Shown in pieces: positions 1-64,000 of a stretch of DNA of 64,000 nucleotides. The notes under the pieces were generated by a model that worked only from the letters and a program-made list of their open reading frames with translations, made no database searches and was not told the origin of the DNA. Each line of letters opens with the position of its first letter. Positions within the stretch are counted from its first letter, which is position 1. The stretch spans positions 4,384,001-4,448,000 of the forward strand of contig CBDIID010000003.1 of the NCBI GenBank assembly GCA_965279515.1. Reading direction: 5' to 3'. The DNA is from Turneriella sp. (GTDB lineage: Bacteria > Spirochaetota > Leptospiria > Turneriellales > Turneriellaceae). The position numbers and the translations under genes were made by a program.

Positions 1-170
1 TAATTCTGGTAAAAACGTATCAACGGATTTGTTTCGGCGCGGCTCTGTTCATGCACATGCGGAATAGCATCCCCCGTGACGGGATGCGCCCGTGAAATAC
101 TCCACGGGTCTTCGGCGCACACCTGGCAGGTCACCGCAAGGGAAAAAATCGCCGTAAAGAGCCGCGGCAC
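1..170 (-). CDS. Partial CDS running off the left edge; possible YidD-like (membrane protein insertion efficiency factor) protein with signal peptide
   Basis: Manual translation from GTG at 170: VPRLFTAIFSLAVTCQVCAEDPW...NPLIRFYQN, open to the edge. LIRFYQ resembles the YidD N-terminal motif. Not in the ORF track because it is truncated. Confidence 0.4.
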   Translation of the reverse strand, partial: MPRLFTAIFSLAVTCQVCAEDPWSISRAHPVTGDAIPHVHEQSRAETNPLIRFYQN

Positions 171-269
171 CTGCGCAAGTTGCGTTCGTCAGCCGCCCGT
201 CAATGCTATAATAGGATAAATGACGCAACTCAGGATTCAATTTGGGTTGTAACTTTACCGATGATCTAA

Positions 270-941
270 ATGAGAGACTCTATGCTGCGCTTCACATTTG
301 CCGCTATTTTAGCCGTGATTATGTCACCCGCCCTAACGGCGGTGCCATTTTACTGGGAGGCAAAAACCGAAGAACCCGGTTTCACCATCGATGTTCCCTC
401 GCTCTGGAGCCAGGCATCGCGCGCGCGCGATAAGGTGGCGAATGTCCATTTTGAACGCAGGGATAAATCGGGTCGGGTAGCGATCGAAGTCAGGTCATAT
501 TCCTCTGAAAATACTGAAATCGACCAGCTCATACTGCAACTGCGCACCCGCCTGGCGGTGAAATACGACCGTGTTTTTCTCGTGAAGAGAAAAGAGCTCG
601 GTTTCCGCAAGGGTATTGAAAAGCAGATTTGGAGTGCCCGCATCGGCAAAAAAGTCTATACGCTGACGACGGCTTTTGTGGTCGCCGAAGACAAAGTCCT
701 CCAGCTGATCTGTGTTTCGCCGGTTAGCCGCCAGAAAGAATATGAGTTCGTTTTCGACAATGCACTTCTCTCGCTCGATTTCTCCGACGGCCGGCCTGAA
801 GGCGAAGGCAAAACTGAGGCTCCGGCAGCCGCCGAGGCACCAGCCGCAGCCGCACCAGCGGTAGCTCCGGCAGCGCCTGCAGTTCCCGGTGCTACTGCAC
901 CGGCGGCGGCAAAACCGAAACCGCCTAAAATTGAGTTTTAA
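270..941 (+). CDS. Hypothetical exported protein with Pro/Ala-rich C-terminal tail
   Basis: 223-aa ORF with signal-peptide-like N-terminus (start may be 282) and low-complexity APAAA tail. Confidence 0.75.
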   Translation: MRDSMLRFTFAAILAVIMSPALTAVPFYWEAKTEEPGFTIDVPSLWSQASRARDKVANVHFERRDKSGRVAIEVRSYSSENTEIDQLILQLRTRLAVKYDRVFLVKRKELGFRKGIEKQIWSARIGKKVYTLTTAFVVAEDKVLQLICVSPVSRQKEYEFVFDNALLSLDFSDGRPEGEGKTEAPAAAEAPAAAAPAVAPAAPAVPGATAPAAAKPKPPKIEF

Positions 942-955
942 TTGTAAGGATAAGT

Positions 956-2074
956 ATGACAAACATCAAGAAACTCCTCGCGATTCTCGCCGCTACGGCC
1001 ATGGTCGCAGTTCTCGGCGTAACGCTTTCGGCGCAGGATAAACCCGCAGAGGCCGAAGCCGCACAGGCGCCTGAAGAGGGCGATGACCTGGGCGCTTTGG
1101 GAAAAGAGCTCTCAGACCTGTGGGGTGAAAAAGCCTGCGTCGCCGAACAGGCGAGCAAGTATGAAGAACCGGTGATCTCCATTGCCTGCGACGCAGAATA
1201 CACGAGCGCCGAGCGCGATAAATTTCTGGATTTCCTCTTTAAAAAGGGCTTTGCCTTCCGCGGCGAGTCTTATGATATCAAGGGAACGACCGGGCACTAT
1301 TGGTATAAATTTGATAAGAAGGATGGCTCGCGGAGCCGACCTGTCTTTGTCCGCCTGCATATCACAAGCCAGGGGCCACTTTGGGGTGCTGCAAGACAAC
1401 CTGCGCAGATCGCCGTTTATGTGGATTACCTCGCCACTGCCGACGAACTGACCGCCTGGCAGACACTCGGCATTCCCTTAACGTTTGGCCTTAAGGCAGC
1501 TGAAGGCGCCAAAGAACTCGCCCAGCAGATCGAAGAGTACAAACAGGAATCCTGGCTGGCCCTCGACCTTAAATCCGGCACTTTTTCAGAACCCGATCAG
1601 AGCGCGTCGGTGCGCGACATCGTCGAACAGGACCTGATCGGCCCGCATATCAAAGCTTCGCTCGAACAGACGGGCGATGTCTGGGGTTTTGTCGTGCGTG
1701 ACCTGAATAACGTTACGACCACGGTCGCCTCGGCGCGCGCGGTCTTTACAGCCATGAAAGCCGAGGGGAAATCCTTCGTGTTGCTGCCGGCGCGTTACAA
1801 TAAAGCACTGACGACGACTGCGAATGTAATGAACATGAACCACCGCCGCGTGACATACGACATGGCAGCGATGTGTAATAAAGAACCGGGTAAAATCTGG
1901 GCCTACCTGAAAAGCAAGGCGGGCTCGGGCGGTATCATCGCGCGTTTCCCGGCGAGTTACAAAAAGTGTGCCCATCGCCTCAGCCGCACGCTGAAACGCG
2001 ACGGCAGGGCAGAGTTCAAGACCCTCAGCAGCTTCTTTGGTTATAAAGCCACAGCGCCCGGCAAGGGCGAATAA
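956..2074 (+). CDS. Exported protein with degenerate divergent polysaccharide deacetylase (YibQ-like) domain
   Basis: SD AAGGA upstream; signal peptide; IAVYVDY...LGIPLTFGL...QESWLALDL resembles IAIVIDD...LPLTFAVL...HEVLLHLPM but lacks the Asp/His ligands. Confidence 0.55.
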   Translation: MTNIKKLLAILAATAMVAVLGVTLSAQDKPAEAEAAQAPEEGDDLGALGKELSDLWGEKACVAEQASKYEEPVISIACDAEYTSAERDKFLDFLFKKGFAFRGESYDIKGTTGHYWYKFDKKDGSRSRPVFVRLHITSQGPLWGAARQPAQIAVYVDYLATADELTAWQTLGIPLTFGLKAAEGAKELAQQIEEYKQESWLALDLKSGTFSEPDQSASVRDIVEQDLIGPHIKASLEQTGDVWGFVVRDLNNVTTTVASARAVFTAMKAEGKSFVLLPARYNKALTTTANVMNMNHRRVTYDMAAMCNKEPGKIWAYLKSKAGSGGIIARFPASYKKCAHRLSRTLKRDGRAEFKTLSSFFGYKATAPGKGE

Positions 2075-2077
2075 CTA

Positions 2078-2105
2078 AACTGCCCGGAAGAAATCCCGGG
2101 TAGTT
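2078..2105. terminator. Hairpin between convergent genes (probable terminator)
   Basis: AACTGCCCGG-N8-CCGGGTAGTT between stops at 2074 (+) and 2117 (-); no clear U-tract. Confidence 0.55.
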
Positions 2106-2116
2106 GATCAAGATCT

Positions 2117-3562
2117 TTAGAGATTATTACAAGAGCTGCTGTTGCGGCACTTTCTGACATCCATCACAGCCTTTTCATTGATCAGTGCCATCTCGCCCGC
2201 GGCATTCTGTACGGCCCAGGTAACGGCGTTTTTCCATACACCCTGATTGCTTGTCGTCAGCTTGTCGTATCCCGAGCGCATACGGATGTGGTAGGTATAG
2301 AATGCCTGTTCGATGATGATTTTATGCACATTGCCCGGGGGCAGGTTGTAACGATTTTGTTTGCCGTTGAGGTAGGCCTGTAAGTTCGCATAACCGGGGC
2401 ACTCACCGGTATAATTCCGGCTTTCGTAGTTCTTATCGTCATCGCAGGTACCGATGTTACGCGTGCCATAGTGGTCGTCGGCAAAGCTCTCGTAGTCAGA
2501 GTGATTGTAACCGCTGGTAATCCAAATGTGCGACTGCTGCGTGACGTCGCCGGCGTAATGGTTGGCGAGCGCATAATAAAGAATCTGATCGCCGGTTGCG
2601 GTATAATATCTGCCCTGAATAGCGGCGTTTTGCAGGCTGTGGTCCCGGCTGCTTAATCCCTCAAGCCATGCTTCATTAAAATAGAATGTCGCGGCATTGT
2701 ACGCAGGTTCGAAAATTGCCCAGTCCTCATTGCCGGTAAAGAAACTCAGCGCATTTCCCGCTGCCCCGCCTGGAACTGTATTGGGGAATTGGAAGGTACC
2801 ACCGTATTCCGAACCTTTGTCGGGGCAGGCGCCGATAACAGCAGTGTCGCTGTAACAGTTGTAGTTTGTGCCGTCGTCCGTACCGAGCTGCTTCGAACCG
2901 CGGGGTGTTCCCAGCGGTGTGGTAGAGCCATTCTGCTGATAATCCACAATCGGATTTGTCTGCATCGGTGTGGCAGCTGTCGTCCACTCGGCGCAGCTTG
3001 AATCCGTGCAGCCAGGGATGTTGATGGTAAACGGTGCGGAACCGAAACCCGTGGCTATCAGAGAATCGACGCTGCCGAATTCCTGAAAACCATAGGTGCC
3101 GTTGTAGCCATAACCATCAATGGTATTGTAATTGTTTGTCACGAGCGGATCGCCGCTGGAATCTGTAAATTTCAGGTTGATGAAGTGCGTATAGGTTGTG
3201 ATGTTATTGCCAAAGGCGCTCCAGCTGAAGAAGAACAAATGGTCGATAAAATTATCTTGCAGGTAGTCAATCTTGACCCCGCCGACGCGGTGAATGCCGA
3301 TCGCCCCGCATTGTGTGTTGTCACCTGCGCTCATCGCATCAGGCGTATAGTTAATATTGACGCAGGTGCCGCTGTAGCGCCCGCCCGCTTTGGCCTTCAG
3401 GTAATCTGCAGCCCAGCGCATCTGGTTTGAACCCTGAAATTCCATATAGAGGAAAGATTCTTCAGGCAGGTTTTTGTGCACCTTGTCCCAGAACGCCGCT
3501 ACCGGTGTCAGGGCCGCTGTAAGAAACAGGATGCAGGCGGTTTTCAGGCACTTACGGTACAT
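2117..3562 (-). CDS. Secreted Zn-dependent phospholipase C / P1-S1 nuclease-fold enzyme
   Basis: Signal peptide followed by FWDKVH, then HYAGDVTQQSH and HSDYESFAD, the tri-Zn ligand pattern of the PLC/P1 superfamily. Confidence 0.75.
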   Translation of the reverse strand: MYRKCLKTACILFLTAALTPVAAFWDKVHKNLPEESFLYMEFQGSNQMRWAADYLKAKAGGRYSGTCVNINYTPDAMSAGDNTQCGAIGIHRVGGVKIDYLQDNFIDHLFFFSWSAFGNNITTYTHFINLKFTDSSGDPLVTNNYNTIDGYGYNGTYGFQEFGSVDSLIATGFGSAPFTINIPGCTDSSCAEWTTAATPMQTNPIVDYQQNGSTTPLGTPRGSKQLGTDDGTNYNCYSDTAVIGACPDKGSEYGGTFQFPNTVPGGAAGNALSFFTGNEDWAIFEPAYNAATFYFNEAWLEGLSSRDHSLQNAAIQGRYYTATGDQILYYALANHYAGDVTQQSHIWITSGYNHSDYESFADDHYGTRNIGTCDDDKNYESRNYTGECPGYANLQAYLNGKQNRYNLPPGNVHKIIIEQAFYTYHIRMRSGYDKLTTSNQGVWKNAVTWAVQNAAGEMALINEKAVMDVRKCRNSSSCNNL

Positions 3563-4307
3563 TCTGTACCTCGACCGAGAACTGACCGTTCTGGATCGGT
3601 GTTTTGACCGCCGGGCTCAATCCCTCGTTATAGACCACAACGCCGCCAAACGAACCCGTGAGTTGCGTCAGCTTGCCATTCACCACGGTCGGGGTAATCC
3701 GTACAACCAGCGTGGTATCACGGTATTTATTTTCGCGCATCACGCCGTCGCCCGAACGGATACGTTCATCGCGCGATTTGCCTACCCATGTCGGGCCGTG
3801 TTTTTTGTATTCGACGCGGATTTTCTTACGTTTCTGCCTGCGTTCTTTCATCAGGCGATAACACAACTCGCTATGGCGGAAGTGTTCGCGGCATTCATGG
3901 ATGCGCTGTTCGGGGCGGTCTTCGGGATCGTCTTCGAAGCCTCCCGTGTCGACATCTTCTCTTTTGTGATATTGAATAAAATTGTCGCGGGCCAGCGTCA
4001 CGTGCGGAGCAAGCGTATAGACACCCTTGTTGCTCATCAGTACCAGCGAAACCGGATTATATTCCGATGAGATTTCCTGTACTGAGTCCAGAGCCCCCTG
4101 CGGGAGTTCGGCAGTAATGGCAAACATGGCTTTTGCCGTCAGGTCTTTGACACCAATGATCAGCTGGGTTTTGCCGTTTTTGTTGGTGATAACTGCGTGG
4201 CCGCCGGTTAACGAATAGTTACGCCCGGCAATACGGAATGATACACCGGATTCGGCATACGCGAAACCGGTGAGTGCAAAAACCGTAACCCAAACTAATC
4301 GGCGCAT
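3552..4307 (-). CDS. Hypothetical exported protein
   Basis: 251-aa ORF, signal peptide (..GFAYA), SD AAGG, overlaps the next gene by 11 nt. Confidence 0.75.
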   Translation of the reverse strand: MRRLVWVTVFALTGFAYAESGVSFRIAGRNYSLTGGHAVITNKNGKTQLIIGVKDLTAKAMFAITAELPQGALDSVQEISSEYNPVSLVLMSNKGVYTLAPHVTLARDNFIQYHKREDVDTGGFEDDPEDRPEQRIHECREHFRHSELCYRLMKERRQKRKKIRVEYKKHGPTWVGKSRDERIRSGDGVMRENKYRDTTLVVRITPTVVNGKLTQLTGSFGGVVVYNEGLSPAVKTPIQNGQFSVEVQNVP

Positions 4308-4389
4308 ACTACCTTATACAGTAATAGCAGCAAAAAGGTTACTGGCGCCAGTTTAATAGCGAACAAATGTATTCTATAATCACAATCGT

Positions 4390-7300
4390 TCACCATCCGG
4401 TATTCGTGGCATTGGGCGTGAGTACTAGCGGCGCAGATGAAGTGCTGGCTGTCAGGTGCTTCCAGCCTGCCTTACCCGCGTTACGGATAGCTCCCAAGTC
4501 TGCGGCGGCGCGGCTTACGCCACCATCTGAGGCCGAACATGAATAGGCCGTATTTTCCGCAGTGCTGGCATCCGAAGAGACGCAGATACCGGTGAGCTGC
4601 GTCACCCTGTCGTTTAGTCCGAATACGGGCCGCTCCGGCATTGGCCAGAAAGATTGCAGGTTGTTATAGAAGTGGGTTAGCGGGCCGACCACCATCTGCT
4701 GCGTCAGGGTGCCGTCACGGTCCGTATAGTACAGGGCATCCTGGATGCCTTTATAGGGCAGGCTGCACTCGGCCTTCGTCGTATCGACAGTGTCGTTTTC
4801 ACCGGTGGCGCAATAGGTAAGAATAAACGTGCCGTCGGTACCGTCAAAGCCGGCGGTGTCGCGCAGGCTGATCGCCATCGGAAAAGTCAAAGTTCCGCTC
4901 GTGCGGTCGGGTTGAATAAACGCGGCCTGCGCAATGCCGACAGACAGGATCGTGCCGGCAGGCGTATACATATCGCTGAACTCATAGACCAGGCGGAGCT
5001 CCTCGTCGTTATAATAATAGAGTTTCAGGCCGCGCGTTGTTCCCGCGCCGGTGATCTTGATCTCGGCCCAGTCTTTGGCACCGAATGTACCGACGCTGAC
5101 GCTGCCAGCAACGCGGACTTCATTAATAATTGCGGTGGCGAAAGCGCCGGCAGGGCCGTTGACATGGAGTACGCTGCCGCCCGCATTGCGGACTCCGGCG
5201 ACATCGCTGTCTTTGCACGTCGCGTTGGCTGTTACACTATAACGACAGGTGGGCGCGGTCATTAAATTTGTCGAGAGCGCAACGATGACCTGCGCGCTGC
5301 TGTTTCCCGCGGTGATTCCCGTGACTGTCGGCGCGCCGCAGCCACCCTGGGTCAGTGCAACCGAGATCTTGCTTGCAGCTCCGATACAGTTATTAACCGC
5401 ACTCGTCATATTGCTGTCGAAGGTCACTGCGATCTGGCTTGTTGAGATCGCCTCAACTTTCTTGATAACGGGATTCACTTCCGTGGCATAGATATACCCT
5501 GCAGATGAGTAGGTGCTAGCCGCTTTGGCGGTACAGCCATCAAATGAAGTTGTGCCATTAGAATCCTGGCGGCTGGTGCATGTGTAAGCAGCCCCGGTAC
5601 TATGCGAAAACCAGGCATCCGCCAAATTGCCGGAAACTACATTTGGGCAGGTCGGCAACGTTGCCGGCGGCCATGAGCCACCCGAGCCGGCACTGCAACC
5701 ACGGCGTTCCATCGATTGCGTAATCTTTGTGCCTGAAAAATCATCATAAACCCCGGCGGGCGCGGTGAAGCCGTCACCCGCTTCGTCGATCAGGTTCATC
5801 GCTTTATCGAAGAGGCGTATTTTAAAACTGGAATTCGAAATTTTAAAACCTTTTGTGCCTGAAAATTTGAAGTGTTCTGTCGACAGCGCGCCGCCGCTCG
5901 AGTTTCTGATCTCCCCACCCTGATCGTCATAGACGATTTGTTCGTCGGCGCCGGTATCGGCAAAGGCAGAAGGTTTGTTATTGTAAAAAAGGCGAATCTG
6001 TCCGGGGCAGATGACGTTGGGCTGCGGTGTCGCATAAGCTGCAAATCCCGAGCAGGACTGGCGATTTTCATAGTACCAGTTATAGTTATCGGGTATGGGG
6101 TAGAGGTTACGTTTGTCATTTGTGCCCCACTGTATCGCCCAATGGGAGACATCGATCGGGGCAGAACTGTTGTTCATGATTTCCACGAAATCATCAGTCT
6201 TATCGATGGTGCCGCCGTCCGATGCGCCACCCCAGCCGACTTCGGTGATGATGATGTCGCGCAGATTCGCGGTGTGGCCGTGCTTTACGACCTTGAGCGC
6301 CATGTCGTTGGCAATCCCCCAGGCGCCCTTCCATTGTTCGTAGATTGTATTCACTACACGTGCCTGGTTGACAATGATGACATTCTCGTCGTTATTATTG
6401 ATCGCGTTGTTCGACCAGTTAAACGAACCTGTGGCCATGCGCGCATTGGGTGTACCTGCGTCGACGAGTACGGTCTTGCAGTGCATCTTGCCGCCGTGTG
6501 CGGGGTTGTTCTTCACCGAGGTGTTTTCGTTGCCGTCCCAGCGCACGAAGGGGCCTGTCGGGTTCATCGAACCGTTGTTATTGAAACCCGCTGAATAGAG
6601 TTTGGGCGCTTCTTCTGAAACCCCGATGATAAATGTCGAGTCATGGATGCCATAGACGGGTATGCCCTTTTGCCGCGCCATCTTCACCATGGCGGCATCG
6701 AGCTCATCATGCGTGTTGGCAAAAATCATATAATGGATGCTGGTCGTCGCCGATTCAACCAGGTTGATGATGCGGTCCATGGCTTCGTCACCCTGGTATG
6801 GGGAAAAATAAAGTTCGAGTACGCTGTTGTTCATTACGACACTCGTCGTTGCATTGCGCTGGCGTTTCTGCGAGGCGAAGAGGCCGTTGTGCATCTGCAG
6901 AAATTCATCTTTGTAAAGTTTTACGATGGTGTCGTTCTGGATGATATACCAGTTGTTGTTGTTGCGCACCATGTCGGTATCGGAAATATTCCCCGTGCCC
7001 ATGAAGACGTATTTGTCGTCGACAACGGCGAATTTGTCGTGCTGAATGCCATTCGCGTTACCCAGTGTCATATTAATGTTGTTCACATACATCGACTGAT
7101 AGCCGCTGGTGTAGAATTCGTCGATGTCTCCGACAACGCGCACGTCAATATTGCGCTGGTATGCCCTGAGCACTGCCTGGACAACGGAGGTCTTGTTGAA
7201 GTTATAAACCGACAGATACATGTAACGTTCCGCGCCGTCGATGAGCTTTACCAGCTCGTCGTCGACCTTCTTATCGATCATTGTATCCTGGTCTTTGCCC

Positions 7301-7428
7301 GGTTCGGAAAAGAAGACGGAGAAACGTTCGCGGCCGTCACCGAGCCCGGGGTCGTTAAAACCCATTTTGCAGTGGATAAGGCTGAGCATAAGTAACGGCA
7401 AAAGGCTACGCGATAATTTTGCGATCAT
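4390..7428 (-). CDS. Phospholipase D/Nuc-family lipoprotein with lamin-tail (LTD) domain(s) and Ig-like stalk
   Basis: Lipobox-like LSLIHC; two HKD motifs (HDKFAVVD..GTGN, HCKTVLVD..GSFNWS); LTD signature IIITEV..DDFVEIMNNS..IDVSHWAI. Alternative start at 7452. Confidence 0.85.
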   Translation of the reverse strand: MIAKLSRSLLPLLMLSLIHCKMGFNDPGLGDGRERFSVFFSEPGKDQDTMIDKKVDDELVKLIDGAERYMYLSVYNFNKTSVVQAVLRAYQRNIDVRVVGDIDEFYTSGYQSMYVNNINMTLGNANGIQHDKFAVVDDKYVFMGTGNISDTDMVRNNNNWYIIQNDTIVKLYKDEFLQMHNGLFASQKRQRNATTSVVMNNSVLELYFSPYQGDEAMDRIINLVESATTSIHYMIFANTHDELDAAMVKMARQKGIPVYGIHDSTFIIGVSEEAPKLYSAGFNNNGSMNPTGPFVRWDGNENTSVKNNPAHGGKMHCKTVLVDAGTPNARMATGSFNWSNNAINNNDENVIIVNQARVVNTIYEQWKGAWGIANDMALKVVKHGHTANLRDIIITEVGWGGASDGGTIDKTDDFVEIMNNSSAPIDVSHWAIQWGTNDKRNLYPIPDNYNWYYENRQSCSGFAAYATPQPNVICPGQIRLFYNNKPSAFADTGADEQIVYDDQGGEIRNSSGGALSTEHFKFSGTKGFKISNSSFKIRLFDKAMNLIDEAGDGFTAPAGVYDDFSGTKITQSMERRGCSAGSGGSWPPATLPTCPNVVSGNLADAWFSHSTGAAYTCTSRQDSNGTTSFDGCTAKAASTYSSAGYIYATEVNPVIKKVEAISTSQIAVTFDSNMTSAVNNCIGAASKISVALTQGGCGAPTVTGITAGNSSAQVIVALSTNLMTAPTCRYSVTANATCKDSDVAGVRNAGGSVLHVNGPAGAFATAIINEVRVAGSVSVGTFGAKDWAEIKITGAGTTRGLKLYYYNDEELRLVYEFSDMYTPAGTILSVGIAQAAFIQPDRTSGTLTFPMAISLRDTAGFDGTDGTFILTYCATGENDTVDTTKAECSLPYKGIQDALYYTDRDGTLTQQMVVGPLTHFYNNLQSFWPMPERPVFGLNDRVTQLTGICVSSDASTAENTAYSCSASDGGVSRAAADLGAIRNAGKAGWKHLTASTSSAPLVLTPNATNTGW

Positions 7429-7498
7429 TGCTTTGTACTTCCGCAGGGGCACAATAACGCACCACCGGTAAACGATCAGGGTAAGTCCCTTACGGTGG

Positions 7499-9808
7499 TC
7501 AAATAAATTTTGTTATATGCCGGGCTTCGATATCGGTTAGCTTAGAAACGCCACAAACCTTCATGGTTTGCCTGAGTTCTGCAATGTAATATTGTAATAA
7601 CCTCATGACCCCGGCGCGGCCGTGGCCCACCGCCATGATGGCAATGGGCCGCCCAATGAGGATTGCATCTGCGCCCAACGCCAGCATACGAAAAATGTCG
7701 GCCCCCGAACGCACACCGCCGTCCGCTAAAACCTGTACGCGGGGAGCGTTGCGGCGAATAAAGGCGGCGATTTGCGGCAAGACCCGCGCCGTACCCGGCA
7801 TGCCGTCTAAGACACGGCCGCCATGGTTCGATACCGCAATCGCAGATGCACCGGCCTCGATGGCCGTGGCCGCGTCCTGTTCGGTCATGACACCCTTGAT
7901 GATGAACGGCAGTTTTGATACCGAGGCGAGCTCTCTCAGTTCGGCGAGGGACTTGTGCCGGGTTTCCGCGCTCTTCAAAACCATCGTTTTAAACGAGACG
8001 CCGTCGATATCCATGCCCCAACCGACGGCACCAGCTTTTTCAGCTTCCTGAATCCGGCGGATAAGTTCCGTTTGGTCGGTGCGCGGTTTGAAAATGGGTA
8101 TGCCGGTACCGAGCATTTCAATTGCGTGCAGGCCGGTCTTGTATTTATCCGCCGCCGCGCCGTCGCCGAAGGTTGGCATGAGGTTCAGGTGTTTCATCGC
8201 CGTGCCGGTTTCGAGAGCATAGTCGTATTCCGTGATGGATCCCCCCATGTTCGTCACGCTGCCGGTGATGGGAGCGGAAAAAACCGGCGCGAGGAGCTCC
8301 AGCCTGTCGTCATGGAAAAGACGAAATGTTGTGTCCGGTGCCTGCACTTTGTTTTCCACCGTCGTGTATGCAGGTGTAATTTTATACTCCGCGAGCGCGT
8401 TAAAATTATCGCGGAACGTATTCATGTCGCCGCGACCACCCATACCCGGTACGCCCGAGGCGCAGTATCCGCCGTCGCAGACCTTGCAGACCCAGCAGAA
8501 CTCATTGTTGAATTTTTCACGCGCTGTCTTCGCCATCGGCCGCGCATTATAGGCGGGAATTTTGCTTTCAAATGGCAGTTCAGTCTTCAGGCGATCGAAG
8601 ACGGCTTCGGCTGCAGCCAGCGTCGGTGAGTGGATGACAGAGTGGATGACCTTGCCGATGTTATTCTGCAGGTTTCCGACAGTGTCTCCCTCTTTGTAAT
8701 TGCAGATGATTTCTTTGAGGCCATCGGCGGCATATTTTTCCTTCAAGGCCGCGAGTTTTTCCGTGGTGGGTAATCCCACAAGTTCGCCGGGGTCGGCATA
8801 GAGCGAGCGCTCGATGGCGATACCTTCGGTTCTAAGGGCCGTCGCATAATCAGGCACGACGGAAGCGTCGCGCAGCATCAGGCGCGCAAACATCTGCATG
8901 AGGCTCTTGCCATGTGCGGCTTTGTACGTGTGCGTGCTCATGAAGCCGCCCGAGAGCCGGCCGGCAATTTCGCCGATGACGATGTCGCCCTTCGGCGTCA
9001 GGCGCAGATCGCCCTTGAGCGCGCCGTGGTAAGGTTTGTCCGCGAGCGTCGAGAGTGAATCGGCATAAGATTGCATGGTCTTCAGGATCTTCGAATACTC
9101 TTCTGCGGAAAAATTTCCCGGCAGTGTGTGGCCGTTCTCGATAAAAAAATGGCGGTCCTTGATTTCGATGAGGCGATCGGCAACGCCGGTCAAAAATACT
9201 TTGCCTTCGAAGCAGAGCGCATCGACCGAGATTTCGCGCGCGGGCACGAAATGTTCGAGAATGACTTCGCCATTTTTATCGGCATGGGCAGAAAACTCAA
9301 AAGCAAACGCCAACTCTTCCGCCGACCTGAGGTACATGACCCCGCGCGCGCCCATGTTCTGTACCGGTTTGATGACAAAACCTTCTGCCGAGGGGTTTTG
9401 TTTTGCCCAGTTTTCGCAATCCTGCTTTTTGGTGGCGTATGTATACGCCGGGTGAGGGTGCCCATGTGCACGGCAGAAGTCGCGCATTTTGCCCTTGTGT
9501 GTCAGCACAATGCCCTGGGCAGTATTGAGTCCCGGAAGATCCAGCGCATCGTTGACACGCCCCACGATATGTGAAAAATCCGTGGCGAGAGTACAGACAA
9601 AGGCCAGCTTGTCGCGCATGGGTCTGAGCTCGGCGATAACCTTTTCCGCATCGGCGATCTGTACCTCGCGGAATTCGTCGGCATCATAACGCGCGAAGGC
9701 GTTGTTGTCCTGGTCGAGCGCAACCACGCGCAGCCCCATTTGTTTCGCCTCGCGGATGAACGGTTGTTGCAGGCGGCCGGCGCCGAGAATGGCAACGGTT
9801 GCGGGCAT
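7499..9808 (-). CDS. Fusion: N-terminal ATP-grasp ligase plus C-terminal FMN-dependent alpha-hydroxy-acid dehydrogenase
   Basis: ILGAGRLQ, VIKPVQNMGARGV and GEIAGRLSGG (ATP-grasp); CWVCKVCDGGYC..PGMGG, SNHGGRVLD and DGGVRSGAD (FMN hydroxy-acid DH). Confidence 0.85.
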   Translation of the reverse strand: MPATVAILGAGRLQQPFIREAKQMGLRVVALDQDNNAFARYDADEFREVQIADAEKVIAELRPMRDKLAFVCTLATDFSHIVGRVNDALDLPGLNTAQGIVLTHKGKMRDFCRAHGHPHPAYTYATKKQDCENWAKQNPSAEGFVIKPVQNMGARGVMYLRSAEELAFAFEFSAHADKNGEVILEHFVPAREISVDALCFEGKVFLTGVADRLIEIKDRHFFIENGHTLPGNFSAEEYSKILKTMQSYADSLSTLADKPYHGALKGDLRLTPKGDIVIGEIAGRLSGGFMSTHTYKAAHGKSLMQMFARLMLRDASVVPDYATALRTEGIAIERSLYADPGELVGLPTTEKLAALKEKYAADGLKEIICNYKEGDTVGNLQNNIGKVIHSVIHSPTLAAAEAVFDRLKTELPFESKIPAYNARPMAKTAREKFNNEFCWVCKVCDGGYCASGVPGMGGRGDMNTFRDNFNALAEYKITPAYTTVENKVQAPDTTFRLFHDDRLELLAPVFSAPITGSVTNMGGSITEYDYALETGTAMKHLNLMPTFGDGAAADKYKTGLHAIEMLGTGIPIFKPRTDQTELIRRIQEAEKAGAVGWGMDIDGVSFKTMVLKSAETRHKSLAELRELASVSKLPFIIKGVMTEQDAATAIEAGASAIAVSNHGGRVLDGMPGTARVLPQIAAFIRRNAPRVQVLADGGVRSGADIFRMLALGADAILIGRPIAIMAVGHGRAGVMRLLQYYIAELRQTMKVCGVSKLTDIEARHITKFI

Positions 9809-10077
9809 TAGGCTTGAGGGGGCGCCTCGGCGCGCTCGATCACAAAGGAGTGCATGCCTGCATCGGTTTCGGGTTTGATCGCTGCGAGAATTTTACGGTG
9901 GATCGCCATCGTCGCCATACCCCTGAAATTTTCATCGCTGATTTGCAGGCGGTAATGTGTTTCACCGTCAAAACCATGCAAATGGCCGGCATGGTCAGCG
10001 GAGTCATCAAAGATCCGGAAAGCTGCCGCCGGGAACGCCTGGCGTAAAAGCTGAGCGAGTCGGTCGTGCCGGTTCAT
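9808..10077 (-). CDS. bolA: BolA family protein
   Basis: DDSADHAGH...ETHYRLQISDENFRGM...IHRKI...GMHS. Confidence 0.85.
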   Translation of the reverse strand: MNRHDRLAQLLRQAFPAAAFRIFDDSADHAGHLHGFDGETHYRLQISDENFRGMATMAIHRKILAAIKPETDAGMHSFVIERAEAPPQA

Positions 10078-10095
10078 ATTTCCTTATCGGATTTT

Positions 10096-10797
10096 TTATT
10101 CCGGTTGAAAAGGCGTAATGGGCCCCGGCGGTGAAAACGCCCGATTTTTAAGTTCGGCGCCAAAGCTTTCGGCGACGCCCAGGCGCACGCGGCGGATCAA
10201 ATCATATTTATTGTACGAAGGCAGAATATTGGTCATAAACTCGGCATGGCGCCGGCCCTTGCGGTACTCGGGCTCTTTCGGTGGAGGCCGCAGGTAGTAG
10301 GGTATCGTGCCGATGGCCTTTTTGTCATAGAGCAAAGTGCCGTGGTGCATAATCCAGCCCCGCTTACGGCACTGCGCATTCCCCGAAAATTTACGGATTG
10401 CGCCGCGGCATAAAATCGCCAGGTCGGAGTATCCCTGCCGGGAAACTTTGGAGCCCAGCCGGCAGGCGACGGCGGCGAGAATTTTCTCATACGAGAAGCC
10501 GACATTCATGAATTCGGGAAATTTTTCCAGGGAAAGAAACAGGCTGTAGTTGAGGTTGCCATCCGCATGGATGACCGAGCCGCCCCCCGATATGCGCCGG
10601 TAGACAGGGGGATGTCCCTTGTGCAGCCAGATCTCTTTTTCCTTTTCGAGTGATTTGCCGAGCACCAGCGCGGGAAAATTTTCGTAGAACAGCAGGTACA
10701 TCGACGCCGGGTCTTTTGCTGCACGCAGGAAAAAATCTTCAAAGGCAAGATTCACACCGCAGTGCCTGGATTTCAGCAGCGTGGTGTAGAGAATCAC
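10096..10797 (-). CDS. Lipoate-protein ligase family protein (catalytic domain only)
   Basis: NLAFED, RRISGGGSVIH, KFSGNAQ, HHGTLL; lacks the LplA C-terminal domain. Confidence 0.85.
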   Translation of the reverse strand: MILYTTLLKSRHCGVNLAFEDFFLRAAKDPASMYLLFYENFPALVLGKSLEKEKEIWLHKGHPPVYRRISGGGSVIHADGNLNYSLFLSLEKFPEFMNVGFSYEKILAAVACRLGSKVSRQGYSDLAILCRGAIRKFSGNAQCRKRGWIMHHGTLLYDKKAIGTIPYYLRPPPKEPEYRKGRRHAEFMTNILPSYNKYDLIRRVRLGVAESFGAELKNRAFSPPGPITPFQPE

Positions 10798-10800
10798 AGC

Positions 10801-13140
10801 TCAGGTAAGCTTAGCGATTTTGAGTTCCGCTGCGGTCGCGTGGTTATCGAGCACGAAATAGTTCCGCTCGTCCGAAAGCGCCGGCGCGATGGTGTCGCGC
10901 GCAAGGGTGCGCAGCGGCACGTCTGCATCCGCGTAGCGGATGGTGAAATCGGCAGGCAGCGAGAAGATATGCTTCGTGGCATTGGATAGCCCTTTAAGCT
11001 TCAGAGAGCCAGCCGCCAATTCGAGGCCCGTGACTGACCAGGGCGTATAGATGTTCTCCACCTTAGCTTCGCCGGTGAGCCATTTCTCGCGAAAACCCGA
11101 AAGCCAGATGATAGCCTCGCTACCATCGACGAGCGCCATTTCGCGCGCAACCAGATTGCGTATCATAATGATCGCTTCGGCTGAGGCCCAGCCATGGAAG
11201 CCGTCGCCCATGCAACCACCGCCGGTATTGACGTGGATCGCTTCGGGGAAGGTATATGCCTTTTGTGCCTTCTCGCGGATGCTGCGGATAATTTTCCGCG
11301 CCTCGGCGGTGCGGCCGAAATAGAGATAACTCTCTGCCATCTGCAATGTCAGGTAGGGGTTGAGCCCGGAATGGATATTTTCCTGGAAAAAGCAGCCGCG
11401 GAAAAAATAATTATCGCGGATGATGTTCAGGGTGCGCATCAGGCGCTGGTCGGCGAATTCTGCCACCTGTAGCGGGTAGGCGGCGGCGATCGAACCGATC
11501 ATGCCCGCGTCTTTGCCACGGCCCAATGCCGCCGGCAGATACGAATAGGCCGCCAGATAGCGGTTGAGCGAACCTGAGAGATTGTCATAGATCTTGCGCG
11601 CGCGCTCCTCGAGGCCAATGACCTTGAGGTGGGGCTGAATTGCTTTCAGCCCCCCGAGCGCCCAGAAATTATCCCAGAGATACCAGTCAGCCGGCCCCAA
11701 ATGTTCGGCGGAAAAACCCGGTGGCAATACACCACCATGCTGCAAACTGGCTTTTTCGATCCATGTCAGCATCTTCTCAATCTGTTTCTTGAGCTGCTGG
11801 ATGACCACACCATCATGGGTGAAGCGCACATATTGCGCGAGAATCCACAGCGCCTGGCCATTGGCATCCCACTCGCCGCTCTGCGACAGGAAAAGACCCG
11901 AAGGTTTGACCAGGCCGACAAAACGTTCGATGATCGGCCGCACGGCTTTTTTCGCCCCCATGAGCAGCAGCGCATACATCATGATCACGGCGTCGCGGAT
12001 CCAGAAATGGTGGTAGGTATAAGAGCCGGGTTTGATCGAATCAAAGTCCCAGAGCGCGATGAGATGGCTCTTCGCATGTTCGAGCCAGTCGCCGTATTCC
12101 TTCGGCAACTCGGCCGTCAGCATATCGCCGAAATATTCATCGACGATTTTGCGTGCGCTTTTGTCGGCCAGCGCGGCCGGCATGTATTCGGCCTGGTGGT
12201 CGCGGATGGTGCCTGTGCAGCGGTCAGCAGCGCTGAAATAAAACGCGGCTGTCGTGAGCCCGATCGAGTCTTTGGCGTCGTGCGCTTCGCGGAAGTTTTC
12301 TTTTTTGCGCGCCAGGCGCCGTATGCGGGGGACAATCCGCCTGAGCGCATCGCCGTTCTGCCAGTCTGAGACCAGCGCATGGTCGGGTGATTTTTCGAAG
12401 CTGAAATCAGCGTCGCCCGTCAGTTGGTGTTTTTTTTCGCTGTAATGCAGTTTGTAGAGCAGGGCTGGGCCTTCGACATTGAAGGGTCGCACCGAAAGCA
12501 GAATCGGCTTGGTACCCGAGGCCTTGAACTCAATACCCGTCGGCGTCGCGGTGTACTCGACAGAGATGCCCCGCCATTTACAGACAATGCGGTTCGCAGC
12601 CTTAAGTTCTAGTTTGACGTCTGCCGCGTTTGTCTGCGGGCGCACGAGGCGGCCATTGTCATAGGTGGCAAACTCGAGTGTGTAGGAGCCGGGATAAACC
12701 ATGATGCCGCCCGCCATATCGACCGAGGCTTCGATCGCGCGGCCGGGAAAACCAATCGCCACCCAGTTGCGCTGTGTCTGGTTCATTGAGAGAATGTTGT
12801 GTGAGCGCGGCAGAAACGACGTTGATGAGGGATTGTATTGTTCTTCGGCCCAAAGCGGCGGCAGAAATTTTCTGTTAAACTGGAAAAAGCTGTAGTTCCA
12901 AAACCCTGAGGCGAAGAGCCGCGAATTCATCGGCAAGGTTTCGGCGGGCCATTCGGTCTTGGTGGGGTTGCCCAGCTTCATTGCCGAGCGCAGCATGTCG
13001 GTGGCGTCCAGGGGAACGCCGACACGGCGCAGGAAAAAGCGGCCGATCGAAAGTTTAACCCGCGACCAACGCGAGTCTTTCGGTAAAACATATTCGCTCT
13101 GGCGGCGGAGCGGTGCGGCGGGCGGGCGACGGATGGTCAC
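10801..13140 (-). CDS. Six-hairpin (alpha/alpha)6 glycoside hydrolase-like protein (GH15-like)
   Basis: YHHFWIRDAV, GEWDANGQALW, FPEAIH...GWASAE. Confidence 0.65.
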   Translation of the reverse strand: MTIRRPPAAPLRRQSEYVLPKDSRWSRVKLSIGRFFLRRVGVPLDATDMLRSAMKLGNPTKTEWPAETLPMNSRLFASGFWNYSFFQFNRKFLPPLWAEEQYNPSSTSFLPRSHNILSMNQTQRNWVAIGFPGRAIEASVDMAGGIMVYPGSYTLEFATYDNGRLVRPQTNAADVKLELKAANRIVCKWRGISVEYTATPTGIEFKASGTKPILLSVRPFNVEGPALLYKLHYSEKKHQLTGDADFSFEKSPDHALVSDWQNGDALRRIVPRIRRLARKKENFREAHDAKDSIGLTTAAFYFSAADRCTGTIRDHQAEYMPAALADKSARKIVDEYFGDMLTAELPKEYGDWLEHAKSHLIALWDFDSIKPGSYTYHHFWIRDAVIMMYALLLMGAKKAVRPIIERFVGLVKPSGLFLSQSGEWDANGQALWILAQYVRFTHDGVVIQQLKKQIEKMLTWIEKASLQHGGVLPPGFSAEHLGPADWYLWDNFWALGGLKAIQPHLKVIGLEERARKIYDNLSGSLNRYLAAYSYLPAALGRGKDAGMIGSIAAAYPLQVAEFADQRLMRTLNIIRDNYFFRGCFFQENIHSGLNPYLTLQMAESYLYFGRTAEARKIIRSIREKAQKAYTFPEAIHVNTGGGCMGDGFHGWASAEAIIMIRNLVAREMALVDGSEAIIWLSGFREKWLTGEAKVENIYTPWSVTGLELAAGSLKLKGLSNATKHIFSLPADFTIRYADADVPLRTLARDTIAPALSDERNYFVLDNHATAAELKIAKLT

Positions 13141-14000
13141 GCGTTGGATTTTTTTCCGCGCGTCACGATGTAACCAAAAATCGCGGCCGTGAAAAACATC
13201 AGGATGCTGTAGATCGCGGCCGGCATGGCGATCGCGGTGTTCATGAGTACGGTTGTGGCGACCGCGATCGCGAGCGTACCATTGTGTATGCCGATTTCCA
13301 TGCCGACGGCAATCGCCTGCGGTTTTTCGACGCCGAAAACCCGCGGCGCAATATAACCCACAATGAGGCTCAGGGTATTGAAGAGCAGCATGACGAGACC
13401 CACATTCTTGAAATTATCGGCGAGTGTCGCCCGCTGGTCGACAACGGCGACGACGATGGCGAGTACCAGGGCAATGACCGAAAGAATCTTGACCGGCTTA
13501 TCGAGTTTTGCCGCGACACCCGCTGCGAAATGCCGTATCAGCATACCGATCGATACCGGGCCCAAAACGACGGCAAAGACCTGGATTACCTTTTGTGTCG
13601 GCAGCGGCACCTGTTGGTTCGCCGCGAGAAAGTGTGCGAGGCTGAAAGTGACAATGAGCGGCAGTGTGAAAAGACTTAAGAGGCTGTTCACGGCGGTGAG
13701 TGTGATGTTAAGCGCGACATCCCCCTTAAAAAGATGGCTGTAGAGGTTTGCAGTCACACCCCCAGGAGATGCGGAGAGCAGCATCACGCCGACCGCGAGC
13801 GTGCCCGGCAGGTTGAAGAGCTTGCAGAGCGCAAAAGCCGCAGCGGGCAGAATGAAGAGCTGACAAAACAAGCCGATAAAAGCCGCCTTGGGATAACGCA
13901 CGACGCGCGCAAAATCGCCGATCGTGAGGTGCAGCCCCAGCCCCAGCATAATGATTGCAAGGGCAAGGCTCAGTATTTTGGTCAGTAAGACGATGTCCAT
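13137..14000 (-). CDS. Bile acid:sodium symporter (BASS) family transporter
   Basis: IMLGLGLHLT, SPGGVTANLYSHLFKGDVAL, EIGIHNGTLA; multi-TM. Confidence 0.9.
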   Translation of the reverse strand: MDIVLLTKILSLALAIIMLGLGLHLTIGDFARVVRYPKAAFIGLFCQLFILPAAAFALCKLFNLPGTLAVGVMLLSASPGGVTANLYSHLFKGDVALNITLTAVNSLLSLFTLPLIVTFSLAHFLAANQQVPLPTQKVIQVFAVVLGPVSIGMLIRHFAAGVAAKLDKPVKILSVIALVLAIVVAVVDQRATLADNFKNVGLVMLLFNTLSLIVGYIAPRVFGVEKPQAIAVGMEIGIHNGTLAIAVATTVLMNTAIAMPAAIYSILMFFTAAIFGYIVTRGKKSNA

Positions 14001-14192
14001 GGGGCGGGGTAAAACAAGGGTTCATATATTAAAGAAGAAAAAAGATTTAAACGGGATAAAAACAATCGGCAAAGTTTTTGCGCGTCGCACAATCTGTGAA
14101 CTGGTGCGAAATACTTCGTTCTTTTTTCTAAAACTTTTCCCAACTTCGATTGACGCAATGTGACATAATGTGAATTCCATCCCTAGGTCTCT

Positions 14193-14331
14193 TCCCAGGA
14201 TTTTCTACCGGTTAAGCCGATAGAAAATCCCCGGACAGCACGATAATAAAGTTAGTAGGGGTGTCTAAAGGGTCGAACCATCGACTTTTTAGACAAACCT
14301 ATAGGCGCCCGCGGATTTATCCCGCAGGCGT
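14193..14331 (+). promoter_or_regulatory. Structured leader region (three hairpins) upstream of nrdJ
   Basis: Stems at 14198-14230, 14256-14301 (15-bp core) and 14305-14331, read directly from the sequence. Confidence 0.5.
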
Positions 14332-14361
14332 GAATTTGTATATTATATTAAGGGGTAGCTT

Positions 14362-17300
14362 ATGAAAATTGCGCGGCATTTCACACAAAAAGGTAAGGAC
14401 ATCTATAGTGACATAATCTTTGAGAAACGGACCTCGAAGATTACGAACACTGACGGTTCGGTAGCGTTTGAAGCGAGCGAGGTGGAGGTCCCTTCATCGT
14501 GGTCCAACGTTGCGACCGATATTCTCGCGCAGAAGTATTTCCGTAAGGCTGGCGTCGCCAAGGCATTGACCCCCGTTGCCGAAGAAGGCGTTCCCGAGTG
14601 GCTGCGCCGCCAGGTGCCCGACGAAGAGCAGCTCGCTAAATTCCCCAAAGAAGAGCGTTATACCCGTGAAACTTCGGCAAAGCAGGTCATGCACCGCCTG
14701 GCTGGTGCGTGGACATACTGGGGTTACAAGCACAACTATTTCTCCAGCGAAGAAGATGCGCGCGCATTCTATGACGAGCTTTCATACATGCTGATGAACC
14801 AGATGGCGGCGCCCAATTCACCGCAGTGGTTCAACACGGGCCTGCACTGGGCCTATGGTGTGGATGGCCCCTCGCAGGGACACTTCTATGTCGACCCGGT
14901 CACCGGCAAACTGGTGAAGTCTAAATCTTCATACGAGCACCCGCAACCGCATGCCTGCTTTATCCAGGCGGTCGACGATGATCTCGTCAATGCCGGTGGT
15001 ATCATGGATCTCTGGGTGCGCGAAGCGCGCCTCTTCAAATACGGTTCCGGTACCGGTTCGAACTTCTCCGCACTGCGCGGCGAAAACGAGCGCCTCTCGG
15101 GTGGCGGCAAATCTTCTGGGCTCATGAGTTTCCTGAAGATCGGCGACACTGCAGCCGGCGCAATCAAGTCAGGCGGCACAACACGCCGCGCGGCGAAAAT
15201 GGTCTGTCTCGACATTGACCATCCCGATGTTGAAGCATTCATTGACTGGAAAGTCACAGAAGAGGCGAAGGTCGCGAGCCTTGTCGCGGGCTCTAAAGCC
15301 ATCCGCAAGGTCATCGTCGAAGTTCTGGAAGCAGTTAAAGGCTGCGTCAAACAACCGTCGCTGCTCGACCCCAAGCAGAATAAAAATCTCGCGCTCGCAC
15401 TGAAAAAGGCACGCGCCTCAAACGTGCCCGATAGTTATGTACAGCGGATTATCCACCTGGCACGCCAGGGCTTTACATCGATCGAATTCGAAGAGTACGA
15501 TACCGACTGGACATCGAAGGCATACCTGACTGTCGCCGGCCAGAACTCGAACAATTCTCTGCGCCTTTCGAATGCTTTCCTGAAAGCAGTCGAAACAAAC
15601 GGCGACTGGGAGCTCACACGCCGCATCGACGGCAAAGTGCACAAAACGATTCCGGCTCGCGAACTTTTCGACAAACTTTCGTTCGCCGCGTGGTCATGCG
15701 CCGACCCGGGCCTGCAGTTTGACACGACGATCAACGAATGGCATACCTGCCCTGAAGACGGCCGCATCAATGCGTCGAACCCGTGCAGCGAGTATATGTT
15801 CCTCGATGACACCGCCTGCAACCTTGCATCGCTCAACATGATGCGCTTTTACGACGCGGAAAAAAACCGTCTCGACGTCGACGGCTACAAACACGCGATC
15901 CGTGTCTGGACCGTGGTGCTCGAAATCTCTGTGCTCATGGCGCAGTTTCCTTCGCAGCGCATTGCCGAACTCTCGTACAAATTCCGTACGCTGGGCTTAG
16001 GCTACGCAAACCTCGGAACATGGCTCATGGTCTCAGGCATTCCGTATAACTCTGCGCAGGCAAACGCCATCACGGGCGCCGTTACGGCAATCCTCACCGG
16101 CGTCAGCTACAAGACTTCTGCAGAGATGGCATCTGAACTCGGGGCATTCCCGGGTTACGAAAAAAACCGCGAGCACATGCTGCGCGTCATGCGCAACCAC
16201 CGCCGCGCTGCAAACAACGCGGCTGAAAGCGAGTACGAAGGCCTCAGCATTTTCCCGGTCGGTATCAACGGCAAGTATTGCCCGGATTACCTTCTCGCAG
16301 ACGCTCGCCTTGCGTGGGATGAAGCCCTCGCCCTCGGCGAAAAGCACGGCTACCGCAATGCGCAATCCACCGTGATTGCACCGACAGGCACCATCGGCCT
16401 CCTGATGGATTGCGATACCACGGGCATCGAGCCTGACTTTGCGCTGGTGAAGTTTAAAAAACTCGCGGGTGGCGGTTATTTCAAGATTATCAATAAGTCA
16501 GTGCCGATGGCATTGCAGCACCTGGGTTATCAGAAAGACCAGATCTCGAAAATCATCGAGTACATAGTCGGTAGCGCAACGCTGGTGGGAGCTCCCCATG
16601 TGAACCGCGAAAACCTGAAACTGCGCGGTTTTACCGACGAAGTTCTGGATACGATCGAAGAGGCGCTGCCGACGGCGTTTGATATCAACTATGTCTTTAA
16701 CCGGTTTGTCGTCGGTGAGACATTCCTTTCGAATACGCTGAAGATTCCGAAAGAAGTTTTTGAGCGTGTCGATTTCAACCTGCTGCAGCACATCGGTTTT
16801 ACCGCCGAGCAGGTGGGCATCGCCAACGAAGCGATCTGCGGTACCATGATGATCGAAGGTGCGCCTTTCCTGAAAGACGAGCACCTGCCGGTCTTCGATT
16901 GCGCAAACAAGTGCGGTCGCCGCGGTAAACGTTTCATCCAGTACGGGGCGCATATCAATGTTATGGCTGCAGCGCAGCCTTTCATCAGCGGTGCGATCTC
17001 GAAGACGATCAACATGCCTTATGAAGCGACCGTCGAAGACGTGAAACAGGCATACATGGCTTCATGGAAAATGATGATCAAGGCGAATGCACTCTACCGC
17101 GACGGCTCTAAACTGTCGCAGCCGCTTTCCACTGTGGGCGAAAACATCTTCGACGCTCTCGAAGAGGATGAAGGTGCTGAAATCGCCGAAATTGCCGGTG
17201 CACCTACTGCTGTTAAAGCAGCCAAAATAGCCGAGAAGATCATCGAAAAAATTATCGTGCGCAAGATAGCCGAGCGCAAACGCCTGCCTTCGCGCCGTTC

Positions 17301-17913
17301 GGGTTATACACAGAAGGCCGTCATCGGCGGCCACAAGGTATACCTGCGCACAGGTGAGTACGAAGACGGTTCACTGGGTGAAATCTTCCTCGACATGCAC
17401 AAAGAGGGCGCGGCTTTCCGTTCACTCATGAATGGTTTCGCGATTGCGGTGTCCCTGGGCCTGCAGTACGGCGTGCCGCTCGAAGAATTCGTCGAAGCGT
17501 TTGTGTTCACGAAATTCGAACCAAACGGAGTGGTGCAGGGGCATGATCGCGTCAAGATGGCGACATCTGTCATGGACTTCATCTTCCGCGAACTTGCGAT
17601 CAGCTATCTCGACCGCAACGATCTCGCGCATGTCTCGCCCGAAGCGTTGGTTGTCGACCAGACAACAACCAAGGACGAAGTCATTGCCGAAGATGAACTG
17701 ACCGATCTTGTCGATCAGGCAGTTCCTGTTGCGGTGGGTGAGGCGACGACACGCGGTGGTCTGCGCGTCAAAGTGAGCGCCAACCAGATTCAGGAAGCGC
17801 GCATCAAGGGCTATGAAGGCACTGCCTGCCCTGAGTGCAGCTCGATGACGCTGGTGCGCAACGGTTCATGCCTCAAGTGCGAGACCTGCGGCGGCACTAC
17901 TGGCTGCTCGTAA
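14362..17913 (+). CDS. nrdJ: Vitamin B12-dependent (class II) ribonucleotide reductase
   Basis: [46 protein letters not shown] domain, C-terminal CPECSS...[19 protein letters not shown]. Confidence 0.97.
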
Positions 17914-17943
17914 TAAGTGACTTCCGCTAGGTCTCGGCTTCCG

Positions 17944-17977
17944 GAGACCTGCGGCGGCACCACTGGCTGTTCTTAAT
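17944..17977 (+). repeat. Direct repeat of the nrdJ 3' end (copy of 17881-17914)
   Basis: 31/34 identical; all three differences are synonymous third-position changes. Confidence 0.9.
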
Positions 17978-17985
17978 CGGGGTTG

Positions 17986-18030
17986 TTAAGGGGGACGAGG
18001 CGTTTCGCAGAAACGCCGAAATCCCCTTAA
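17986..18030. terminator. GC-rich hairpin after nrdJ (terminator or REP-like)
   Basis: TTAAGGGGGA..GGCGTTTC-GCA-GAAACGCC..TCCCCTTAA. Confidence 0.5.
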
Positions 18031-18035
18031 ATATT

Positions 18036-18230
18036 TTAGGTCCCGGTTCTTTTGAAAAGTAAATAGAAAAGATCTTCGACGCGTTCCTGGTGGCGCACGG
18101 AACGCGGTTCCATGAGTATTGCCTGGCCCTTGACAGGCGCCTGTGCATTGAGCAGGGGCTGCCCCGTAGAGATTACTTTCTGCATCGCTGCCGCGAACTG
18201 AATCAAGCGGCCTTCATTGGATTCTTGCAT
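18036..18230 (-). CDS. Possible small hypothetical protein (64 aa)
   Basis: ATG ORF filling the gap downstream of the ferritin-like gene on the same strand; no recognisable motif. Confidence 0.3.
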   Translation of the reverse strand: MQESNEGRLIQFAAAMQKVISTGQPLLNAQAPVKGQAILMEPRSVRHQERVEDLFYLLFKRTGT

Positions 18231-18288
18231 AATCGACCTGTGGTCAGGCCTGTTATATTATCGGCAGCTCAGGCCGAAACGCTGAGTA

Positions 18289-18972
18289 TTATTTTTTCTT
18301 CGCCGTTCTTTTGGCCTGCTTCGGCTTTGTTTTTGGCTGGGCCTTCTTCTTCGCAGATTTTTTAGCCGGCTTTTTCACCGCTTTCTTCGCGGGTTTTTTC
18401 CGGGGCGAGGCCCCTTTCTCCGCTTCCAGGGGAACATTCATTTTTTCCTGCTGGTAGTCCTGGTGTGCATCGCTGTCGACGGCCGGATGTTGAAAGACCA
18501 TCACACCTTCGAGGAGTACAGCGCGTTCGCTGTTAAAGTTTGCCATCTGCTTAAACAGCATTTTGATCGGCGTTTCTGAAAATTTATCCGCGAGTTTTGT
18601 GAAAGCATGCATGGTATCTTCGGCCTCTTGCAAGGCCAGGCGCAATGCCTCGACTTCACTGCCATGCGCGCTCTTTTGCAGGTTGCGGTCGAGTTTTTTG
18701 ATGAGCTTCTGGATCGCCGTTGCCTGGAATTTATGCACCTGGCCCATGTGTTTCAGGTTGGGTAGGCCCTGGCTACCTGAATATTGCGCATAGATGCGTT
18801 CAATCATGCCGATATGGTCTTCGCTGTCTTCGGCCAGGTCGAAGAAAAAGTTTTTGATCGGGCCGTCCTTGAGTTCGTCGTGGGTTTTCATGCAAAAATC
18901 GAAAAAATCTTTCTCGTGCTGTATGCCTGCGGCCACTGCTTCGAGAAAACTGGTGTTTTTTACCGATGCCAT
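18289..18972 (-). CDS. Ferritin-like/rubrerythrin-like protein with Lys/Ala-rich histone-H1-like tail
   Basis: EAVAAGIQHEKDFFDF..FFFDLAEDSEDH..EALRLALQEAE four-helix pattern; tail KKPAKKAVKKPAKKSAKKK. ORF track start is 19008. Confidence 0.75.
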   Translation of the reverse strand: MASVKNTSFLEAVAAGIQHEKDFFDFCMKTHDELKDGPIKNFFFDLAEDSEDHIGMIERIYAQYSGSQGLPNLKHMGQVHKFQATAIQKLIKKLDRNLQKSAHGSEVEALRLALQEAEDTMHAFTKLADKFSETPIKMLFKQMANFNSERAVLLEGVMVFQHPAVDSDAHQDYQQEKMNVPLEAEKGASPRKKPAKKAVKKPAKKSAKKKAQPKTKPKQAKRTAKKK

Positions 18973-19054
18973 AATGTATAGGATTTCCCCGGGGGAGCGG
19001 TCTGTCACCCCCTTTTCTGTTTGACACTCCCATCGGCGAAAGAAACTTTATGCG

Positions 19055-20116
19055 ATGCCAAAACTCGCTGAATTAGCCCAAAAACTGGGTGGTACCCTGC
19101 AGGGTGATGCTAACCTCGAAATCGCCGGGGTGCGCGACCTCGAGCTTATCCGCGTGCGGGACCCGCAGGCGATGCCGGTAAAGGGGCATATTTACTTCGT
19201 AGAAAGCAAAAAGAATTTTAATGCCCACCCGGAAAGCAAGGAGTGCGATGCCTTGCTGACGACGAAGGCCCTGGCCCCGAATTATAAGAATGCCATCGTC
19301 GTAGAAGAGCCGGTGGCGCGTATTGCCTTTATCCGCCTTCTGGAGTTATTTGAAAAAATACCCGCACCGGTTGCGGCTGAAAAGGGTGGGGCATATATCG
19401 CCCCCGGCGCGAAGGTCGATTCGACTGCAATTATTATGCATGGCGCGGTGATTCTGGCAGGGGCCGAGATCGGTGCCGGATCCGTAATCCATCCGAATGC
19501 GGTGATTGAGCAGAATGTGAAAATTGGCGCACACACCGTGATCCATCCCACTGTTGTTGTGAAACAGGGCTGTACTATCGGCGACCACTGTATCATTCAC
19601 AGCGCTACGGTGATTGGGGCCGACGGTTTCGGCTTCTATGACAAAGAGGGCCAGCGCTATAAGATACCGCAGATCGGCAATGTCATCGTCGGCAACCATG
19701 TCGAAATGGGCTCGAGCTGTTCGGTCGACCGGGCGACGATTGAATCGACCACGATCGGTGATTATACTAAATTTGACGACCAGGTACATGTCGGGCACAA
19801 CTGCCAGGTCGGTAAGTATATCTACATTGCAGGCAACACCGTGCTTGCAGGCAGCGTCGTTTTGGAAGACAATGTCACCATCGGCGGGCAGACCGCGATT
19901 TCGGGCAAAGTTTTGGTGCGCAAGGGCAGCCTTGTCATGGGCATGAGCGCACTCGCCGCCGATTCAGAGCCCGGCACGATGTATTTTGGCATACCGGCGC
20001 GGCCGGCGCGCGAGATGCATAAGATCAACAGCTCGCTGGGTTATGTGCCTGAACTTTTAAAGCGTGTTTCGTCGCTCGAAGAAAAACTCGGTATCGCCCG
20101 CAAAGAAGCTGAGTAA
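19055..20116 (+). CDS. lpxD: UDP-3-O-(3-hydroxyacyl)glucosamine N-acyltransferase
   Basis: Hexapeptide repeats; IGADGFGF, KIPQIGNV, DRAT, DDQVHVGHN. Confidence 0.93.
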   Translation: MPKLAELAQKLGGTLQGDANLEIAGVRDLELIRVRDPQAMPVKGHIYFVESKKNFNAHPESKECDALLTTKALAPNYKNAIVVEEPVARIAFIRLLELFEKIPAPVAAEKGGAYIAPGAKVDSTAIIMHGAVILAGAEIGAGSVIHPNAVIEQNVKIGAHTVIHPTVVVKQGCTIGDHCIIHSATVIGADGFGFYDKEGQRYKIPQIGNVIVGNHVEMGSSCSVDRATIESTTIGDYTKFDDQVHVGHNCQVGKYIYIAGNTVLAGSVVLEDNVTIGGQTAISGKVLVRKGSLVMGMSALAADSEPGTMYFGIPARPAREMHKINSSLGYVPELLKRVSSLEEKLGIARKEAE

Positions 20117-20118
20117 CG

Positions 20119-20934
20119 TTATTTTTTCTGCGGTGCGCGGCTTTCGTCGCTCATCTGCTGCACAAAGGTATCGTACTGGTTTTTTTTACCGGTATTGATG
20201 TAGCCATAATTGTCAAAGTGGTGGAAAAAGAAATCGTAGTTATTCACGACTAATTTGCGGTTGATCAGGTTGATGAGCCGTGACTGTACTTTGTCGAAAT
20301 CGCGCTGTTTTTCCACTTCTGGTTTATTGAAATAGTCGTCGAGCGTCTGTTGTTTAAAATCGTCCTTGTCGCTGAACGGTGTCTGGCTTTCAATGATCGC
20401 AAGAAATGCGTAACGTTTTGCCTGCCGCGCATATTTGATCGCATCGATGTAAAACCAGATTTTCGTCGAATAGAGGTGGATGTTGTGATTGAAGCCTTTA
20501 CCTTCGTAAATCTCAGACACGCGTAAGTCACGGTATCCCAGCTTGATGAAGTGTAAGGCCCTGACATCCCGGGTCTCAATGATCATCGCGGAATTTTTTT
20601 CGAGCAAGGCCTGGGTATCTTTCTGGTAATATTCGTTGAGAACGGTGAAATAAAGATCTTTGAGGATTTTCTGCGACTCGCGGATATGCGCATGCGTCTG
20701 TTTATAGTGCCCCGAGAGATATTCCTTGTGTGCTTTATAGTGCTCGCGGGCCGCGTCGCGGAAGATATTGGTGTGTTCGGCATTGGCAAAGTTCGAGACG
20801 CCTGCGTTCAGGAAGTCGATGAAACGTTTGTTTTCGCCAAGAATCTTTTCGCAGAAGGCGCGGTCGGGTGCATTGGCAAATACCGGGGCAAGCGCCAGAA
20901 CAAGAAGAAATCCGCCGCGTAAGAAACGGACCAT
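20119..20934 (-). CDS. Exported protein, OmpL37-like leptospiral surface adhesin family
   Basis: Signal peptide; helical pattern ENKRFIDFLN..SNF..IRESQ..LGYRDL..YARQAKRYAFLAIIE recalled as OmpL37-like. Confidence 0.55.
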   Translation of the reverse strand: MVRFLRGGFLLVLALAPVFANAPDRAFCEKILGENKRFIDFLNAGVSNFANAEHTNIFRDAAREHYKAHKEYLSGHYKQTHAHIRESQKILKDLYFTVLNEYYQKDTQALLEKNSAMIIETRDVRALHFIKLGYRDLRVSEIYEGKGFNHNIHLYSTKIWFYIDAIKYARQAKRYAFLAIIESQTPFSDKDDFKQQTLDDYFNKPEVEKQRDFDKVQSRLINLINRKLVVNNYDFFFHHFDNYGYINTGKKNQYDTFVQQMSDESRAPQKK

Positions 20935-22097
20935 CAGTAGGCTGCCAGTAGAATCGATTCGATCTCGTTGCGCGTCAGCATACGCGGCGCGTTCTCGAGG
21001 TGGGGAAAACCCGCGGCGAGACGCGAGATATCTTCGAGTTCGTGTTTTTTGACGTCAAATTCGGATAACCGCGTCGGCAGGTTCACTTCAAGAAAAAGAC
21101 GGCGTACGCCCTCGACGGCCTTGATCGCGGCTTCGATCACCGAAATATCTTTGACATCTTCGCCGAGCGCGCGCGCGATGTTGATGTACTGCGCCGGCGC
21201 GGCGGTCAGGTAATATTCCATGACGTGGGGCAGAATGAGAGAGAGCGCGTCGCAGAAGTTGACCTTGTCGTGGGCGTTGAGCGCGTTGGCGATCGAGAAG
21301 GCGACACCCACGGGCGAAGACACCGCCGAAATGGAAATCATCGCCGAAGACCACAGCATGCTTGAGATCAGCTTGTCGTTCTTGGCATCTTTGTAGAGCT
21401 GGGGAATATTGCGGCGCATGAGTTCGATTGCGCGCAGCGCCAGGGCGCTCGAAATGGGGTTCGATTTCGGTGACAGCTGGCTTTCGATCGCATAGGCGAG
21501 CGTCGCTCCGCCGAGGCGCGCCGCACTGTCCGATGTCAAATGTTCGCAGACCTTGGGGTCATAAAAGCAGGCGACGGGGAAAAGCAGCTCGTGCTCAAAA
21601 TATTTTTTATGCCCGTCGGCTGCGTCGCGGATCGTAAAACTGGGGCAGAGCTCTTCGCCGAGTGCCGGTTCGACGGGTACGGTGATGAGGGGCAGGGGCG
21701 GGTTTTTGATCTTGGCCCGGCCGTTAAGCACGTCGGAAGCGAACACGGCGTTGGTAACAAGCAGTGCCACAAGTTTAGCTGTCGCAAAGGTCTCAATCGA
21801 ACCGAAGGCGACGATGACATCGGCGTGGGCCTTTTTGGTGAAGTAGGCCGCTGAGTCGACCTGATCGGAAGTGGGGTCGGCCGTCAGGTCATCGTAGAGA
21901 ATGACTCCGTCAGAATGTTTGGTGAGGCCGTTCTTCAGAATCGTCAGTTCGGAAGGATTCTTGTTCTCTGCCTTAAGGTTGAGCAGCAAAATACGCGTGC
22001 CGAACTGTTTTACATAATTACCCACCTTAAACGTGGAGTCAGTTTCGAACTGAATCCGCGTGGGGATTGCGAATTGTGCCCAGGGTATGCCTTGCAT
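20934..22097 (-). CDS. Iron-containing alcohol dehydrogenase family protein (degenerate metal site)
   Basis: FAIPTRIQF, PLITVP, YDPKV, LILPHVMEY, LPTRLSEF, NAPR. Confidence 0.8.
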   Translation of the reverse strand: MQGIPWAQFAIPTRIQFETDSTFKVGNYVKQFGTRILLLNLKAENKNPSELTILKNGLTKHSDGVILYDDLTADPTSDQVDSAAYFTKKAHADVIVAFGSIETFATAKLVALLVTNAVFASDVLNGRAKIKNPPLPLITVPVEPALGEELCPSFTIRDAADGHKKYFEHELLFPVACFYDPKVCEHLTSDSAARLGGATLAYAIESQLSPKSNPISSALALRAIELMRRNIPQLYKDAKNDKLISSMLWSSAMISISAVSSPVGVAFSIANALNAHDKVNFCDALSLILPHVMEYYLTAAPAQYINIARALGEDVKDISVIEAAIKAVEGVRRLFLEVNLPTRLSEFDVKKHELEDISRLAAGFPHLENAPRMLTRNEIESILLAAY

Positions 22098-22197
22098 GGC
22101 TTATTTGATTTTCGACCAAAATGCCCGGAAGAGGGCAAAAAAAAGGCGGCTTTGAGCCGCCTGGTGGTTTGATTTGGGGATGGCGAAAATCCCTGTA

Positions 22198-22500
22198 TTA
22201 GCCGTTTTTTACTGCGGTTGTCAGACGCGCCGCAACGTGGTTCAGAACCTCGTTAGACGGGTTGTCGTACTCGCCGCGCGCCAGTTTCTCTTTGACTTCG
22301 CGGACGCGGTCGGCGCGCACATCGCTGGCCGAAGCTACGGCTTTCTGCACTTGAGCCGCTTCGCGGGCCTGCAGGGCAGCTTGCGAGATGGAAACGCTGT
22401 CGCTGCCTATGGTTGCAGCCTGCGCATCCGCCGGTTTCACGGTCGCTTTGTCGTTTACGGGCTGGATATGCCCGGCGTTGTTAATTTTATCAATATTCAT
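22198..22500 (-). CDS. flgM: Anti-sigma-28 factor FlgM
   Basis: DSVSISQAA...DVRADRVREVKEKLARGEY; SD AAGGAAG. Confidence 0.85.
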   Translation of the reverse strand: MNIDKINNAGHIQPVNDKATVKPADAQAATIGSDSVSISQAALQAREAAQVQKAVASASDVRADRVREVKEKLARGEYDNPSNEVLNHVAARLTTAVKNG

Positions 22501-22595
22501 AGTCTTCCTTTGGCCTTGTGGCCCTCGCCAGCCATTGACCGCGCTCCCGCGGCATTAACCGTTCCCATTCTGGCGATCTTATATCTCTGTAAGGA

Positions 22596-22623
22596 GTATC
22601 GGCAGGACAAGCATTATTTGTTA
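22596..22623 (-). promoter_or_regulatory. Putative sigma-28 (FliA) promoter of flgM
   Basis: Minus strand TAAC-N16-GCCGATAC versus consensus TAAA-N15/16-GCCGATAA. Confidence 0.6.
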
Positions 22624-22716
22624 GCAAAAAAAACAGATTGCCGGATTGAGGCCCTTAGAGTCATCAGAATTACCGAGCGATAGGGTCCGATCGACTCAAA
22701 TTTACAGGAGATACAC

Positions 22717-23853
22717 ATGATAAAAACCTTTCGGACCTTATGCCTTTGGACGGCTTTTTTAGCTGGTTTTTCGGCGCTTTCAGCGGCAACGCAGGTCATT
22801 TCGAATAATGGCCTGACACTGACCTATGACGATGCGGCTTGCGGCGGAGCGGGTGCCTCCGCCTGCAATACGGCAATGCAGACTGCCTTTAACAAGGTCT
22901 CCGACAAGTTCCAGTTGGGAGCTTTACCCAATTTCCTTAAATATATGTCTTCGGCCCAATCGATTTCGACCAAGGGGCAGGGGGTCGATTACACCACAAA
23001 CCCATCCATCTTCGTTGTCGGTGGTACTATGGGCGTGGCGATTGATATCGGTGATTTGAGCGTAAAGGAGGCGGCAAATGCCCTCTCTAAATCCGGGGGT
23101 CTCGCCGCTGCCGGGTATGCCACGCAGTTTTCGGTGATGGCAGGGATTAACCTGGGGGCCTTTAAATTCGGGGCGCCTTTATTTGGCGTGATTGACCTGA
23201 ACCGCTTTACGGTCTATGGCCATGCGGCAGGGTATGATTTTTCGAGCCTCATCAAACAAGACGGACTTACAGTAAAATCTTCACAGTTCGGCTTTCATAC
23301 CAAATACAAACTCCTGGAGCCGCGATCGATCGGTCTGGGGTCGCTGAATTGGGGCGGTCTCGATTTGGTAACCGGCCTCAGCGTTGCCTCCAATACGTTG
23401 GGATACCAGAAAACCTTCGATCAGATTTCCACCGGCGACGGTACGACTTCGAGTCCCCAGATTCGGGTTATCCCAGGCGGTAGTATCAACGTCAAGAATA
23501 ACGCCGTTACCATACCTTTCGAAGTTGCGACCAGCGTTCGTATTCTTTATTTCCTTTCACTCTTCGGTGGGGCGGGCCTGGATTTGAATTTTGGCAAATC
23601 TTCGGTGGACATGGCTTTGACCTCTACGCAGCTCACAGCGACAGTTTCCGGTACTACCGTGAATGCCGGTAATATGATCGCCAGCGCGGCCGAATCGAAT
23701 AGCGGGCGCTTCGGCGATCTGCGCTTTTTCGCCGGTCTGGCTCTCAATCTCGTCCCCCTGAAAAACACGAACGTCGTGAGCCTCATTGTCCAAGGAAATA
23801 TCTCGACAGGGGGAGGCTATGGCGCGAATGTGGGGGTACGCGCAGGCTGGTGA
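22717..23853 (+). CDS. Outer-membrane/surface protein, Lsa36-like
   Basis: SD CAGGAG, signal peptide, amphipathic beta-strands, C-terminal aromatic residue (VGVRAGW). Confidence 0.6.
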   Translation: MIKTFRTLCLWTAFLAGFSALSAATQVISNNGLTLTYDDAACGGAGASACNTAMQTAFNKVSDKFQLGALPNFLKYMSSAQSISTKGQGVDYTTNPSIFVVGGTMGVAIDIGDLSVKEAANALSKSGGLAAAGYATQFSVMAGINLGAFKFGAPLFGVIDLNRFTVYGHAAGYDFSSLIKQDGLTVKSSQFGFHTKYKLLEPRSIGLGSLNWGGLDLVTGLSVASNTLGYQKTFDQISTGDGTTSSPQIRVIPGGSINVKNNAVTIPFEVATSVRILYFLSLFGGAGLDLNFGKSSVDMALTSTQLTATVSGTTVNAGNMIASAAESNSGRFGDLRFFAGLALNLVPLKNTNVVSLIVQGNISTGGGYGANVGVRAGW

Positions 23854-23884
23854 GAAAAAGAATATTCCTTAAGCGGAGGATTCG

Positions 23885-25276
23885 ATAACTCCGTCAGATT
23901 CCGTACGCATACAGTTTCTCGGCGCGGCCGGTTTTGTTACCGGTTCGCGCACCCTCATCGAATATAATGGCTTTCGCGTTTACATCGATTGCGGGCTCTA
24001 CCAGGGACCCAAATACGTCGAGCAGCGCAACTATCTGCCGCTCGAGAGTGAACCAGAAACGATCGATGCCATTGTTTTAACGCATGCCCATATAGACCAC
24101 TCGGGTCTCGTGCCGCGCCTGGTGCGCGAGGGTTTTACCGGTAAGATCTATTGTACAAAACCGACGGCAAAGCTGCTCGAAATCATTCTGCCCGACGCCG
24201 GCAATATCCAGGAAGAAGAATTTCGCCAGCTCTCGAAGAGCGAAGTGCGCAAGCTGGGTCTTGAGGCGCCGCTCTTTACCAAAGATAACGGCATTGAAGC
24301 GCTTGAGCTTGTCAAAGCCGTCGACTATAACCGGGATTTCAAAGTCGGGCCATTCAATTTCCGTTTCACCTGGGCAGGCCACATTCTCGGCGCGGCCCAT
24401 CTCAACGTCTGGCGAAAGAACTTCAGCATGGTGTTTAGCGGCGACATTGGCCCGGAATCCACATTTTTCCATAAACCCTTAAAGCGGCCCAAAAGTGCGC
24501 AGAATGTTGTCATCGAATCGACCTACGGCGACCGCATGCGCGTCGAAGAAGATTATGAGAAAAAATTCCGCGATGCGGTGCGTTATATTGTGGAAAGAAA
24601 AGGCATCCTGCTATTACCTGCTTTTGCCGTTGGCCGCGCGCAGACGACGCTCTACGTGCTCTACCGCCTGATGAAAGAGAAAAAGATTCCGGCGCTGCGG
24701 ATTGCCCTCGATTCACCGATGGCAGTCAAGGCAACCAAGGCATACACGCGGTTTAAGAACGAACTGACGAGTGAAGTTACCAAGTCAGGATTTTTTGAAT
24801 TTTTGAAATCTAAAAACGTCATGCTGGTGAAGAACGCCGACGAGAGCCGGGCACTGGTCGAAGCTCCGGGGCCGATGATTGTTGTGAGCGCGTCTGGCAT
24901 GTGTACAGGCGGGCGGGTTGTGCACCACCTCGAGCACCGCCTGGGTGACAGCCGCAATTTCGTGCTCTTCACGGGTTATGCAGGCGAGGGCACGCTGGCG
25001 CACCAGATCATGAGCGGCGCGAACCGGGTGAGTATTTTCGGCAAAGAGATTCCCGTGCGCGCGATGGTGGCGCAGATTCAGTCGTTCTCTGCTCACGCAG
25101 ACTTAGGCGGGCTTTTGGACTGGATGCGCCAGTTCAAAGGCGACGGTGTGGAGCGCATCTATATCAACCACGGCGAAGATGCTTCGCGTGAAAATCTCGC
25201 GAAGAACCTGACATTCATGCGCGGTGCCCAGATCGAGCTGCCGCGTTACCAAAGCACCTATTATCTACCCTGCTGA
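23885..25276 (+). CDS. Metallo-beta-lactamase beta-CASP ribonuclease (RNA-specificity domain), probable ATA start
   Basis: In-frame upstream of the ORF-track start (24110): IQFLGAAGFVTGS..DCGLYQG..THAHIDHSG; downstream AGHILG, FSGDIG, ESTYG, SAHAD, NHGE. SD GGAGGA at 23875-23880 then ATA at 23885. Confidence 0.9.
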   Translation: MTPSDSVRIQFLGAAGFVTGSRTLIEYNGFRVYIDCGLYQGPKYVEQRNYLPLESEPETIDAIVLTHAHIDHSGLVPRLVREGFTGKIYCTKPTAKLLEIILPDAGNIQEEEFRQLSKSEVRKLGLEAPLFTKDNGIEALELVKAVDYNRDFKVGPFNFRFTWAGHILGAAHLNVWRKNFSMVFSGDIGPESTFFHKPLKRPKSAQNVVIESTYGDRMRVEEDYEKKFRDAVRYIVERKGILLLPAFAVGRAQTTLYVLYRLMKEKKIPALRIALDSPMAVKATKAYTRFKNELTSEVTKSGFFEFLKSKNVMLVKNADESRALVEAPGPMIVVSASGMCTGGRVVHHLEHRLGDSRNFVLFTGYAGEGTLAHQIMSGANRVSIFGKEIPVRAMVAQIQSFSAHADLGGLLDWMRQFKGDGVERIYINHGEDASRENLAKNLTFMRGAQIELPRYQSTYYLPC

Positions 25277-27466
25277 GTATTTCAAAAGCCCGAATTTTTC
25301 ATTGGCGCGTTCGAGTTCGCCAAAAGTGCGCACGACCTGTACGCGTGGCAGGTTGGCGATGAGCGTTTTGCCATAGGTCTTCTGCCAGATTCGGCTATCG
25401 AGCAGCGCGACTGCACCCTTATCTTTTTCTGTGCGAATCAGTCGCCCGAAGGCCTGGCGCAGCATCGTCGTCGCATGGGGGAGGGAGAGCTCAAAAAATG
25501 GCCTTTTCCCATGCGCTTCGAGATTTTCTGAGCGTGCCTTGAATATCGGGTCGTCGGGCGGCGTGAACAGGAGCTTTGTAATAATGAGCAGGCGCAAACC
25601 ATCGCCCGCGACATCGATGCCCTGCCAGAACGACTGCGAGCCCAGTAAAATCGACGTCTTGTCGTTGCGGAATTTCACGAGGGCATCCTGTACGCCATCT
25701 TCGAGCTGAGAGATCACGGTCAGGTCGGTGAGCTCCCTGAGGCGCATCGCTACCTGCGTGAGATTATAGTTCGAGGTAAACAGCACCAGTGCCCCGCCGT
25801 CAGAGAGCGAGGTGAGGCTGACAATTTCTTCCGTCAGTAGGTCAAAATATTCAGCCTGAACAACGGGCGGCGAGCCGTGTTCCGGAATCATGAGGTGTTC
25901 CGGGGCATAGAGCGCCGCATGCTCGCGGTAGTTAAAGGGAGAGAAAAAGATATTGCAGTCGATGCTGCCCTCTTCAGCCAGCGGCAGCGCGTCGCCGAGA
26001 AAGCGGCTGAAAAAACCGCGCTGGATGAGATCCGACTTTTTAGCCGGGTATTCACCGAAAGGCCAGTAACCGATCGTGGCCGAGGTATAGAGCCTGAGCT
26101 CGGGCATGAGATCGGCGAGTGTTTCACCGAGGTTTAACCGGCAGGCATGGAGGTGAAACTTGTCGTTACGTTTTTCGGCCCAGTAGACGACGCGTTCTGT
26201 ATCGAAAGACGAAAAAAGTTCGGCAAAGGAAAGCATTTTGCGCACGAGTTTCAGCTGCCCGTTGATACTGTTGAGCAGCTGCGCGTCGAGGTCTTCTGAC
26301 TTCATGGAGTCGAGTTTTTCGGCCAGGTCGGCGAGCGGCGGCATGAGTTCGGGGGTGTCCGTCAGGTTCGTGCGAATGAGATTCGTGCCTGAATCCTTGA
26401 ACACCATATCGCTTTCGACTTCCCAGCGCGAGAAAAAAGTTTCCCAGCGTGTGAGACAGAGGTTCGCGAGCTCTTCGATTTCCTGTTTCAGTTCGCCCTG
26501 AATGCCCGTGTGCTGTACCAGGGTCTTATCGATGCCCTTTTTCAGGTCGCCAAAATCGTGCCGGCCAAAACTCGAGGTGAAGATGTTGTAACCGGTTTTG
26601 ATCAGGCCATGCGCCTCATCGATGACGATGGCGCCGTACTCGGGCAGCGTGTGTTTATCGTTCAGCAAGTGGTAGAGCAGAAGGTGGTGGTTGGCGACGA
26701 GCAGCTGTGCGTCGTTCCATTTTTTGCGCTCGCGGTAATAATTACAGCCGGTGTAGTGGGGGCAACGGTTGCCCGGGCAACCTTCACTGTCGCGCGTGAT
26801 CATCGACCAGATGGCTTCGGGCATTTTCGGCGTGTTTGCCGCAGCGCCTTCAAACCGGCTGCCCGAGCGCGCGGCATCGGTGATAACTGAGTTGGCCCAA
26901 TCGCGCACCTCGGCGACTTTTTCATTGTCAATGATGTCGCGGTGACCGCCTTCTTGCAGCATCTGCTCATAACGCAGGCGGCAAAAATAATTTCCCGAGC
27001 CGAGGCAGAGCTCAAAGCGCAGATCTTCGTCGAGCACGCTGCGGATGAAGGGCAGGTCCTTTTCATAGAGCTGCCATTGCAGCGCCTTGGTTTCCGTTGC
27101 AATGAGCGCCCGTTCGCCGGTGAGATAGTTGTACGCAAGTGCAGCGACGACATAAGCGAAAGATTTGCCGACGCCCGTCGCCGCTTCAACAACAGCGCTG
27201 CGTTCGCGGTAAAACGAGCGCAGAATCTGCTGCGCCATCTGCACCTGCGCATCGCGCATCTGGTAGCTATCGAGGCGCGCGCCGATTTTTTCAAACGCCT
27301 GAGCGCAGATGGCATTTAAGGTTTGGGTGGAAAGACTGTGGTCTTCGAGCGCCGTCTCGATCGCTTCACCCTGGATTTCGCTGAGCGCATCCGCGTTGCA
27401 CCACGGGGGCAACCGGCCCGGTGCAGCAAGATCCTGCGGGTCGTTCAGGAAATCATCGTCGCCCAT
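25265..27466 (-). CDS. dinG: DinG/YoaA family ATP-dependent Fe-S DNA helicase
   Basis: EAATGVGKS, Fe-S cysteines, VIDEAH, FWQGIDV, QAFGRLIR. Confidence 0.9.
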   Translation of the reverse strand: MGDDDFLNDPQDLAAPGRLPPWCNADALSEIQGEAIETALEDHSLSTQTLNAICAQAFEKIGARLDSYQMRDAQVQMAQQILRSFYRERSAVVEAATGVGKSFAYVVAALAYNYLTGERALIATETKALQWQLYEKDLPFIRSVLDEDLRFELCLGSGNYFCRLRYEQMLQEGGHRDIIDNEKVAEVRDWANSVITDAARSGSRFEGAAANTPKMPEAIWSMITRDSEGCPGNRCPHYTGCNYYRERKKWNDAQLLVANHHLLLYHLLNDKHTLPEYGAIVIDEAHGLIKTGYNIFTSSFGRHDFGDLKKGIDKTLVQHTGIQGELKQEIEELANLCLTRWETFFSRWEVESDMVFKDSGTNLIRTNLTDTPELMPPLADLAEKLDSMKSEDLDAQLLNSINGQLKLVRKMLSFAELFSSFDTERVVYWAEKRNDKFHLHACRLNLGETLADLMPELRLYTSATIGYWPFGEYPAKKSDLIQRGFFSRFLGDALPLAEEGSIDCNIFFSPFNYREHAALYAPEHLMIPEHGSPPVVQAEYFDLLTEEIVSLTSLSDGGALVLFTSNYNLTQVAMRLRELTDLTVISQLEDGVQDALVKFRNDKTSILLGSQSFWQGIDVAGDGLRLLIITKLLFTPPDDPIFKARSENLEAHGKRPFFELSLPHATTMLRQAFGRLIRTEKDKGAVALLDSRIWQKTYGKTLIANLPRVQVVRTFGELERANEKFGLLKYSAG

Positions 27467-27468
27467 TT

Positions 27469-27930
27469 TCAGGACGCCTCGTCGAGCGCGCGGTTCGCCA
27501 GGAAATCGGCGATCTGGTTTTTCTCCCGGCGCACATGCACCAGTTTCGGTTTTACCCGGCCTGCCACAGCCTGTGCCTCGGCGAAAAGAACTTTCAGCTT
27601 ATCGTGCTTAACTTTGTACTCGCCCTTCAGTTGTTTGATGACGAGTTCGCTGTCTGAGCAGATTGTGGGATTTACCAAGCGGAGCTCTTCACATTTTTTG
27701 AGCGCAAAAATCAAACCCGCGTATTCCGCTTCATTGTTGGTTCGCGTGCCGAGCGTTTTCGCGGCAGCGAAAAAAGCCAGCGATTCGTCCGCCTTAAAGG
27801 CACCCAGCGGGACATCCGCATCGCCCTCGAAAGCCACCACGCCGAATGACGCCGGACCAGGATTGCCACGCGAAGCGCCGTCGCAGAAGACCGTGATGTC
27901 TTCGCCGTTCACGGGCGTATACAGCGCCAA
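27469..27930 (-). CDS. rnhA: Ribonuclease HI family protein
   Basis: FCDGASRGNPGPA, TNNEAEY, SDSELVIKQ, HVRREKNQIADFLAN. Confidence 0.88.
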   Translation of the reverse strand: MALYTPVNGEDITVFCDGASRGNPGPASFGVVAFEGDADVPLGAFKADESLAFFAAAKTLGTRTNNEAEYAGLIFALKKCEELRLVNPTICSDSELVIKQLKGEYKVKHDKLKVLFAEAQAVAGRVKPKLVHVRREKNQIADFLANRALDEAS

Positions 27931-28877
27931 AGGCGGTCACCTGAAATCTGCGGGGTTATGGTGGTCTTGCAGCGCGCTTCGGCGTAGTTGCAGCGCGGCG
28001 CAAACGCACAGCCTTCGCTGAGCGCCGTCAGTGCGGGCGGCGAGCCGGGTATCGCGAAAAGTTTTTGCCCGCGGGGCGCATCGTGCACCGATGCGAGCAG
28101 CGCCTGCGTGTAAGGATGTTTTGGATTTTCGATAATATCTGTGACCTTACCGATCTCAACAATTTCGCCCGCGTACATGACGGCAACGCGGTGGGCAAGC
28201 TTTGCGACGATGCCTAGGTCATGTGTGATAAAGACCATCGCCATATGCTCGCGTTCGTTGATGTCGCGCAGCAGGCGCAGAATCTGGGACTGGATCGTCA
28301 CATCGAGTGCAGTGGTCGGTTCGTCGGCGATAAGAATTTCAGGCTCTGCGGCGAGGGCCATCGCAATCAACACGCGCTGCCGCATTCCGCCCGAGAGCTG
28401 AAACGGATAACTTTTGAGCCTGAGCTCCGGCTCGGGAATACCCACTTTGTTCAGAAGTTCCGCCGCGGCTTTTTTCACCGCGTCGCCCGAAAGCGAACGG
28501 TGCAGCGTCAGAACCTCACCCAGTTGAAATCCCACCGTGAAGACGGGGTTAAGTGCCGTCATCGGCTCCTGGAAGATCATGGCGATGCGCTTACCCCGGT
28601 AGCTGCGCATCGCATCTTCAGAAAGTTCTGCCAGGTCTTTGCCGTCGAAATGGATCTTGCCTGTCAGCGCCGCATTCTTGCCGTGCAGGCGCAAAAGGCT
28701 TAAGCCCGTGACGGATTTGCCGCTGCCGGACTCGCCGACGAGTGCGAGAATTTCGCCGCGCGCGAGCGTCAGGTCAACGCCGCGCAGCGCGTGGATGATT
28801 TTTGTACCGGAGGAAAACGTCAGCCGCAGGTTTTCTACGGAAAGAATAGGGGCGTCGTTGGCAGTTAAAACAGGCAT
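27909..28877 (-). CDS. oppD: Oligopeptide/dipeptide ABC transporter ATP-binding subunit (OppD/DppD-like)
   Basis: GESGSGKS, LSGGMRQR, ADEPTTALD, HPYTQALL, GCAFAPRC. Start chosen at MPVLT; the ORF track start is 28949. Confidence 0.88.
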   Translation of the reverse strand: MPVLTANDAPILSVENLRLTFSSGTKIIHALRGVDLTLARGEILALVGESGSGKSVTGLSLLRLHGKNAALTGKIHFDGKDLAELSEDAMRSYRGKRIAMIFQEPMTALNPVFTVGFQLGEVLTLHRSLSGDAVKKAAAELLNKVGIPEPELRLKSYPFQLSGGMRQRVLIAMALAAEPEILIADEPTTALDVTIQSQILRLLRDINEREHMAMVFITHDLGIVAKLAHRVAVMYAGEIVEIGKVTDIIENPKHPYTQALLASVHDAPRGQKLFAIPGSPPALTALSEGCAFAPRCNYAEARCKTTITPQISGDRLWRCIRP

Positions 28878-28932
28878 GGAATTCGGCTTCTGCGGGATTT
28901 TATCTGGGCGAACCTCATGCCGTAAAGCGATG

Positions 28933-31284
28933 CTATTGGGTACGCACAAAACTTTCCCGGAACGGTTTTTTGCAGATCGTCGCGTCGCGGCAGGTAAGGA
29001 GGATAATATTCATCTGCGCGTCGGTTTTGCTGAGTTTGATGCCGTTGGCTTCGAGCGCACCGCTGCCCAAAGCATAGGTGCCCGTGAATTTTTTGGAACG
29101 CGTACCGACAGTCAGGTTTACTTCGACTGCATTTCCGGCAACCGAAACCGCCGCAGTGGCAAGCTCGCCATCCAGTATTTGCACGGGCGCCTGCCAGGTT
29201 CCGGCCAGCGAGGTCAGCACGGCATCACCGCCGCGGCGCGCAACAGAGGGATAGACTGCATTTTTTGAAGCCGCGACTGCCTGGGAGGGTGCGGATTCAG
29301 CCCCGGCTGTTGCCTTCGCGCGCACGTTGTAAAGCCACAACCCCGCCTCGTTGGGTAAATTTTCTGCAAATGACGCGGCTTTAGACGTGCCAGCGAGCTG
29401 ATAGCCGGCCTCACCGTGGCGCTTGCGGAAAATATAATACTCCGCTGCTCCCTGTACCGCTTTCCAGGAAATTTTAACTGTGTCGCCCGCCAGCGTGGCG
29501 CGAACATTCTGCGGCGGCTCGGGAATTTCTCCTGCGCGGGCAAGGTTGGGGTTTGTCCTGCCCCAGGCGGCGCGCGACGCCGTACCATACTCGCTGTCAT
29601 TGCCGGCGCGCAGCGAGTAGGCGAGGGATCTGCCGCCCTGCACGGCGTCGCCCGTGTCTTCATAAGAATTCGTTTTCACGCGGGCGACTTCATCCCAGCC
29701 TGTGCCGTTGAAACGCACAAGCCAGTAGCGCGTGGCGTTGGGTACTTTGTCCCATGTCAGTACGATTTTATCTTTGTACGTGGCCTGCGATGCACGAAAA
29801 TTTTCGACATCGCCAACCTTGCCGCCTTTCGCGCCGATGGTCACTGATTCCGAAGCCGAGCCGGTTTCAACTCCCTTCTGTGCGCTGACAGTGTAGGAAT
29901 TATCGCCGGGTTCAGGGCTTGTGTCGGTATAAGCATTGTTGCGTGCCGTGCCCAGCGTCTTCCACTCGCCGCTGGCTTTTTGTTGGCGGGAGACAACATA
30001 TTTATCCGCGGCAAATTGCGCAGACCATGAGAGCAGAATGCTGCCATTAGCGGAAAGCTCTCCTGTGAGGCCCGTTACCTGAACAGGCTTTACTGTCTGC
30101 GACGCGGTGAAGCCGCGCACGATAGCTGAGGGTGCGGAGTTCTCTTCGTCGCCGACCGCGATGACGCGATAATCAAAGGCAGTGTCCGCCGCCGCGCCCT
30201 CATCGGTAAAACGTGTCTCTTCGCTGTAGCCGATCGCCGTGAATGCGCCTGTGCCTGCGTCAGAGCGTTCGACCTGGTAACTCACGGCATTCGTGACACG
30301 CTGCCATGAGACAGAAATTTTATCCGGGAAGGCGCCCTGGCTGATGCGGACCCCCGCAGGTGGCCGTAACGTTTTGTCTGTCGGTGCCGGTGGCGCTCCG
30401 CCGCCATTACCATCCCAGTCGCGCAGCACGTAAGTTGCGTACAGGAACGTCGGCGCGAAATCATAGGAGATCCAGCCGAAACCCTGCGTGCCCCAGGCAT
30501 TGCCCGATGAATCCATGATTTTGAAAGCGCCGCGGTGCCCTTTAGGCGAACGTTTGCTGTCGTCGTAACCGACCATCACCATCGCATGCTGCGCGCGGCG
30601 CGCGGTGGCAAAGCCGTCGAGCACACCGTTGTTCTTGCAGCAGTTCCAGCGGTCGGGTCCCGAATAGACGCCGATGAGCAGTGGATATCCCTTTGCCAGT
30701 TCGGCTTTGATCGCGTTAATGTTGTTGGGCGGAATCGTCTCATAACTTTTCGCGCGGTACCGCTGCCCCAGCTGCTTTTGCGCGGCTGTCGGCTGTGTGC
30801 GGAAATCCTTCTGGTTATAGGGCATGTCTTTCCACGGCACGGCACCCTTTTGAATGAGGAGATCCAGCGCATGTGGCATATGCGCACCGCGGTCGCGGCC
30901 TTTGTTGATCTGGTTATACGTCCATGCCGGTGAAAAGACGTGTTCCCCCGAACCGCCCTGCTGCACGGGCGCTCCCAGGTCCCAGTTATTCTTACGTTTT
31001 TCGTGGTAGGTCTTCAGCGCATAGGTCGAGGCCCAGCCCACGCAGCTGCCCTGGTTACCCTGGTTGCCGGGTTGGGGAAAGTAGGGGGCAAGATCCACGG
31101 CGGATGGCAGGCCGCGCGGCGTGACCAGCACCGATTCGGCCAGCGGCACGCGCTCCATATCATCGAGTGACTCCATGAGGGCGCCTTCGGCCGGCACCGC
31201 ATCGGCGTCCTGGGTTGACAGCGGTGTCGGGTGGAACAGGGGAAGTATAAATACCGCAGGCAGCAGCAGAAACAACTTTCGCAT
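28933..31284 (-). CDS. Secreted papain-like (C1) cysteine peptidase with fibronectin type III repeats
   Basis: Signal peptide; QGNQGSCVGWA, HAMVMVGYDD, FKIMDSSG..WG; about 4 FN3 repeats. Confidence 0.88.
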   Translation of the reverse strand: MRKLFLLLPAVFILPLFHPTPLSTQDADAVPAEGALMESLDDMERVPLAESVLVTPRGLPSAVDLAPYFPQPGNQGNQGSCVGWASTYALKTYHEKRKNNWDLGAPVQQGGSGEHVFSPAWTYNQINKGRDRGAHMPHALDLLIQKGAVPWKDMPYNQKDFRTQPTAAQKQLGQRYRAKSYETIPPNNINAIKAELAKGYPLLIGVYSGPDRWNCCKNNGVLDGFATARRAQHAMVMVGYDDSKRSPKGHRGAFKIMDSSGNAWGTQGFGWISYDFAPTFLYATYVLRDWDGNGGGAPPAPTDKTLRPPAGVRISQGAFPDKISVSWQRVTNAVSYQVERSDAGTGAFTAIGYSEETRFTDEGAAADTAFDYRVIAVGDEENSAPSAIVRGFTASQTVKPVQVTGLTGELSANGSILLSWSAQFAADKYVVSRQQKASGEWKTLGTARNNAYTDTSPEPGDNSYTVSAQKGVETGSASESVTIGAKGGKVGDVENFRASQATYKDKIVLTWDKVPNATRYWLVRFNGTGWDEVARVKTNSYEDTGDAVQGGRSLAYSLRAGNDSEYGTASRAAWGRTNPNLARAGEIPEPPQNVRATLAGDTVKISWKAVQGAAEYYIFRKRHGEAGYQLAGTSKAASFAENLPNEAGLWLYNVRAKATAGAESAPSQAVAASKNAVYPSVARRGGDAVLTSLAGTWQAPVQILDGELATAAVSVAGNAVEVNLTVGTRSKKFTGTYALGSGALEANGIKLSKTDAQMNIILLTCRDATICKKPFRESFVRTQ

Positions 31285-31474
31285 GAGCTAGAATCAGGTG
31301 AGGGGGAGGTCCGCAAGTTCTTTTTGCCAGCCACAATGGCATATTTTTCTCATAAGACTTCCACAATTGTGACGAAAATCAAAAGTGGCTCTGGAACGGG
31401 TTTGTCCTTGACGTACTGACCAAAAAACCCGTTTTGGTTTTATGCGCCGCAAAATAAGCTTGCAGGGGTTTCCG

Positions 31475-32131
31475 ATGAAGACAGTCAAGAAAAGTATGCT
31501 TTTTAAGGTACTGGTCGCATTATGCGGTCTGCTACCCTTCCTTTATCCGGTTAACAGCCCCCAAAGTAGCGCATTACAAACCGAAGATCTGACTATTGTC
31601 GCGCTCGGCGACTCGATTACCTGGGGATATCCCAATGGTGAATCCTGGACTGAAATGGTTTCCAACGATACGGGTATCCGTATTATTAACCGCGGCGTCA
31701 GCGGAGCAACGCTCGACGACATGCTGCGTCGCATGAAAACCGATGTTATCCCCGTAAAACCTTCGATCTGCATCATCATGGGCGGCACCAACGATGCAAA
31801 CCGCGGCCGCACGACGCAGCAGATGATTGACAATATCCAAACCATGGCCAATGAGCTAATGGCGCGCGACATTATGCCTGTGATTGGTCTGCCGATACCG
31901 ATGGTGGAGCAAAAACCTGAAGAAAAGCTGCAAGACCTGCGCGAACGTATTATTTCGTCTGCATTCCTGACGATTGATTTTTCCCTCGACTTCGATGTGC
32001 CGCGCACTGAATTCCGTAAGTTAATTCCCGACGGTTTGCATCCCACACATGAAGGCAAAAAGATGATGGCAGAACGCCTCAAGAAAGAAATGCCGCGTAT
32101 TCTGGCGGCCTACGCCAAATTCCGCAAATAA
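31475..32131 (+). CDS. SGNH/GDSL hydrolase
   Basis: ALGDSIT, NRGVSG, GGTND, DGLHP. Confidence 0.9.
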   Translation: MKTVKKSMLFKVLVALCGLLPFLYPVNSPQSSALQTEDLTIVALGDSITWGYPNGESWTEMVSNDTGIRIINRGVSGATLDDMLRRMKTDVIPVKPSICIIMGGTNDANRGRTTQQMIDNIQTMANELMARDIMPVIGLPIPMVEQKPEEKLQDLRERIISSAFLTIDFSLDFDVPRTEFRKLIPDGLHPTHEGKKMMAERLKKEMPRILAAYAKFRK

Positions 32132-32138
32132 AAAACTG

Positions 32139-32222
32139 TGCCCAAAGGGGGACTTGAACCCCCACGAGGTTGCCCTCACTAGTACCTGAAACTAGCGCGT
32201 ATACCAATTCCGCCATCTGGGC
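32139..32222 (-). tRNA. tRNA-Leu(CAG)
   Basis: Reverse complement GCCCAGATGGCGGAATTGGTATACGCGCTAGTTTCAGGTACTAGTGAGGGCAACCTCGTGGGGGTTCAAGTCCCCCTTTGGGCA; anticodon CAG, long variable arm, CCA not encoded. Confidence 0.96.
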
Positions 32223-32289
32223 AGCGGTGTCGATAGGCACTGAATGCACCCACCGGCAGTAAATCCTTGTTTTTGAGACAGGCCGTCAA

Positions 32290-33036
32290 TCAGTTGGCGA
32301 AACTGACGGCACCAATCGCCTCGTGGATGGCCTGGCGTACCTGCAGGTCTGTTTCTACCTGGAAGGCGCGCTCGAGATCACCCAAAGTCTCTTTATTCTT
32401 ATAATCACCGAGTATCTCTGCTGCGCGCAGGCGCGCCGCGCGGTCTGAACTCAGGAGAATCTTGCTGAGCGCAAGCGCATGTTCGACTTTTCCGGCCTCA
32501 TGCTGCAGCACGGTATTCAGCATTTCAGCACGGGTATAGTCGTCTTTTTCGCCGGCGATTTTACCGGCAACCTCTGCCGAAGCCGCCTTATCGTTGATGT
32601 CAAAGAGGGCGCGCGCGGCCTGGCGGCGCAGCAGGGTCTCTTTGTCGGTGAGAAAGGGTGAAATCGTCTTAATGTCAGCCTTGTTAGCTATACTCCCCAG
32701 CGCGCGTATGGTGGCGCCCTTGACGAAGACATCTTGCTCTTTGGCCAGCAGTGCCAGCAAGGGCTCGCGCGCCTCGGGTGCTTTCAGGCGGCCTAAAGCA
32801 TTGGCACTTTCACGGCGCAGCGTGGCGTTTTCTTTGCCGTCTTTTTTCAGGTGTTCGATGATCGGGTAGACGCAAGTGTGTATCTTGCTCACCGCGCACT
32901 CACGTATGGCGTGCATCTGGCGGCTCTCGCTGTCTTGCCCGGCCTCAAAGGCGCGCTTGGTATGGTATTCGCCCCGTGTTTCGGCATAGAGGGCCGCCGC
33001 GAGCGATGTGACAATAAAAAATAAGGTCCGTTTCAT
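32290..33036 (-). CDS. Exported HEAT-repeat protein
   Basis: Start MKRTLFFIV (signal peptide); repeats LRRESANALG, VKGATIRALG, LRRQAARAL, ARLRAAEILG. Confidence 0.85.
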   Translation of the reverse strand: MKRTLFFIVTSLAAALYAETRGEYHTKRAFEAGQDSESRQMHAIRECAVSKIHTCVYPIIEHLKKDGKENATLRRESANALGRLKAPEAREPLLALLAKEQDVFVKGATIRALGSIANKADIKTISPFLTDKETLLRRQAARALFDINDKAASAEVAGKIAGEKDDYTRAEMLNTVLQHEAGKVEHALALSKILLSSDRAARLRAAEILGDYKNKETLGDLERAFQVETDLQVRQAIHEAIGAVSFAN

Positions 33037-33133
33037 GCCACGAACTACGACAATGCGGCGCGCCGTCAACGGTTTACCGGGGTGGCCACGCGGAAATGTC
33101 TTGCCGCCGTCCCTGTGGGAGAAAACATCGGGT

Positions 33134-33787
33134 GTGCTGCGTGCGCGCTTTTGGTTATGGGTCATCGTTTTCGCAGGTTGCGCTGAAAATCGCCTGCGCA
33201 CGTTTATGCTTATCCAGACGCCGGGTGCCGCGGCGGAACGGAAGGATAAGAAAAAGGGCGAGATTGAACTTTCACCGAAGCCCCTGCGCCTAACGATGAT
33301 CGCCCCGGAGAGCGAAGATCTCGAAAATCTCGCGGAGGACTTAAAGCTGGCTGCGCCGGCAAAATACCACCGGCTGCCCCCACTGACATTCCTGCGTTTT
33401 GAATTCGAAAACAAGACGGCGCTGCACTGGAAACTCGATCTCGCCGGGGCGTCGTTCACAGAGCCCAATGGAAAAGTTTACAAGGCGGTTGCGGCGAAAG
33501 AGTATGCGGAGCGCTTTACCTCCGTTGCTTACGACCACTTCCGTTATGATGCGATGTATTCCGCGTATATCACGAAGCATGATAACCAGGTGCCCAAAGA
33601 ATCATTCTGGTTTGAAAAAGCGCCTCCGCACGAGGCCGTTGTTTTGCGCCGCGGGGATGCAGGGTTTCAGATTATACCGTTTGAATTTATTCCCGCGGGT
33701 GTGCAGGATCTCACCTTTCGATATCCCATCGACGATAAGAATTTCCGCGAACTGAAAATCCGCCTCAATACGGAACGGAGTTCCTGA
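33134..33787 (+). CDS. Hypothetical lipoprotein
   Basis: GTG start gives VLRARFWLWVIVFAGC lipoprotein signal; the longer track ORF overlaps the divergent gene. Confidence 0.65.
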   Translation: MLRARFWLWVIVFAGCAENRLRTFMLIQTPGAAAERKDKKKGEIELSPKPLRLTMIAPESEDLENLAEDLKLAAPAKYHRLPPLTFLRFEFENKTALHWKLDLAGASFTEPNGKVYKAVAAKEYAERFTSVAYDHFRYDAMYSAYITKHDNQVPKESFWFEKAPPHEAVVLRRGDAGFQIIPFEFIPAGVQDLTFRYPIDDKNFRELKIRLNTERSS

Positions 33788-33813
33788 AGCAATTGTGATG
33801 AGTTAACCGAACC

Positions 33814-34431
33814 ATGGAAATCCGCCTCATCATTTTTACTGCTCTCGTTTTGGCAGCCGTGCTGACAAAACTTCTCTGGCCGCGCGCATATAATATTTTC
33901 AAACTTTTGCCGCTGCTCTTCATTCTCGCGCTGGCTTTTCTCAGGCCACAAAATATCAATACGTTATGGCTGGCGGCGATTTCGTTTGGCCTTGCCGGTG
34001 ATGCGATACTGCTCAGCGATAAGGGCTTTGTGCCCGGGCTATTAAGTTTTCTCATCGGGCATATTTTTTACATTTTCGCATTTGCGCGCGAAGGCGGAGG
34101 GCTTTATTATACGCCGCCTTTAATACTCGGTGTGGGTTCTATCATCATAGGAGTTTCTGCCTATTTTACAAAACGCCTGTTGCAATCGCGCCAGAGAAAA
34201 TACATCCTGCCTGTAATCATTTACACCTTTATTTCCGGGCTTTTTGTGATGAATGCATTTCGTTTTCCGATTTTGTCGGCCGCGGTTTGCGCAGCGGTGA
34301 GTTTTGGCGTGTCAGATTTTTTGTTGGCTTTTAACAAGTTCATTCGTCCAAGTTGGTATGTGCAGGCGGGAGTATCACTCACCTACTATGGGGCACAGTG
34401 GCTGCTCGCGCTGCATTTTCGATCTCTCTAA
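33814..34431 (+). CDS. Lysoplasmalogenase (YhhN) family membrane protein
   Basis: GDAILL, GLLSFLIGHIFY, SDFLLA, LTYYGAQ. Confidence 0.85.
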   Translation: MEIRLIIFTALVLAAVLTKLLWPRAYNIFKLLPLLFILALAFLRPQNINTLWLAAISFGLAGDAILLSDKGFVPGLLSFLIGHIFYIFAFAREGGGLYYTPPLILGVGSIIIGVSAYFTKRLLQSRQRKYILPVIIYTFISGLFVMNAFRFPILSAAVCAAVSFGVSDFLLAFNKFIRPSWYVQAGVSLTYYGAQWLLALHFRSL

Positions 34432-34473
34432 AAGAGACGAACAACCGAACAATGCGATTTAGGGGGATTTAAA

Positions 34474-34794
34474 ATGGAGCATGTACGTATCACTCGTGTG
34501 CAGGTATTCCCGCAGGTAGACGGCAAGAATACCCTGGGTTATGCCCACGTGACACTTTCAGACGCTTTCGTCGTCAAAAATCTACGCCTCGTGAAAGGCC
34601 GTAAGGGAGTATTTATCGGCATGCCGTCTTTTCGCCTGAGAAACGGCGAATACGCGGATGTCTTTTTCCCGGTTTCCCGCGAAGCGCGCTCACTGCTCAC
34701 CGAAGCGGTGGTCAACGCCTTCCGCGACGAGCATCCTGAAATTATGGAAGGCCTCGAGGTCTATGACGCGGACTCAGCGGCGGTACCGGCTTAA
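34474..34794 (+). CDS. spoVG: SpoVG family nucleic-acid-binding protein
   Basis: ITRVQV..AHVTLSDAFVVKNLRLVKGRKGVFIGMPS..GEYADVFFPV. Confidence 0.88.
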   Translation: MEHVRITRVQVFPQVDGKNTLGYAHVTLSDAFVVKNLRLVKGRKGVFIGMPSFRLRNGEYADVFFPVSREARSLLTEAVVNAFRDEHPEIMEGLEVYDADSAAVPA

Positions 34795-34929
34795 TGCCGG
34801 TTTTGCGCACCTGTGACGCGGTAAAATAAGCGCCATCCGGTCGTATAAAATAGATTTTTACGTCCGGAGTCGCTTTTCCACACGTATCCTAAGGGGCGTC
34901 TTCAAGGCGTTCCACAGGAGACAATACAA

Positions 34930-35256
34930 ATGAAGAAAGTTTCAATGATTCTCGTAGCCGTTGCTTTTGCAGTAACAGGTATCTCAGCTGGCAAAATGGG
35001 CACAGCAGAGAAAGAATGCCGTAAGAAAGCAGACGAAGCGTTTGCAAGCGCAAAAACAGCGCATAAAGACGGTCTGAAAGATTGCAAAACTAAAAAAGGC
35101 CAAGAGAAGAAAGATTGCAACAAAAATGTGAACGACGCTTTCAAAGAAGCGAAAAAAGCGAAAGACGAAGCATACAAACAGTGCAAGTCACTCGCTAGCG
35201 TTCCAGAAGTTCCGTCTGTTCCAGGCGCACCTTCTATCCCAGGCATGGGAAAATAA
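34930..35256 (+). CDS. Small secreted Lys-rich helical protein with two Cys-bounded repeats
   Basis: SD CAGGAG, signal peptide, own terminator. Confidence 0.8.
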   Translation: MKKVSMILVAVAFAVTGISAGKMGTAEKECRKKADEAFASAKTAHKDGLKDCKTKKGQEKKDCNKNVNDAFKEAKKAKDEAYKQCKSLASVPEVPSVPGAPSIPGMGK

Positions 35257-35266
35257 TTTCCCTTCG

Positions 35267-35297
35267 AAACATCCCGGTAATACCGGGATGTTTTTTT
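35267..35297 (+). terminator. Rho-independent terminator
   Basis: AAACATCCCGGT-AAT-ACCGGGATGTTTTTTT. Confidence 0.85.
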
Positions 35298-35474
35298 CTT
35301 TCATCCTCGTAATTTTACTCCCGGTCTTCTTCCTCCTTATCGTCCAACGTTTTTAAATCAGGCTCTTTTCGGCTTCGCCGCAATTTTGGTAATATTCTTT
35401 CCAATCTGACCATTGCAGGTTAACCATGTAGTGATGAACTCCAATATAATAGTAGATTCTTTATTCTTTATAAA

Positions 35475-35494
35475 AAAGGATCGTTTTATCCTTT
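35475..35494. promoter_or_regulatory. Palindromic operator upstream of the cco cluster
   Basis: AAAGGAT-N6-ATCCTTT, downstream of TATAAT (35445-35450). Confidence 0.5.
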
Positions 35495-35527
35495 ACTGAT
35501 TGTGACGGCTTTTTTCTTGGTCTTAGC

Positions 35528-37939
35528 ATGGTGGCGGGAATCATCACGACGGATAAGGCAGCCATAACCCAGTGCGCACACTGTGGTGCGGCCGGAGCTG
35601 CCATTGTCATACAGCAAAAACATTTTTGTTGCGAAGGCTGTAGTCGTGTCTACGCGATACTTAAGGAACAGAACCTGCTCGGGTATTATGACTTCCCGGC
35701 CAACAATCTCGAATCGCTGAAAGATCGTCCCGCCGCAGACTTTGGTTATTGCGACGGTGACTGGTTCAGGCGTACGTTCACCACCCCTGCGGGTAATGGC
35801 GCCTATTCGATCAGGCTCAGGCTGCCGGCAATCCATTGCGCCGCCTGCGTGTGGCTCCTTGAAAAGCTGCCAGAGATGCTGCCTGGCGTTACGGCTGCGC
35901 GCATTAATTATCTCGCCAAAGAAATACAGCTCACAGCCACCGAGTCTCTCAGTACGGGCAAGCTGATCCAATTCATCGCTGAGCTCGGGTATACTCCCGA
36001 TTTTTCCCCCGAGTCGCCGCGCCGGCGTGCGCTTTCGGCTTACGATAAAGGCTTACTCAAGCGTATGGCGGTTGCCGCATTCGGTTTTGGTAACGCGATG
36101 CTGTTTAGCTTTCCGGAGTATTTTTCAGAACGTCTTGAGGGACGTTTCCAGCTGACCTTCATGGTCCTCAATGTCGCACTTTCTTCTTTCGTATTGATCT
36201 ATTCCGCCGGTGAATTTTTTAGCAATGCGTTCCGCGCGCTGCGCCGCAGGAAAATTATCCTCGATCTGCCCATTGCGGTCGGCATCACGGCGATGTTCGC
36301 GCGCAGCCTGATCGAAATCGTGCGCGGCGTGAGCTCGGGTTATTTCGACACTTTTGCCGGGCTGATCTTTTTCCTGCTCATCGGTCGTTATGTGCAGAGC
36401 CGCTCGTACAGCTGGCTGAACTTTGAACGCGACAATTTGCTCTTTCTGCCTTTGGCGGTGCGCGTGCGTAAAGACGGCGTTGAGCAGATCTCTCCGGTGC
36501 AGGGCCTCGTGCGCGGAGATACGGTAAGGCTTCTGAACGGTGAAATTGCGCCGACACGCTGCCGCCTGTTGTCAGCCGACGGTGCCGCTGATTATGCTTT
36601 TACGACGGGTGAGTCCATGCCGGTGCAGCTCAAAGCCGGCGATTATTTTGAAGCCGGCGGCAGGGTAGTGGGTCATTCACTCGAACTCGAAGTCATCGAA
36701 GAAGTCGATCAGGCACGCATCAACCGCATCTGGGAAGAAGCGGGCACGCAGGCCGTCGAATTCCAAAAAGAGAGTTCATTCGCCGATAAGGTGCTTCCCT
36801 GGTTTACAGGCGCAGTCGCCGCGACTGCGCTCGGGGGACTTTTTTACTGGCTGGGCAGTGATTCTGCTAAGGCCTGGAATGCATTTTCTGCAGTGCTCGT
36901 CATCACCTGCCCCTGCGCCCTGGCGATGGCCAAACCATTTTCATTCTTTACTACGCAGAGCGTTCTCGGCCGGGCAGGCCTTTTCCTTAAGGGCGCGGCA
37001 GTCGTGGAAAAATTCTTTTCGGTTAAAAACATTGTTTTTGATAAGACTGGCACGCTGACGAACTCCGGCGCGTACGATACATCGTTTACACCCGCGGCAG
37101 AACCACTGCAGGAAAATCACGCAGCGGCGCTGAAAGCGCTCGCCAACCAGTCTTCGCATCCGCTGAGCCGTGCCATCCATGCCTATTTACCGCAGGCCGA
37201 GGCGGCCGTTGACGGCTTTACCGAGAAGCCGGGCCATGGCCTTGCGGGCCGCGTCGCCGGCCATGACTACCTGCTCGGTTCGGCGGCCTGGCTTTCGGGT
37301 CAGGGCATTGCCGTTGTGGCCGTTGCCGATTCAGGCAGCAATGTCTTTGCGGCGGTCGACGGCCGCTTTCTCGGCCGTTTTTTGATCCAGAACCGTTCGC
37401 GGGAAAACCTCCAGCAAACTGTATCGAAGCTTACCCCGGCATACAACCTCGCCCTGGTATCGGGCGACAGCGAGCGCGAACGGGGCCGCTTCGAACAGAT
37501 TTTCCCCGCGGGATCAGAGATTCATTTTAATGCATCACCCGAAGCGAAGGCAGAAATTATCCGCCAGACTTCGCTGCGCGGCAAGACGATGATGATCGGC
37601 GACGGCCTGAACGATGCCGATGCGCTCAGGGCTGCTGATCTGGGAATAGCCATCAGCGAAAACCAGGCAAACTTTTCCCCGGCAAGCGATGCAATTCTCG
37701 CCGCGCGCTCGTTCGGCCTGTTGCCCCGCCTTCTGAAACAGGCGCGGCAGGCAAAAACTACGGCAATTGCGGCATACATGATTTCCTTAGGCTACAACAT
37801 CTTTGGCGTCAGTGTCGCTCTCAAAGGCGACCTGACGCCGCTTTTCTGCGCGGTGCTCATGCCATTGAGTTCCCTGAGTGTCATCAGCTTCACGTTTCTT
37901 TCGGCCCGCCTCGGGGCACGGTTCAGGGGGCTGGTCTGA
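35528..37939 (+). CDS. ccoI: Cu-translocating P1B ATPase for cbb3 assembly (CcoI/FixI)
   Basis: CAHCG..FCCEGC, IHCAACVW, TGES, CPCAL, DKTGT, GDGLND. Confidence 0.9.
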   Translation: MVAGIITTDKAAITQCAHCGAAGAAIVIQQKHFCCEGCSRVYAILKEQNLLGYYDFPANNLESLKDRPAADFGYCDGDWFRRTFTTPAGNGAYSIRLRLPAIHCAACVWLLEKLPEMLPGVTAARINYLAKEIQLTATESLSTGKLIQFIAELGYTPDFSPESPRRRALSAYDKGLLKRMAVAAFGFGNAMLFSFPEYFSERLEGRFQLTFMVLNVALSSFVLIYSAGEFFSNAFRALRRRKIILDLPIAVGITAMFARSLIEIVRGVSSGYFDTFAGLIFFLLIGRYVQSRSYSWLNFERDNLLFLPLAVRVRKDGVEQISPVQGLVRGDTVRLLNGEIAPTRCRLLSADGAADYAFTTGESMPVQLKAGDYFEAGGRVVGHSLELEVIEEVDQARINRIWEEAGTQAVEFQKESSFADKVLPWFTGAVAATALGGLFYWLGSDSAKAWNAFSAVLVITCPCALAMAKPFSFFTTQSVLGRAGLFLKGAAVVEKFFSVKNIVFDKTGTLTNSGAYDTSFTPAAEPLQENHAAALKALANQSSHPLSRAIHAYLPQAEAAVDGFTEKPGHGLAGRVAGHDYLLGSAAWLSGQGIAVVAVADSGSNVFAAVDGRFLGRFLIQNRSRENLQQTVSKLTPAYNLALVSGDSERERGRFEQIFPAGSEIHFNASPEAKAEIIRQTSLRGKTMMIGDGLNDADALRAADLGIAISENQANFSPASDAILAARSFGLLPRLLKQARQAKTTAIAAYMISLGYNIFGVSVALKGDLTPLFCAVLMPLSSLSVISFTFLSARLGARFRGLV

Positions 37940-38157
37940 TGGAGGCACTGTTTATCCTCCTCATATTCAGTCTCATACTCGGCGTCGGGTTTCTGGCCGC
38001 ATTTTTCTGGGCGCAGCGCAACGGGCAGTTTGAGGATACGGAAACGCCGGCAATGCGCATGCTGTTCGATGAAGCCGACGCCGAAAGAGAAAAGACGCTG
38101 CAACGCAATATATCTTCCCTTCAGAAAACAAAAACAGGAGATTATCATGGCAGGTGA
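37939..38157 (+). CDS. ccoS: cbb3 oxidase maturation protein CcoS
   Basis: FFWAQRNGQFEDTETPAMRMLFD. Confidence 0.88.
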   Translation: MEALFILLIFSLILGVGFLAAFFWAQRNGQFEDTETPAMRMLFDEADAEREKTLQRNISSLQKTKTGDYHGR

Positions 38158-40276
38158 AACATCGGTTATGGAGACGTTTGAATACGATAATAATATCGTA
38201 CGCAAATTTGCTCTGGCGACCATTGTCTGGGGCATTGTCGGAATGCTGGTCGGAATCGTCATTGCGGTTCTGCTCTACATTCCCGACCTTCTCGGGCATG
38301 TGTCGTTTCTTTCATTCGGGCGTTTAAGGCCACTACACACAAATGCGGTCGTTTTCGCGTTTGCGGGTAATGCGCTCTTTTTAGGCGTCTATTATTCGCT
38401 TCAGCGTCTGTTGAAGGCAAGGATGTATTCCGACATCCTATCGAATATCCACTTCTGGGGCTGGCAGCTGATTATCGTTTCAGCCGCATTGACTTTACCG
38501 TTCGGTATCACGACGAGTAAAGAATACGCAGAACTTGAGTGGCCGATCGACATCGCCATCGCTGTGATTTGGGTCGTGTTCGGCCTCAACATGCTGATGA
38601 CGATTCTGAACCGCCGTGAAAAGCATCTCTATGTTGCGGTATGGTTTTATATCGCGACCTTCGTTACAGTCGCGATGCTCCATATCGGAAACTCGCTGGC
38701 GATTCCTGTGTCATTCCTGAAAAGCTACTCGGTTTATGCCGGGGTACAGGATGCCCTGGTACAATGGTGGTATGGACACAATGCCGTGGCGTTCTTTTTA
38801 ACGACGCCGTTTCTCGGTATCATGTACTATTTTATCCCCAAGGCGGCCAACCGCCCTGTCTATTCCTATAAACTGTCGATCGTCCACTTCTGGGGCCTCG
38901 TGTTTATTTATATCTGGGCGGGTCCGCACCACTTGCTCTACACATCATTGCCCGACTGGGCGCAATCCCTCGGGACCGCGTTCTCGGTGATGTTGATTGC
39001 TCCCTCGTGGGGCGGTATGATCAACGGTCTTCTGACATTGCGCGGCGCCTGGGATCGTGTGCGTCAGGATCCGGTTCTGAAGTTCATGGTGGTGGGCGTC
39101 ACCGCTTATGGTATGTCGACATTCGAAGGGCCGATGATGTCGCTCAAGAACGTCAACGCGCTCACACACTACACCGACTATGTGATCGGACACGTGCATC
39201 TTGGCGCGCTGGCCTGGAACGGTGGTCTTGCCTCGGCGATGCTGTACTACATCATTCCGCGCATTTACGGTAAGCCGCTTTACAGCATGCGCATGGCGAA
39301 CTTCCATTTCTGGATTTCAACCATCGGTATCGTTTTCTACGCGATTCCCATGTACTGGGGCGGTATCACGCAGAGCCTGATGTGGAAACAGTTCACCGCG
39401 CAGGGCACGCTGCTTTACCCTAACTTTCTCGATACCGTGACACAGATCATTCCGATGTATGTCATTCGTTCTGTGGGTGGAACCATGTATTTCCTCGGAT
39501 TCGTGGTGCTGGCCTACAACATGCTGAAGACGATCCGTTCCGGAATTTTCGTGCCGGCCGAAAGCGCCAGTGCGCCGTCGCTGCGGTCTGTCATGGCGCA
39601 TCACGAGAAATCGAAATATAAGCACCGCATTCTGGAGCGCAAACCCTTGGTGTTTACAGCGCTGACACTCGTTGCCGTTCTCATCGGCGGCGTAATCGAG
39701 TTTGTGCCGGTGGCGATGGTGCGTTCGAATATCCCGACTATTGCCAGTGTGAGGCCGTATAGCCCGCTCGAGCTCGAGGGCCGCGACCTTTATATCCGTG
39801 AAGGCTGCAATAACTGCCATTCGCAGATGATACGTCCGTTCCGCTCGGAGACCGAACGTTACGGCGAATACTCGAAGGCCGGTGAATTCGTTTACGACCA
39901 CCCGTTTCTCTGGGGATCTAAGCGCACCGGGCCCGACCTGCACCGTATAGGCGGCAAGTACAACCATGCATGGCACTTCCAGCACATGAAAGATCCGCGC
40001 ATCACATCGCCCGGTTCAATCATGCCGGCATACCCGTGGCTGTTCGATAATACGCTCGATACGTCGCTCACCACTAAAAAGGTGCGTGCGCTGACAAAAA
40101 TCGGCGTGGATTACCCGCCGTTCTACGATAGCAAAGCTCTGACCGACCTCAATGTTCAGGCCGGCCAGATCGCGGATGCCCTGAAAAAGGACAACATGCC
40201 GATCGCCGCAGATAAGGAAATTGTCGCGGTCATTGCATACCTGCAGCGCCTCGGTACGGACATTAAGGCCAAGTGA
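38147..40276 (+). CDS. ccoN: cbb3-type cytochrome c oxidase fused subunits I/II (CcoN-CcoO)
   Basis: RPLHTN, WWYGHNAV, GPHH, GHVH; C-terminal EGCNNCHSQMIRP, GSKRTGPDL; SD CAGGAG before ATG 38147. Confidence 0.95.
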   Translation: MAGETSVMETFEYDNNIVRKFALATIVWGIVGMLVGIVIAVLLYIPDLLGHVSFLSFGRLRPLHTNAVVFAFAGNALFLGVYYSLQRLLKARMYSDILSNIHFWGWQLIIVSAALTLPFGITTSKEYAELEWPIDIAIAVIWVVFGLNMLMTILNRREKHLYVAVWFYIATFVTVAMLHIGNSLAIPVSFLKSYSVYAGVQDALVQWWYGHNAVAFFLTTPFLGIMYYFIPKAANRPVYSYKLSIVHFWGLVFIYIWAGPHHLLYTSLPDWAQSLGTAFSVMLIAPSWGGMINGLLTLRGAWDRVRQDPVLKFMVVGVTAYGMSTFEGPMMSLKNVNALTHYTDYVIGHVHLGALAWNGGLASAMLYYIIPRIYGKPLYSMRMANFHFWISTIGIVFYAIPMYWGGITQSLMWKQFTAQGTLLYPNFLDTVTQIIPMYVIRSVGGTMYFLGFVVLAYNMLKTIRSGIFVPAESASAPSLRSVMAHHEKSKYKHRILERKPLVFTALTLVAVLIGGVIEFVPVAMVRSNIPTIASVRPYSPLELEGRDLYIREGCNNCHSQMIRPFRSETERYGEYSKAGEFVYDHPFLWGSKRTGPDLHRIGGKYNHAWHFQHMKDPRITSPGSIMPAYPWLFDNTLDTSLTTKKVRALTKIGVDYPPFYDSKALTDLNVQAGQIADALKKDNMPIAADKEIVAVIAYLQRLGTDIKAK

Positions 40277-40282
40277 GGATAC

Positions 40283-40474
40283 ATGATTTCAAAAGTACTC
40301 AATGATATTAACGGAGTCGCCATCTACCCGGTGGCGACGTTGATTATCTTCTTCACCATTTTCGGATTTATGCTGGTGAAGGTAATGTTGCGCAAAAAAT
40401 CCGATGACGACGCGATGGCGCATTTGCCGCTCGAAGACGGCATTACGGCAAAGCGGGAGGCGAACCATGGATAA
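40283..40474 (+). CDS. ccoQ: cbb3 oxidase small subunit CcoQ
   Basis: Single TM helix, C-terminal MAHLPLED, position in the operon. Confidence 0.8.
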   Translation: MISKVLNDINGVAIYPVATLIIFFTIFGFMLVKVMLRKKSDDDAMAHLPLEDGITAKREANHG

Positions 40475-41042
40475 GAGAAGCGAACAAGACAAGTTGATGG
40501 ATCATGAATACGACGGTATACGCGAGCTCGACAACCACATGCCGCGCTGGTGGGTTCTCGGGTTTTATTTTACCATCATATTCGGGGTCGCCTACGTGAT
40601 CTACTATCACTTTGCCGGCGGGCCGCTGTCAGGCAAAGAATATGAACTCGAAATGGCCGCGGCATCGCCGAAAAAAGCGGAGCAGGTGCAGGTCGCAGAT
40701 ACCAAACTGAAACCGCTGACCGACGCCGCTTCGCTTGCGGCAGGCGAGAAACTGTTCGTTTCGCAGACCTGCTCGGCCTGCCATAGCCCAAACCTCGGCG
40801 GCCTTGTTGGTCCCAACCTGACCGACGATTTCTGGATTCACGGTTGTGATTACACCGCTGTCATGGCGAATGTCAGCAAGGGCTTTACGCAGAAAGGCAT
40901 GATGCCCTTCGGCAACGGAAAACCACTTGCCGAGACCGAGCTACAGCAGCTGGTGAGTTATATCTTCTCGAAAAAGGGGACGAATCCCGCCGGAGCCAAG
41001 GCAATCGATCCCGAGCGCGAGAAGAAATGCGCCGCGAAATAG
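40467..41042 (+). CDS. ccoP: cbb3 oxidase subunit III (short, one heme)
   Basis: HEYDGIRELDNHMPRWW, CSACH, GPNLTDDFWIHG; SD GGAGG. Confidence 0.9.
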   Translation: MDKRSEQDKLMDHEYDGIRELDNHMPRWWVLGFYFTIIFGVAYVIYYHFAGGPLSGKEYELEMAAASPKKAEQVQVADTKLKPLTDAASLAAGEKLFVSQTCSACHSPNLGGLVGPNLTDDFWIHGCDYTAVMANVSKGFTQKGMMPFGNGKPLAETELQQLVSYIFSKKGTNPAGAKAIDPEREKKCAAK

Positions 41043-41065
41043 TTTAGCCCTGAAAGGAGGGGAAT

Positions 41066-42556
41066 ATGTATACAGCCTCAGATCCGCTGGCCAAAGTTGA
41101 AAAAGACACGGAAGAATACCGTGACCATATCAACACGGTCAATGCGCAGGGAAAACGCGCATGGATCTTTGCCAAAAAACCGAAGGGAAAGTTTTATAAC
41201 TTGCGCACAATCGTCAGTTATGTACTGCTTTTCCTGATGTTTGCGGGGCCTTATGTCCGTATCCACGGTCAGCCGATTCTCCTCCTCAACGTGCTCGAGC
41301 GCAAGTTTATCCTGTTCGGTTTTGTCTTCTGGCCGCAGGATTTTTACATCGTGGTGCTGGGTTTGCTTGCTATGATCCTCACCATTGTGCTGTTCACATC
41401 GGTCTTCGGGCGTATCTGGTGCGGCTGGACCTGCCCGCAGACTGTTTTTCTTGAGATGTTGTTCCGCAAGATCGAATACGCGATCGAAGGCGATTTCCAG
41501 GACCAGAAACAACTGGCCATCGCCCCCTGGACAGGGGGAAAAATCGTCAAAAAGACTTCGAAGATCCTGATTTTTTATGTGCTGTCATTTGCAATCGCCA
41601 ATACGTTTCTTTCCTATATTATCGGCAGCGAAGAGCTCTGGAAAATCATCCGCGAGCCCGTCGCGCAGCATGTCGGCGGTTTTGTCGCCATCAACATTTT
41701 TACCGTCATCTTCTTTCTTGTCTTTGCCCGCTTTCGGGAACAGGCCTGCCATTTTGCCTGCCCCTACGGGCGTTTTCAGTCGGCGCTGGTTGATAATGAT
41801 ACGATCAGTGTGACCTATGACTTCAAGAGGGGCGAGAAGCGCGGCACGCTCGGCCAAAGAAAAAAAGCTGGGCCGATAGCACTGTCTGCCACTGCGGGCG
41901 CTTCGCTGGCAACCCCGACATCTTCTCATGGAGACTGCATCGACTGCGGCGCCTGCGTCGTGGTTTGTCCCGAGGGGATCGACATCCGCAACGGCATACA
42001 GCTCGAGTGCATTCAGTGCACAGCCTGCATTGACGCCTGCAACAAAATGATGCATGCTGTCGGCAAGCCCCCCGGATTAATCCGTTACACTTCTTATAAT
42101 ACGGTGGCAGCAGGGGCCACAGCGCCGCGGCGGAAAATTCCGATTAAGCTGCGTACGGTAGGTTATATGACGGTCTGGTTGCTGGTGATTTCAGCTTTTA
42201 GCTACCTGGTGCTTTCGCGGGAAAAAATCGAAACCGTACTTCTGCGCCAACCGGGTATGCTCGCCCAGAAACTACCCGATGGTTACGTGACCAATCTCTA
42301 TTCACTGAAGATTTTCAACAAAACATTCGATCGCCAGAATGCCGAGGTGCGCCTGGCCGATATTCCGGGGGAAATCCGCCTGATCGACCCCGTGGGAGAA
42401 ATCGCCCCGCAAAATGTTGCGGAAGCGCGTTTTTTTATCGCTTTAAAAAGTGAGCTTATTGGCGGCCAAAGCCGGCCGATTGAACTTGAAATTTGGTCGA
42501 ATGGACGGCTCATACAAAAGAAGAAAACCGTGTTTATTACCGCTGGAGGAACCTGA
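41066..42556 (+). CDS. ccoG: Cytochrome c oxidase accessory protein CcoG
   Basis: GRIWCGWTCPQ, CPYGRFQ, CIDCGACVVVCP, CIQCTACIDAC. Confidence 0.93.
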   Translation: MYTASDPLAKVEKDTEEYRDHINTVNAQGKRAWIFAKKPKGKFYNLRTIVSYVLLFLMFAGPYVRIHGQPILLLNVLERKFILFGFVFWPQDFYIVVLGLLAMILTIVLFTSVFGRIWCGWTCPQTVFLEMLFRKIEYAIEGDFQDQKQLAIAPWTGGKIVKKTSKILIFYVLSFAIANTFLSYIIGSEELWKIIREPVAQHVGGFVAINIFTVIFFLVFARFREQACHFACPYGRFQSALVDNDTISVTYDFKRGEKRGTLGQRKKAGPIALSATAGASLATPTSSHGDCIDCGACVVVCPEGIDIRNGIQLECIQCTACIDACNKMMHAVGKPPGLIRYTSYNTVAAGATAPRRKIPIKLRTVGYMTVWLLVISAFSYLVLSREKIETVLLRQPGMLAQKLPDGYVTNLYSLKIFNKTFDRQNAEVRLADIPGEIRLIDPVGEIAPQNVAEARFFIALKSELIGGQSRPIELEIWSNGRLIQKKKTVFITAGGT

Positions 42557-43026
42557 TGCAAAACCAAACCATACCTGGTGGGACGCAAACTTTTCGGGAT
42601 AGGTATTCCTGGCCCCTGGGCATCATGATCGGGCTGGGCCTGTTTATGGCGATGACTGTGTATTTCGTAAAAAAAGCATTCTCTGAGCGGGTAGATCTTG
42701 TCGCCACCGATTATTATTACCGTGACAAGAGTTTCTCAGAACGCCTTCTGCGCCAGAAAAAACTTCTGAAGCATGGCCCAAGTGAAATCACACGTTCTGC
42801 AGCGGGCGTCAGCGTCCTCCTGCCCGGTTTTTTTACGGATAAAAAAATCACGGGCACAGTTTATTTTTATTCACCTCTGAATCCCGCCGACGACTTTTCG
42901 CTGCCGGTCGAGTTTCAGGGAAAAAATGCGGCGATTCCTGCCAAAGTCGCCCCCGGTCATCGCTGGCGCGTTTCGCTGGAATTTTCTGCCGGCGGTGACG
43001 GTTATTATCTCGAAAGCGTGATCTGA
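42556..43026 (+). CDS. ccoH: FixH/CcoH family protein
   Basis: N-terminal TM, DLVATDYY motif, coupled TGATG start. Confidence 0.75.
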   Translation: MQNQTIPGGTQTFRDRYSWPLGIMIGLGLFMAMTVYFVKKAFSERVDLVATDYYYRDKSFSERLLRQKKLLKHGPSEITRSAAGVSVLLPGFFTDKKITGTVYFYSPLNPADDFSLPVEFQGKNAAIPAKVAPGHRWRVSLEFSAGGDGYYLESVI

Positions 43027-43676
43027 TGGTCTACCTCGCCTCAGCGTTGGCGATGGGTTTTTTCTCCGGGGGCCATTGCCTGGGTATGTGTGGGCCGCTG
43101 GTGCTTGCCCTGCCGGTGAGCCCGGTGAGCCATACGCGCTCCGTAATTTACCGCATTGTTTACAACTCGGGCCGCGTCGTTACCTATACGCTGCTCGGCG
43201 CGCTTGTCGGCCTGGCCGGGATCACCTTTTCGCTGCGTGGCTGGCAAACGAAAGTTTCGTATATCGCTGGCGGTCTGCTCATTGTTTTTTCGCTCATTCA
43301 GCTGATGCCGTTTTTTCATATTGCCTTTTTTACCGGCATCCACGCGCGTATGCTGCGGTTTTTCAGCGGTGCTGCCAAGCAGCCGGGGGCGCTGCGTTCT
43401 TTTGTCCTGGGTGGCGTGAACGGTTTTTTGCCCTGTGGCATGGTGACAGCCGCGCTCGCCGCAAGCCTCGCGGCCGGTGAATTTTACGGCAGTGCGCTTT
43501 ATATGTTATTTTTCGGCCTCGGGACTTTTCCCGTCATGCTGGTGGCTTCGCTCTTTGGTATGTACCTGAGCCCGGCCGCGAAGCGGGTGCTGTCCTTCAT
43601 CGGACCGCTCTATGGCCTGGCCCTGGGCATACTGCTGCTGCTGCGGCCGTCGCTGATGCTGCCGCATTGCCATTGA
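43026..43676 (+). CDS. Sulfite exporter TauE/DsbD_2-type cbb3-associated membrane protein
   Basis: HCLGMCGP, YNSGR..TY, GFLPCGMV, FGLGT. Confidence 0.85.
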   Translation: MVYLASALAMGFFSGGHCLGMCGPLVLALPVSPVSHTRSVIYRIVYNSGRVVTYTLLGALVGLAGITFSLRGWQTKVSYIAGGLLIVFSLIQLMPFFHIAFFTGIHARMLRFFSGAAKQPGALRSFVLGGVNGFLPCGMVTAALAASLAAGEFYGSALYMLFFGLGTFPVMLVASLFGMYLSPAAKRVLSFIGPLYGLALGILLLLRPSLMLPHCH

Positions 43677-43714
43677 AGTTGTCACGGCATTGATTTTTTA
43701 AAACCTCAGCCGGA

Positions 43715-44791
43715 TTGAAAACACCGGTAAAAATCATCACGGAAGGGGATGTCTTCTATGCAGAAGCGGTCCGCGCCATACGGCGCGCGCACAGCACCGT
43801 TTCATTCATGGTATATATCTGGCAGGACGACGAAGTCGGCCGGCAGTTTGAAACGGCGTTGATACAGGCAGCCCGCCGTCACGTCAGTGTGCAGCTGGTC
43901 ATCGACGCAGTCGGAAGTTTTGACCTTCCCGTCGCCGCGATTACGCGGATGCGCGAGGCGGGGGTCTTAGTCTACATGCACCACCGCATTAAAATACTCC
44001 GCTGGGGCTGGTTGCGTTATCTTATCCGCCGGAATCACAGGAAAATTATCGTGATCGATGACCGGCTCGCCTTTACCGGCGGTTTCAATATCATGCGCGA
44101 ATGTTCGCGCAGGTTTTATGGCCAGCGGCGTTGGCTCGATATGATGATTGAGACGAAGGTACCGGCGCTGGTCGCGCACCTGAGGCAGCAGTACCACGAT
44201 GCCTGCCGCCGCGCGCGCCATGAGAAATGGACTTCGCGGCTCTTGACGCGCAGCGGCAATCGTGTGATTGTTTGCGGAGGGGAGCGGATCGTGACTTATT
44301 CGATGTCACGCTGGCTCAAACGCCGGCTGCGGCATGCGCGTGCACAGATCACCGTTGCCGTGCCTTATTTTATCCCATACGGTTTTTTCTGGCGCATCTT
44401 AGCGAAAAAACTGAAAGAAGGCGTGCGCGTCGAAGTGATTCTCTCCGAAGCCTCAGACTTGCCCTGGATTGATGCGATTTCTTTCGCGATGGCCAGCCGG
44501 CTGCGTAAGAAGGGGGCCGATATCTACCTTTACCGCGGCAACGGTGAGATGCCGCGATTTTCGCACACGAAAATTTTCCGTATTGATGATTGGGTCGGCA
44601 CGGGTTCGGCTAACTATGATTACCGCAGTATGGTGCTCAATCTCGATACGCTGTTGTTCTTCCGTCATGCACCGGGGGGATGGAACTCTGCGTATGCCGC
44701 ACTGCGCTCGCAGAGCCGCATGGCCACAGAGGCCGATTTGAAACCCGGCTTTCGCGCCTGGTTGATCTGGCCCTTGCGCTGGCTTCTCTAA
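43715..44791 (+). CDS. Cardiolipin synthase-like phospholipase D (ClsB-type)
   Basis: YIWQDDEVG, NHRKIIVIDD..GGFN, PYFIP, HTKIFRIDD..GSANYDYRS. Confidence 0.85.
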   Translation: MKTPVKIITEGDVFYAEAVRAIRRAHSTVSFMVYIWQDDEVGRQFETALIQAARRHVSVQLVIDAVGSFDLPVAAITRMREAGVLVYMHHRIKILRWGWLRYLIRRNHRKIIVIDDRLAFTGGFNIMRECSRRFYGQRRWLDMMIETKVPALVAHLRQQYHDACRRARHEKWTSRLLTRSGNRVIVCGGERIVTYSMSRWLKRRLRHARAQITVAVPYFIPYGFFWRILAKKLKEGVRVEVILSEASDLPWIDAISFAMASRLRKKGADIYLYRGNGEMPRFSHTKIFRIDDWVGTGSANYDYRSMVLNLDTLLFFRHAPGGWNSAYAALRSQSRMATEADLKPGFRAWLIWPLRWLL

Positions 44792-44799
44792 CAGGGTAG

Positions 44800-45261
44800 C
44801 TAGAGCTTCTTCTTGAACGCCATCTTTTTTACGCCGGCGGGATGCTGCGCCTTTTCCTGCATGATCCTATGCGCTGCGGGCAGGGTGGTTGCCTGCAGTG
44901 CCTTGGTCGTCGCGGCGCGCAGGTCTTTCCAGATGAAGTGAGCAGGGCAGGGGGCGGCATCGTTACACGAGCTTAGGCCCAATGCACAGTCGACGAATTC
45001 CGTAATGCCATCGATAGTGATTTTGATGTCGTAGAGGCTGATTTCAGTTACCGGTTTGGCGAATTGATAACCGCCGCCCGGGCCTTTATTTGAGCGCAGA
45101 ATTTTTCCGGCGACGAGCTGTTTTAGTATCTTACTGAGGTAGGGCTTGGGGACGTCGGCACCGGTGGCGATCTCTTCGACGGTGAAGATTTTCTTCTCTT
45201 CGCGCGACGTCATGTAGCTCAGGGCTCTGACGGCGTATTTGCTGGCACTACTATATAGCAT
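44800..45261 (-). CDS. Rrf2 family transcriptional regulator (3-Cys Fe-S type)
   Basis: YAVRAL, YLSKILKQL, GPGGGY, CALGLSSCNDAAPCPAH. Confidence 0.92.
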   Translation of the reverse strand: MLYSSASKYAVRALSYMTSREEKKIFTVEEIATGADVPKPYLSKILKQLVAGKILRSNKGPGGGYQFAKPVTEISLYDIKITIDGITEFVDCALGLSSCNDAAPCPAHFIWKDLRAATTKALQATTLPAAHRIMQEKAQHPAGVKKMAFKKKL

Positions 45262-45395
45262 AATTAACGATTAATGCATCTAGATATCTTTCATAGCGTC
45301 AAGGCAAATTTTACTATTGAATCGCCTGAATACGGCTGACGCCCTGTCCCCGCCTGCCCGTTTTTGGCATCGCCTCCCCCGAAAGGACTGTTTCC

Positions 45396-46319
45396 CTGGA
45401 TGCCATAACGGCTGCTGCCCAAAAGCTGGGTTTTAGTCGCGCCGCGGCGCTTCCCGTTTCTGCCGTCGAGCACGAGTTCCGTCTCCTTTACGAGGATTTT
45501 CTCGCCCGTGGCCTTGCGGCCGACCTGAAGTACCTGTCGAGGCCCGAGCGTTTCGATCTGCGCAGTATTTTTCCGGCAGCGCAGACCCTGCTGTTGTTTT
45601 TTTACCCGTATCGATTCGGCGCTGTCGAGAAGAAGCTGCGCGCAGCACCCTTCAAGGTCGCGCGTTATGCCTGGCAACAGGACTACCACTTGCTGTTGCG
45701 CCATAAGCTGAGTTCCCTGCTGTCGACTTTTACGCTCGATGGCCGCGCGGTAACAGATTCGGCGCCACTGTTTGAACGGTATTGGGCGCGCCGCGCCGGT
45801 CTCGGCTTCATCGGCAGAAATGGCATGCTGATCGACCGGCAAAAGGGCAGCTTCTTTTTTATTGCCGCGGCCCTGGTTGCTGAAGAGATTAGGTCACCGG
45901 GGGATATCCCCAGGCGCGAAAAGGATTTCCTGCCGGAGAAAGATTTTACCGAGTTTTGCAAAGATTGCCGCCTCTGTATCGACGCCTGCCCTACGGGTGC
46001 CCTGTTTGGTGACGGTCTCATGGAAACCAGCAAATGCATTTCGTACCGCACGATCGAGAGCAAGCGTGAAGCCGTGCATGACCTGCGGTATAAGAAGCAC
46101 CGCTGGATTTTTGGCTGTGATATCTGCCAGCAGGTTTGCCCTTACAATAAAAGTCCTTCAGCATTTGCCGATGATGATTTTAACGACGAGCATGCCGCTG
46201 CGGAAAAAATAGCGGCCGGGGATATTCCCGTGAGCCGCAGTGCCTTAAAAAATTCCGTATTCTTCAGGCGCGGCGTCGAAAAAATCCGGGATAATGCCGC
46301 GGCATTAGAGCCGCGATAG
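45396..46319 (+). CDS. queG: Epoxyqueuosine reductase, probable CTG start
   Basis: ARYAW..DYH, DSAPLFER, CKDCRLCIDACPTGAL, CISYRTIE, GCDICQQVCPYN; N-terminus AQKLGF..FLARG..LKYL..RFD lies upstream of the track start 45594. Confidence 0.88.
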   Translation: MDAITAAAQKLGFSRAAALPVSAVEHEFRLLYEDFLARGLAADLKYLSRPERFDLRSIFPAAQTLLLFFYPYRFGAVEKKLRAAPFKVARYAWQQDYHLLLRHKLSSLLSTFTLDGRAVTDSAPLFERYWARRAGLGFIGRNGMLIDRQKGSFFFIAAALVAEEIRSPGDIPRREKDFLPEKDFTEFCKDCRLCIDACPTGALFGDGLMETSKCISYRTIESKREAVHDLRYKKHRWIFGCDICQQVCPYNKSPSAFADDDFNDEHAAAEKIAAGDIPVSRSALKNSVFFRRGVEKIRDNAAALEPR

Positions 46320-46538
46320 TTCCTGGCCCAGGCGTTTGAGATCTCCCAGAACTTCTGACGGCGCTGGGTTTATGGTATTACCCAGTTCATTGGCGTCGTC
46401 GATGAGATCCAGAATGAGTTTTTTCTGTGCGACGCGCTGCGCGGTCGTCAGGCGCATATACTCGTTTTTATATTCGCCCGCCTTTTTATCGATCATGGCG
46501 ATAATTTTGTTCATGGCGGCGACTTGTTCCGATGACAT
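46305..46538 (-). CDS. Small hypothetical helical protein
   Basis: 77-aa ATG ORF, amphipathic helical pattern, fills the gap between queG and the PBP gene. Confidence 0.6.
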   Translation of the reverse strand: MSSEQVAAMNKIIAMIDKKAGEYKNEYMRLTTAQRVAQKKLILDLIDDANELGNTINPAPSEVLGDLKRLGQELSRL

Positions 46539-46619
46539 ATCCCGGGCTTGCTAAGAATTTTAGCCGCGATGTCGACTTTTTTCCTCTTTACTAGGGCCGT
46601 GATCTAATGCTTATGCGCA

Positions 46620-49058
46620 ATGCCCGTGAAAATATTCCGCTGGATCTGGAATCATAAGGCGAAAATCACGCTGGTGACGACCGCCCTTGTGGCCGCTTTT
46701 GCGCTGTCGATGGTCGTCGGCGCCTTTATCAAGTGGCAGGGAAAAAAAGAAACCGTAAGCCATATTCTGGATGCAGTGCAGGCAGAGCTCAAGGGTGAGA
46801 TCTCTGAACGCGACAGAAAACTTATCGAGATCTATGACAGAAATGGTGTCCTGATCGGCGAGATGCGCCGCGCCGGGCAGCGCGACATCCGCGCCGATAA
46901 CATGGTTGAATACAAAAACGTTGTCTGGGCGCTGTTGGCTTCTGAAGACCGGAATTTCTACAAGCATGGCGGTGTGCAGCTGCGTGCCATCGGCCGCGCG
47001 CTGGTCACCATGGTCACGGGGGGTGAGACACAGGGCGGCAGTACGATCACGCAGCAGCTGGCAAAACTCGTTTTGAGCGAAGCGGAAGCCGCAGAAGCGG
47101 GGCAGGCGGGCGATACGGCAAAGATCCGCAAGCGCAGCATCTTCAATAAATTATCCGAATTTTTCTGCACCTGGTACCTGGAGTCCAAATACGATAAAGC
47201 AACGATTCTCGCGATGTACCTGAATAAGGTCTATCTCGGTATGATGAGCGTCGGTTTCGAAGATGCCAGCCGGCGATATTTCGGTGTTTCGGCGCGCGAG
47301 CTTTCACCGGCAGAGGCGGCGATGCTGGTTGGTATTATTCCAGCCCCTTCGGTTTATAATCCCGCCGCTTCGATGAAGCAGGCACTCCACCGGCAGCAGC
47401 TGGTATTAAAGCTGATGAGCGCGCATCCCTATGTCGTGAAGACGACTGAAAAGCTGGATGTCGAAAAACAAATCCGCGGTTTTCGTGAAAAACATACCGT
47501 CGTCGACCGCAAGGTCGGCGACCTCAACCTCTATACGGCGAAAATCGGCCGTTATATCTATGCGCGCAATTTTCGTTTGAATCGGGCTCCTGATTTCCTG
47601 AATGAAGTCGAGAAGTTTCTCAATAAAAAATATACCAGCGATGAGCTCAAGACAAAGGTGCTGAGAATTGATACAGCGCTCGACATCCGCAACCAGGAAG
47701 CCGCGGCGCGGCTCATGGGCGCCCGCGTCGCAGCGGTGAAGGCCGAGCTCACCAAGGAACGCGAAAATCTTATCGCAAAGAATAATAAGGCCGACGCCGA
47801 CGTCGTTCAGGTCATTGAAGATGGTTTGAATGGCAGTTTCATCGCCATCAATCCCGAAAATATGTATGTCGACAGTGTCGTCGGTGGTTATGAATACCGC
47901 AGCACGTCGCCGATCAACCGTGCGTTCTCGATGTATCGCCAGCCCGGTTCGACGATTAAGGGGCTTGTCTATGCGCTGGCGTTTCAGGAAAAACTCATCC
48001 ATCCCTCAAGCATCGTCGAAGATAAGGCGGTAAACTACGGCGGGTATCAGCCGAAAAACTGGTACAAGGGTTTTAAGGGCAAGGTGACGGCGCGGCAGGC
48101 TTTTGCACTCTCGATGAATACGGTGCCTGTGCAGCTGCTGCATAAGATTGGCCTGGGCAAATTTACCGATACGATGCAGGCGGTGCTTGGGCTGAGCTCT
48201 GAAGAGATGGCGCTCAGAATCGGCGACCGCAAAAATCTGGCGATGGCGCTGGGTGCGATCGAGCTCTCCCCGCTGGAACTGGCGAAAATCTATGCAACGA
48301 TCGCCTCGGGGGGGCTGAAGGTTGAACCCATCATGGTGACAAAGATCTCCGATTTCGACGGCAAAGAAATCTATAAAGCCGAAGATAAACCGCGCGAACG
48401 TATACTCGACCCCGTTGCGTCAGCCATGGTGATGAATCTCATGCAGGCCGTCATTTCATCGGAAGGAACAATGCCCGTGAAACTCAAGGAGCTCGAGGGC
48501 ATATCCGGGGGCAAATCGGGGACTGTACAATCACCTTCATCGGCGAAAGCAAAATGGAATAACCGCACCGGCATCCGTGATACGTGGTTTGTGGGTGCCT
48601 TGCCGGCAGAAATCAGTGTGATCTGGGTGGGGCATGAGCGGGGAGCGCCGTTCACAGGCTCGGGCAGCGGTACTGCCGGCGGTGTCTGGCAGGATTTTAG
48701 CAAGGACTATGTTGCGGGACATCCGGAAAATAAACGTTTTCTGCCGGCCCTCGAAAGCGGTTTTGTGGCGCTGGATATCTGCGGCGAAATCGGTTTAATT
48801 TTGCGGCAGTACAAGTGCCGCTATCCCCTGCGCGCCCAGGTGTATTATGCCGAAAACCAGGGCGAGCTGAGCCAACGCACCGACGCTTATGTGGCAAAGA
48901 TTTCGACGCCGGTGCTGATGGGTGCTCCGGGGGAGCTGACGATACAGACGCGTACCGACGGCAAGACGCCTGACCTTGTCGACAAAAGCGAACTTGCGAA
49001 TGGAGCGGGGGTCGAGCTCGAAGAAGGCCCGCAGCAGAATCTCGAGATGTTTAATTAG
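46620..49058 (+). CDS. Class A penicillin-binding protein (PBP1A-like transglycosylase/transpeptidase)
   Basis: SEDRNFYKH, GGSTITQQL, YLN, STIK, SMN, KSG. Confidence 0.92.
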   Translation: MPVKIFRWIWNHKAKITLVTTALVAAFALSMVVGAFIKWQGKKETVSHILDAVQAELKGEISERDRKLIEIYDRNGVLIGEMRRAGQRDIRADNMVEYKNVVWALLASEDRNFYKHGGVQLRAIGRALVTMVTGGETQGGSTITQQLAKLVLSEAEAAEAGQAGDTAKIRKRSIFNKLSEFFCTWYLESKYDKATILAMYLNKVYLGMMSVGFEDASRRYFGVSARELSPAEAAMLVGIIPAPSVYNPAASMKQALHRQQLVLKLMSAHPYVVKTTEKLDVEKQIRGFREKHTVVDRKVGDLNLYTAKIGRYIYARNFRLNRAPDFLNEVEKFLNKKYTSDELKTKVLRIDTALDIRNQEAAARLMGARVAAVKAELTKERENLIAKNNKADADVVQVIEDGLNGSFIAINPENMYVDSVVGGYEYRSTSPINRAFSMYRQPGSTIKGLVYALAFQEKLIHPSSIVEDKAVNYGGYQPKNWYKGFKGKVTARQAFALSMNTVPVQLLHKIGLGKFTDTMQAVLGLSSEEMALRIGDRKNLAMALGAIELSPLELAKIYATIASGGLKVEPIMVTKISDFDGKEIYKAEDKPRERILDPVASAMVMNLMQAVISSEGTMPVKLKELEGISGGKSGTVQSPSSAKAKWNNRTGIRDTWFVGALPAEISVIWVGHERGAPFTGSGSGTAGGVWQDFSKDYVAGHPENKRFLPALESGFVALDICGEIGLILRQYKCRYPLRAQVYYAENQGELSQRTDAYVAKISTPVLMGAPGELTIQTRTDGKTPDLVDKSELANGAGVELEEGPQQNLEMFN

Positions 49059-50280
49059 AACGCGTCAAAAGTCCCGAATAGAAGGCCTCATAGTTTGCGG
49101 GCTTGCCGTGCAGCGAGTAGCCGTAGACACTGATATGGAAGGGAGAAGATTCTCCCGGCTGCAGTGCTTTTTTCACTGCAAAACCATAGGAGCTGCCGAT
49201 AAATTTACCCGACGCGTCAAAAAGACTGAGCAGTATTCTGGGATAGGTGACTTCAGTCTCTTCATTGTTCGTAATGATTCCGCTAAAGGAATAATCGTTG
49301 AGCGTCGAACCCGTAGCTTTGCCGAAACGCAGATTTTTTGCGGTTAGTGCCAAAGCACGGTGACCATAAAATGTCTGCGCCGGTTCGAAGCTGATTTCAT
49401 AATTCGCATAACCTGTGGGTGGTTTAAACAGACATGAGAATGGGAGTTTTTCTTTTTCCAATACTGGTCTGTCGGGCGCAACGCAATGCGCTCCGGCGAG
49501 CAGATTTTTTCTGTTATCGTAGAGCTGCACCGATAGGCGTACATCGCCGAGCATTGCCTTGCCGGTATTTTCCACGCGACCGATGATTTGCGTAAAGCCT
49601 CCGGCGCCACCCTTGCGCAGAGCGACGTCGATAAGCCGTCCCGAAGGTTCGGCGCTTTCTTCGAGAGTACCTTTGTCGGTTTTCGCAAGGTTTACTACGA
49701 CACGTCTGTCGTTCTTCTGCGAAGGGAGTGTCGCTGTTACGCCGCTGATGGTCGTTGTTTTGGTACTGCTCAGAGCTTTCGGCGGATCTTCCATAGGCAC
49801 GGCACCTGATGCCTTCTCGCGTGGAATTTCACCGCGCGCTGTTTTCAGTATCACCCCGGAAGAGGAATCGACGAGGCGCAGAAAAATTTCCGTCCTGTCG
49901 GCTTTGCCTGTCACTACACCGATAACAACGGCGTTGACTGAAAGCAAACGGCCGAGCCTCGCGGCGGTTGCAGCATCGACTGCGCCACTTTGCACGAGCT
50001 CATGCTCCTTGAGAACCTGATTGAGGCGCGAGCGCTCGACAACCTTAAGGTTCGAGCCGGCGACGATTTCATGGATGAGTTTGTCACAGATCTCCAGTGC
50101 CTCGGTTTCCTGACTTAGCCCGCGTGTTTCAGGCGTGAATACCGCCACGGTTTTTTCTGCAAGTCTGTTTTCTGCCTGTGCAATTTCGCCCGCGAGCCGT
50201 TTGATGGTGCTGACCGAGCTGCTGGCACAGAAATAACACAGCGCCCATAAGGGCAAAATAAAAAACGCCCGGCGGTTCAC
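49051..50280 (-). CDS. Lipoprotein with CsgG/FlgO-like domain and two FxLYD domains
   Basis: VVERSRLNQVLKEHEL..GAVD..A.RLGRLL; GRVENTG..QLYD; GIITNN..SLFDASG..LQPGESSPF. Confidence 0.75.
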   Translation of the reverse strand: MNRRAFFILPLWALCYFCASSSVSTIKRLAGEIAQAENRLAEKTVAVFTPETRGLSQETEALEICDKLIHEIVAGSNLKVVERSRLNQVLKEHELVQSGAVDAATAARLGRLLSVNAVVIGVVTGKADRTEIFLRLVDSSSGVILKTARGEIPREKASGAVPMEDPPKALSSTKTTTISGVTATLPSQKNDRRVVVNLAKTDKGTLEESAEPSGRLIDVALRKGGAGGFTQIIGRVENTGKAMLGDVRLSVQLYDNRKNLLAGAHCVAPDRPVLEKEKLPFSCLFKPPTGYANYEISFEPAQTFYGHRALALTAKNLRFGKATGSTLNDYSFSGIITNNEETEVTYPRILLSLFDASGKFIGSSYGFAVKKALQPGESSPFHISVYGYSLHGKPANYEAFYSGLLTRSN

Positions 50281-50990
50281 GGTATCAAAAGCGGCGGGCT
50301 GGAAATGCTGAGGCCGCTCTCATTCAGTGCATGCTGATCGGCGAGCGCGCTGGCGGGGTATGTGGGCAGGTCAGACGCGTTAGAGTACAGCCAGCGCAAT
50401 GAGTTGATATCACGCGATGAGTAAGAGGTCTTGGAAGTCAAGTAGGCATTCATAAGATCACCATCCCTGGGGGAGTGATCCCAGAGGCCGAGGCAGTGAC
50501 CCATTTCATGCGCGGCGACGAATTCTGTATCGCGTTCACCAATCGGCTTGCCTTGAACTGTCGTTGCAATCGTCAATGAGATCGGCGTAAGTACATAGTA
50601 CTGCTTACTCAGGGAGTTATAGGCAAGCGATGCGCTGCAGACGCCAATAACGTTTCCACCCAGCGAGTTAACATACTTCACTTCAACATCGGGTGGTTCT
50701 GCGTAAGTGGTTTGTACCTCACCGAAGAGGGAGACATTTTTTTGCCAGAATTGTATGCCTTTAAGGGCGGCATTTTCCCCTGCTTCGGTGCATCCGGCAA
50801 CGGCGCAACGGTTGTAGCGTAATTTGACAGGCATTTGCGACCAGCTGAATTTTTTACCTGCGATCTGCGACGGTGATGTGAATTCGACATTGTAGCGCGC
50901 GTCGAGTCCCGGATCTGTCGCCGACATACAGCCACCGTATGTGCCAGCGATGAGCAAAAAAATCACGCTAAAAGATGGCGTACATCGCAT
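50277..50990 (-). CDS. Matrixin-family (metzincin) metalloprotease lipoprotein
   Basis: HEMGHCLGLWDHS..DLM (Met-turn); YGGC lipobox-like. Confidence 0.85.
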   Translation of the reverse strand: MRCTPSFSVIFLLIAGTYGGCMSATDPGLDARYNVEFTSPSQIAGKKFSWSQMPVKLRYNRCAVAGCTEAGENAALKGIQFWQKNVSLFGEVQTTYAEPPDVEVKYVNSLGGNVIGVCSASLAYNSLSKQYYVLTPISLTIATTVQGKPIGERDTEFVAAHEMGHCLGLWDHSPRDGDLMNAYLTSKTSYSSRDINSLRWLYSNASDLPTYPASALADQHALNESGLSISSPPLLIP

Positions 50991-51597
50991 AAAGCGTCAC
51001 TCCAGTTTGTAAACTTTTGACCGAATTGAGTACAAGCGGAGACTGTGAAAAAACCGCATAGTCAAAATGGAAGGTCCCCATCAATGTAAAACGGTTCCAG
51101 GTCTTCTTATAAGCAATGATTGGTCCCAATCCCTGATAACTCCGTTTGGTATTATAAACCTCAGCACCATAAAAGGTGATATCTGAAAAATAGTTATACG
51201 TCAGAGAAATGCCCAAACCGAAATCGTCTATCCAATAGAGCGGGCTCAGGCGTACCTGGATGGCCGTGCAGGCACCGGGTATTTTAACAATTTCGGGAAA
51301 ATAACTTTCGCTGCAGATTGCGTCATTCGCAGATCCGTCGATGCGTTGTGAAAATGCCTGACTTTTAGTAAAATTGAACAGCAAACTAAGAGGGGCATTG
51401 CCAAGGGTAAAATTGGCTTTTGCAGCAAGACCAAAGCCCAGTCTGAAATCCTTCGATGTTGTCTGCGCCCAGGCTGAGTTAAAACTCACCATCGAGGCTG
51501 CGCCGATATCGAAACCGCTCAGTTTTAACTCGGAGCTCCAGAGATTTCCGGAATACCACAGGCTGGCTAAGAATAACCCTGCACGAAAATGTTTCAC
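50968..51597 (-). CDS. Hypothetical outer-membrane beta-barrel protein
   Basis: Signal peptide, alternating beta-strands, terminal Phe (YAMYAIF). Confidence 0.6.
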   Translation of the reverse strand: MKHFRAGLFLASLWYSGNLWSSELKLSGFDIGAASMVSFNSAWAQTTSKDFRLGFGLAAKANFTLGNAPLSLLFNFTKSQAFSQRIDGSANDAICSESYFPEIVKIPGACTAIQVRLSPLYWIDDFGLGISLTYNYFSDITFYGAEVYNTKRSYQGLGPIIAYKKTWNRFTLMGTFHFDYAVFSQSPLVLNSVKSLQTGVTLYAMYAIF

Positions 51598-51725
51598 AAG
51601 CGATCCGTCAGACTGACGGAAGAATGGCCGCCGGCCGGCAATCGATTTTCAGCAGCTTGCTATGTGCCGAAAATACAGAGAATCGGGATTTCATGATTGC
51701 CTCGCCGCATTGATTTAGTTATCTT

Positions 51726-53165
51726 ATGGCCATGACTCTGCTCAGCGAAAAAATACGGACGCTTCAGGAGCTGCCCGTACTTCATCCGGAGATTATTCAA
51801 AAACTCGGTGATATTGTCGCCGAAGCTGACGACTGGCAACTCTACCGTATTAACCCTTTCGCTTTTGCAGCCGAGCATGGCATCGACGAAGAGAAGACCC
51901 TCGATCTGTTTATCCACTCTGCCCGGGTGGGGCTGTTTGACTTCTCGTATAATATGATCTGTCCCCGCTGCGGCGGTGTGGCGCATGCGCACCATGAGCT
52001 TGACCAGGTTGAGTCGACGGATTTTTACTGTGCGGTCTGCACCATGTCGAGCCCGGCCACGCTCGATGACCAGGTAGAGGTCTCCTTCGCCGTAAATCCG
52101 GCGATCCGCAAGCTGAGCATTAACCCGCTCGCCGATCTTGCATCTTATAACCGTTACCACTTCTCGGCGAATTATGTGGTCTCCGACGAGTTACGTGATC
52201 TGAGGAAAAAACTACTGCGGCATTTGCTGGTGATTCCCCCGGATGCCTCCAAACGTATGCAGCTAAAGAAGGGAAATTACTCCACCTTTCAACTGATCTC
52301 TATCGAGACCAATACCTCCATTATGATTCACCTCGGTAAACAAGATGGCACTCTGGGCTCTTCGGGAAATATTCCTTTCGCAGTGACAGGATTTGCGCAA
52401 AAGGAAATTTCCTCGTCGGCGCAGGCCTGTGAAATCACCGTACATAACAATACGCGTGGTCCGGTGGGCATGATGGTGGCGACCCCTGACTTGCCGCGCA
52501 TACTCGATATCGTTGCAAAGCATCCCACGCAAGTGCGCAAATTTCTCACGGCGAAGATGCTGCTCAATAACCAGACCTTCCGCGAGGTTTATAAGATTCA
52601 GCATCTCTCGAAAAATCTCAACCTAAATATCAGAAGCCTGACGATCATGTTTACCGACCTGCGCGGCTCCACGGAAATGTACGATAAGGCAGGGGATGTC
52701 TTCGCTTACTCGCTGGTCCAGGAACATTTTCGCATTCTCACCGATTCGGTGCGTAAATTCCATGGCGCGATTATAAAGACCATGGGAGACGCCATCATGG
52801 CAACATTCTCTACCCCCGGCGACGGCATCTCTGCGGCGCTCGATATGATGACGCAGATTGCGGTACTCAACGAGCGGGTGCGCAAAGATGGCTTTGAAAT
52901 CGGTCTCAAAGTCGGGTTGCACGAGGGGCCGGCCTTAGCAGTGATGCGCGACGAGCGCCTCGATTATTTCGGGCAAACAGTCAACATCGCCGCGCGGGTG
53001 CAGGGTTTAGCCTCGGCGGGCGAGATCTGGATTACGCAGAGCGTTGCGCGTTCACGCGAGGCAAAGGCCGTGACGGACCAGGCCGAACTGCGCCATGAAG
53101 AGCACCGGGCGCATCTCAAAGGCGTGGGGCAAGAGACCGTCGTCTACAAGCTCAGCGCCGCGTAA
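51726..53165 (+). CDS. Class III adenylate cyclase with N-terminal DUF5939-like zinc-ribbon domain
   Basis: CPRCGG..CAVC; FTDLRGST, KTMGDAIM, DYFGQTVNIAARVQ. Confidence 0.88.
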   Translation: MAMTLLSEKIRTLQELPVLHPEIIQKLGDIVAEADDWQLYRINPFAFAAEHGIDEEKTLDLFIHSARVGLFDFSYNMICPRCGGVAHAHHELDQVESTDFYCAVCTMSSPATLDDQVEVSFAVNPAIRKLSINPLADLASYNRYHFSANYVVSDELRDLRKKLLRHLLVIPPDASKRMQLKKGNYSTFQLISIETNTSIMIHLGKQDGTLGSSGNIPFAVTGFAQKEISSSAQACEITVHNNTRGPVGMMVATPDLPRILDIVAKHPTQVRKFLTAKMLLNNQTFREVYKIQHLSKNLNLNIRSLTIMFTDLRGSTEMYDKAGDVFAYSLVQEHFRILTDSVRKFHGAIIKTMGDAIMATFSTPGDGISAALDMMTQIAVLNERVRKDGFEIGLKVGLHEGPALAVMRDERLDYFGQTVNIAARVQGLASAGEIWITQSVARSREAKAVTDQAELRHEEHRAHLKGVGQETVVYKLSAA

Positions 53166-54135
53166 TAAAACCCATTTCGTCGGCAATTGCTTTCAGGCGG
53201 TCGGGATAATCGGTGATAATGCCGTCGACGCCCATGCGCACGAGGCTACGGATTTCTTCCGGTTCATTGACGGTCCAGGGAATGATCGCCAGGCCGTTTT
53301 TGTGCGCCAGCTGCACAAGCATCGGGTTTGTGTCGCGCCGGTTAGGCGCGATGATGTCGGCCTTGTTTGCAAGTACCCGGCTGATCATCATGTCGGGCGT
53401 TCTGCGGCCGACACCGGGCCACTGGCTCCACTGAAAAAGTGCCGCAGTGCGCATCGCCGGTGCGATTTCTTTCACAAAAGGCAGCAGCCGTATTTCAAAG
53501 GACTGCACCATCACCCTTGAGGTGAGCCCCGCAGCAGCGGTCTGCGTGAGAATCAGCTGCGCGATTTTTTCCAGGTATGCATCGGTGGGGGTGAGCCGCG
53601 GCGGAAATTTGACGTCGATATTAAATATCACATTGCGTGCATTGTCGTCGGTTTTCTCGAGTTCACGGATATGCGCAAAAAAATCCCTGAGCGTCAAGAG
53701 GCGGGTGAGGGGGATCTCCCTCCGTTCCGGAAATTTGGCATCTTTGAGTGAACCGCAATCGAGTTTTTTCAGTTCGGCGACCGTGATGCGTTCCAGCGCC
53801 GTGACTTTGATGCGGCCGCCGTCATCTTTGCGGCAGAGTTTCGGATTCGTGAAAGAATCATGGTGGATAATGAGGTCCCCGTCAGCAGTCAGGTTAACAT
53901 CGAACTCGATGGCGGTCATGCCGTTGCGGATGCCCGCTTCAAAGGCAGGCCAGGTATTTTCCGGGGCAAGACCGCGTGCGCCGCGGTGGCCGTGGAGTTC
54001 CAGCTTCTTCTCAACCTTCGCGGTGCTGCCCGATGGCGCGATGCTTTCTTCAGGCGGATTAAAATTACCGCAGGCAGTACCGAAGAGCAAGGCCGCAAAG
54101 AGCGCCGGCGCCAGCGGGCTGCGTGCTTTAAACAA
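53152..54135 (-). CDS. Glycerophosphodiester phosphodiesterase lipoprotein
   Basis: GHRGARGLAPENT, EFDV, HHD, WTVN, GIITDYP; GTAC lipobox. Confidence 0.9.
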   Translation of the reverse strand: MFKARSPLAPALFAALLFGTACGNFNPPEESIAPSGSTAKVEKKLELHGHRGARGLAPENTWPAFEAGIRNGMTAIEFDVNLTADGDLIIHHDSFTNPKLCRKDDGGRIKVTALERITVAELKKLDCGSLKDAKFPERREIPLTRLLTLRDFFAHIRELEKTDDNARNVIFNIDVKFPPRLTPTDAYLEKIAQLILTQTAAAGLTSRVMVQSFEIRLLPFVKEIAPAMRTAALFQWSQWPGVGRRTPDMMISRVLANKADIIAPNRRDTNPMLVQLAHKNGLAIIPWTVNEPEEIRSLVRMGVDGIITDYPDRLKAIADEMGFITRR

Positions 54136-54137
54136 AA

Positions 54138-55208
54138 TCAGGCGACGGATGCCTTCATGCCGGCGCGCCGCTTCTTGACGGCTTCAGCAAGTTCTCGTAG
54201 CAGCGGCGCAGTTTCGTCGAAGGCGATGCAGGCGTCGGTGATTGATTTACCGTACTCGAGTTTTTCGAGCGGTGCTTCTTTCTGGTTGCCGGCTTTCAGG
54301 TGGCTTTCGAGCATGATACCCATGATGGCATCAGAGCCTGCGGCGATCTGCCCGGCGACGTCGCGGGCAACGATCGTTTGGCGGGTGTGGTCTTTCTTGG
54401 AATTGCCATGGCTGCAGTCGACAATGAGCCGCGGTGTTAAGCCCGCTTCTTTTAAATCGGCCGCCGCTTTATCGACATGGGCCTTTTCGTAGTTAGGGCC
54501 GCTGGTCGAGCCGCGCAGAATCAGGTGGCCAAAGGGATTGCCCTTGGTGTGGACAATCGCTGCGACACCCTGTTTTGTGATCGATAAGAAGTGGTGCGGC
54601 GCCTGCGCCGCGTGGATGGCGTCGATGGCGATCTTGACATTGCCGTCGGTCCCATTTTTGAAACCGACAGGAACAGAGAGCCCGGAAGCCAGTTCACGGT
54701 GCACCTGGCTTTCTGTCGTACGGGCGCCGATCGCACCCCATGTCACTGCGTCCGCCGTAAACTGCGGACTGATGGTATCTAAGAATTCACAGCCCGCGGG
54801 CAGGCCCATCGTGGTCAGGTCGACGAGCAGTTTGCGGCCGAGACGCAGGCCTTCGTTGATCTGGAAGGAGTTGTCGATGTGCGGGTCGTTGATGAGACCC
54901 TTCCAGCCAGAGCGGGTGCGCGGCTTTTCAAAATAGACGCGCATGATGATTTCGAGCTCGCCCATGAGTTCATCTCTCAGGGGTTTTAAAAGCGCGGCAT
55001 ATTCGTGCGCCGCTTTGATGTCATGGATCGAGCAGGGCCCGACGACAACCAGTACCCGGTCGTCTTTGCCGCTGACGATGTCGGCACACTTTGCCCGCGC
55101 GACGCTCACAAAACGCTGGCCGATCTCATCGAGCGGTATCTCTTCCATGAGAATCGCGGGTGGAATCAGGGATTTAAGTGCGTCGATGCGCAGGTCGTCT
55201 GTTGTCAT
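54138..55208 (-). CDS. aroG: DAHP synthase, class I-alpha
   Basis: GPCSIHD, YFEKPRT..GWKG, GARTTESQVHR, DCSHGNS, SITDAC; paralog identity (aroG/F/H) uncertain. Confidence 0.93.
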   Translation of the reverse strand: MTTDDLRIDALKSLIPPAILMEEIPLDEIGQRFVSVARAKCADIVSGKDDRVLVVVGPCSIHDIKAAHEYAALLKPLRDELMGELEIIMRVYFEKPRTRSGWKGLINDPHIDNSFQINEGLRLGRKLLVDLTTMGLPAGCEFLDTISPQFTADAVTWGAIGARTTESQVHRELASGLSVPVGFKNGTDGNVKIAIDAIHAAQAPHHFLSITKQGVAAIVHTKGNPFGHLILRGSTSGPNYEKAHVDKAAADLKEAGLTPRLIVDCSHGNSKKDHTRQTIVARDVAGQIAAGSDAIMGIMLESHLKAGNQKEAPLEKLEYGKSITDACIAFDETAPLLRELAEAVKKRRAGMKASVA

Positions 55209-55226
55209 AGCTATAATTTCGGTATA

Positions 55227-55255
55227 AATATAATATGGGGACTGTAAAAAATCAA
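55227..55255 (-). promoter_or_regulatory. Putative sigma-70 promoter of the DAHP synthase gene
   Basis: Minus strand TTGATT-N17-TATATT. Confidence 0.5.
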
Positions 55256-55256
55256 C

Positions 55257-55286
55257 AATAAAACCGGGGCGATTGCCTCGCCCCGG
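55257..55286 (-). terminator. Rho-independent terminator of the NmrA-like gene
   Basis: CCGGGGCGA-N5-TCGCCCCGG followed by TTTTATT on the minus strand. Confidence 0.75.
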
Positions 55287-55294
55287 CGGTTAAA

Positions 55295-56143
55295 TCACGC
55301 CCAGCGGGTCTTAAAATCGGCTGCGTACTGATCGAAGGTTATGGGGGATTTCCCCGTAATCAGTTTCACATTTTCCGTAACGGGGGCTGAATGGCCGTCC
55401 TTGAGAGCCTGGGCGATATATGCGAGAAATCCCACATAGTCTGCTGGCAGGCCGAAACCCGAAAGACCTGCCTGAAAAGCTTCGGATGTGATATCGGCAT
55501 AAGTGATGGTTTTGCCGGTGGCCTGCGAGAGTTTTGCGGCAACTTCACTATGGGTAACCGCCTCGCTGCCCGTCAAAGCAAAGGCGCGGTTTGCAAACGT
55601 ATCAGAGGTCAGAAGCTCGAAGGCGGTCGCCGAAATATCGCGCGCATCGATGAAGCTGGCCTTCGCGTCACCGCCCGGGAAGTAGATTTTCGCATCCTTC
55701 AGGATACCGCTGATCCAGAAGGTGTGGAAGTTCTGCATGAACCAGTTCGGGCGTATAATATTCCAGGCAAGGCCCGAGGCTTCGATATCGAGTTCGAGAT
55801 GGCGCATCGGCGCCTCGGCCGGCGCATGTTCGACGCCCATCGCCGTCATCTGCACGAGCTTTTTGAGTTTTACGGCTTTCGCCTTTTCGAGCAGCGGTTT
55901 CAGCGCTGAGTAGGCATCGACAACGGCTGGTGGGCCGATCAGAAATGCCGCATCGGCTTTTTCGAGGACCTCGAGTCCTTCCGTGGGCTTTTGCGAGTCG
56001 ATTTGGACGGCGGTCAGCCGCTCTCTTTTCGCCAGTTTTTCGGGATGGCGTGTGCCGGCGAAAACCTCGTGGTCTGCGGCGAGTAATTTGTCGACCAGGG
56101 TGCTGGAAACAGTACCGGTCGCTCCATAAACAAATATTTTCAT
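55295..56143 (-). CDS. NmrA-like NAD(P)H-binding oxidoreductase
   Basis: VYGATGTVS, IRPNWFMQN, FIDARDI; SD AAGGAG. Confidence 0.88.
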   Translation of the reverse strand: MKIFVYGATGTVSSTLVDKLLAADHEVFAGTRHPEKLAKRERLTAVQIDSQKPTEGLEVLEKADAAFLIGPPAVVDAYSALKPLLEKAKAVKLKKLVQMTAMGVEHAPAEAPMRHLELDIEASGLAWNIIRPNWFMQNFHTFWISGILKDAKIYFPGGDAKASFIDARDISATAFELLTSDTFANRAFALTGSEAVTHSEVAAKLSQATGKTITYADITSEAFQAGLSGFGLPADYVGFLAYIAQALKDGHSAPVTENVKLITGKSPITFDQYAADFKTRWA

Positions 56144-56251
56144 TTAGATCTCCTTGTCGCCCTCCCCAAGTCTGGGGTTAGGGGCGAAATAACTTCGATA
56201 AGATAACCTTTCACCGCCGCATGCCCATGTCGCCGGGTAAAAAAGGCATAT

Positions 56252-56279
56252 CCAATCGTCTAAACTCATGGACGATTGG
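56252..56279. promoter_or_regulatory. Inverted repeat between divergent oxidoreductase and AraC genes (putative operator)
   Basis: CCAATCGTC-N10-GACGATTGG, perfect. Confidence 0.55.
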
Positions 56280-56303
56280 GTAAAAGCGGGATATATTGCG
56301 GTT

Positions 56304-57188
56304 ATGGACATGCTCTCCGAAATCTTAAGTTCAGCCCGCTGGAAGGGAGATCTTCTGACGCGCAAGGCTATCCACCGCCCGTGGGGGCTGCGCTTCCCGT
56401 GCGATAAGAGCGCGGGCTTTCATGTCGTGTCGCAGGGCAGCTGTTTTGTAAAAATGCCGCGGCAATCGTTTCACATGCAGGCGGGTGACATTCTTTTCAT
56501 CGCCAAAGGCGCGACGCATGATTTAAGTTCGGCACCGGGCGAAAAAATTGTCGATATCCGCAAATTTTCGGAACAGGCGCATAAGAGTAAGCCAGCGGGC
56601 AAGCCGCTGACGACGTTTGTCTCAATCCGTTATGAAGTGCCTGAAGAGCCGATGCATCCATTTTTGATCGAACTGCCCGAAGCCATTTTTATCCGCGCAC
56701 ATGAGATTCCCGCGCACCATACGCTGCATACGCTTTTGGTACTGATCTCGCAAGAGATCGATGCCGGCATCGGTTCTGACCTGATTCTTCAAAAGCTCGC
56801 CGACATACTGCTCTACCAGGTGCTGCGTTATTACATGGAAAAAAATCCGCCGACCTCACCCGGCTGGCAGAGTGCGCTGCTCGACGAGAAGATCCGCTTT
56901 GCGCTCGAGCAGATGCACCGCAATCCCGAACGTGCCTGGACTCTTGAATCGCTCGCCGCAACCGTCGGTGTGTCGCGCGCCTCGCTCGCTGCCCGCTTCA
57001 AAGATGCGCTCGGCGCGACGCCGATGCATTATCTCGCGGGGCTGCGCATCGAAAAGGGACGTACGCTCGTGCGCGAGCAGGGCGCGACACTCGAGCAGGT
57101 GGCCCGCGCCGTCGGTTATTCATCGGCCTTTGCCTATTCGAAGGCGTATAAGCGGGTGCGAGGCAACGCCCCTGCGCTTGACGTGTGA
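56304..57188 (+). CDS. AraC family regulator with N-terminal cupin domain
   Basis: PWGLRF..FHVVSQGSC; WTLESLA..VSRASLAARF; VGYSSAFAYSKAYKR. Confidence 0.9.
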   Translation: MDMLSEILSSARWKGDLLTRKAIHRPWGLRFPCDKSAGFHVVSQGSCFVKMPRQSFHMQAGDILFIAKGATHDLSSAPGEKIVDIRKFSEQAHKSKPAGKPLTTFVSIRYEVPEEPMHPFLIELPEAIFIRAHEIPAHHTLHTLLVLISQEIDAGIGSDLILQKLADILLYQVLRYYMEKNPPTSPGWQSALLDEKIRFALEQMHRNPERAWTLESLAATVGVSRASLAARFKDALGATPMHYLAGLRIEKGRTLVREQGATLEQVARAVGYSSAFAYSKAYKRVRGNAPALDV

Positions 57189-58321
57189 CGCTGAAACAAG
57201 AAATTCCCGCCGTGAAGAGTTTCATCAGCACATTTGCCTGCGCGGTATTCGTTTTGTGCGCAGCGCCGGTTTCTGCATCCTACAAACTTTCAAGCCTTTT
57301 GCCGGGCGATGCCGTCGATACCTACACCGATCTGACGGCCTATAGTTTTTCCGTACCGTTTCCCCTGAAGAAGTTTGGTGCCTCCGTCGCGCCGCGTTAT
57401 GCGCATACGGCACCCGATAAGCATAGCGGCGGCATCGACACCTTTGCTTATCTGCAATTATCGAATCTCAGGCTGGGTATCGCAAGCCTCGCAGCGCCGG
57501 GCAGCGATACGGCGACGTTCATCAACGGTAAATTTATGGCCAGCTATCTCTTCAGTTTTATCAGCATCGGCATTGAGGCCGGGGCGATGCGCTCAGCTTC
57601 AGATTCTCCGGTGGACCGGTGGGGCAGCATGGGCGCGGTGACGAGCAGCGTCTATTTTAACAGGTGGGCTTTTGATGCTGCCGCGCGCTTTTTTATGCCG
57701 AATGCATCGGCTGCGGCGCCGAATCCTTTACCGTCATCAGCCAGTGCCCCGATCTATCAGAACAGCGCCTATGACAGCCAACTGTATTCGCTGCGTCTCC
57801 GTAATGACCTGTCTTTCCGCTGGCGGATGACCCTCGCCGGTAATTTTCTGTATTCGAGCTATTCCTCTTTCTATTCGCTGACCAATCTCTGGCGTTACCG
57901 CCTGGAGAACATGCAGATTATTTCGGGTCTCAGTTACCGCAGAAACAATCTTACCCAGGCGGCTGCGGGGGCATTCGACGGCGATGATCAGGTGAACATC
58001 CCGGTTTATGCGATTCTCGAACACGCGCGTTCGATTTTTTATATCGGCGTCTCCTCTCCGGTCTACCGCCTGAACCGCGGCGGTGCGGCGGCGGGGCGCA
58101 GCTATGTTCTGCGGTTTGAACCGCAGGTCGCTTACACGCACCGTTTTACGCCGGGCTTATGGCTGAATTTCTCGCTCGGTTCGCAGTCGGTGATGGCTGC
58201 CGATAACGGTACGATTGCAAGCGAAGTGCGCGTGGCATTTCAGCTCGCGTATAATATTGCACCGTTCGGCGCCGACGACGAAGTCGCCTTTTCGGGAAAC
58301 CTGCTCACGGCAGCGCGGTAG
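57185..58321 (+). CDS. Hypothetical exported, possibly outer-membrane, protein
   Basis: 378-aa ORF, signal peptide, aromatic-rich beta-strands. Confidence 0.65.
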   Translation: MTLKQEIPAVKSFISTFACAVFVLCAAPVSASYKLSSLLPGDAVDTYTDLTAYSFSVPFPLKKFGASVAPRYAHTAPDKHSGGIDTFAYLQLSNLRLGIASLAAPGSDTATFINGKFMASYLFSFISIGIEAGAMRSASDSPVDRWGSMGAVTSSVYFNRWAFDAAARFFMPNASAAAPNPLPSSASAPIYQNSAYDSQLYSLRLRNDLSFRWRMTLAGNFLYSSYSSFYSLTNLWRYRLENMQIISGLSYRRNNLTQAAAGAFDGDDQVNIPVYAILEHARSIFYIGVSSPVYRLNRGGAAAGRSYVLRFEPQVAYTHRFTPGLWLNFSLGSQSVMAADNGTIASEVRVAFQLAYNIAPFGADDEVAFSGNLLTAAR

Positions 58322-58337
58322 CGCCGCCGCCATCGGT

Positions 58338-59138
58338 TTATTCTTCGTTGGTGTTCAGAATCACCGGCAAACCGTTTTTACCGCCCTGCATAATCATCAT
58401 CTTCATATTCGGATTCTCGACGGCTTTAAGCTGAATATATTTTGTCGTTAGCTGTTTGTTGATAATCTGCTGGGCCTTCGCCTGACCTTCAGCTTCGATC
58501 TTGGCTGCATCAGCCGAGGCTTTCGCCTTGATCACGGTAATTTCAGCGTCGCGTCGGGCAATGTTGATTGTGAACACCATCTGCTGTTGTTCCTGTTCTT
58601 TTTCGAGTTTGCCTTCGATGGCGCGCAGAATCGGTTTACTGTATTCGATGTCGTCGATGATGATATCGTCGATGTCGATGTGTTTTCCTTCCAGTTTTTT
58701 CACCAGCACGTCCCGGATGCGGTGTGAGATATTCGGCGTCTCTTTGGAAATCTCCACCATATTATACGTTGAGAGTGCATTGCGCACCGACGTCCGGAGC
58801 TGGGGCTTCACCACCTTTTGGTAAAAATCGGGGCCGATCTCCTGCTGCAGCTGGTAGATTTCGTCGGGTTTCGGGCGCACGATCACGGTACAGACGACCA
58901 GTACCTTGAGGTCGTCCTTGGTCAGAATCTCCACCTGTTCTGAAAAAGAGTTCCACTGAATCTTATAGGTATAGATATCGTTCCAGGGGGCGTAGACATA
59001 GACTTCGGGCCTCAGCGGCTCTTTTTGCAGGCCTGAGCCCCACGGCTGCCAGCGCAGTCCCACCTCTCCGGGCTTTACGGTCGATACACAACCTATCGCG
59101 AAGCTTGCCAGCGCAAGCGCTTGGACTATCACTTTCAT
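58338..59138 (-). CDS. SPFH/prohibitin (band 7) family lipoprotein
   Basis: AIGC lipobox, VKPGEVG, LTKDDL, AIEGKL, AEGQAKA; SD GGAGG. Confidence 0.88.
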   Translation of the reverse strand: MKVIVQALALASFAIGCVSTVKPGEVGLRWQPWGSGLQKEPLRPEVYVYAPWNDIYTYKIQWNSFSEQVEILTKDDLKVLVVCTVIVRPKPDEIYQLQQEIGPDFYQKVVKPQLRTSVRNALSTYNMVEISKETPNISHRIRDVLVKKLEGKHIDIDDIIIDDIEYSKPILRAIEGKLEKEQEQQQMVFTINIARRDAEITVIKAKASADAAKIEAEGQAKAQQIINKQLTTKYIQLKAVENPNMKMMIMQGGKNGLPVILNTNEE

Positions 59139-59249
59139 GGTTCCTCCCATCGTCGGTCACATTATCATAGATATACGATATTCCGTTAGTAGACCCCGGA
59201 TATGCCTCCATGGCGAAATTTTTTTGCCAGCCTGTCTTATTTGTGTAAA

Positions 59250-59276
59250 TTGGCACTAAGGCGGTGAGAGTGCTAA
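59250..59276 (+). promoter_or_regulatory. CIRCE element (HrcA operator)
   Basis: TTGGCACTA-N9-GAGTGCTAA versus consensus TTAGCACTC-N9-GAGTGCTAA, upstream of groES. Confidence 0.88.
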
Positions 59277-59377
59277 CACACCCTAGGGGGAGTGATAGCA
59301 TGTCTGACTGTGAGTGCTCGGTAGCAGGGGGATCAATCCCACCAGCTAACGAGTAATTTAATTTCCTGGAGGGAAAA

Positions 59378-61326
<1,949 letters not shown>

Positions 61327-61366
61327 AAAAGTTGTTTGCAGGGGGCGATGCCCCCTGCGACCCCCG

Positions 61367-61391
61367 AAGAGGCGCCTAAGGCGCCTTTTTT
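61367..61391 (+). terminator. Rho-independent terminator of groESL
   Basis: AAGAGGCGCC-TAA-GGCGCCTTTTTT. Confidence 0.85.
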
Positions 61392-61427
61392 ATTGTAATT
61401 ATTCGCAGATTGCTTTGACTAAGTTCC

Positions 61428-62726
61428 ATGAAAAACTTCTTCAGCCGCGCCATCGATAAGCTCATCGGCGATTCACGCCTCTGGTCGCTCGAGCACCGGC
61501 TCTTTAACTCCTTCGCACTTCTCAATGGGGTGTCGAACACCCTGGGGTCTCTCAACCCATCATCGAATTACGCATGGCTCTTTGCCCTGAATCTCGGTAC
61601 GGGCATCCTGTTCCTGGCCTTTTACGCGCTTTCCCGGTTTAAAAGCTATTACCGCTCGCTCTATTGGCCCTTTGTCTTTACTATGCAGATTTTTCTCTTC
61701 TTTAATATAGTCGGGAATGCAGGTTCGCAGGGCGGGGCGCACTATTATTACATTCCGATGGTGTTGATTTCAACGATTCTATCGCGTAATACCCTGACCA
61801 CGGTTATTGCCGCGATGTTAGGGGTGGCTTTTACAGCTGGAGTGTTTGCCATCGAAATCTACAAACCCGACTGGATTATGAAATTTACACGACCTGAAGA
61901 GCGGCTCAACGATGTCGTGGGGCAGTTTCTGTTTGTCCAGATCCTGTGCGCGGCGACAGTTATTATTCTCAAGAATCACTTCAATGAAGAACGCAATAAA
62001 TCTGAAAAGTTATTGCGCAATATTCTGCCGCAACACGTCGCCGACGAGCTCAAAAAATATAACCGCGTGACGCCGATGCACTTTAATTCGGCAACAGTGC
62101 TGTTCACCGACATGGTTGGTTTCACCAGGATTGCGGAGCGTCTTTCGCCCGCAGAGCTTATCCACGAACTGGATGCCTGCTTCGCCACCTTCGACGAAAT
62201 TATCCGTAAATTCGACATGGAAAAGATTAAAACGATTGGTGACGCCTATATGGCAGCGGGGGGATTGCCCGATGTGAACCAGAGCCATGCACTCGACTCG
62301 ATCCTCGTCGCTTTGCAAATGCAGCACTTCATGCTGCATATGCGTAAGGAAAAAGAAGCAAAGAATCTGCCGTTCTGGCAGATCCGTCTTGGCATCCATA
62401 CCGGGCCACTCGTCGCCGGTGTCATCGGTACAGAAAAGTTTTCCTATGACGTATGGGGCGATACCGTGAACACGGCAAGCCGCATGGAAAGCTCCGGCGC
62501 TCCTGAGATGGTCAATATCTCTAAAAGCACCTATGACCTGGTGAAGGAGTTTTTCATCTGCGAATACCGCGGTAAGCTCGTGGCGAAGAATAAAGGTGAG
62601 GTCGATATGTATTTCGTCAAACGCCTGAAACCCGAATACAGCGAAGATATGGCAGGGATCATGCCGAACCCTAAGATAATGGAAATCCGTAACCAGTTGA
62701 ACGGTTTGGTTCTTAAGGCGGCATAA
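61428..62726 (+). CDS. Membrane-anchored class III adenylate cyclase
   Basis: About 6 TM; SEKLLRNILP, FTDMVGFT, KTIGDAYM, YDVWGDTVNTASRME. Confidence 0.92.
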   Translation: MKNFFSRAIDKLIGDSRLWSLEHRLFNSFALLNGVSNTLGSLNPSSNYAWLFALNLGTGILFLAFYALSRFKSYYRSLYWPFVFTMQIFLFFNIVGNAGSQGGAHYYYIPMVLISTILSRNTLTTVIAAMLGVAFTAGVFAIEIYKPDWIMKFTRPEERLNDVVGQFLFVQILCAATVIILKNHFNEERNKSEKLLRNILPQHVADELKKYNRVTPMHFNSATVLFTDMVGFTRIAERLSPAELIHELDACFATFDEIIRKFDMEKIKTIGDAYMAAGGLPDVNQSHALDSILVALQMQHFMLHMRKEKEAKNLPFWQIRLGIHTGPLVAGVIGTEKFSYDVWGDTVNTASRMESSGAPEMVNISKSTYDLVKEFFICEYRGKLVAKNKGEVDMYFVKRLKPEYSEDMAGIMPNPKIMEIRNQLNGLVLKAA

Positions 62727-63127
62727 TGGCAGTCCGCATTATCGATTATGCCATACGCACGGCGATCGCCGTCATTTTGATACAGACTTTGTGGTTTAAA
62801 TTCCGTGCGGCTCCCGAATCGGTGGCGATTTTTTCCGCACTCCATGTGGAACCCTGGGGCCGCATTGCTGCGGGCGTGATTGAGCTGGCCGCCAGCCTGC
62901 TGCTGGTTTTTCCGCGCACAGTCATCTTTGGTGCTGGCATCGCACTGGGCACAATGCTTGGGGCGATGCTCTCGCATATTTTCGTGATTGGCATCGCCGT
63001 TAAAAACGACGGCGGCCTACTGTTCGGCCTTGCGGCAGGGGTGGCTCTGCTGTCGCTAATTTGCATTTACATCCACCGGGCCGAAGCGATTCGTGTTCTG
63101 AATGTTTTCCTGAAAAAATCCAGATGA
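62726..63127 (+). CDS. DoxX family membrane protein
   Basis: QTLWFKF..ES..IF..VEPWGRI..GVIEL..DGGLLF. Confidence 0.85.
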   Translation: MAVRIIDYAIRTAIAVILIQTLWFKFRAAPESVAIFSALHVEPWGRIAAGVIELAASLLLVFPRTVIFGAGIALGTMLGAMLSHIFVIGIAVKNDGGLLFGLAAGVALLSLICIYIHRAEAIRVLNVFLKKSR

Positions 63128-63651
63128 CCGCAGAGCAGGGCCTGATCCATGAAAATATTCAACTGTTGCGCCAGGGCGAGGGAGTGCTTCGCTCGATAAG
63201 CGACGGCGCGTATACGGCAGAAGTTTCGGGCATAAGTTCGGCCGCAAAACATTTCAGGCATATTTTCAACCATTACGAAGCGTTGCTGATGCAGCGGCGG
63301 AGCATTGTCGATTATGAGACGCGCGAACGGGGTACAGAGGTCGAAAGGCGGCGTGACGCAGCGCTGGCGAAGACGGCAGAACTCGTTGCGGCGCTGCACG
63401 ACCTCGGCGATAATATCCTGCGGGACACAACCTTAAGTATCGAACGGGTCATCCGCTTGGCTGACGGGCAATTGCAAAAAGTGTTTTATCCGTCAAATCT
63501 CTCGCGCGAACTTGATTTTCTGCAACAGCATGCTGTGCATCATTTTGCCATGATTGCGATCATTCTCAGGCAACAGGGCGCTGAAACGCCGCAGGATTTC
63601 GGCATGTCGCCTTCGACACTGCGCTTTAACGCGGCGCTCGCGGTCACCTGA
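63124..63651 (+). CDS. DinB superfamily protein
   Basis: HFRHIFNHY, DYETRER, RELDFLQQHAVHHFAMI, FGMSPST. Confidence 0.8.
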   Translation: MTAEQGLIHENIQLLRQGEGVLRSISDGAYTAEVSGISSAAKHFRHIFNHYEALLMQRRSIVDYETRERGTEVERRRDAALAKTAELVAALHDLGDNILRDTTLSIERVIRLADGQLQKVFYPSNLSRELDFLQQHAVHHFAMIAIILRQQGAETPQDFGMSPSTLRFNAALAVT

Positions 63652-63653
63652 AT

Positions 63654-64000
63654 TTGCGACGCAGTCTTCTTCTGTTCTATCTAGTACTCCTGCTGGCATC
63701 GCATATTGCCGTGGCCGTTATGCCTGTGCGCATACCTGAAGGGCAAAGGAGTTTGCGTTCCGGTGATGTGACGATTGCTTATGCCGACACTGATCCTCAT
63801 GGTTCCGGCAAGCCCGTGCTGTTGTTGATCCATGGCAGCCCGGTGGATATCGCGCTCTTCGCACGCCTCATCCCGTTATTGGAGAAAAAATTCCGCGTGA
63901 TCGCGCCTGTATTGCCGGGTTTCGGCGCGTCCTCGCGCGAGTTGCCCGATTATTCGATCCGTGCGCATGCACTTTACCTGGACCGGTTTCTCAACCAGGC
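63654..64000 (+). CDS. Alpha/beta hydrolase, partial (runs off the right edge)
   Basis: Manual translation from TTG 63654: signal/TM, then PVLLLIHGSP..FRVIAPVLPGFGAS..YSIRAHA. Confidence 0.8.
   Translation, partial: MRRSLLLFYLVLLLASHIAVAVMPVRIPEGQRSLRSGDVTIAYADTDPHGSGKPVLLLIHGSPVDIALFARLIPLLEKKFRVIAPVLPGFGASSRELPDYSIRAHALYLDRFLNQ

What the first reader, a model, noticed from the sequence alone, without database searches (positions are those of the whole stretch)
17881..17977. In-frame second copy of the nrdJ redox tail with only synonymous changes; possible 19-aa mini-ORF
Seen: the last 11 codons of nrdJ (GAG ACC TGC GGC GGC ACT ACT GGC TGC TCG TAA) recur 63 nt downstream in the same frame as GAG ACC TGC GGC GGC ACC ACT GGC TGT TCT TAA. 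All three mismatches are silent. After the TAA TAA stop, a GTG at 17917 opens [19 protein letters not shown]. The junction contains AGGTCTC, the reverse complement of GAGACCT, which can pair with either copy. Known: C-terminal cysteines of class I/II RNRs carry electrons from thioredoxin/glutaredoxin to the active site. Inference: either a translated tail peptide (trans-acting redox shuttle or redoxin decoy), or a scar of 3'-end replacement by a related allele or att-like event. Silent-only divergence suggests both copies were under coding constraint at some time, though three sites is a small sample.
Basis: partly seen in the sequence, partly recalled or inferred. Interest (0 to 1): 0.75.

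Follow-up and report, generated by a model that had tools for sequence, protein, structure and literature searches.

The report
Stranded spare ending behind nrdJ gene
Just after the stop codon of a vitamin-B12-dependent DNA-precursor enzyme gene lies a second, probably untranslated copy of the gene's last ten codons; similar copies follow the same gene in many other spirochaetes, which points to a small, undescribed kind of DNA exchange at this gene's end.

Summary
nrdJ (window 14362-17913) ends [13 protein letters not shown]. The same 33 nt recur 63 nt downstream (17944-17976) with three differences, all silent. An independent run's contig carries the same sequence.

The second copy is most likely the displaced old gene end. 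Five aligned relatives lack exactly these 63 nt, and the second copy continues into the 3' flank they share. The 63-nt segment holds a replacement tail, stop codons and an inverted copy of the KCETCG codons, which folds into a hairpin over the stops.

This is not a one-off. Of 199 distinct nrdJ 3' ends, 17 carry 19 such copies (named ones are spirochaetes). They nearly always start at the Glu codon, and 82 of 86 differences fall at third codon positions. In two genomes the spare unit matches the working nrdJ end of another genome (100% and 92%). The units therefore look like exchanged gene ends rather than local junk.

A translated 19-aa peptide is not supported: start codons are inconsistent, and the peptide lacks the redox partner cysteine. 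It is not excluded either.

The mechanism is unknown; I favour short-homology recombination or template switching. This scan noted the same pattern earlier on other DNA (four notes). My two nrdJ-specific paper searches found no description.

The parts
14362..17913 (+). nrdJ, adenosylcobalamin-dependent (class II) ribonucleotide reductase, 1183 aa
   Evidence: ORF list. NCBIfam NF005736 scores 2026 bits against a cut-off of 1737; Pfam finds Ribonuc_red_lgC, Ribonuc_red_2_N and TSCPD.
17827..17913 (+). codons of the six-cysteine C-terminal domain [28 protein letters not shown] plus stop
   Evidence: Translation. The spacing C-x2-C-x10-C-x2-C-x2-C-x5-C is like that of the S. nassauensis domain (PMC5704485 passages).
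17875..17891 (+). arm A1: K-C-E-T-C-G codons AAGTGCGAGACCTGCGG, which pair with A'
   Evidence: RNA folds: A1:A' stem-loop 17872-17943, -29.8 kcal/mol, z -3.02.
17881..17913 (+). tail copy 1 ([10 protein letters not shown] + TAA), the tail now in use
17881..17943 (+). the 63-nt unit absent from relatives: tail copy 1, stop, second TAA, 10-nt spacer, A', CCG. The equivalent register 17914-17976 cannot be told apart by structure.
   Evidence: MAFFT alignment with 5 relatives shows a clean 63-nt gap. The junction sequence is unique in the genome and was found in 1 of 34 genomes of the order, G000 itself.
17914..17943 (+). 30-nt spacer TAAGTGACTTCCGCTAGGTCTCGGCTTCCG
17924..17940 (+). A': inverted copy (two imperfections) of the K-C-E-T-C-G codons.
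   Evidence: Folds: A':A2 hairpin 17920-17960, -20.8 kcal/mol, z -3.13.
17917..17976 (+). hypothetical 19-codon ORF (GTG...TAA) [19 protein letters not shown]; probably not a gene
   Evidence: Translation.
17944..17976 (+). tail copy 2 (the relic): [10 protein letters not shown] + TAA, contiguous with the 3' flank shared with relatives
17986..18030 (+). strong hairpin followed by ATATTTT. It is the likely (bidirectional) terminator between nrdJ and a convergent small ORF, and is conserved in part in relatives L012 and L127.
   Evidence: Inverted repeat I1. Fold -25.0 kcal/mol, z -4.38; alignment. The simple terminator scan did not call it.
18036..18230 (-). convergent 64-aa ORF that bounds the intergenic region; conserved in relatives, no family

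Best explanation
Copy 2 (17944-17976) is most likely the former end of nrdJ. It now lies untranslated in the 3' untranslated region. It was displaced when a 63-nt unit entered exactly at the Glu codon that begins the tail.

The unit carries its own tail codons, stop codons, a short spacer and an inverted copy (A') of the K-C-E-T-C-G codons. The enzyme is therefore unchanged and the event is close to neutral. A' pairs with the real gene's codons to form a stem-loop that encloses the rest of the tail and the stop codons.

Shown: the insertion relative to relatives, the anatomy, and that this is one instance of a recurrent pattern at spirochaete nrdJ ends. In that pattern, spare units begin at the Glu codon, stay codon-perfect, and in two cases equal the working end of another genome's nrdJ.

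Inferred: units arise and spread by recombination or replication template switching that uses the conserved 33-nt tail as short homology. A donor carrying 'body - tail - hairpins - spare tail' could convert a plain nrdJ with one crossover in the gene body and one in the tail. Each transfer would then leave the recipient's own working tail behind as a fresh relic. That would explain why the differences are silent. No enzyme is identified.
For: (1) Empty sites. In a MAFFT alignment, 5 of 5 relatives (L012, L013, L015, L127, L128) lack exactly 63 nt. Copy 2 plus its flank (TCGGGGTTGTTAAGGGGG...) lines up with their true gene ends and 3' flanks.

(2) No other copy. In a genus search only G000, of 14 genomes, has a second hit of the tail. 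The tail peptide motif occurs only at these two sites in the six-frame translation of the genome.

(3) Recurrence. 17 of 199 distinct nrdJ 3' ends carry 19 intact extra tails on the same strand. Thirteen of these are among 29 readable ends in one treponeme-like family.

(4) Common anatomy. The order is tail, stop, spacer, inverted copy of the (L)KCE(TC) codons, GC hairpins, then the next tail starting at GAR ACN. An exact inverted complement of at least 12 nt occurs in 11 of 173 ends, against 0 of 173 shuffled and 0 of 163 distal controls.

(5) Coding-type divergence without consistent ORFs. A search blind to coding (at least 22/33 identity) found 20 copies and 0 decoy hits. Differences by codon position are 2/2/82. 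Only 10 of 19 copies have an in-frame start.

(6) Spare units are other genomes' working ends. L239's spare unit is 100% identical over 96-98 nt to L066's functional end and 3' UTR, while the gene bodies are 86-87% identical and the downstream flank 94%. L231's spare unit is 92% identical to L236's functional end, against 85% for the body. The two unit types occur in either order: L239 is x-y, L164 is y-x, and L066 and L147 have y only. The inverted copy behind L187's and L164's spare tails matches codons of a different allele than the resident gene.

(7) A decaying example exists. The L008 spare tail has a 1-nt deletion and is closest to L009's real tail.

(8) The sequence is real in reads from two studies.
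Against: - No conspecific genome without the insertion was found. The nearest relatives are about 80% identical, so the polarity (which copy is old) and the age rest on flank collinearity and on two codons (TGT TCT) that match the genus majority.
- Both copies share the lineage-specific GGC GGC, so a purely local duplication cannot be told from import from a near relative.
- Three of three silent differences has P = 0.019 under neutrality and 0.075 if only copy 1 is constrained. This hints weakly that copy 2 is also constrained.
- The first spare copy is in frame in 10 of 17 loci (p = 0.027, lineages not independent), and a GTG follows the stops directly. The relic model does not predict either.
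- Orthologous-looking spare tails of close relatives (L244, L246, L253) differ only at third positions. This needs rapid turnover or real selection.
- Why the boundary sits at the Glu codon in independent lineages is unexplained.
- The best transfer evidence comes from metagenome-assembled contigs.
Confidence: 0.62

Rival explanations
1. Copy 2 is translated, either as the 19-aa ORF from GTG 17917 by termination-reinitiation or by some other route. Under this reading, selection on the peptide keeps it codon-perfect.
For: - GTG directly follows TAA TAA, and the copy is in frame.
- Three of three differences are silent (P = 0.019 neutral).
- Across loci, 80 synonymous against 3 nonsynonymous codon differences, and 19 of 19 stops kept.
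- The first copy is in frame in 10 of 17 loci (p = 0.027).
- L082 and L187 have GAGG-plus-ATG ORFs ending in the tail.
Against: - Nine of 19 copies have no in-frame ATG/GTG/TTG after the last stop; L089 has a stop at the Glu position.
- H1 hairpin loops of 3, 4 and 5 nt in L253, L244 and L246 shift the upstream frame.
- No purine-rich ribosome site is seen before 17917 (inspection).
- The peptide holds Cys5 (a predicted Zn ligand) and Cys6 but lacks Cys3, the proposed redox partner. The separately expressed whole Cys-rich domain gave no activity with the truncated enzyme (PMC5704485 passages).
- The inverted copies behind spare tails match absent alleles. A peptide gene would not need this.
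Confidence: 0.08
2. The unit is kept because of RNA structure. The A1:A' stem-loop over the stop codons (or the alternative A':A2 hairpin) stabilises or regulates the nrdJ mRNA 3' end. Copy 2 would then serve as the second arm or as a competing partner.
For: - Both hairpins fold better than shuffles (z -3.02 and -3.13).
- Stop-enclosing inverted copies are enriched at nrdJ ends (11/173 against 0 in controls).
- They track their own gene's synonymous codons in L004, L007, L011, L016, L066, L082, L111, L164, L172 and L187.
- Hairpins next to spare tails co-vary in the stem around a constant TACT loop.
Against: - An RNA arm needs only about 11-17 nt, not all ten codons plus the stop.
- Three-periodic variation (82 of 86 differences at third positions) is a coding signature, not an RNA one.
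- In the long arrays A' pairs 14-20 nt with the real gene but only about 6 nt with the next tail.
- The full segment 17872-17976 is not exceptional (z -1.57).
- There is no Rfam match.
- Apparent covariation can also be produced by templated copying between palindrome arms.
- This rival is compatible with the best explanation as regards A'.
Confidence: 0.15
3. The unit is an active, dedicated mobile element: a protein-less cassette moved in trans by a site- or structure-specific enzyme that recognises the tail DNA or its hairpin, as integron cassettes or hairpin-borne transposons are.
For: - The left boundary sits at or within 9 nt of the Glu codon in independent lineages.
- Units stack in arrays and in either order.
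- A unit is 100% identical in a diverged background, with sharp ends at the Glu codon and after a hairpin.
- A spare tail is split by a 41-nt perfect hairpin in L239 and L243.
Against: - No conserved element sequence is shared between lineages apart from the tail.
- The spacers are unique in their genomes and absent from 33 other genomes of the order.
- No recombinase lies near. There are four PF00589 hits, the nearest about 430 kb away, and one Y1 transposase at 2.6 Mb.
- The core identity expected for site-specific exchange is absent in diverged pairs, which share only TGYGG.
- No candidate enzyme was sought across array-bearing genomes.
Confidence: 0.13
4. The feature is an off-target CRISPR spacer integration (a 34-nt 'repeat' duplicated around a 29-nt 'spacer'), a DGR template/variable repeat pair, or an assembly artefact.
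For: The geometry of 34 + 29 + 34 nt resembles a repeat-spacer-repeat unit. The 3' end of a gene is where DGR variable repeats lie.
Against: - No Cas1 was found in a 99.99%-complete genome, while 7 of 14 control genomes ring.
- The spacer contains an inverted copy of the flanking codons, and other loci have inserts of 84-147 nt.
- The differences are T/C, C/T and G/T, none at an adenine, and the repeat is only 33 nt.
- Contigs from two studies agree with the sequence.
Confidence: 0.02

Closest known systems
e14 / phage 21 integration into icd of E. coli (icd and the icdC pseudo-end)
   Same: An insertion at the 3' end of an essential gene supplies a replacement end. The protein stays intact, and the original end is left downstream as a duplicated pseudo-fragment. 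Passages read: PMC6379469 and PMC13626634.
   Different: e14 is a roughly 15-kb prophage with its own integrase, and the duplicated icd end is 163 bp. Here the insert is 30 nt plus a 33-nt tail. There is no gene in it and no recombinase within about 430 kb. Similar units stack in arrays in other spirochaetes.
Genomic islands at tRNA/tmRNA genes that regenerate the gene's 3' end and form tandem arrays (recalled, not read here)
   Same: Direct repeats of the target's 3' end flank each unit, and arrays show several displaced ends.
   Different: Those islands are kilobases long and encode an integrase. The nrdJ units are 51-180 nt and encode nothing but the tail.
REP/BIME, MITE-like extragenic palindromes at gene 3' ends
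   Same: Small GC-rich hairpins lie just after stop codons. Turneriella relatives have GTAG-tagged long palindromes right behind nrdJ.
   Different: The window's spacer and L111's 105-nt spacer are single-copy in their genomes. The units carry a codon-perfect piece of the gene, which REPs do not.
Replication template switching / quasipalindrome-templated changes and microhomology-mediated tandem duplication (PMC10766183 seen in a search listing only; the rest recalled)
   Same: The direct-inverted-direct arrangement (tail, inverted copy of its start, tail) is what two template switches would leave. Perfect palindromes sit at the junctions.
   Different: This does not explain the same boundary in many lineages, or spare units that equal other genomes' working ends.
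Integron cassette arrays (attC hairpins) (recalled)
   Same: Works alike in outline: small hairpin-bounded units stacked in variable order next to one fixed site.
   Different: attC core motifs and an IntI integrase were not looked for. The units carry no independent gene. Membership was not tested.

Membership tests
Class II (B12-dependent) ribonucleotide reductase NrdJ | Whole-protein match above the curated cut-off | tested here: met
   NF005736 scores 2026 bits against a cut-off of 1737; TIGR02504 scores 573 against 400. Pfam barrel and class II N-terminal domains are found.
Class II (B12-dependent) ribonucleotide reductase NrdJ | Six-cysteine C-terminal domain (four Zn ligands plus a redox pair) | tested here: met
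   The pattern C-x2-C-x10-C-x2-C-x2-C-x5-C compares with C920-x2-C923-x9-C933-x2-C936-x2-C939-x5-C945 (PMC5704485 passages). The roles of the cysteines are assigned by pattern only.
3'-end-regenerating integrative element (icd/e14 type) | Direct repeat of the gene's 3' end flanking the insert, ORF kept intact | tested here: met
   33-34-nt repeat at 91% identity; the protein ends as in relatives.
3'-end-regenerating integrative element (icd/e14 type) | Integrase or recombinase encoded in or beside the insert | tested here: not met
   The insert is 30 nt. There are four PF00589 hits in the genome, the nearest about 430 kb away.
3'-end-regenerating integrative element (icd/e14 type) | Unoccupied site in related genomes | tested here: met
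   Five of 5 aligned relatives lack the 63 nt. Only G000, of 14 genomes of the genus, has a second tail hit. No conspecific genome was available.
REP / MITE dispersed hairpin repeat | Many dispersed copies in the genome | tested here: not met
   The spacer and the hairpin are unique in G000 at E < 0.05. The junction was found in 1 of 34 genomes of the order.
REP / MITE dispersed hairpin repeat | Stable imperfect palindrome | tested here: met
   A':A2 hairpin, -20.8 kcal/mol, z -3.13.
CRISPR array born from off-target spacer integration | Cas1 integrase in the genome | tested here: not met
   PF01867 gives 0 matches in G000 (99.99% complete), while 7 of 14 control genomes ring.
Diversity-generating retroelement (TR/VR pair) | Differences confined to adenines of the template repeat | tested here: not met
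   The differences are T/C, C/T and G/T at tail positions 18, 27 and 30. A reverse transcriptase was not searched for.
Small protein gene (the 19-aa ORF) | Start codon and open frame | tested here: met
   GTG 17917 to TAA 17976.
Small protein gene (the 19-aa ORF) | ORF conserved wherever the element occurs | tested here: not met
   10 of 19 spare tails have an in-frame ATG/GTG/TTG and 9 do not. Loop indels shift the frame between L244, L246 and L253.
Small protein gene (the 19-aa ORF) | Evidence of translation | not testable with these tools
   No RNA run holds the stretch. No Ribo-seq data were available.
Intrinsic terminator | GC stem followed by a U tract | tested here: inconclusive
   The scan found none between 17914 and 18035. 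The A' hairpins have no U tract. The 17986-18030 hairpin is followed by ATATTTT.
Any Rfam RNA family | Covariance-model match | tested here: not met
   Eight loci including the window region were searched. Three chance-level hits fell below gathering scores, none at the units.

The most novel reading that the evidence does not exclude
nrdJ 'tail cassettes' may be a distinct, undescribed class of protein-less mobile DNA. Each would be a 50-180-nt unit made of the gene's last ten codons, a stop, an inverted copy of the preceding codons and GC hairpins. Such units would pass between genomes and stack behind nrdJ. They would use the universally conserved tail codons as a portable homology arm or attachment site, and the inverted copy or hairpin to set the junction at the Glu codon. 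The Turneriella unit would be a minimal 63-nt member. If earlier notes of this scan on Patescibacteria hold, the class spans phyla.
Probability: 0.3. Interest if true: 0.85.

Novelty: new variant of a known kind. Interest (0 to 1): 0.62.

Why it matters
Ribonucleotide reductase genes are known hot spots for selfish DNA such as introns, inteins and homing endonucleases. This would add a new and far smaller kind of passenger: one that avoids harming an essential gene by bringing its own copy of the gene's last codons.

It would also show that a stretch of only 33 conserved coding bases can act as a landing pad for exchange between diverged genomes. That bears on how short homologies shape horizontal transfer.

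There is a practical point for annotation. Codon-perfect 'spare ends' can be mistaken for small genes, read-through extensions or misassemblies.

For this window taken alone, the consequence is modest. The enzyme is unchanged, and the extra copy is probably silent.

Tried and rejected
- **Rfam**: a scan of the window region and 7 related loci gave nothing relevant.
- **Phage attP-like fragments**: 16 viral contigs hold the tail pattern, all at the end of long nrdJ frames and none standalone.
- **Ectopic CRISPR integration**: no Cas1.
- **DGR**: the differences are not at adenines.
- **Dispersed repeat**: the window spacer is unique in G000. The junction is absent, at up to 3 mismatches, from the 33 other genomes of the order. 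L111's spacer is unique in G041 and absent from G042-G044.
- **Shared hairpin modules between lineages**: an all-against-all BLAST of 176 downstream regions found only orthologous flanks and the tails themselves.
- **Donor search for diverged spare tails**: the nearest real tails are still 3-5 differences away for L082, L164 and L187.
- **Closer relatives**: the scans of genome contigs and metagenome contigs returned nothing above 92% protein identity. Those tools may leave out records very near the window.
- **Expression**: no RNA holder is listed for the stretch. This is not evidence either way.
- **Read laying**: a joint 17838 to 17948 in run X4 (one contig, depth 800 against 6.4 for the organism, 82% threshold) was taken as another organism's nrdJ, not a deletion variant.
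- **Recombination breakpoints**: L008's gene body is L009-like to the end, and the L164/L066/L147 comparison was not decisive.
- **Readthrough to a double-tailed protein**: rejected for the window (TAA TAA) and for most loci, which have in-frame stops between the copies.
- **Not attempted**: a profile or fold of the 19-aa peptide, because it is below the tools' size limits.
Full report
**1. What is there**

The long ORF 14362..17913 (+, 1183 aa) is nrdJ. It matches NCBIfam NF005736 at 2026 bits against a cut-off of 1737, and it has the Pfam barrel and class II N-terminal domains. It ends [28 protein letters not shown], followed by TAA TAA.

The last 33 nt (17881-17913) recur at 17944-17976, 63 nt downstream and in frame. 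There are three differences, at tail positions 18, 27 and 30, and all are synonymous. GTG at 17917 opens [19 protein letters not shown].

The names of the nearest loci place the organism with Turneriella (Leptospiraceae). These are Leptospiraceae and Turneriella MAGs with 87-92% protein identity over the last 199 residues.

**2. Is it real and non-random?**

- A pattern covering both copies hits twice in the window and never in 100 shuffles.
- Among 7005 stop-to-stop ORFs of at least 150 aa in the genome, nrdJ has the best downstream repeat of its last 33 nt: 30/33, then 28/33, then two at 24/33.
- The tail peptide motif occurs only at these two places in the six-frame translation.
- A 22.9-kb contig of run X4 spans 17401-18400 without a difference, though it may be the source of this DNA. 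A 235-nt contig of run X5, from a different study, covers 17746-17980 without a difference.

**3. Anatomy**

The 30-nt spacer is more than AGGTCTC. CCGCTAGGTCTCGGCTT (A', 17924-17940) is an inverted copy, with two imperfections, of the K-C-E-T-C-G codons 17875-17891.

- As RNA, A1:A' folds into a stem-loop that holds the rest of the tail and both stops in its loop (-29.8 kcal/mol, z -3.02).
- A' can instead pair locally with the start of copy 2 (-20.8 kcal/mol, z -3.13).
- A strong hairpin at 17986-18030 followed by ATATTTT (-25.0 kcal/mol, z -4.38) lies just before the stop of a convergent 64-aa ORF and is the likely terminator.
- The simple terminator scan called nothing in the interval, and Rfam has no match.

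**4. Relatives show an empty site**

In a MAFFT alignment, 5 of 5 relatives (L012, L013, L015, L127, L128) lack exactly 63 nt. Copy 2 and what follows it (TCGGGGTTGTTAAGGGGG...) line up with their true gene ends and flanks. In the genus search, only G000 of 14 genomes has a second tail hit.

The spacer is single-copy in G000. The junction is absent, at up to 3 mismatches, from the other 33 genomes of the order.

So a 63-nt unit entered at the Glu codon, or equivalently right after the old stop. Copy 2's TGT TCT TAA matches the majority of the genus, which weakly marks it as the older copy. Both copies share GGC GGC where the genus has GGA GCN. The source was therefore this lineage or a near relative.

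**5. The same thing elsewhere**

I collected 199 distinct nrdJ 3' ends. They came from relatives, 80 named genome loci, 80 metagenome loci and 30 loci of one treponeme-like family.

Seventeen ends carry 19 intact extra tails, all on the gene's strand. Where named they are spirochaetes: L082 Rectinemataceae, L089 Spirochaetaceae, L111 Spirochaetales. Thirteen are among 29 readable ends of the family of G041. Decayed or partial copies occur in L008, L014 and L060.

The layout recurs: tail, stop, 7-30 nt, an inverted copy of the gene's own (L)KCE(TC) codons, one or more perfect GC hairpins, then the next tail. That next tail begins at GAR ACN in nearly all cases, 3-9 nt earlier in L082 and L060, and at ACC in L089.

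Exact inverted complements of at least 12 nt occur in 11 of 173 ends, against 0 of 173 shuffled and 0 of 163 distal controls. Six of those 11 also have direct copies. The window and L089 are minimal versions (63 and 51 nt), while the others measure 116-180 nt.

**6. What the spare tails are**

A search blind to coding (at least 22/33 identity to the locus's own tail) finds 20 copies and no decoy hits. Apart from the frameshifted L008 copy, their differences fall 2/2/82 by codon position. At codon level this is 80 synonymous against 3 nonsynonymous differences, with all 19 stops kept. Their divergence therefore accrued under coding constraint.

Translation in place does not explain this well.
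- Nine of 19 copies have no in-frame start, and L089 has a stop at the Glu position.
- Close relatives differ by hairpin-loop indels that shift the upstream frame.
- The first-copy offsets are in frame in only 10 of 17 loci (p = 0.027, lineages not independent).

The better explanation is that spare units are working ends of other alleles.
- L239's spare unit is 100% identical over 96-98 nt to L066's functional end and 3' UTR. The block's edges fall at the Glu codon and just after a hairpin. The gene bodies are 86-87% identical and the downstream flank 94%.
- L231's spare unit is 92% identical to L236's functional end, against 85% for the body.
- Two unit types occur as x-y in L239, y-x in L164, and y alone in L066 and L147.
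- The inverted copy behind L187's and L164's spare tails is complementary to codons of an allele that the resident gene does not have.
- L226 shows a near-perfect tandem duplication of a whole unit. Arrays therefore also grow by unequal recombination.
- In L008 the working tail has 5 silent changes against 2 events in the spare copy (Fisher p = 0.004). This again suggests the working tail came from elsewhere.

A caveat: most of these loci are metagenome-assembled.

**7. Mechanism (inferred)**

No enzyme is evident.
- There is no Cas1.
- The four tyrosine recombinase genes are all far away, and there is one Y1 transposase.
- No element sequence is conserved between lineages.

I favour recombination or template switching that uses the conserved tail as short homology. 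An allele of the form 'body - tail - hairpins - spare tail' can convert a plain allele by one crossover in the body and one between its spare tail and the recipient's working tail. This leaves the recipient's tail, still perfect, as the new spare one.

This accounts for the silent-only differences, the collinear flank and the fixed left boundary once a founder exists. It does not account for why founders arise at the Glu codon in separate lineages. The direct-inverted-direct arrangement and the perfect palindromes at the junctions are what replication template switches leave. A dedicated hairpin-recognising system remains possible.

**8. The peptide idea**

The enzyme's cysteine spacing matches the characterised six-cysteine domain. 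In that domain Cys920, 923, 936 and 939 are proposed to bind zinc, and Cys933 with Cys945 form the redox pair. The separately expressed domain did not rescue the truncated enzyme (PMC5704485, passages read).

By that pattern the 19-aa product would hold one zinc ligand and one redox cysteine, without the partner. This is an inference from pattern, not a test.

**9. Known and new**

The closest described case is e14/phage 21 in icd, where a prophage supplies a new gene end and leaves icdC behind (PMC6379469 and PMC13626634, passages). The principle is the same. Here, however, the insert is 30 nt, carries no gene, has no integrase beside it, and its relatives form arrays.

My two nrdJ-specific paper searches listed no description of duplicated nrdJ ends. 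They used the terms nrdJ/C-terminal/zinc finger/class II RNR and nrdJ/hairpin/direct repeat. I read listings only, so this is weak evidence of absence.

This scan has noted the same pattern before on other DNA. The notes are e1-882276 and e1-1083599 (Patescibacteria), e1-2958021 (Rectinemataceae) and e1-6983988. They are unchecked. I confirmed the kind of pattern independently in spirochaetes, but not in their genomes.

**10. Verdict**

The feature is best read as a displaced, probably silent gene end left by a 63-nt tail-bearing insertion (confidence 0.62). It is one minimal member of a recurrent and apparently undescribed class at nrdJ ends. For this window alone the consequence is small. 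The class is what is interesting.

Noticed in passing
L004, L007, L011, L016 (and unit 1 of L008), directly after the nrdJ stop: In Turneriella-genus relatives the 12-14 nt right after the stop are a perfect inverted copy of the A-T-T-G codons. The Ser and stop codons therefore sit in a 7-9-nt loop. The arms differ between species but stay complementary. In L004 and L011 a long GC palindrome follows, behind GTAG (L004) or GTTG (L011); L007 has a shorter one behind GTAT. This layout is REP-like.
   Followed up: partly
L009 and other relatives, tail codons: Thr-Thr-Gly-Cys written ACA ACC GGT TGT is a perfect palindrome; it reaches 14 nt in L009. The tail's own codons can thus form a hairpin or cruciform, which might predispose this site to rearrangement. 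The window's copies do not have it.
   Followed up: no
L239 (about 190-275 nt after the stop) and L243: A further spare tail is interrupted, after GAGACGG / GAAACTG, by an orthologous 41-nt perfect hairpin. Small palindromes therefore also land inside spare tails.
   Followed up: no
Family of G041: L226, L237, L238, L244, L246, L253: The hairpin directly before the spare tail has a constant TACT (TACC in L238) loop and a CGC...GCG stem whose three inner pairs co-vary (GGG/CCC, CAG/CTG, CGG/CCG, GTG/CAC, GAG/CTC).
   Followed up: partly
window 17977-18032: The terminator-like hairpin has look-alikes at unrelated places in relatives' genomes (G011, G002 and G009 match query positions 477-532). 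Exact pieces of 17-20 nt also occur elsewhere in G000. It may be a dispersed hairpin repeat.
   Followed up: no
G000:C3:3014094-3014724 (+), outside the window: This is the second-best case in the genome of a gene end repeated downstream: 28 of 33 nt, 225 nt after the stop.
   Followed up: no
window 18036-18230 (-): A convergent 64-aa ORF is conserved at DNA level in several relatives but has no Pfam or NCBIfam family. Its stop abuts the hairpin that ends the nrdJ intergenic region.
   Followed up: partly
L003, first about 100 nt after the nrdJ stop: A palindromic (MITE-like) element of about 95 nt, with long inverted arms, sits directly behind the stop codon.
   Followed up: no
window 17401-17910, run X4: The run that holds this genome also holds nrdJ contigs of other organisms at much higher depth (up to about 800 against 6.4). 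The sample is therefore a mixed community.
   Followed up: no
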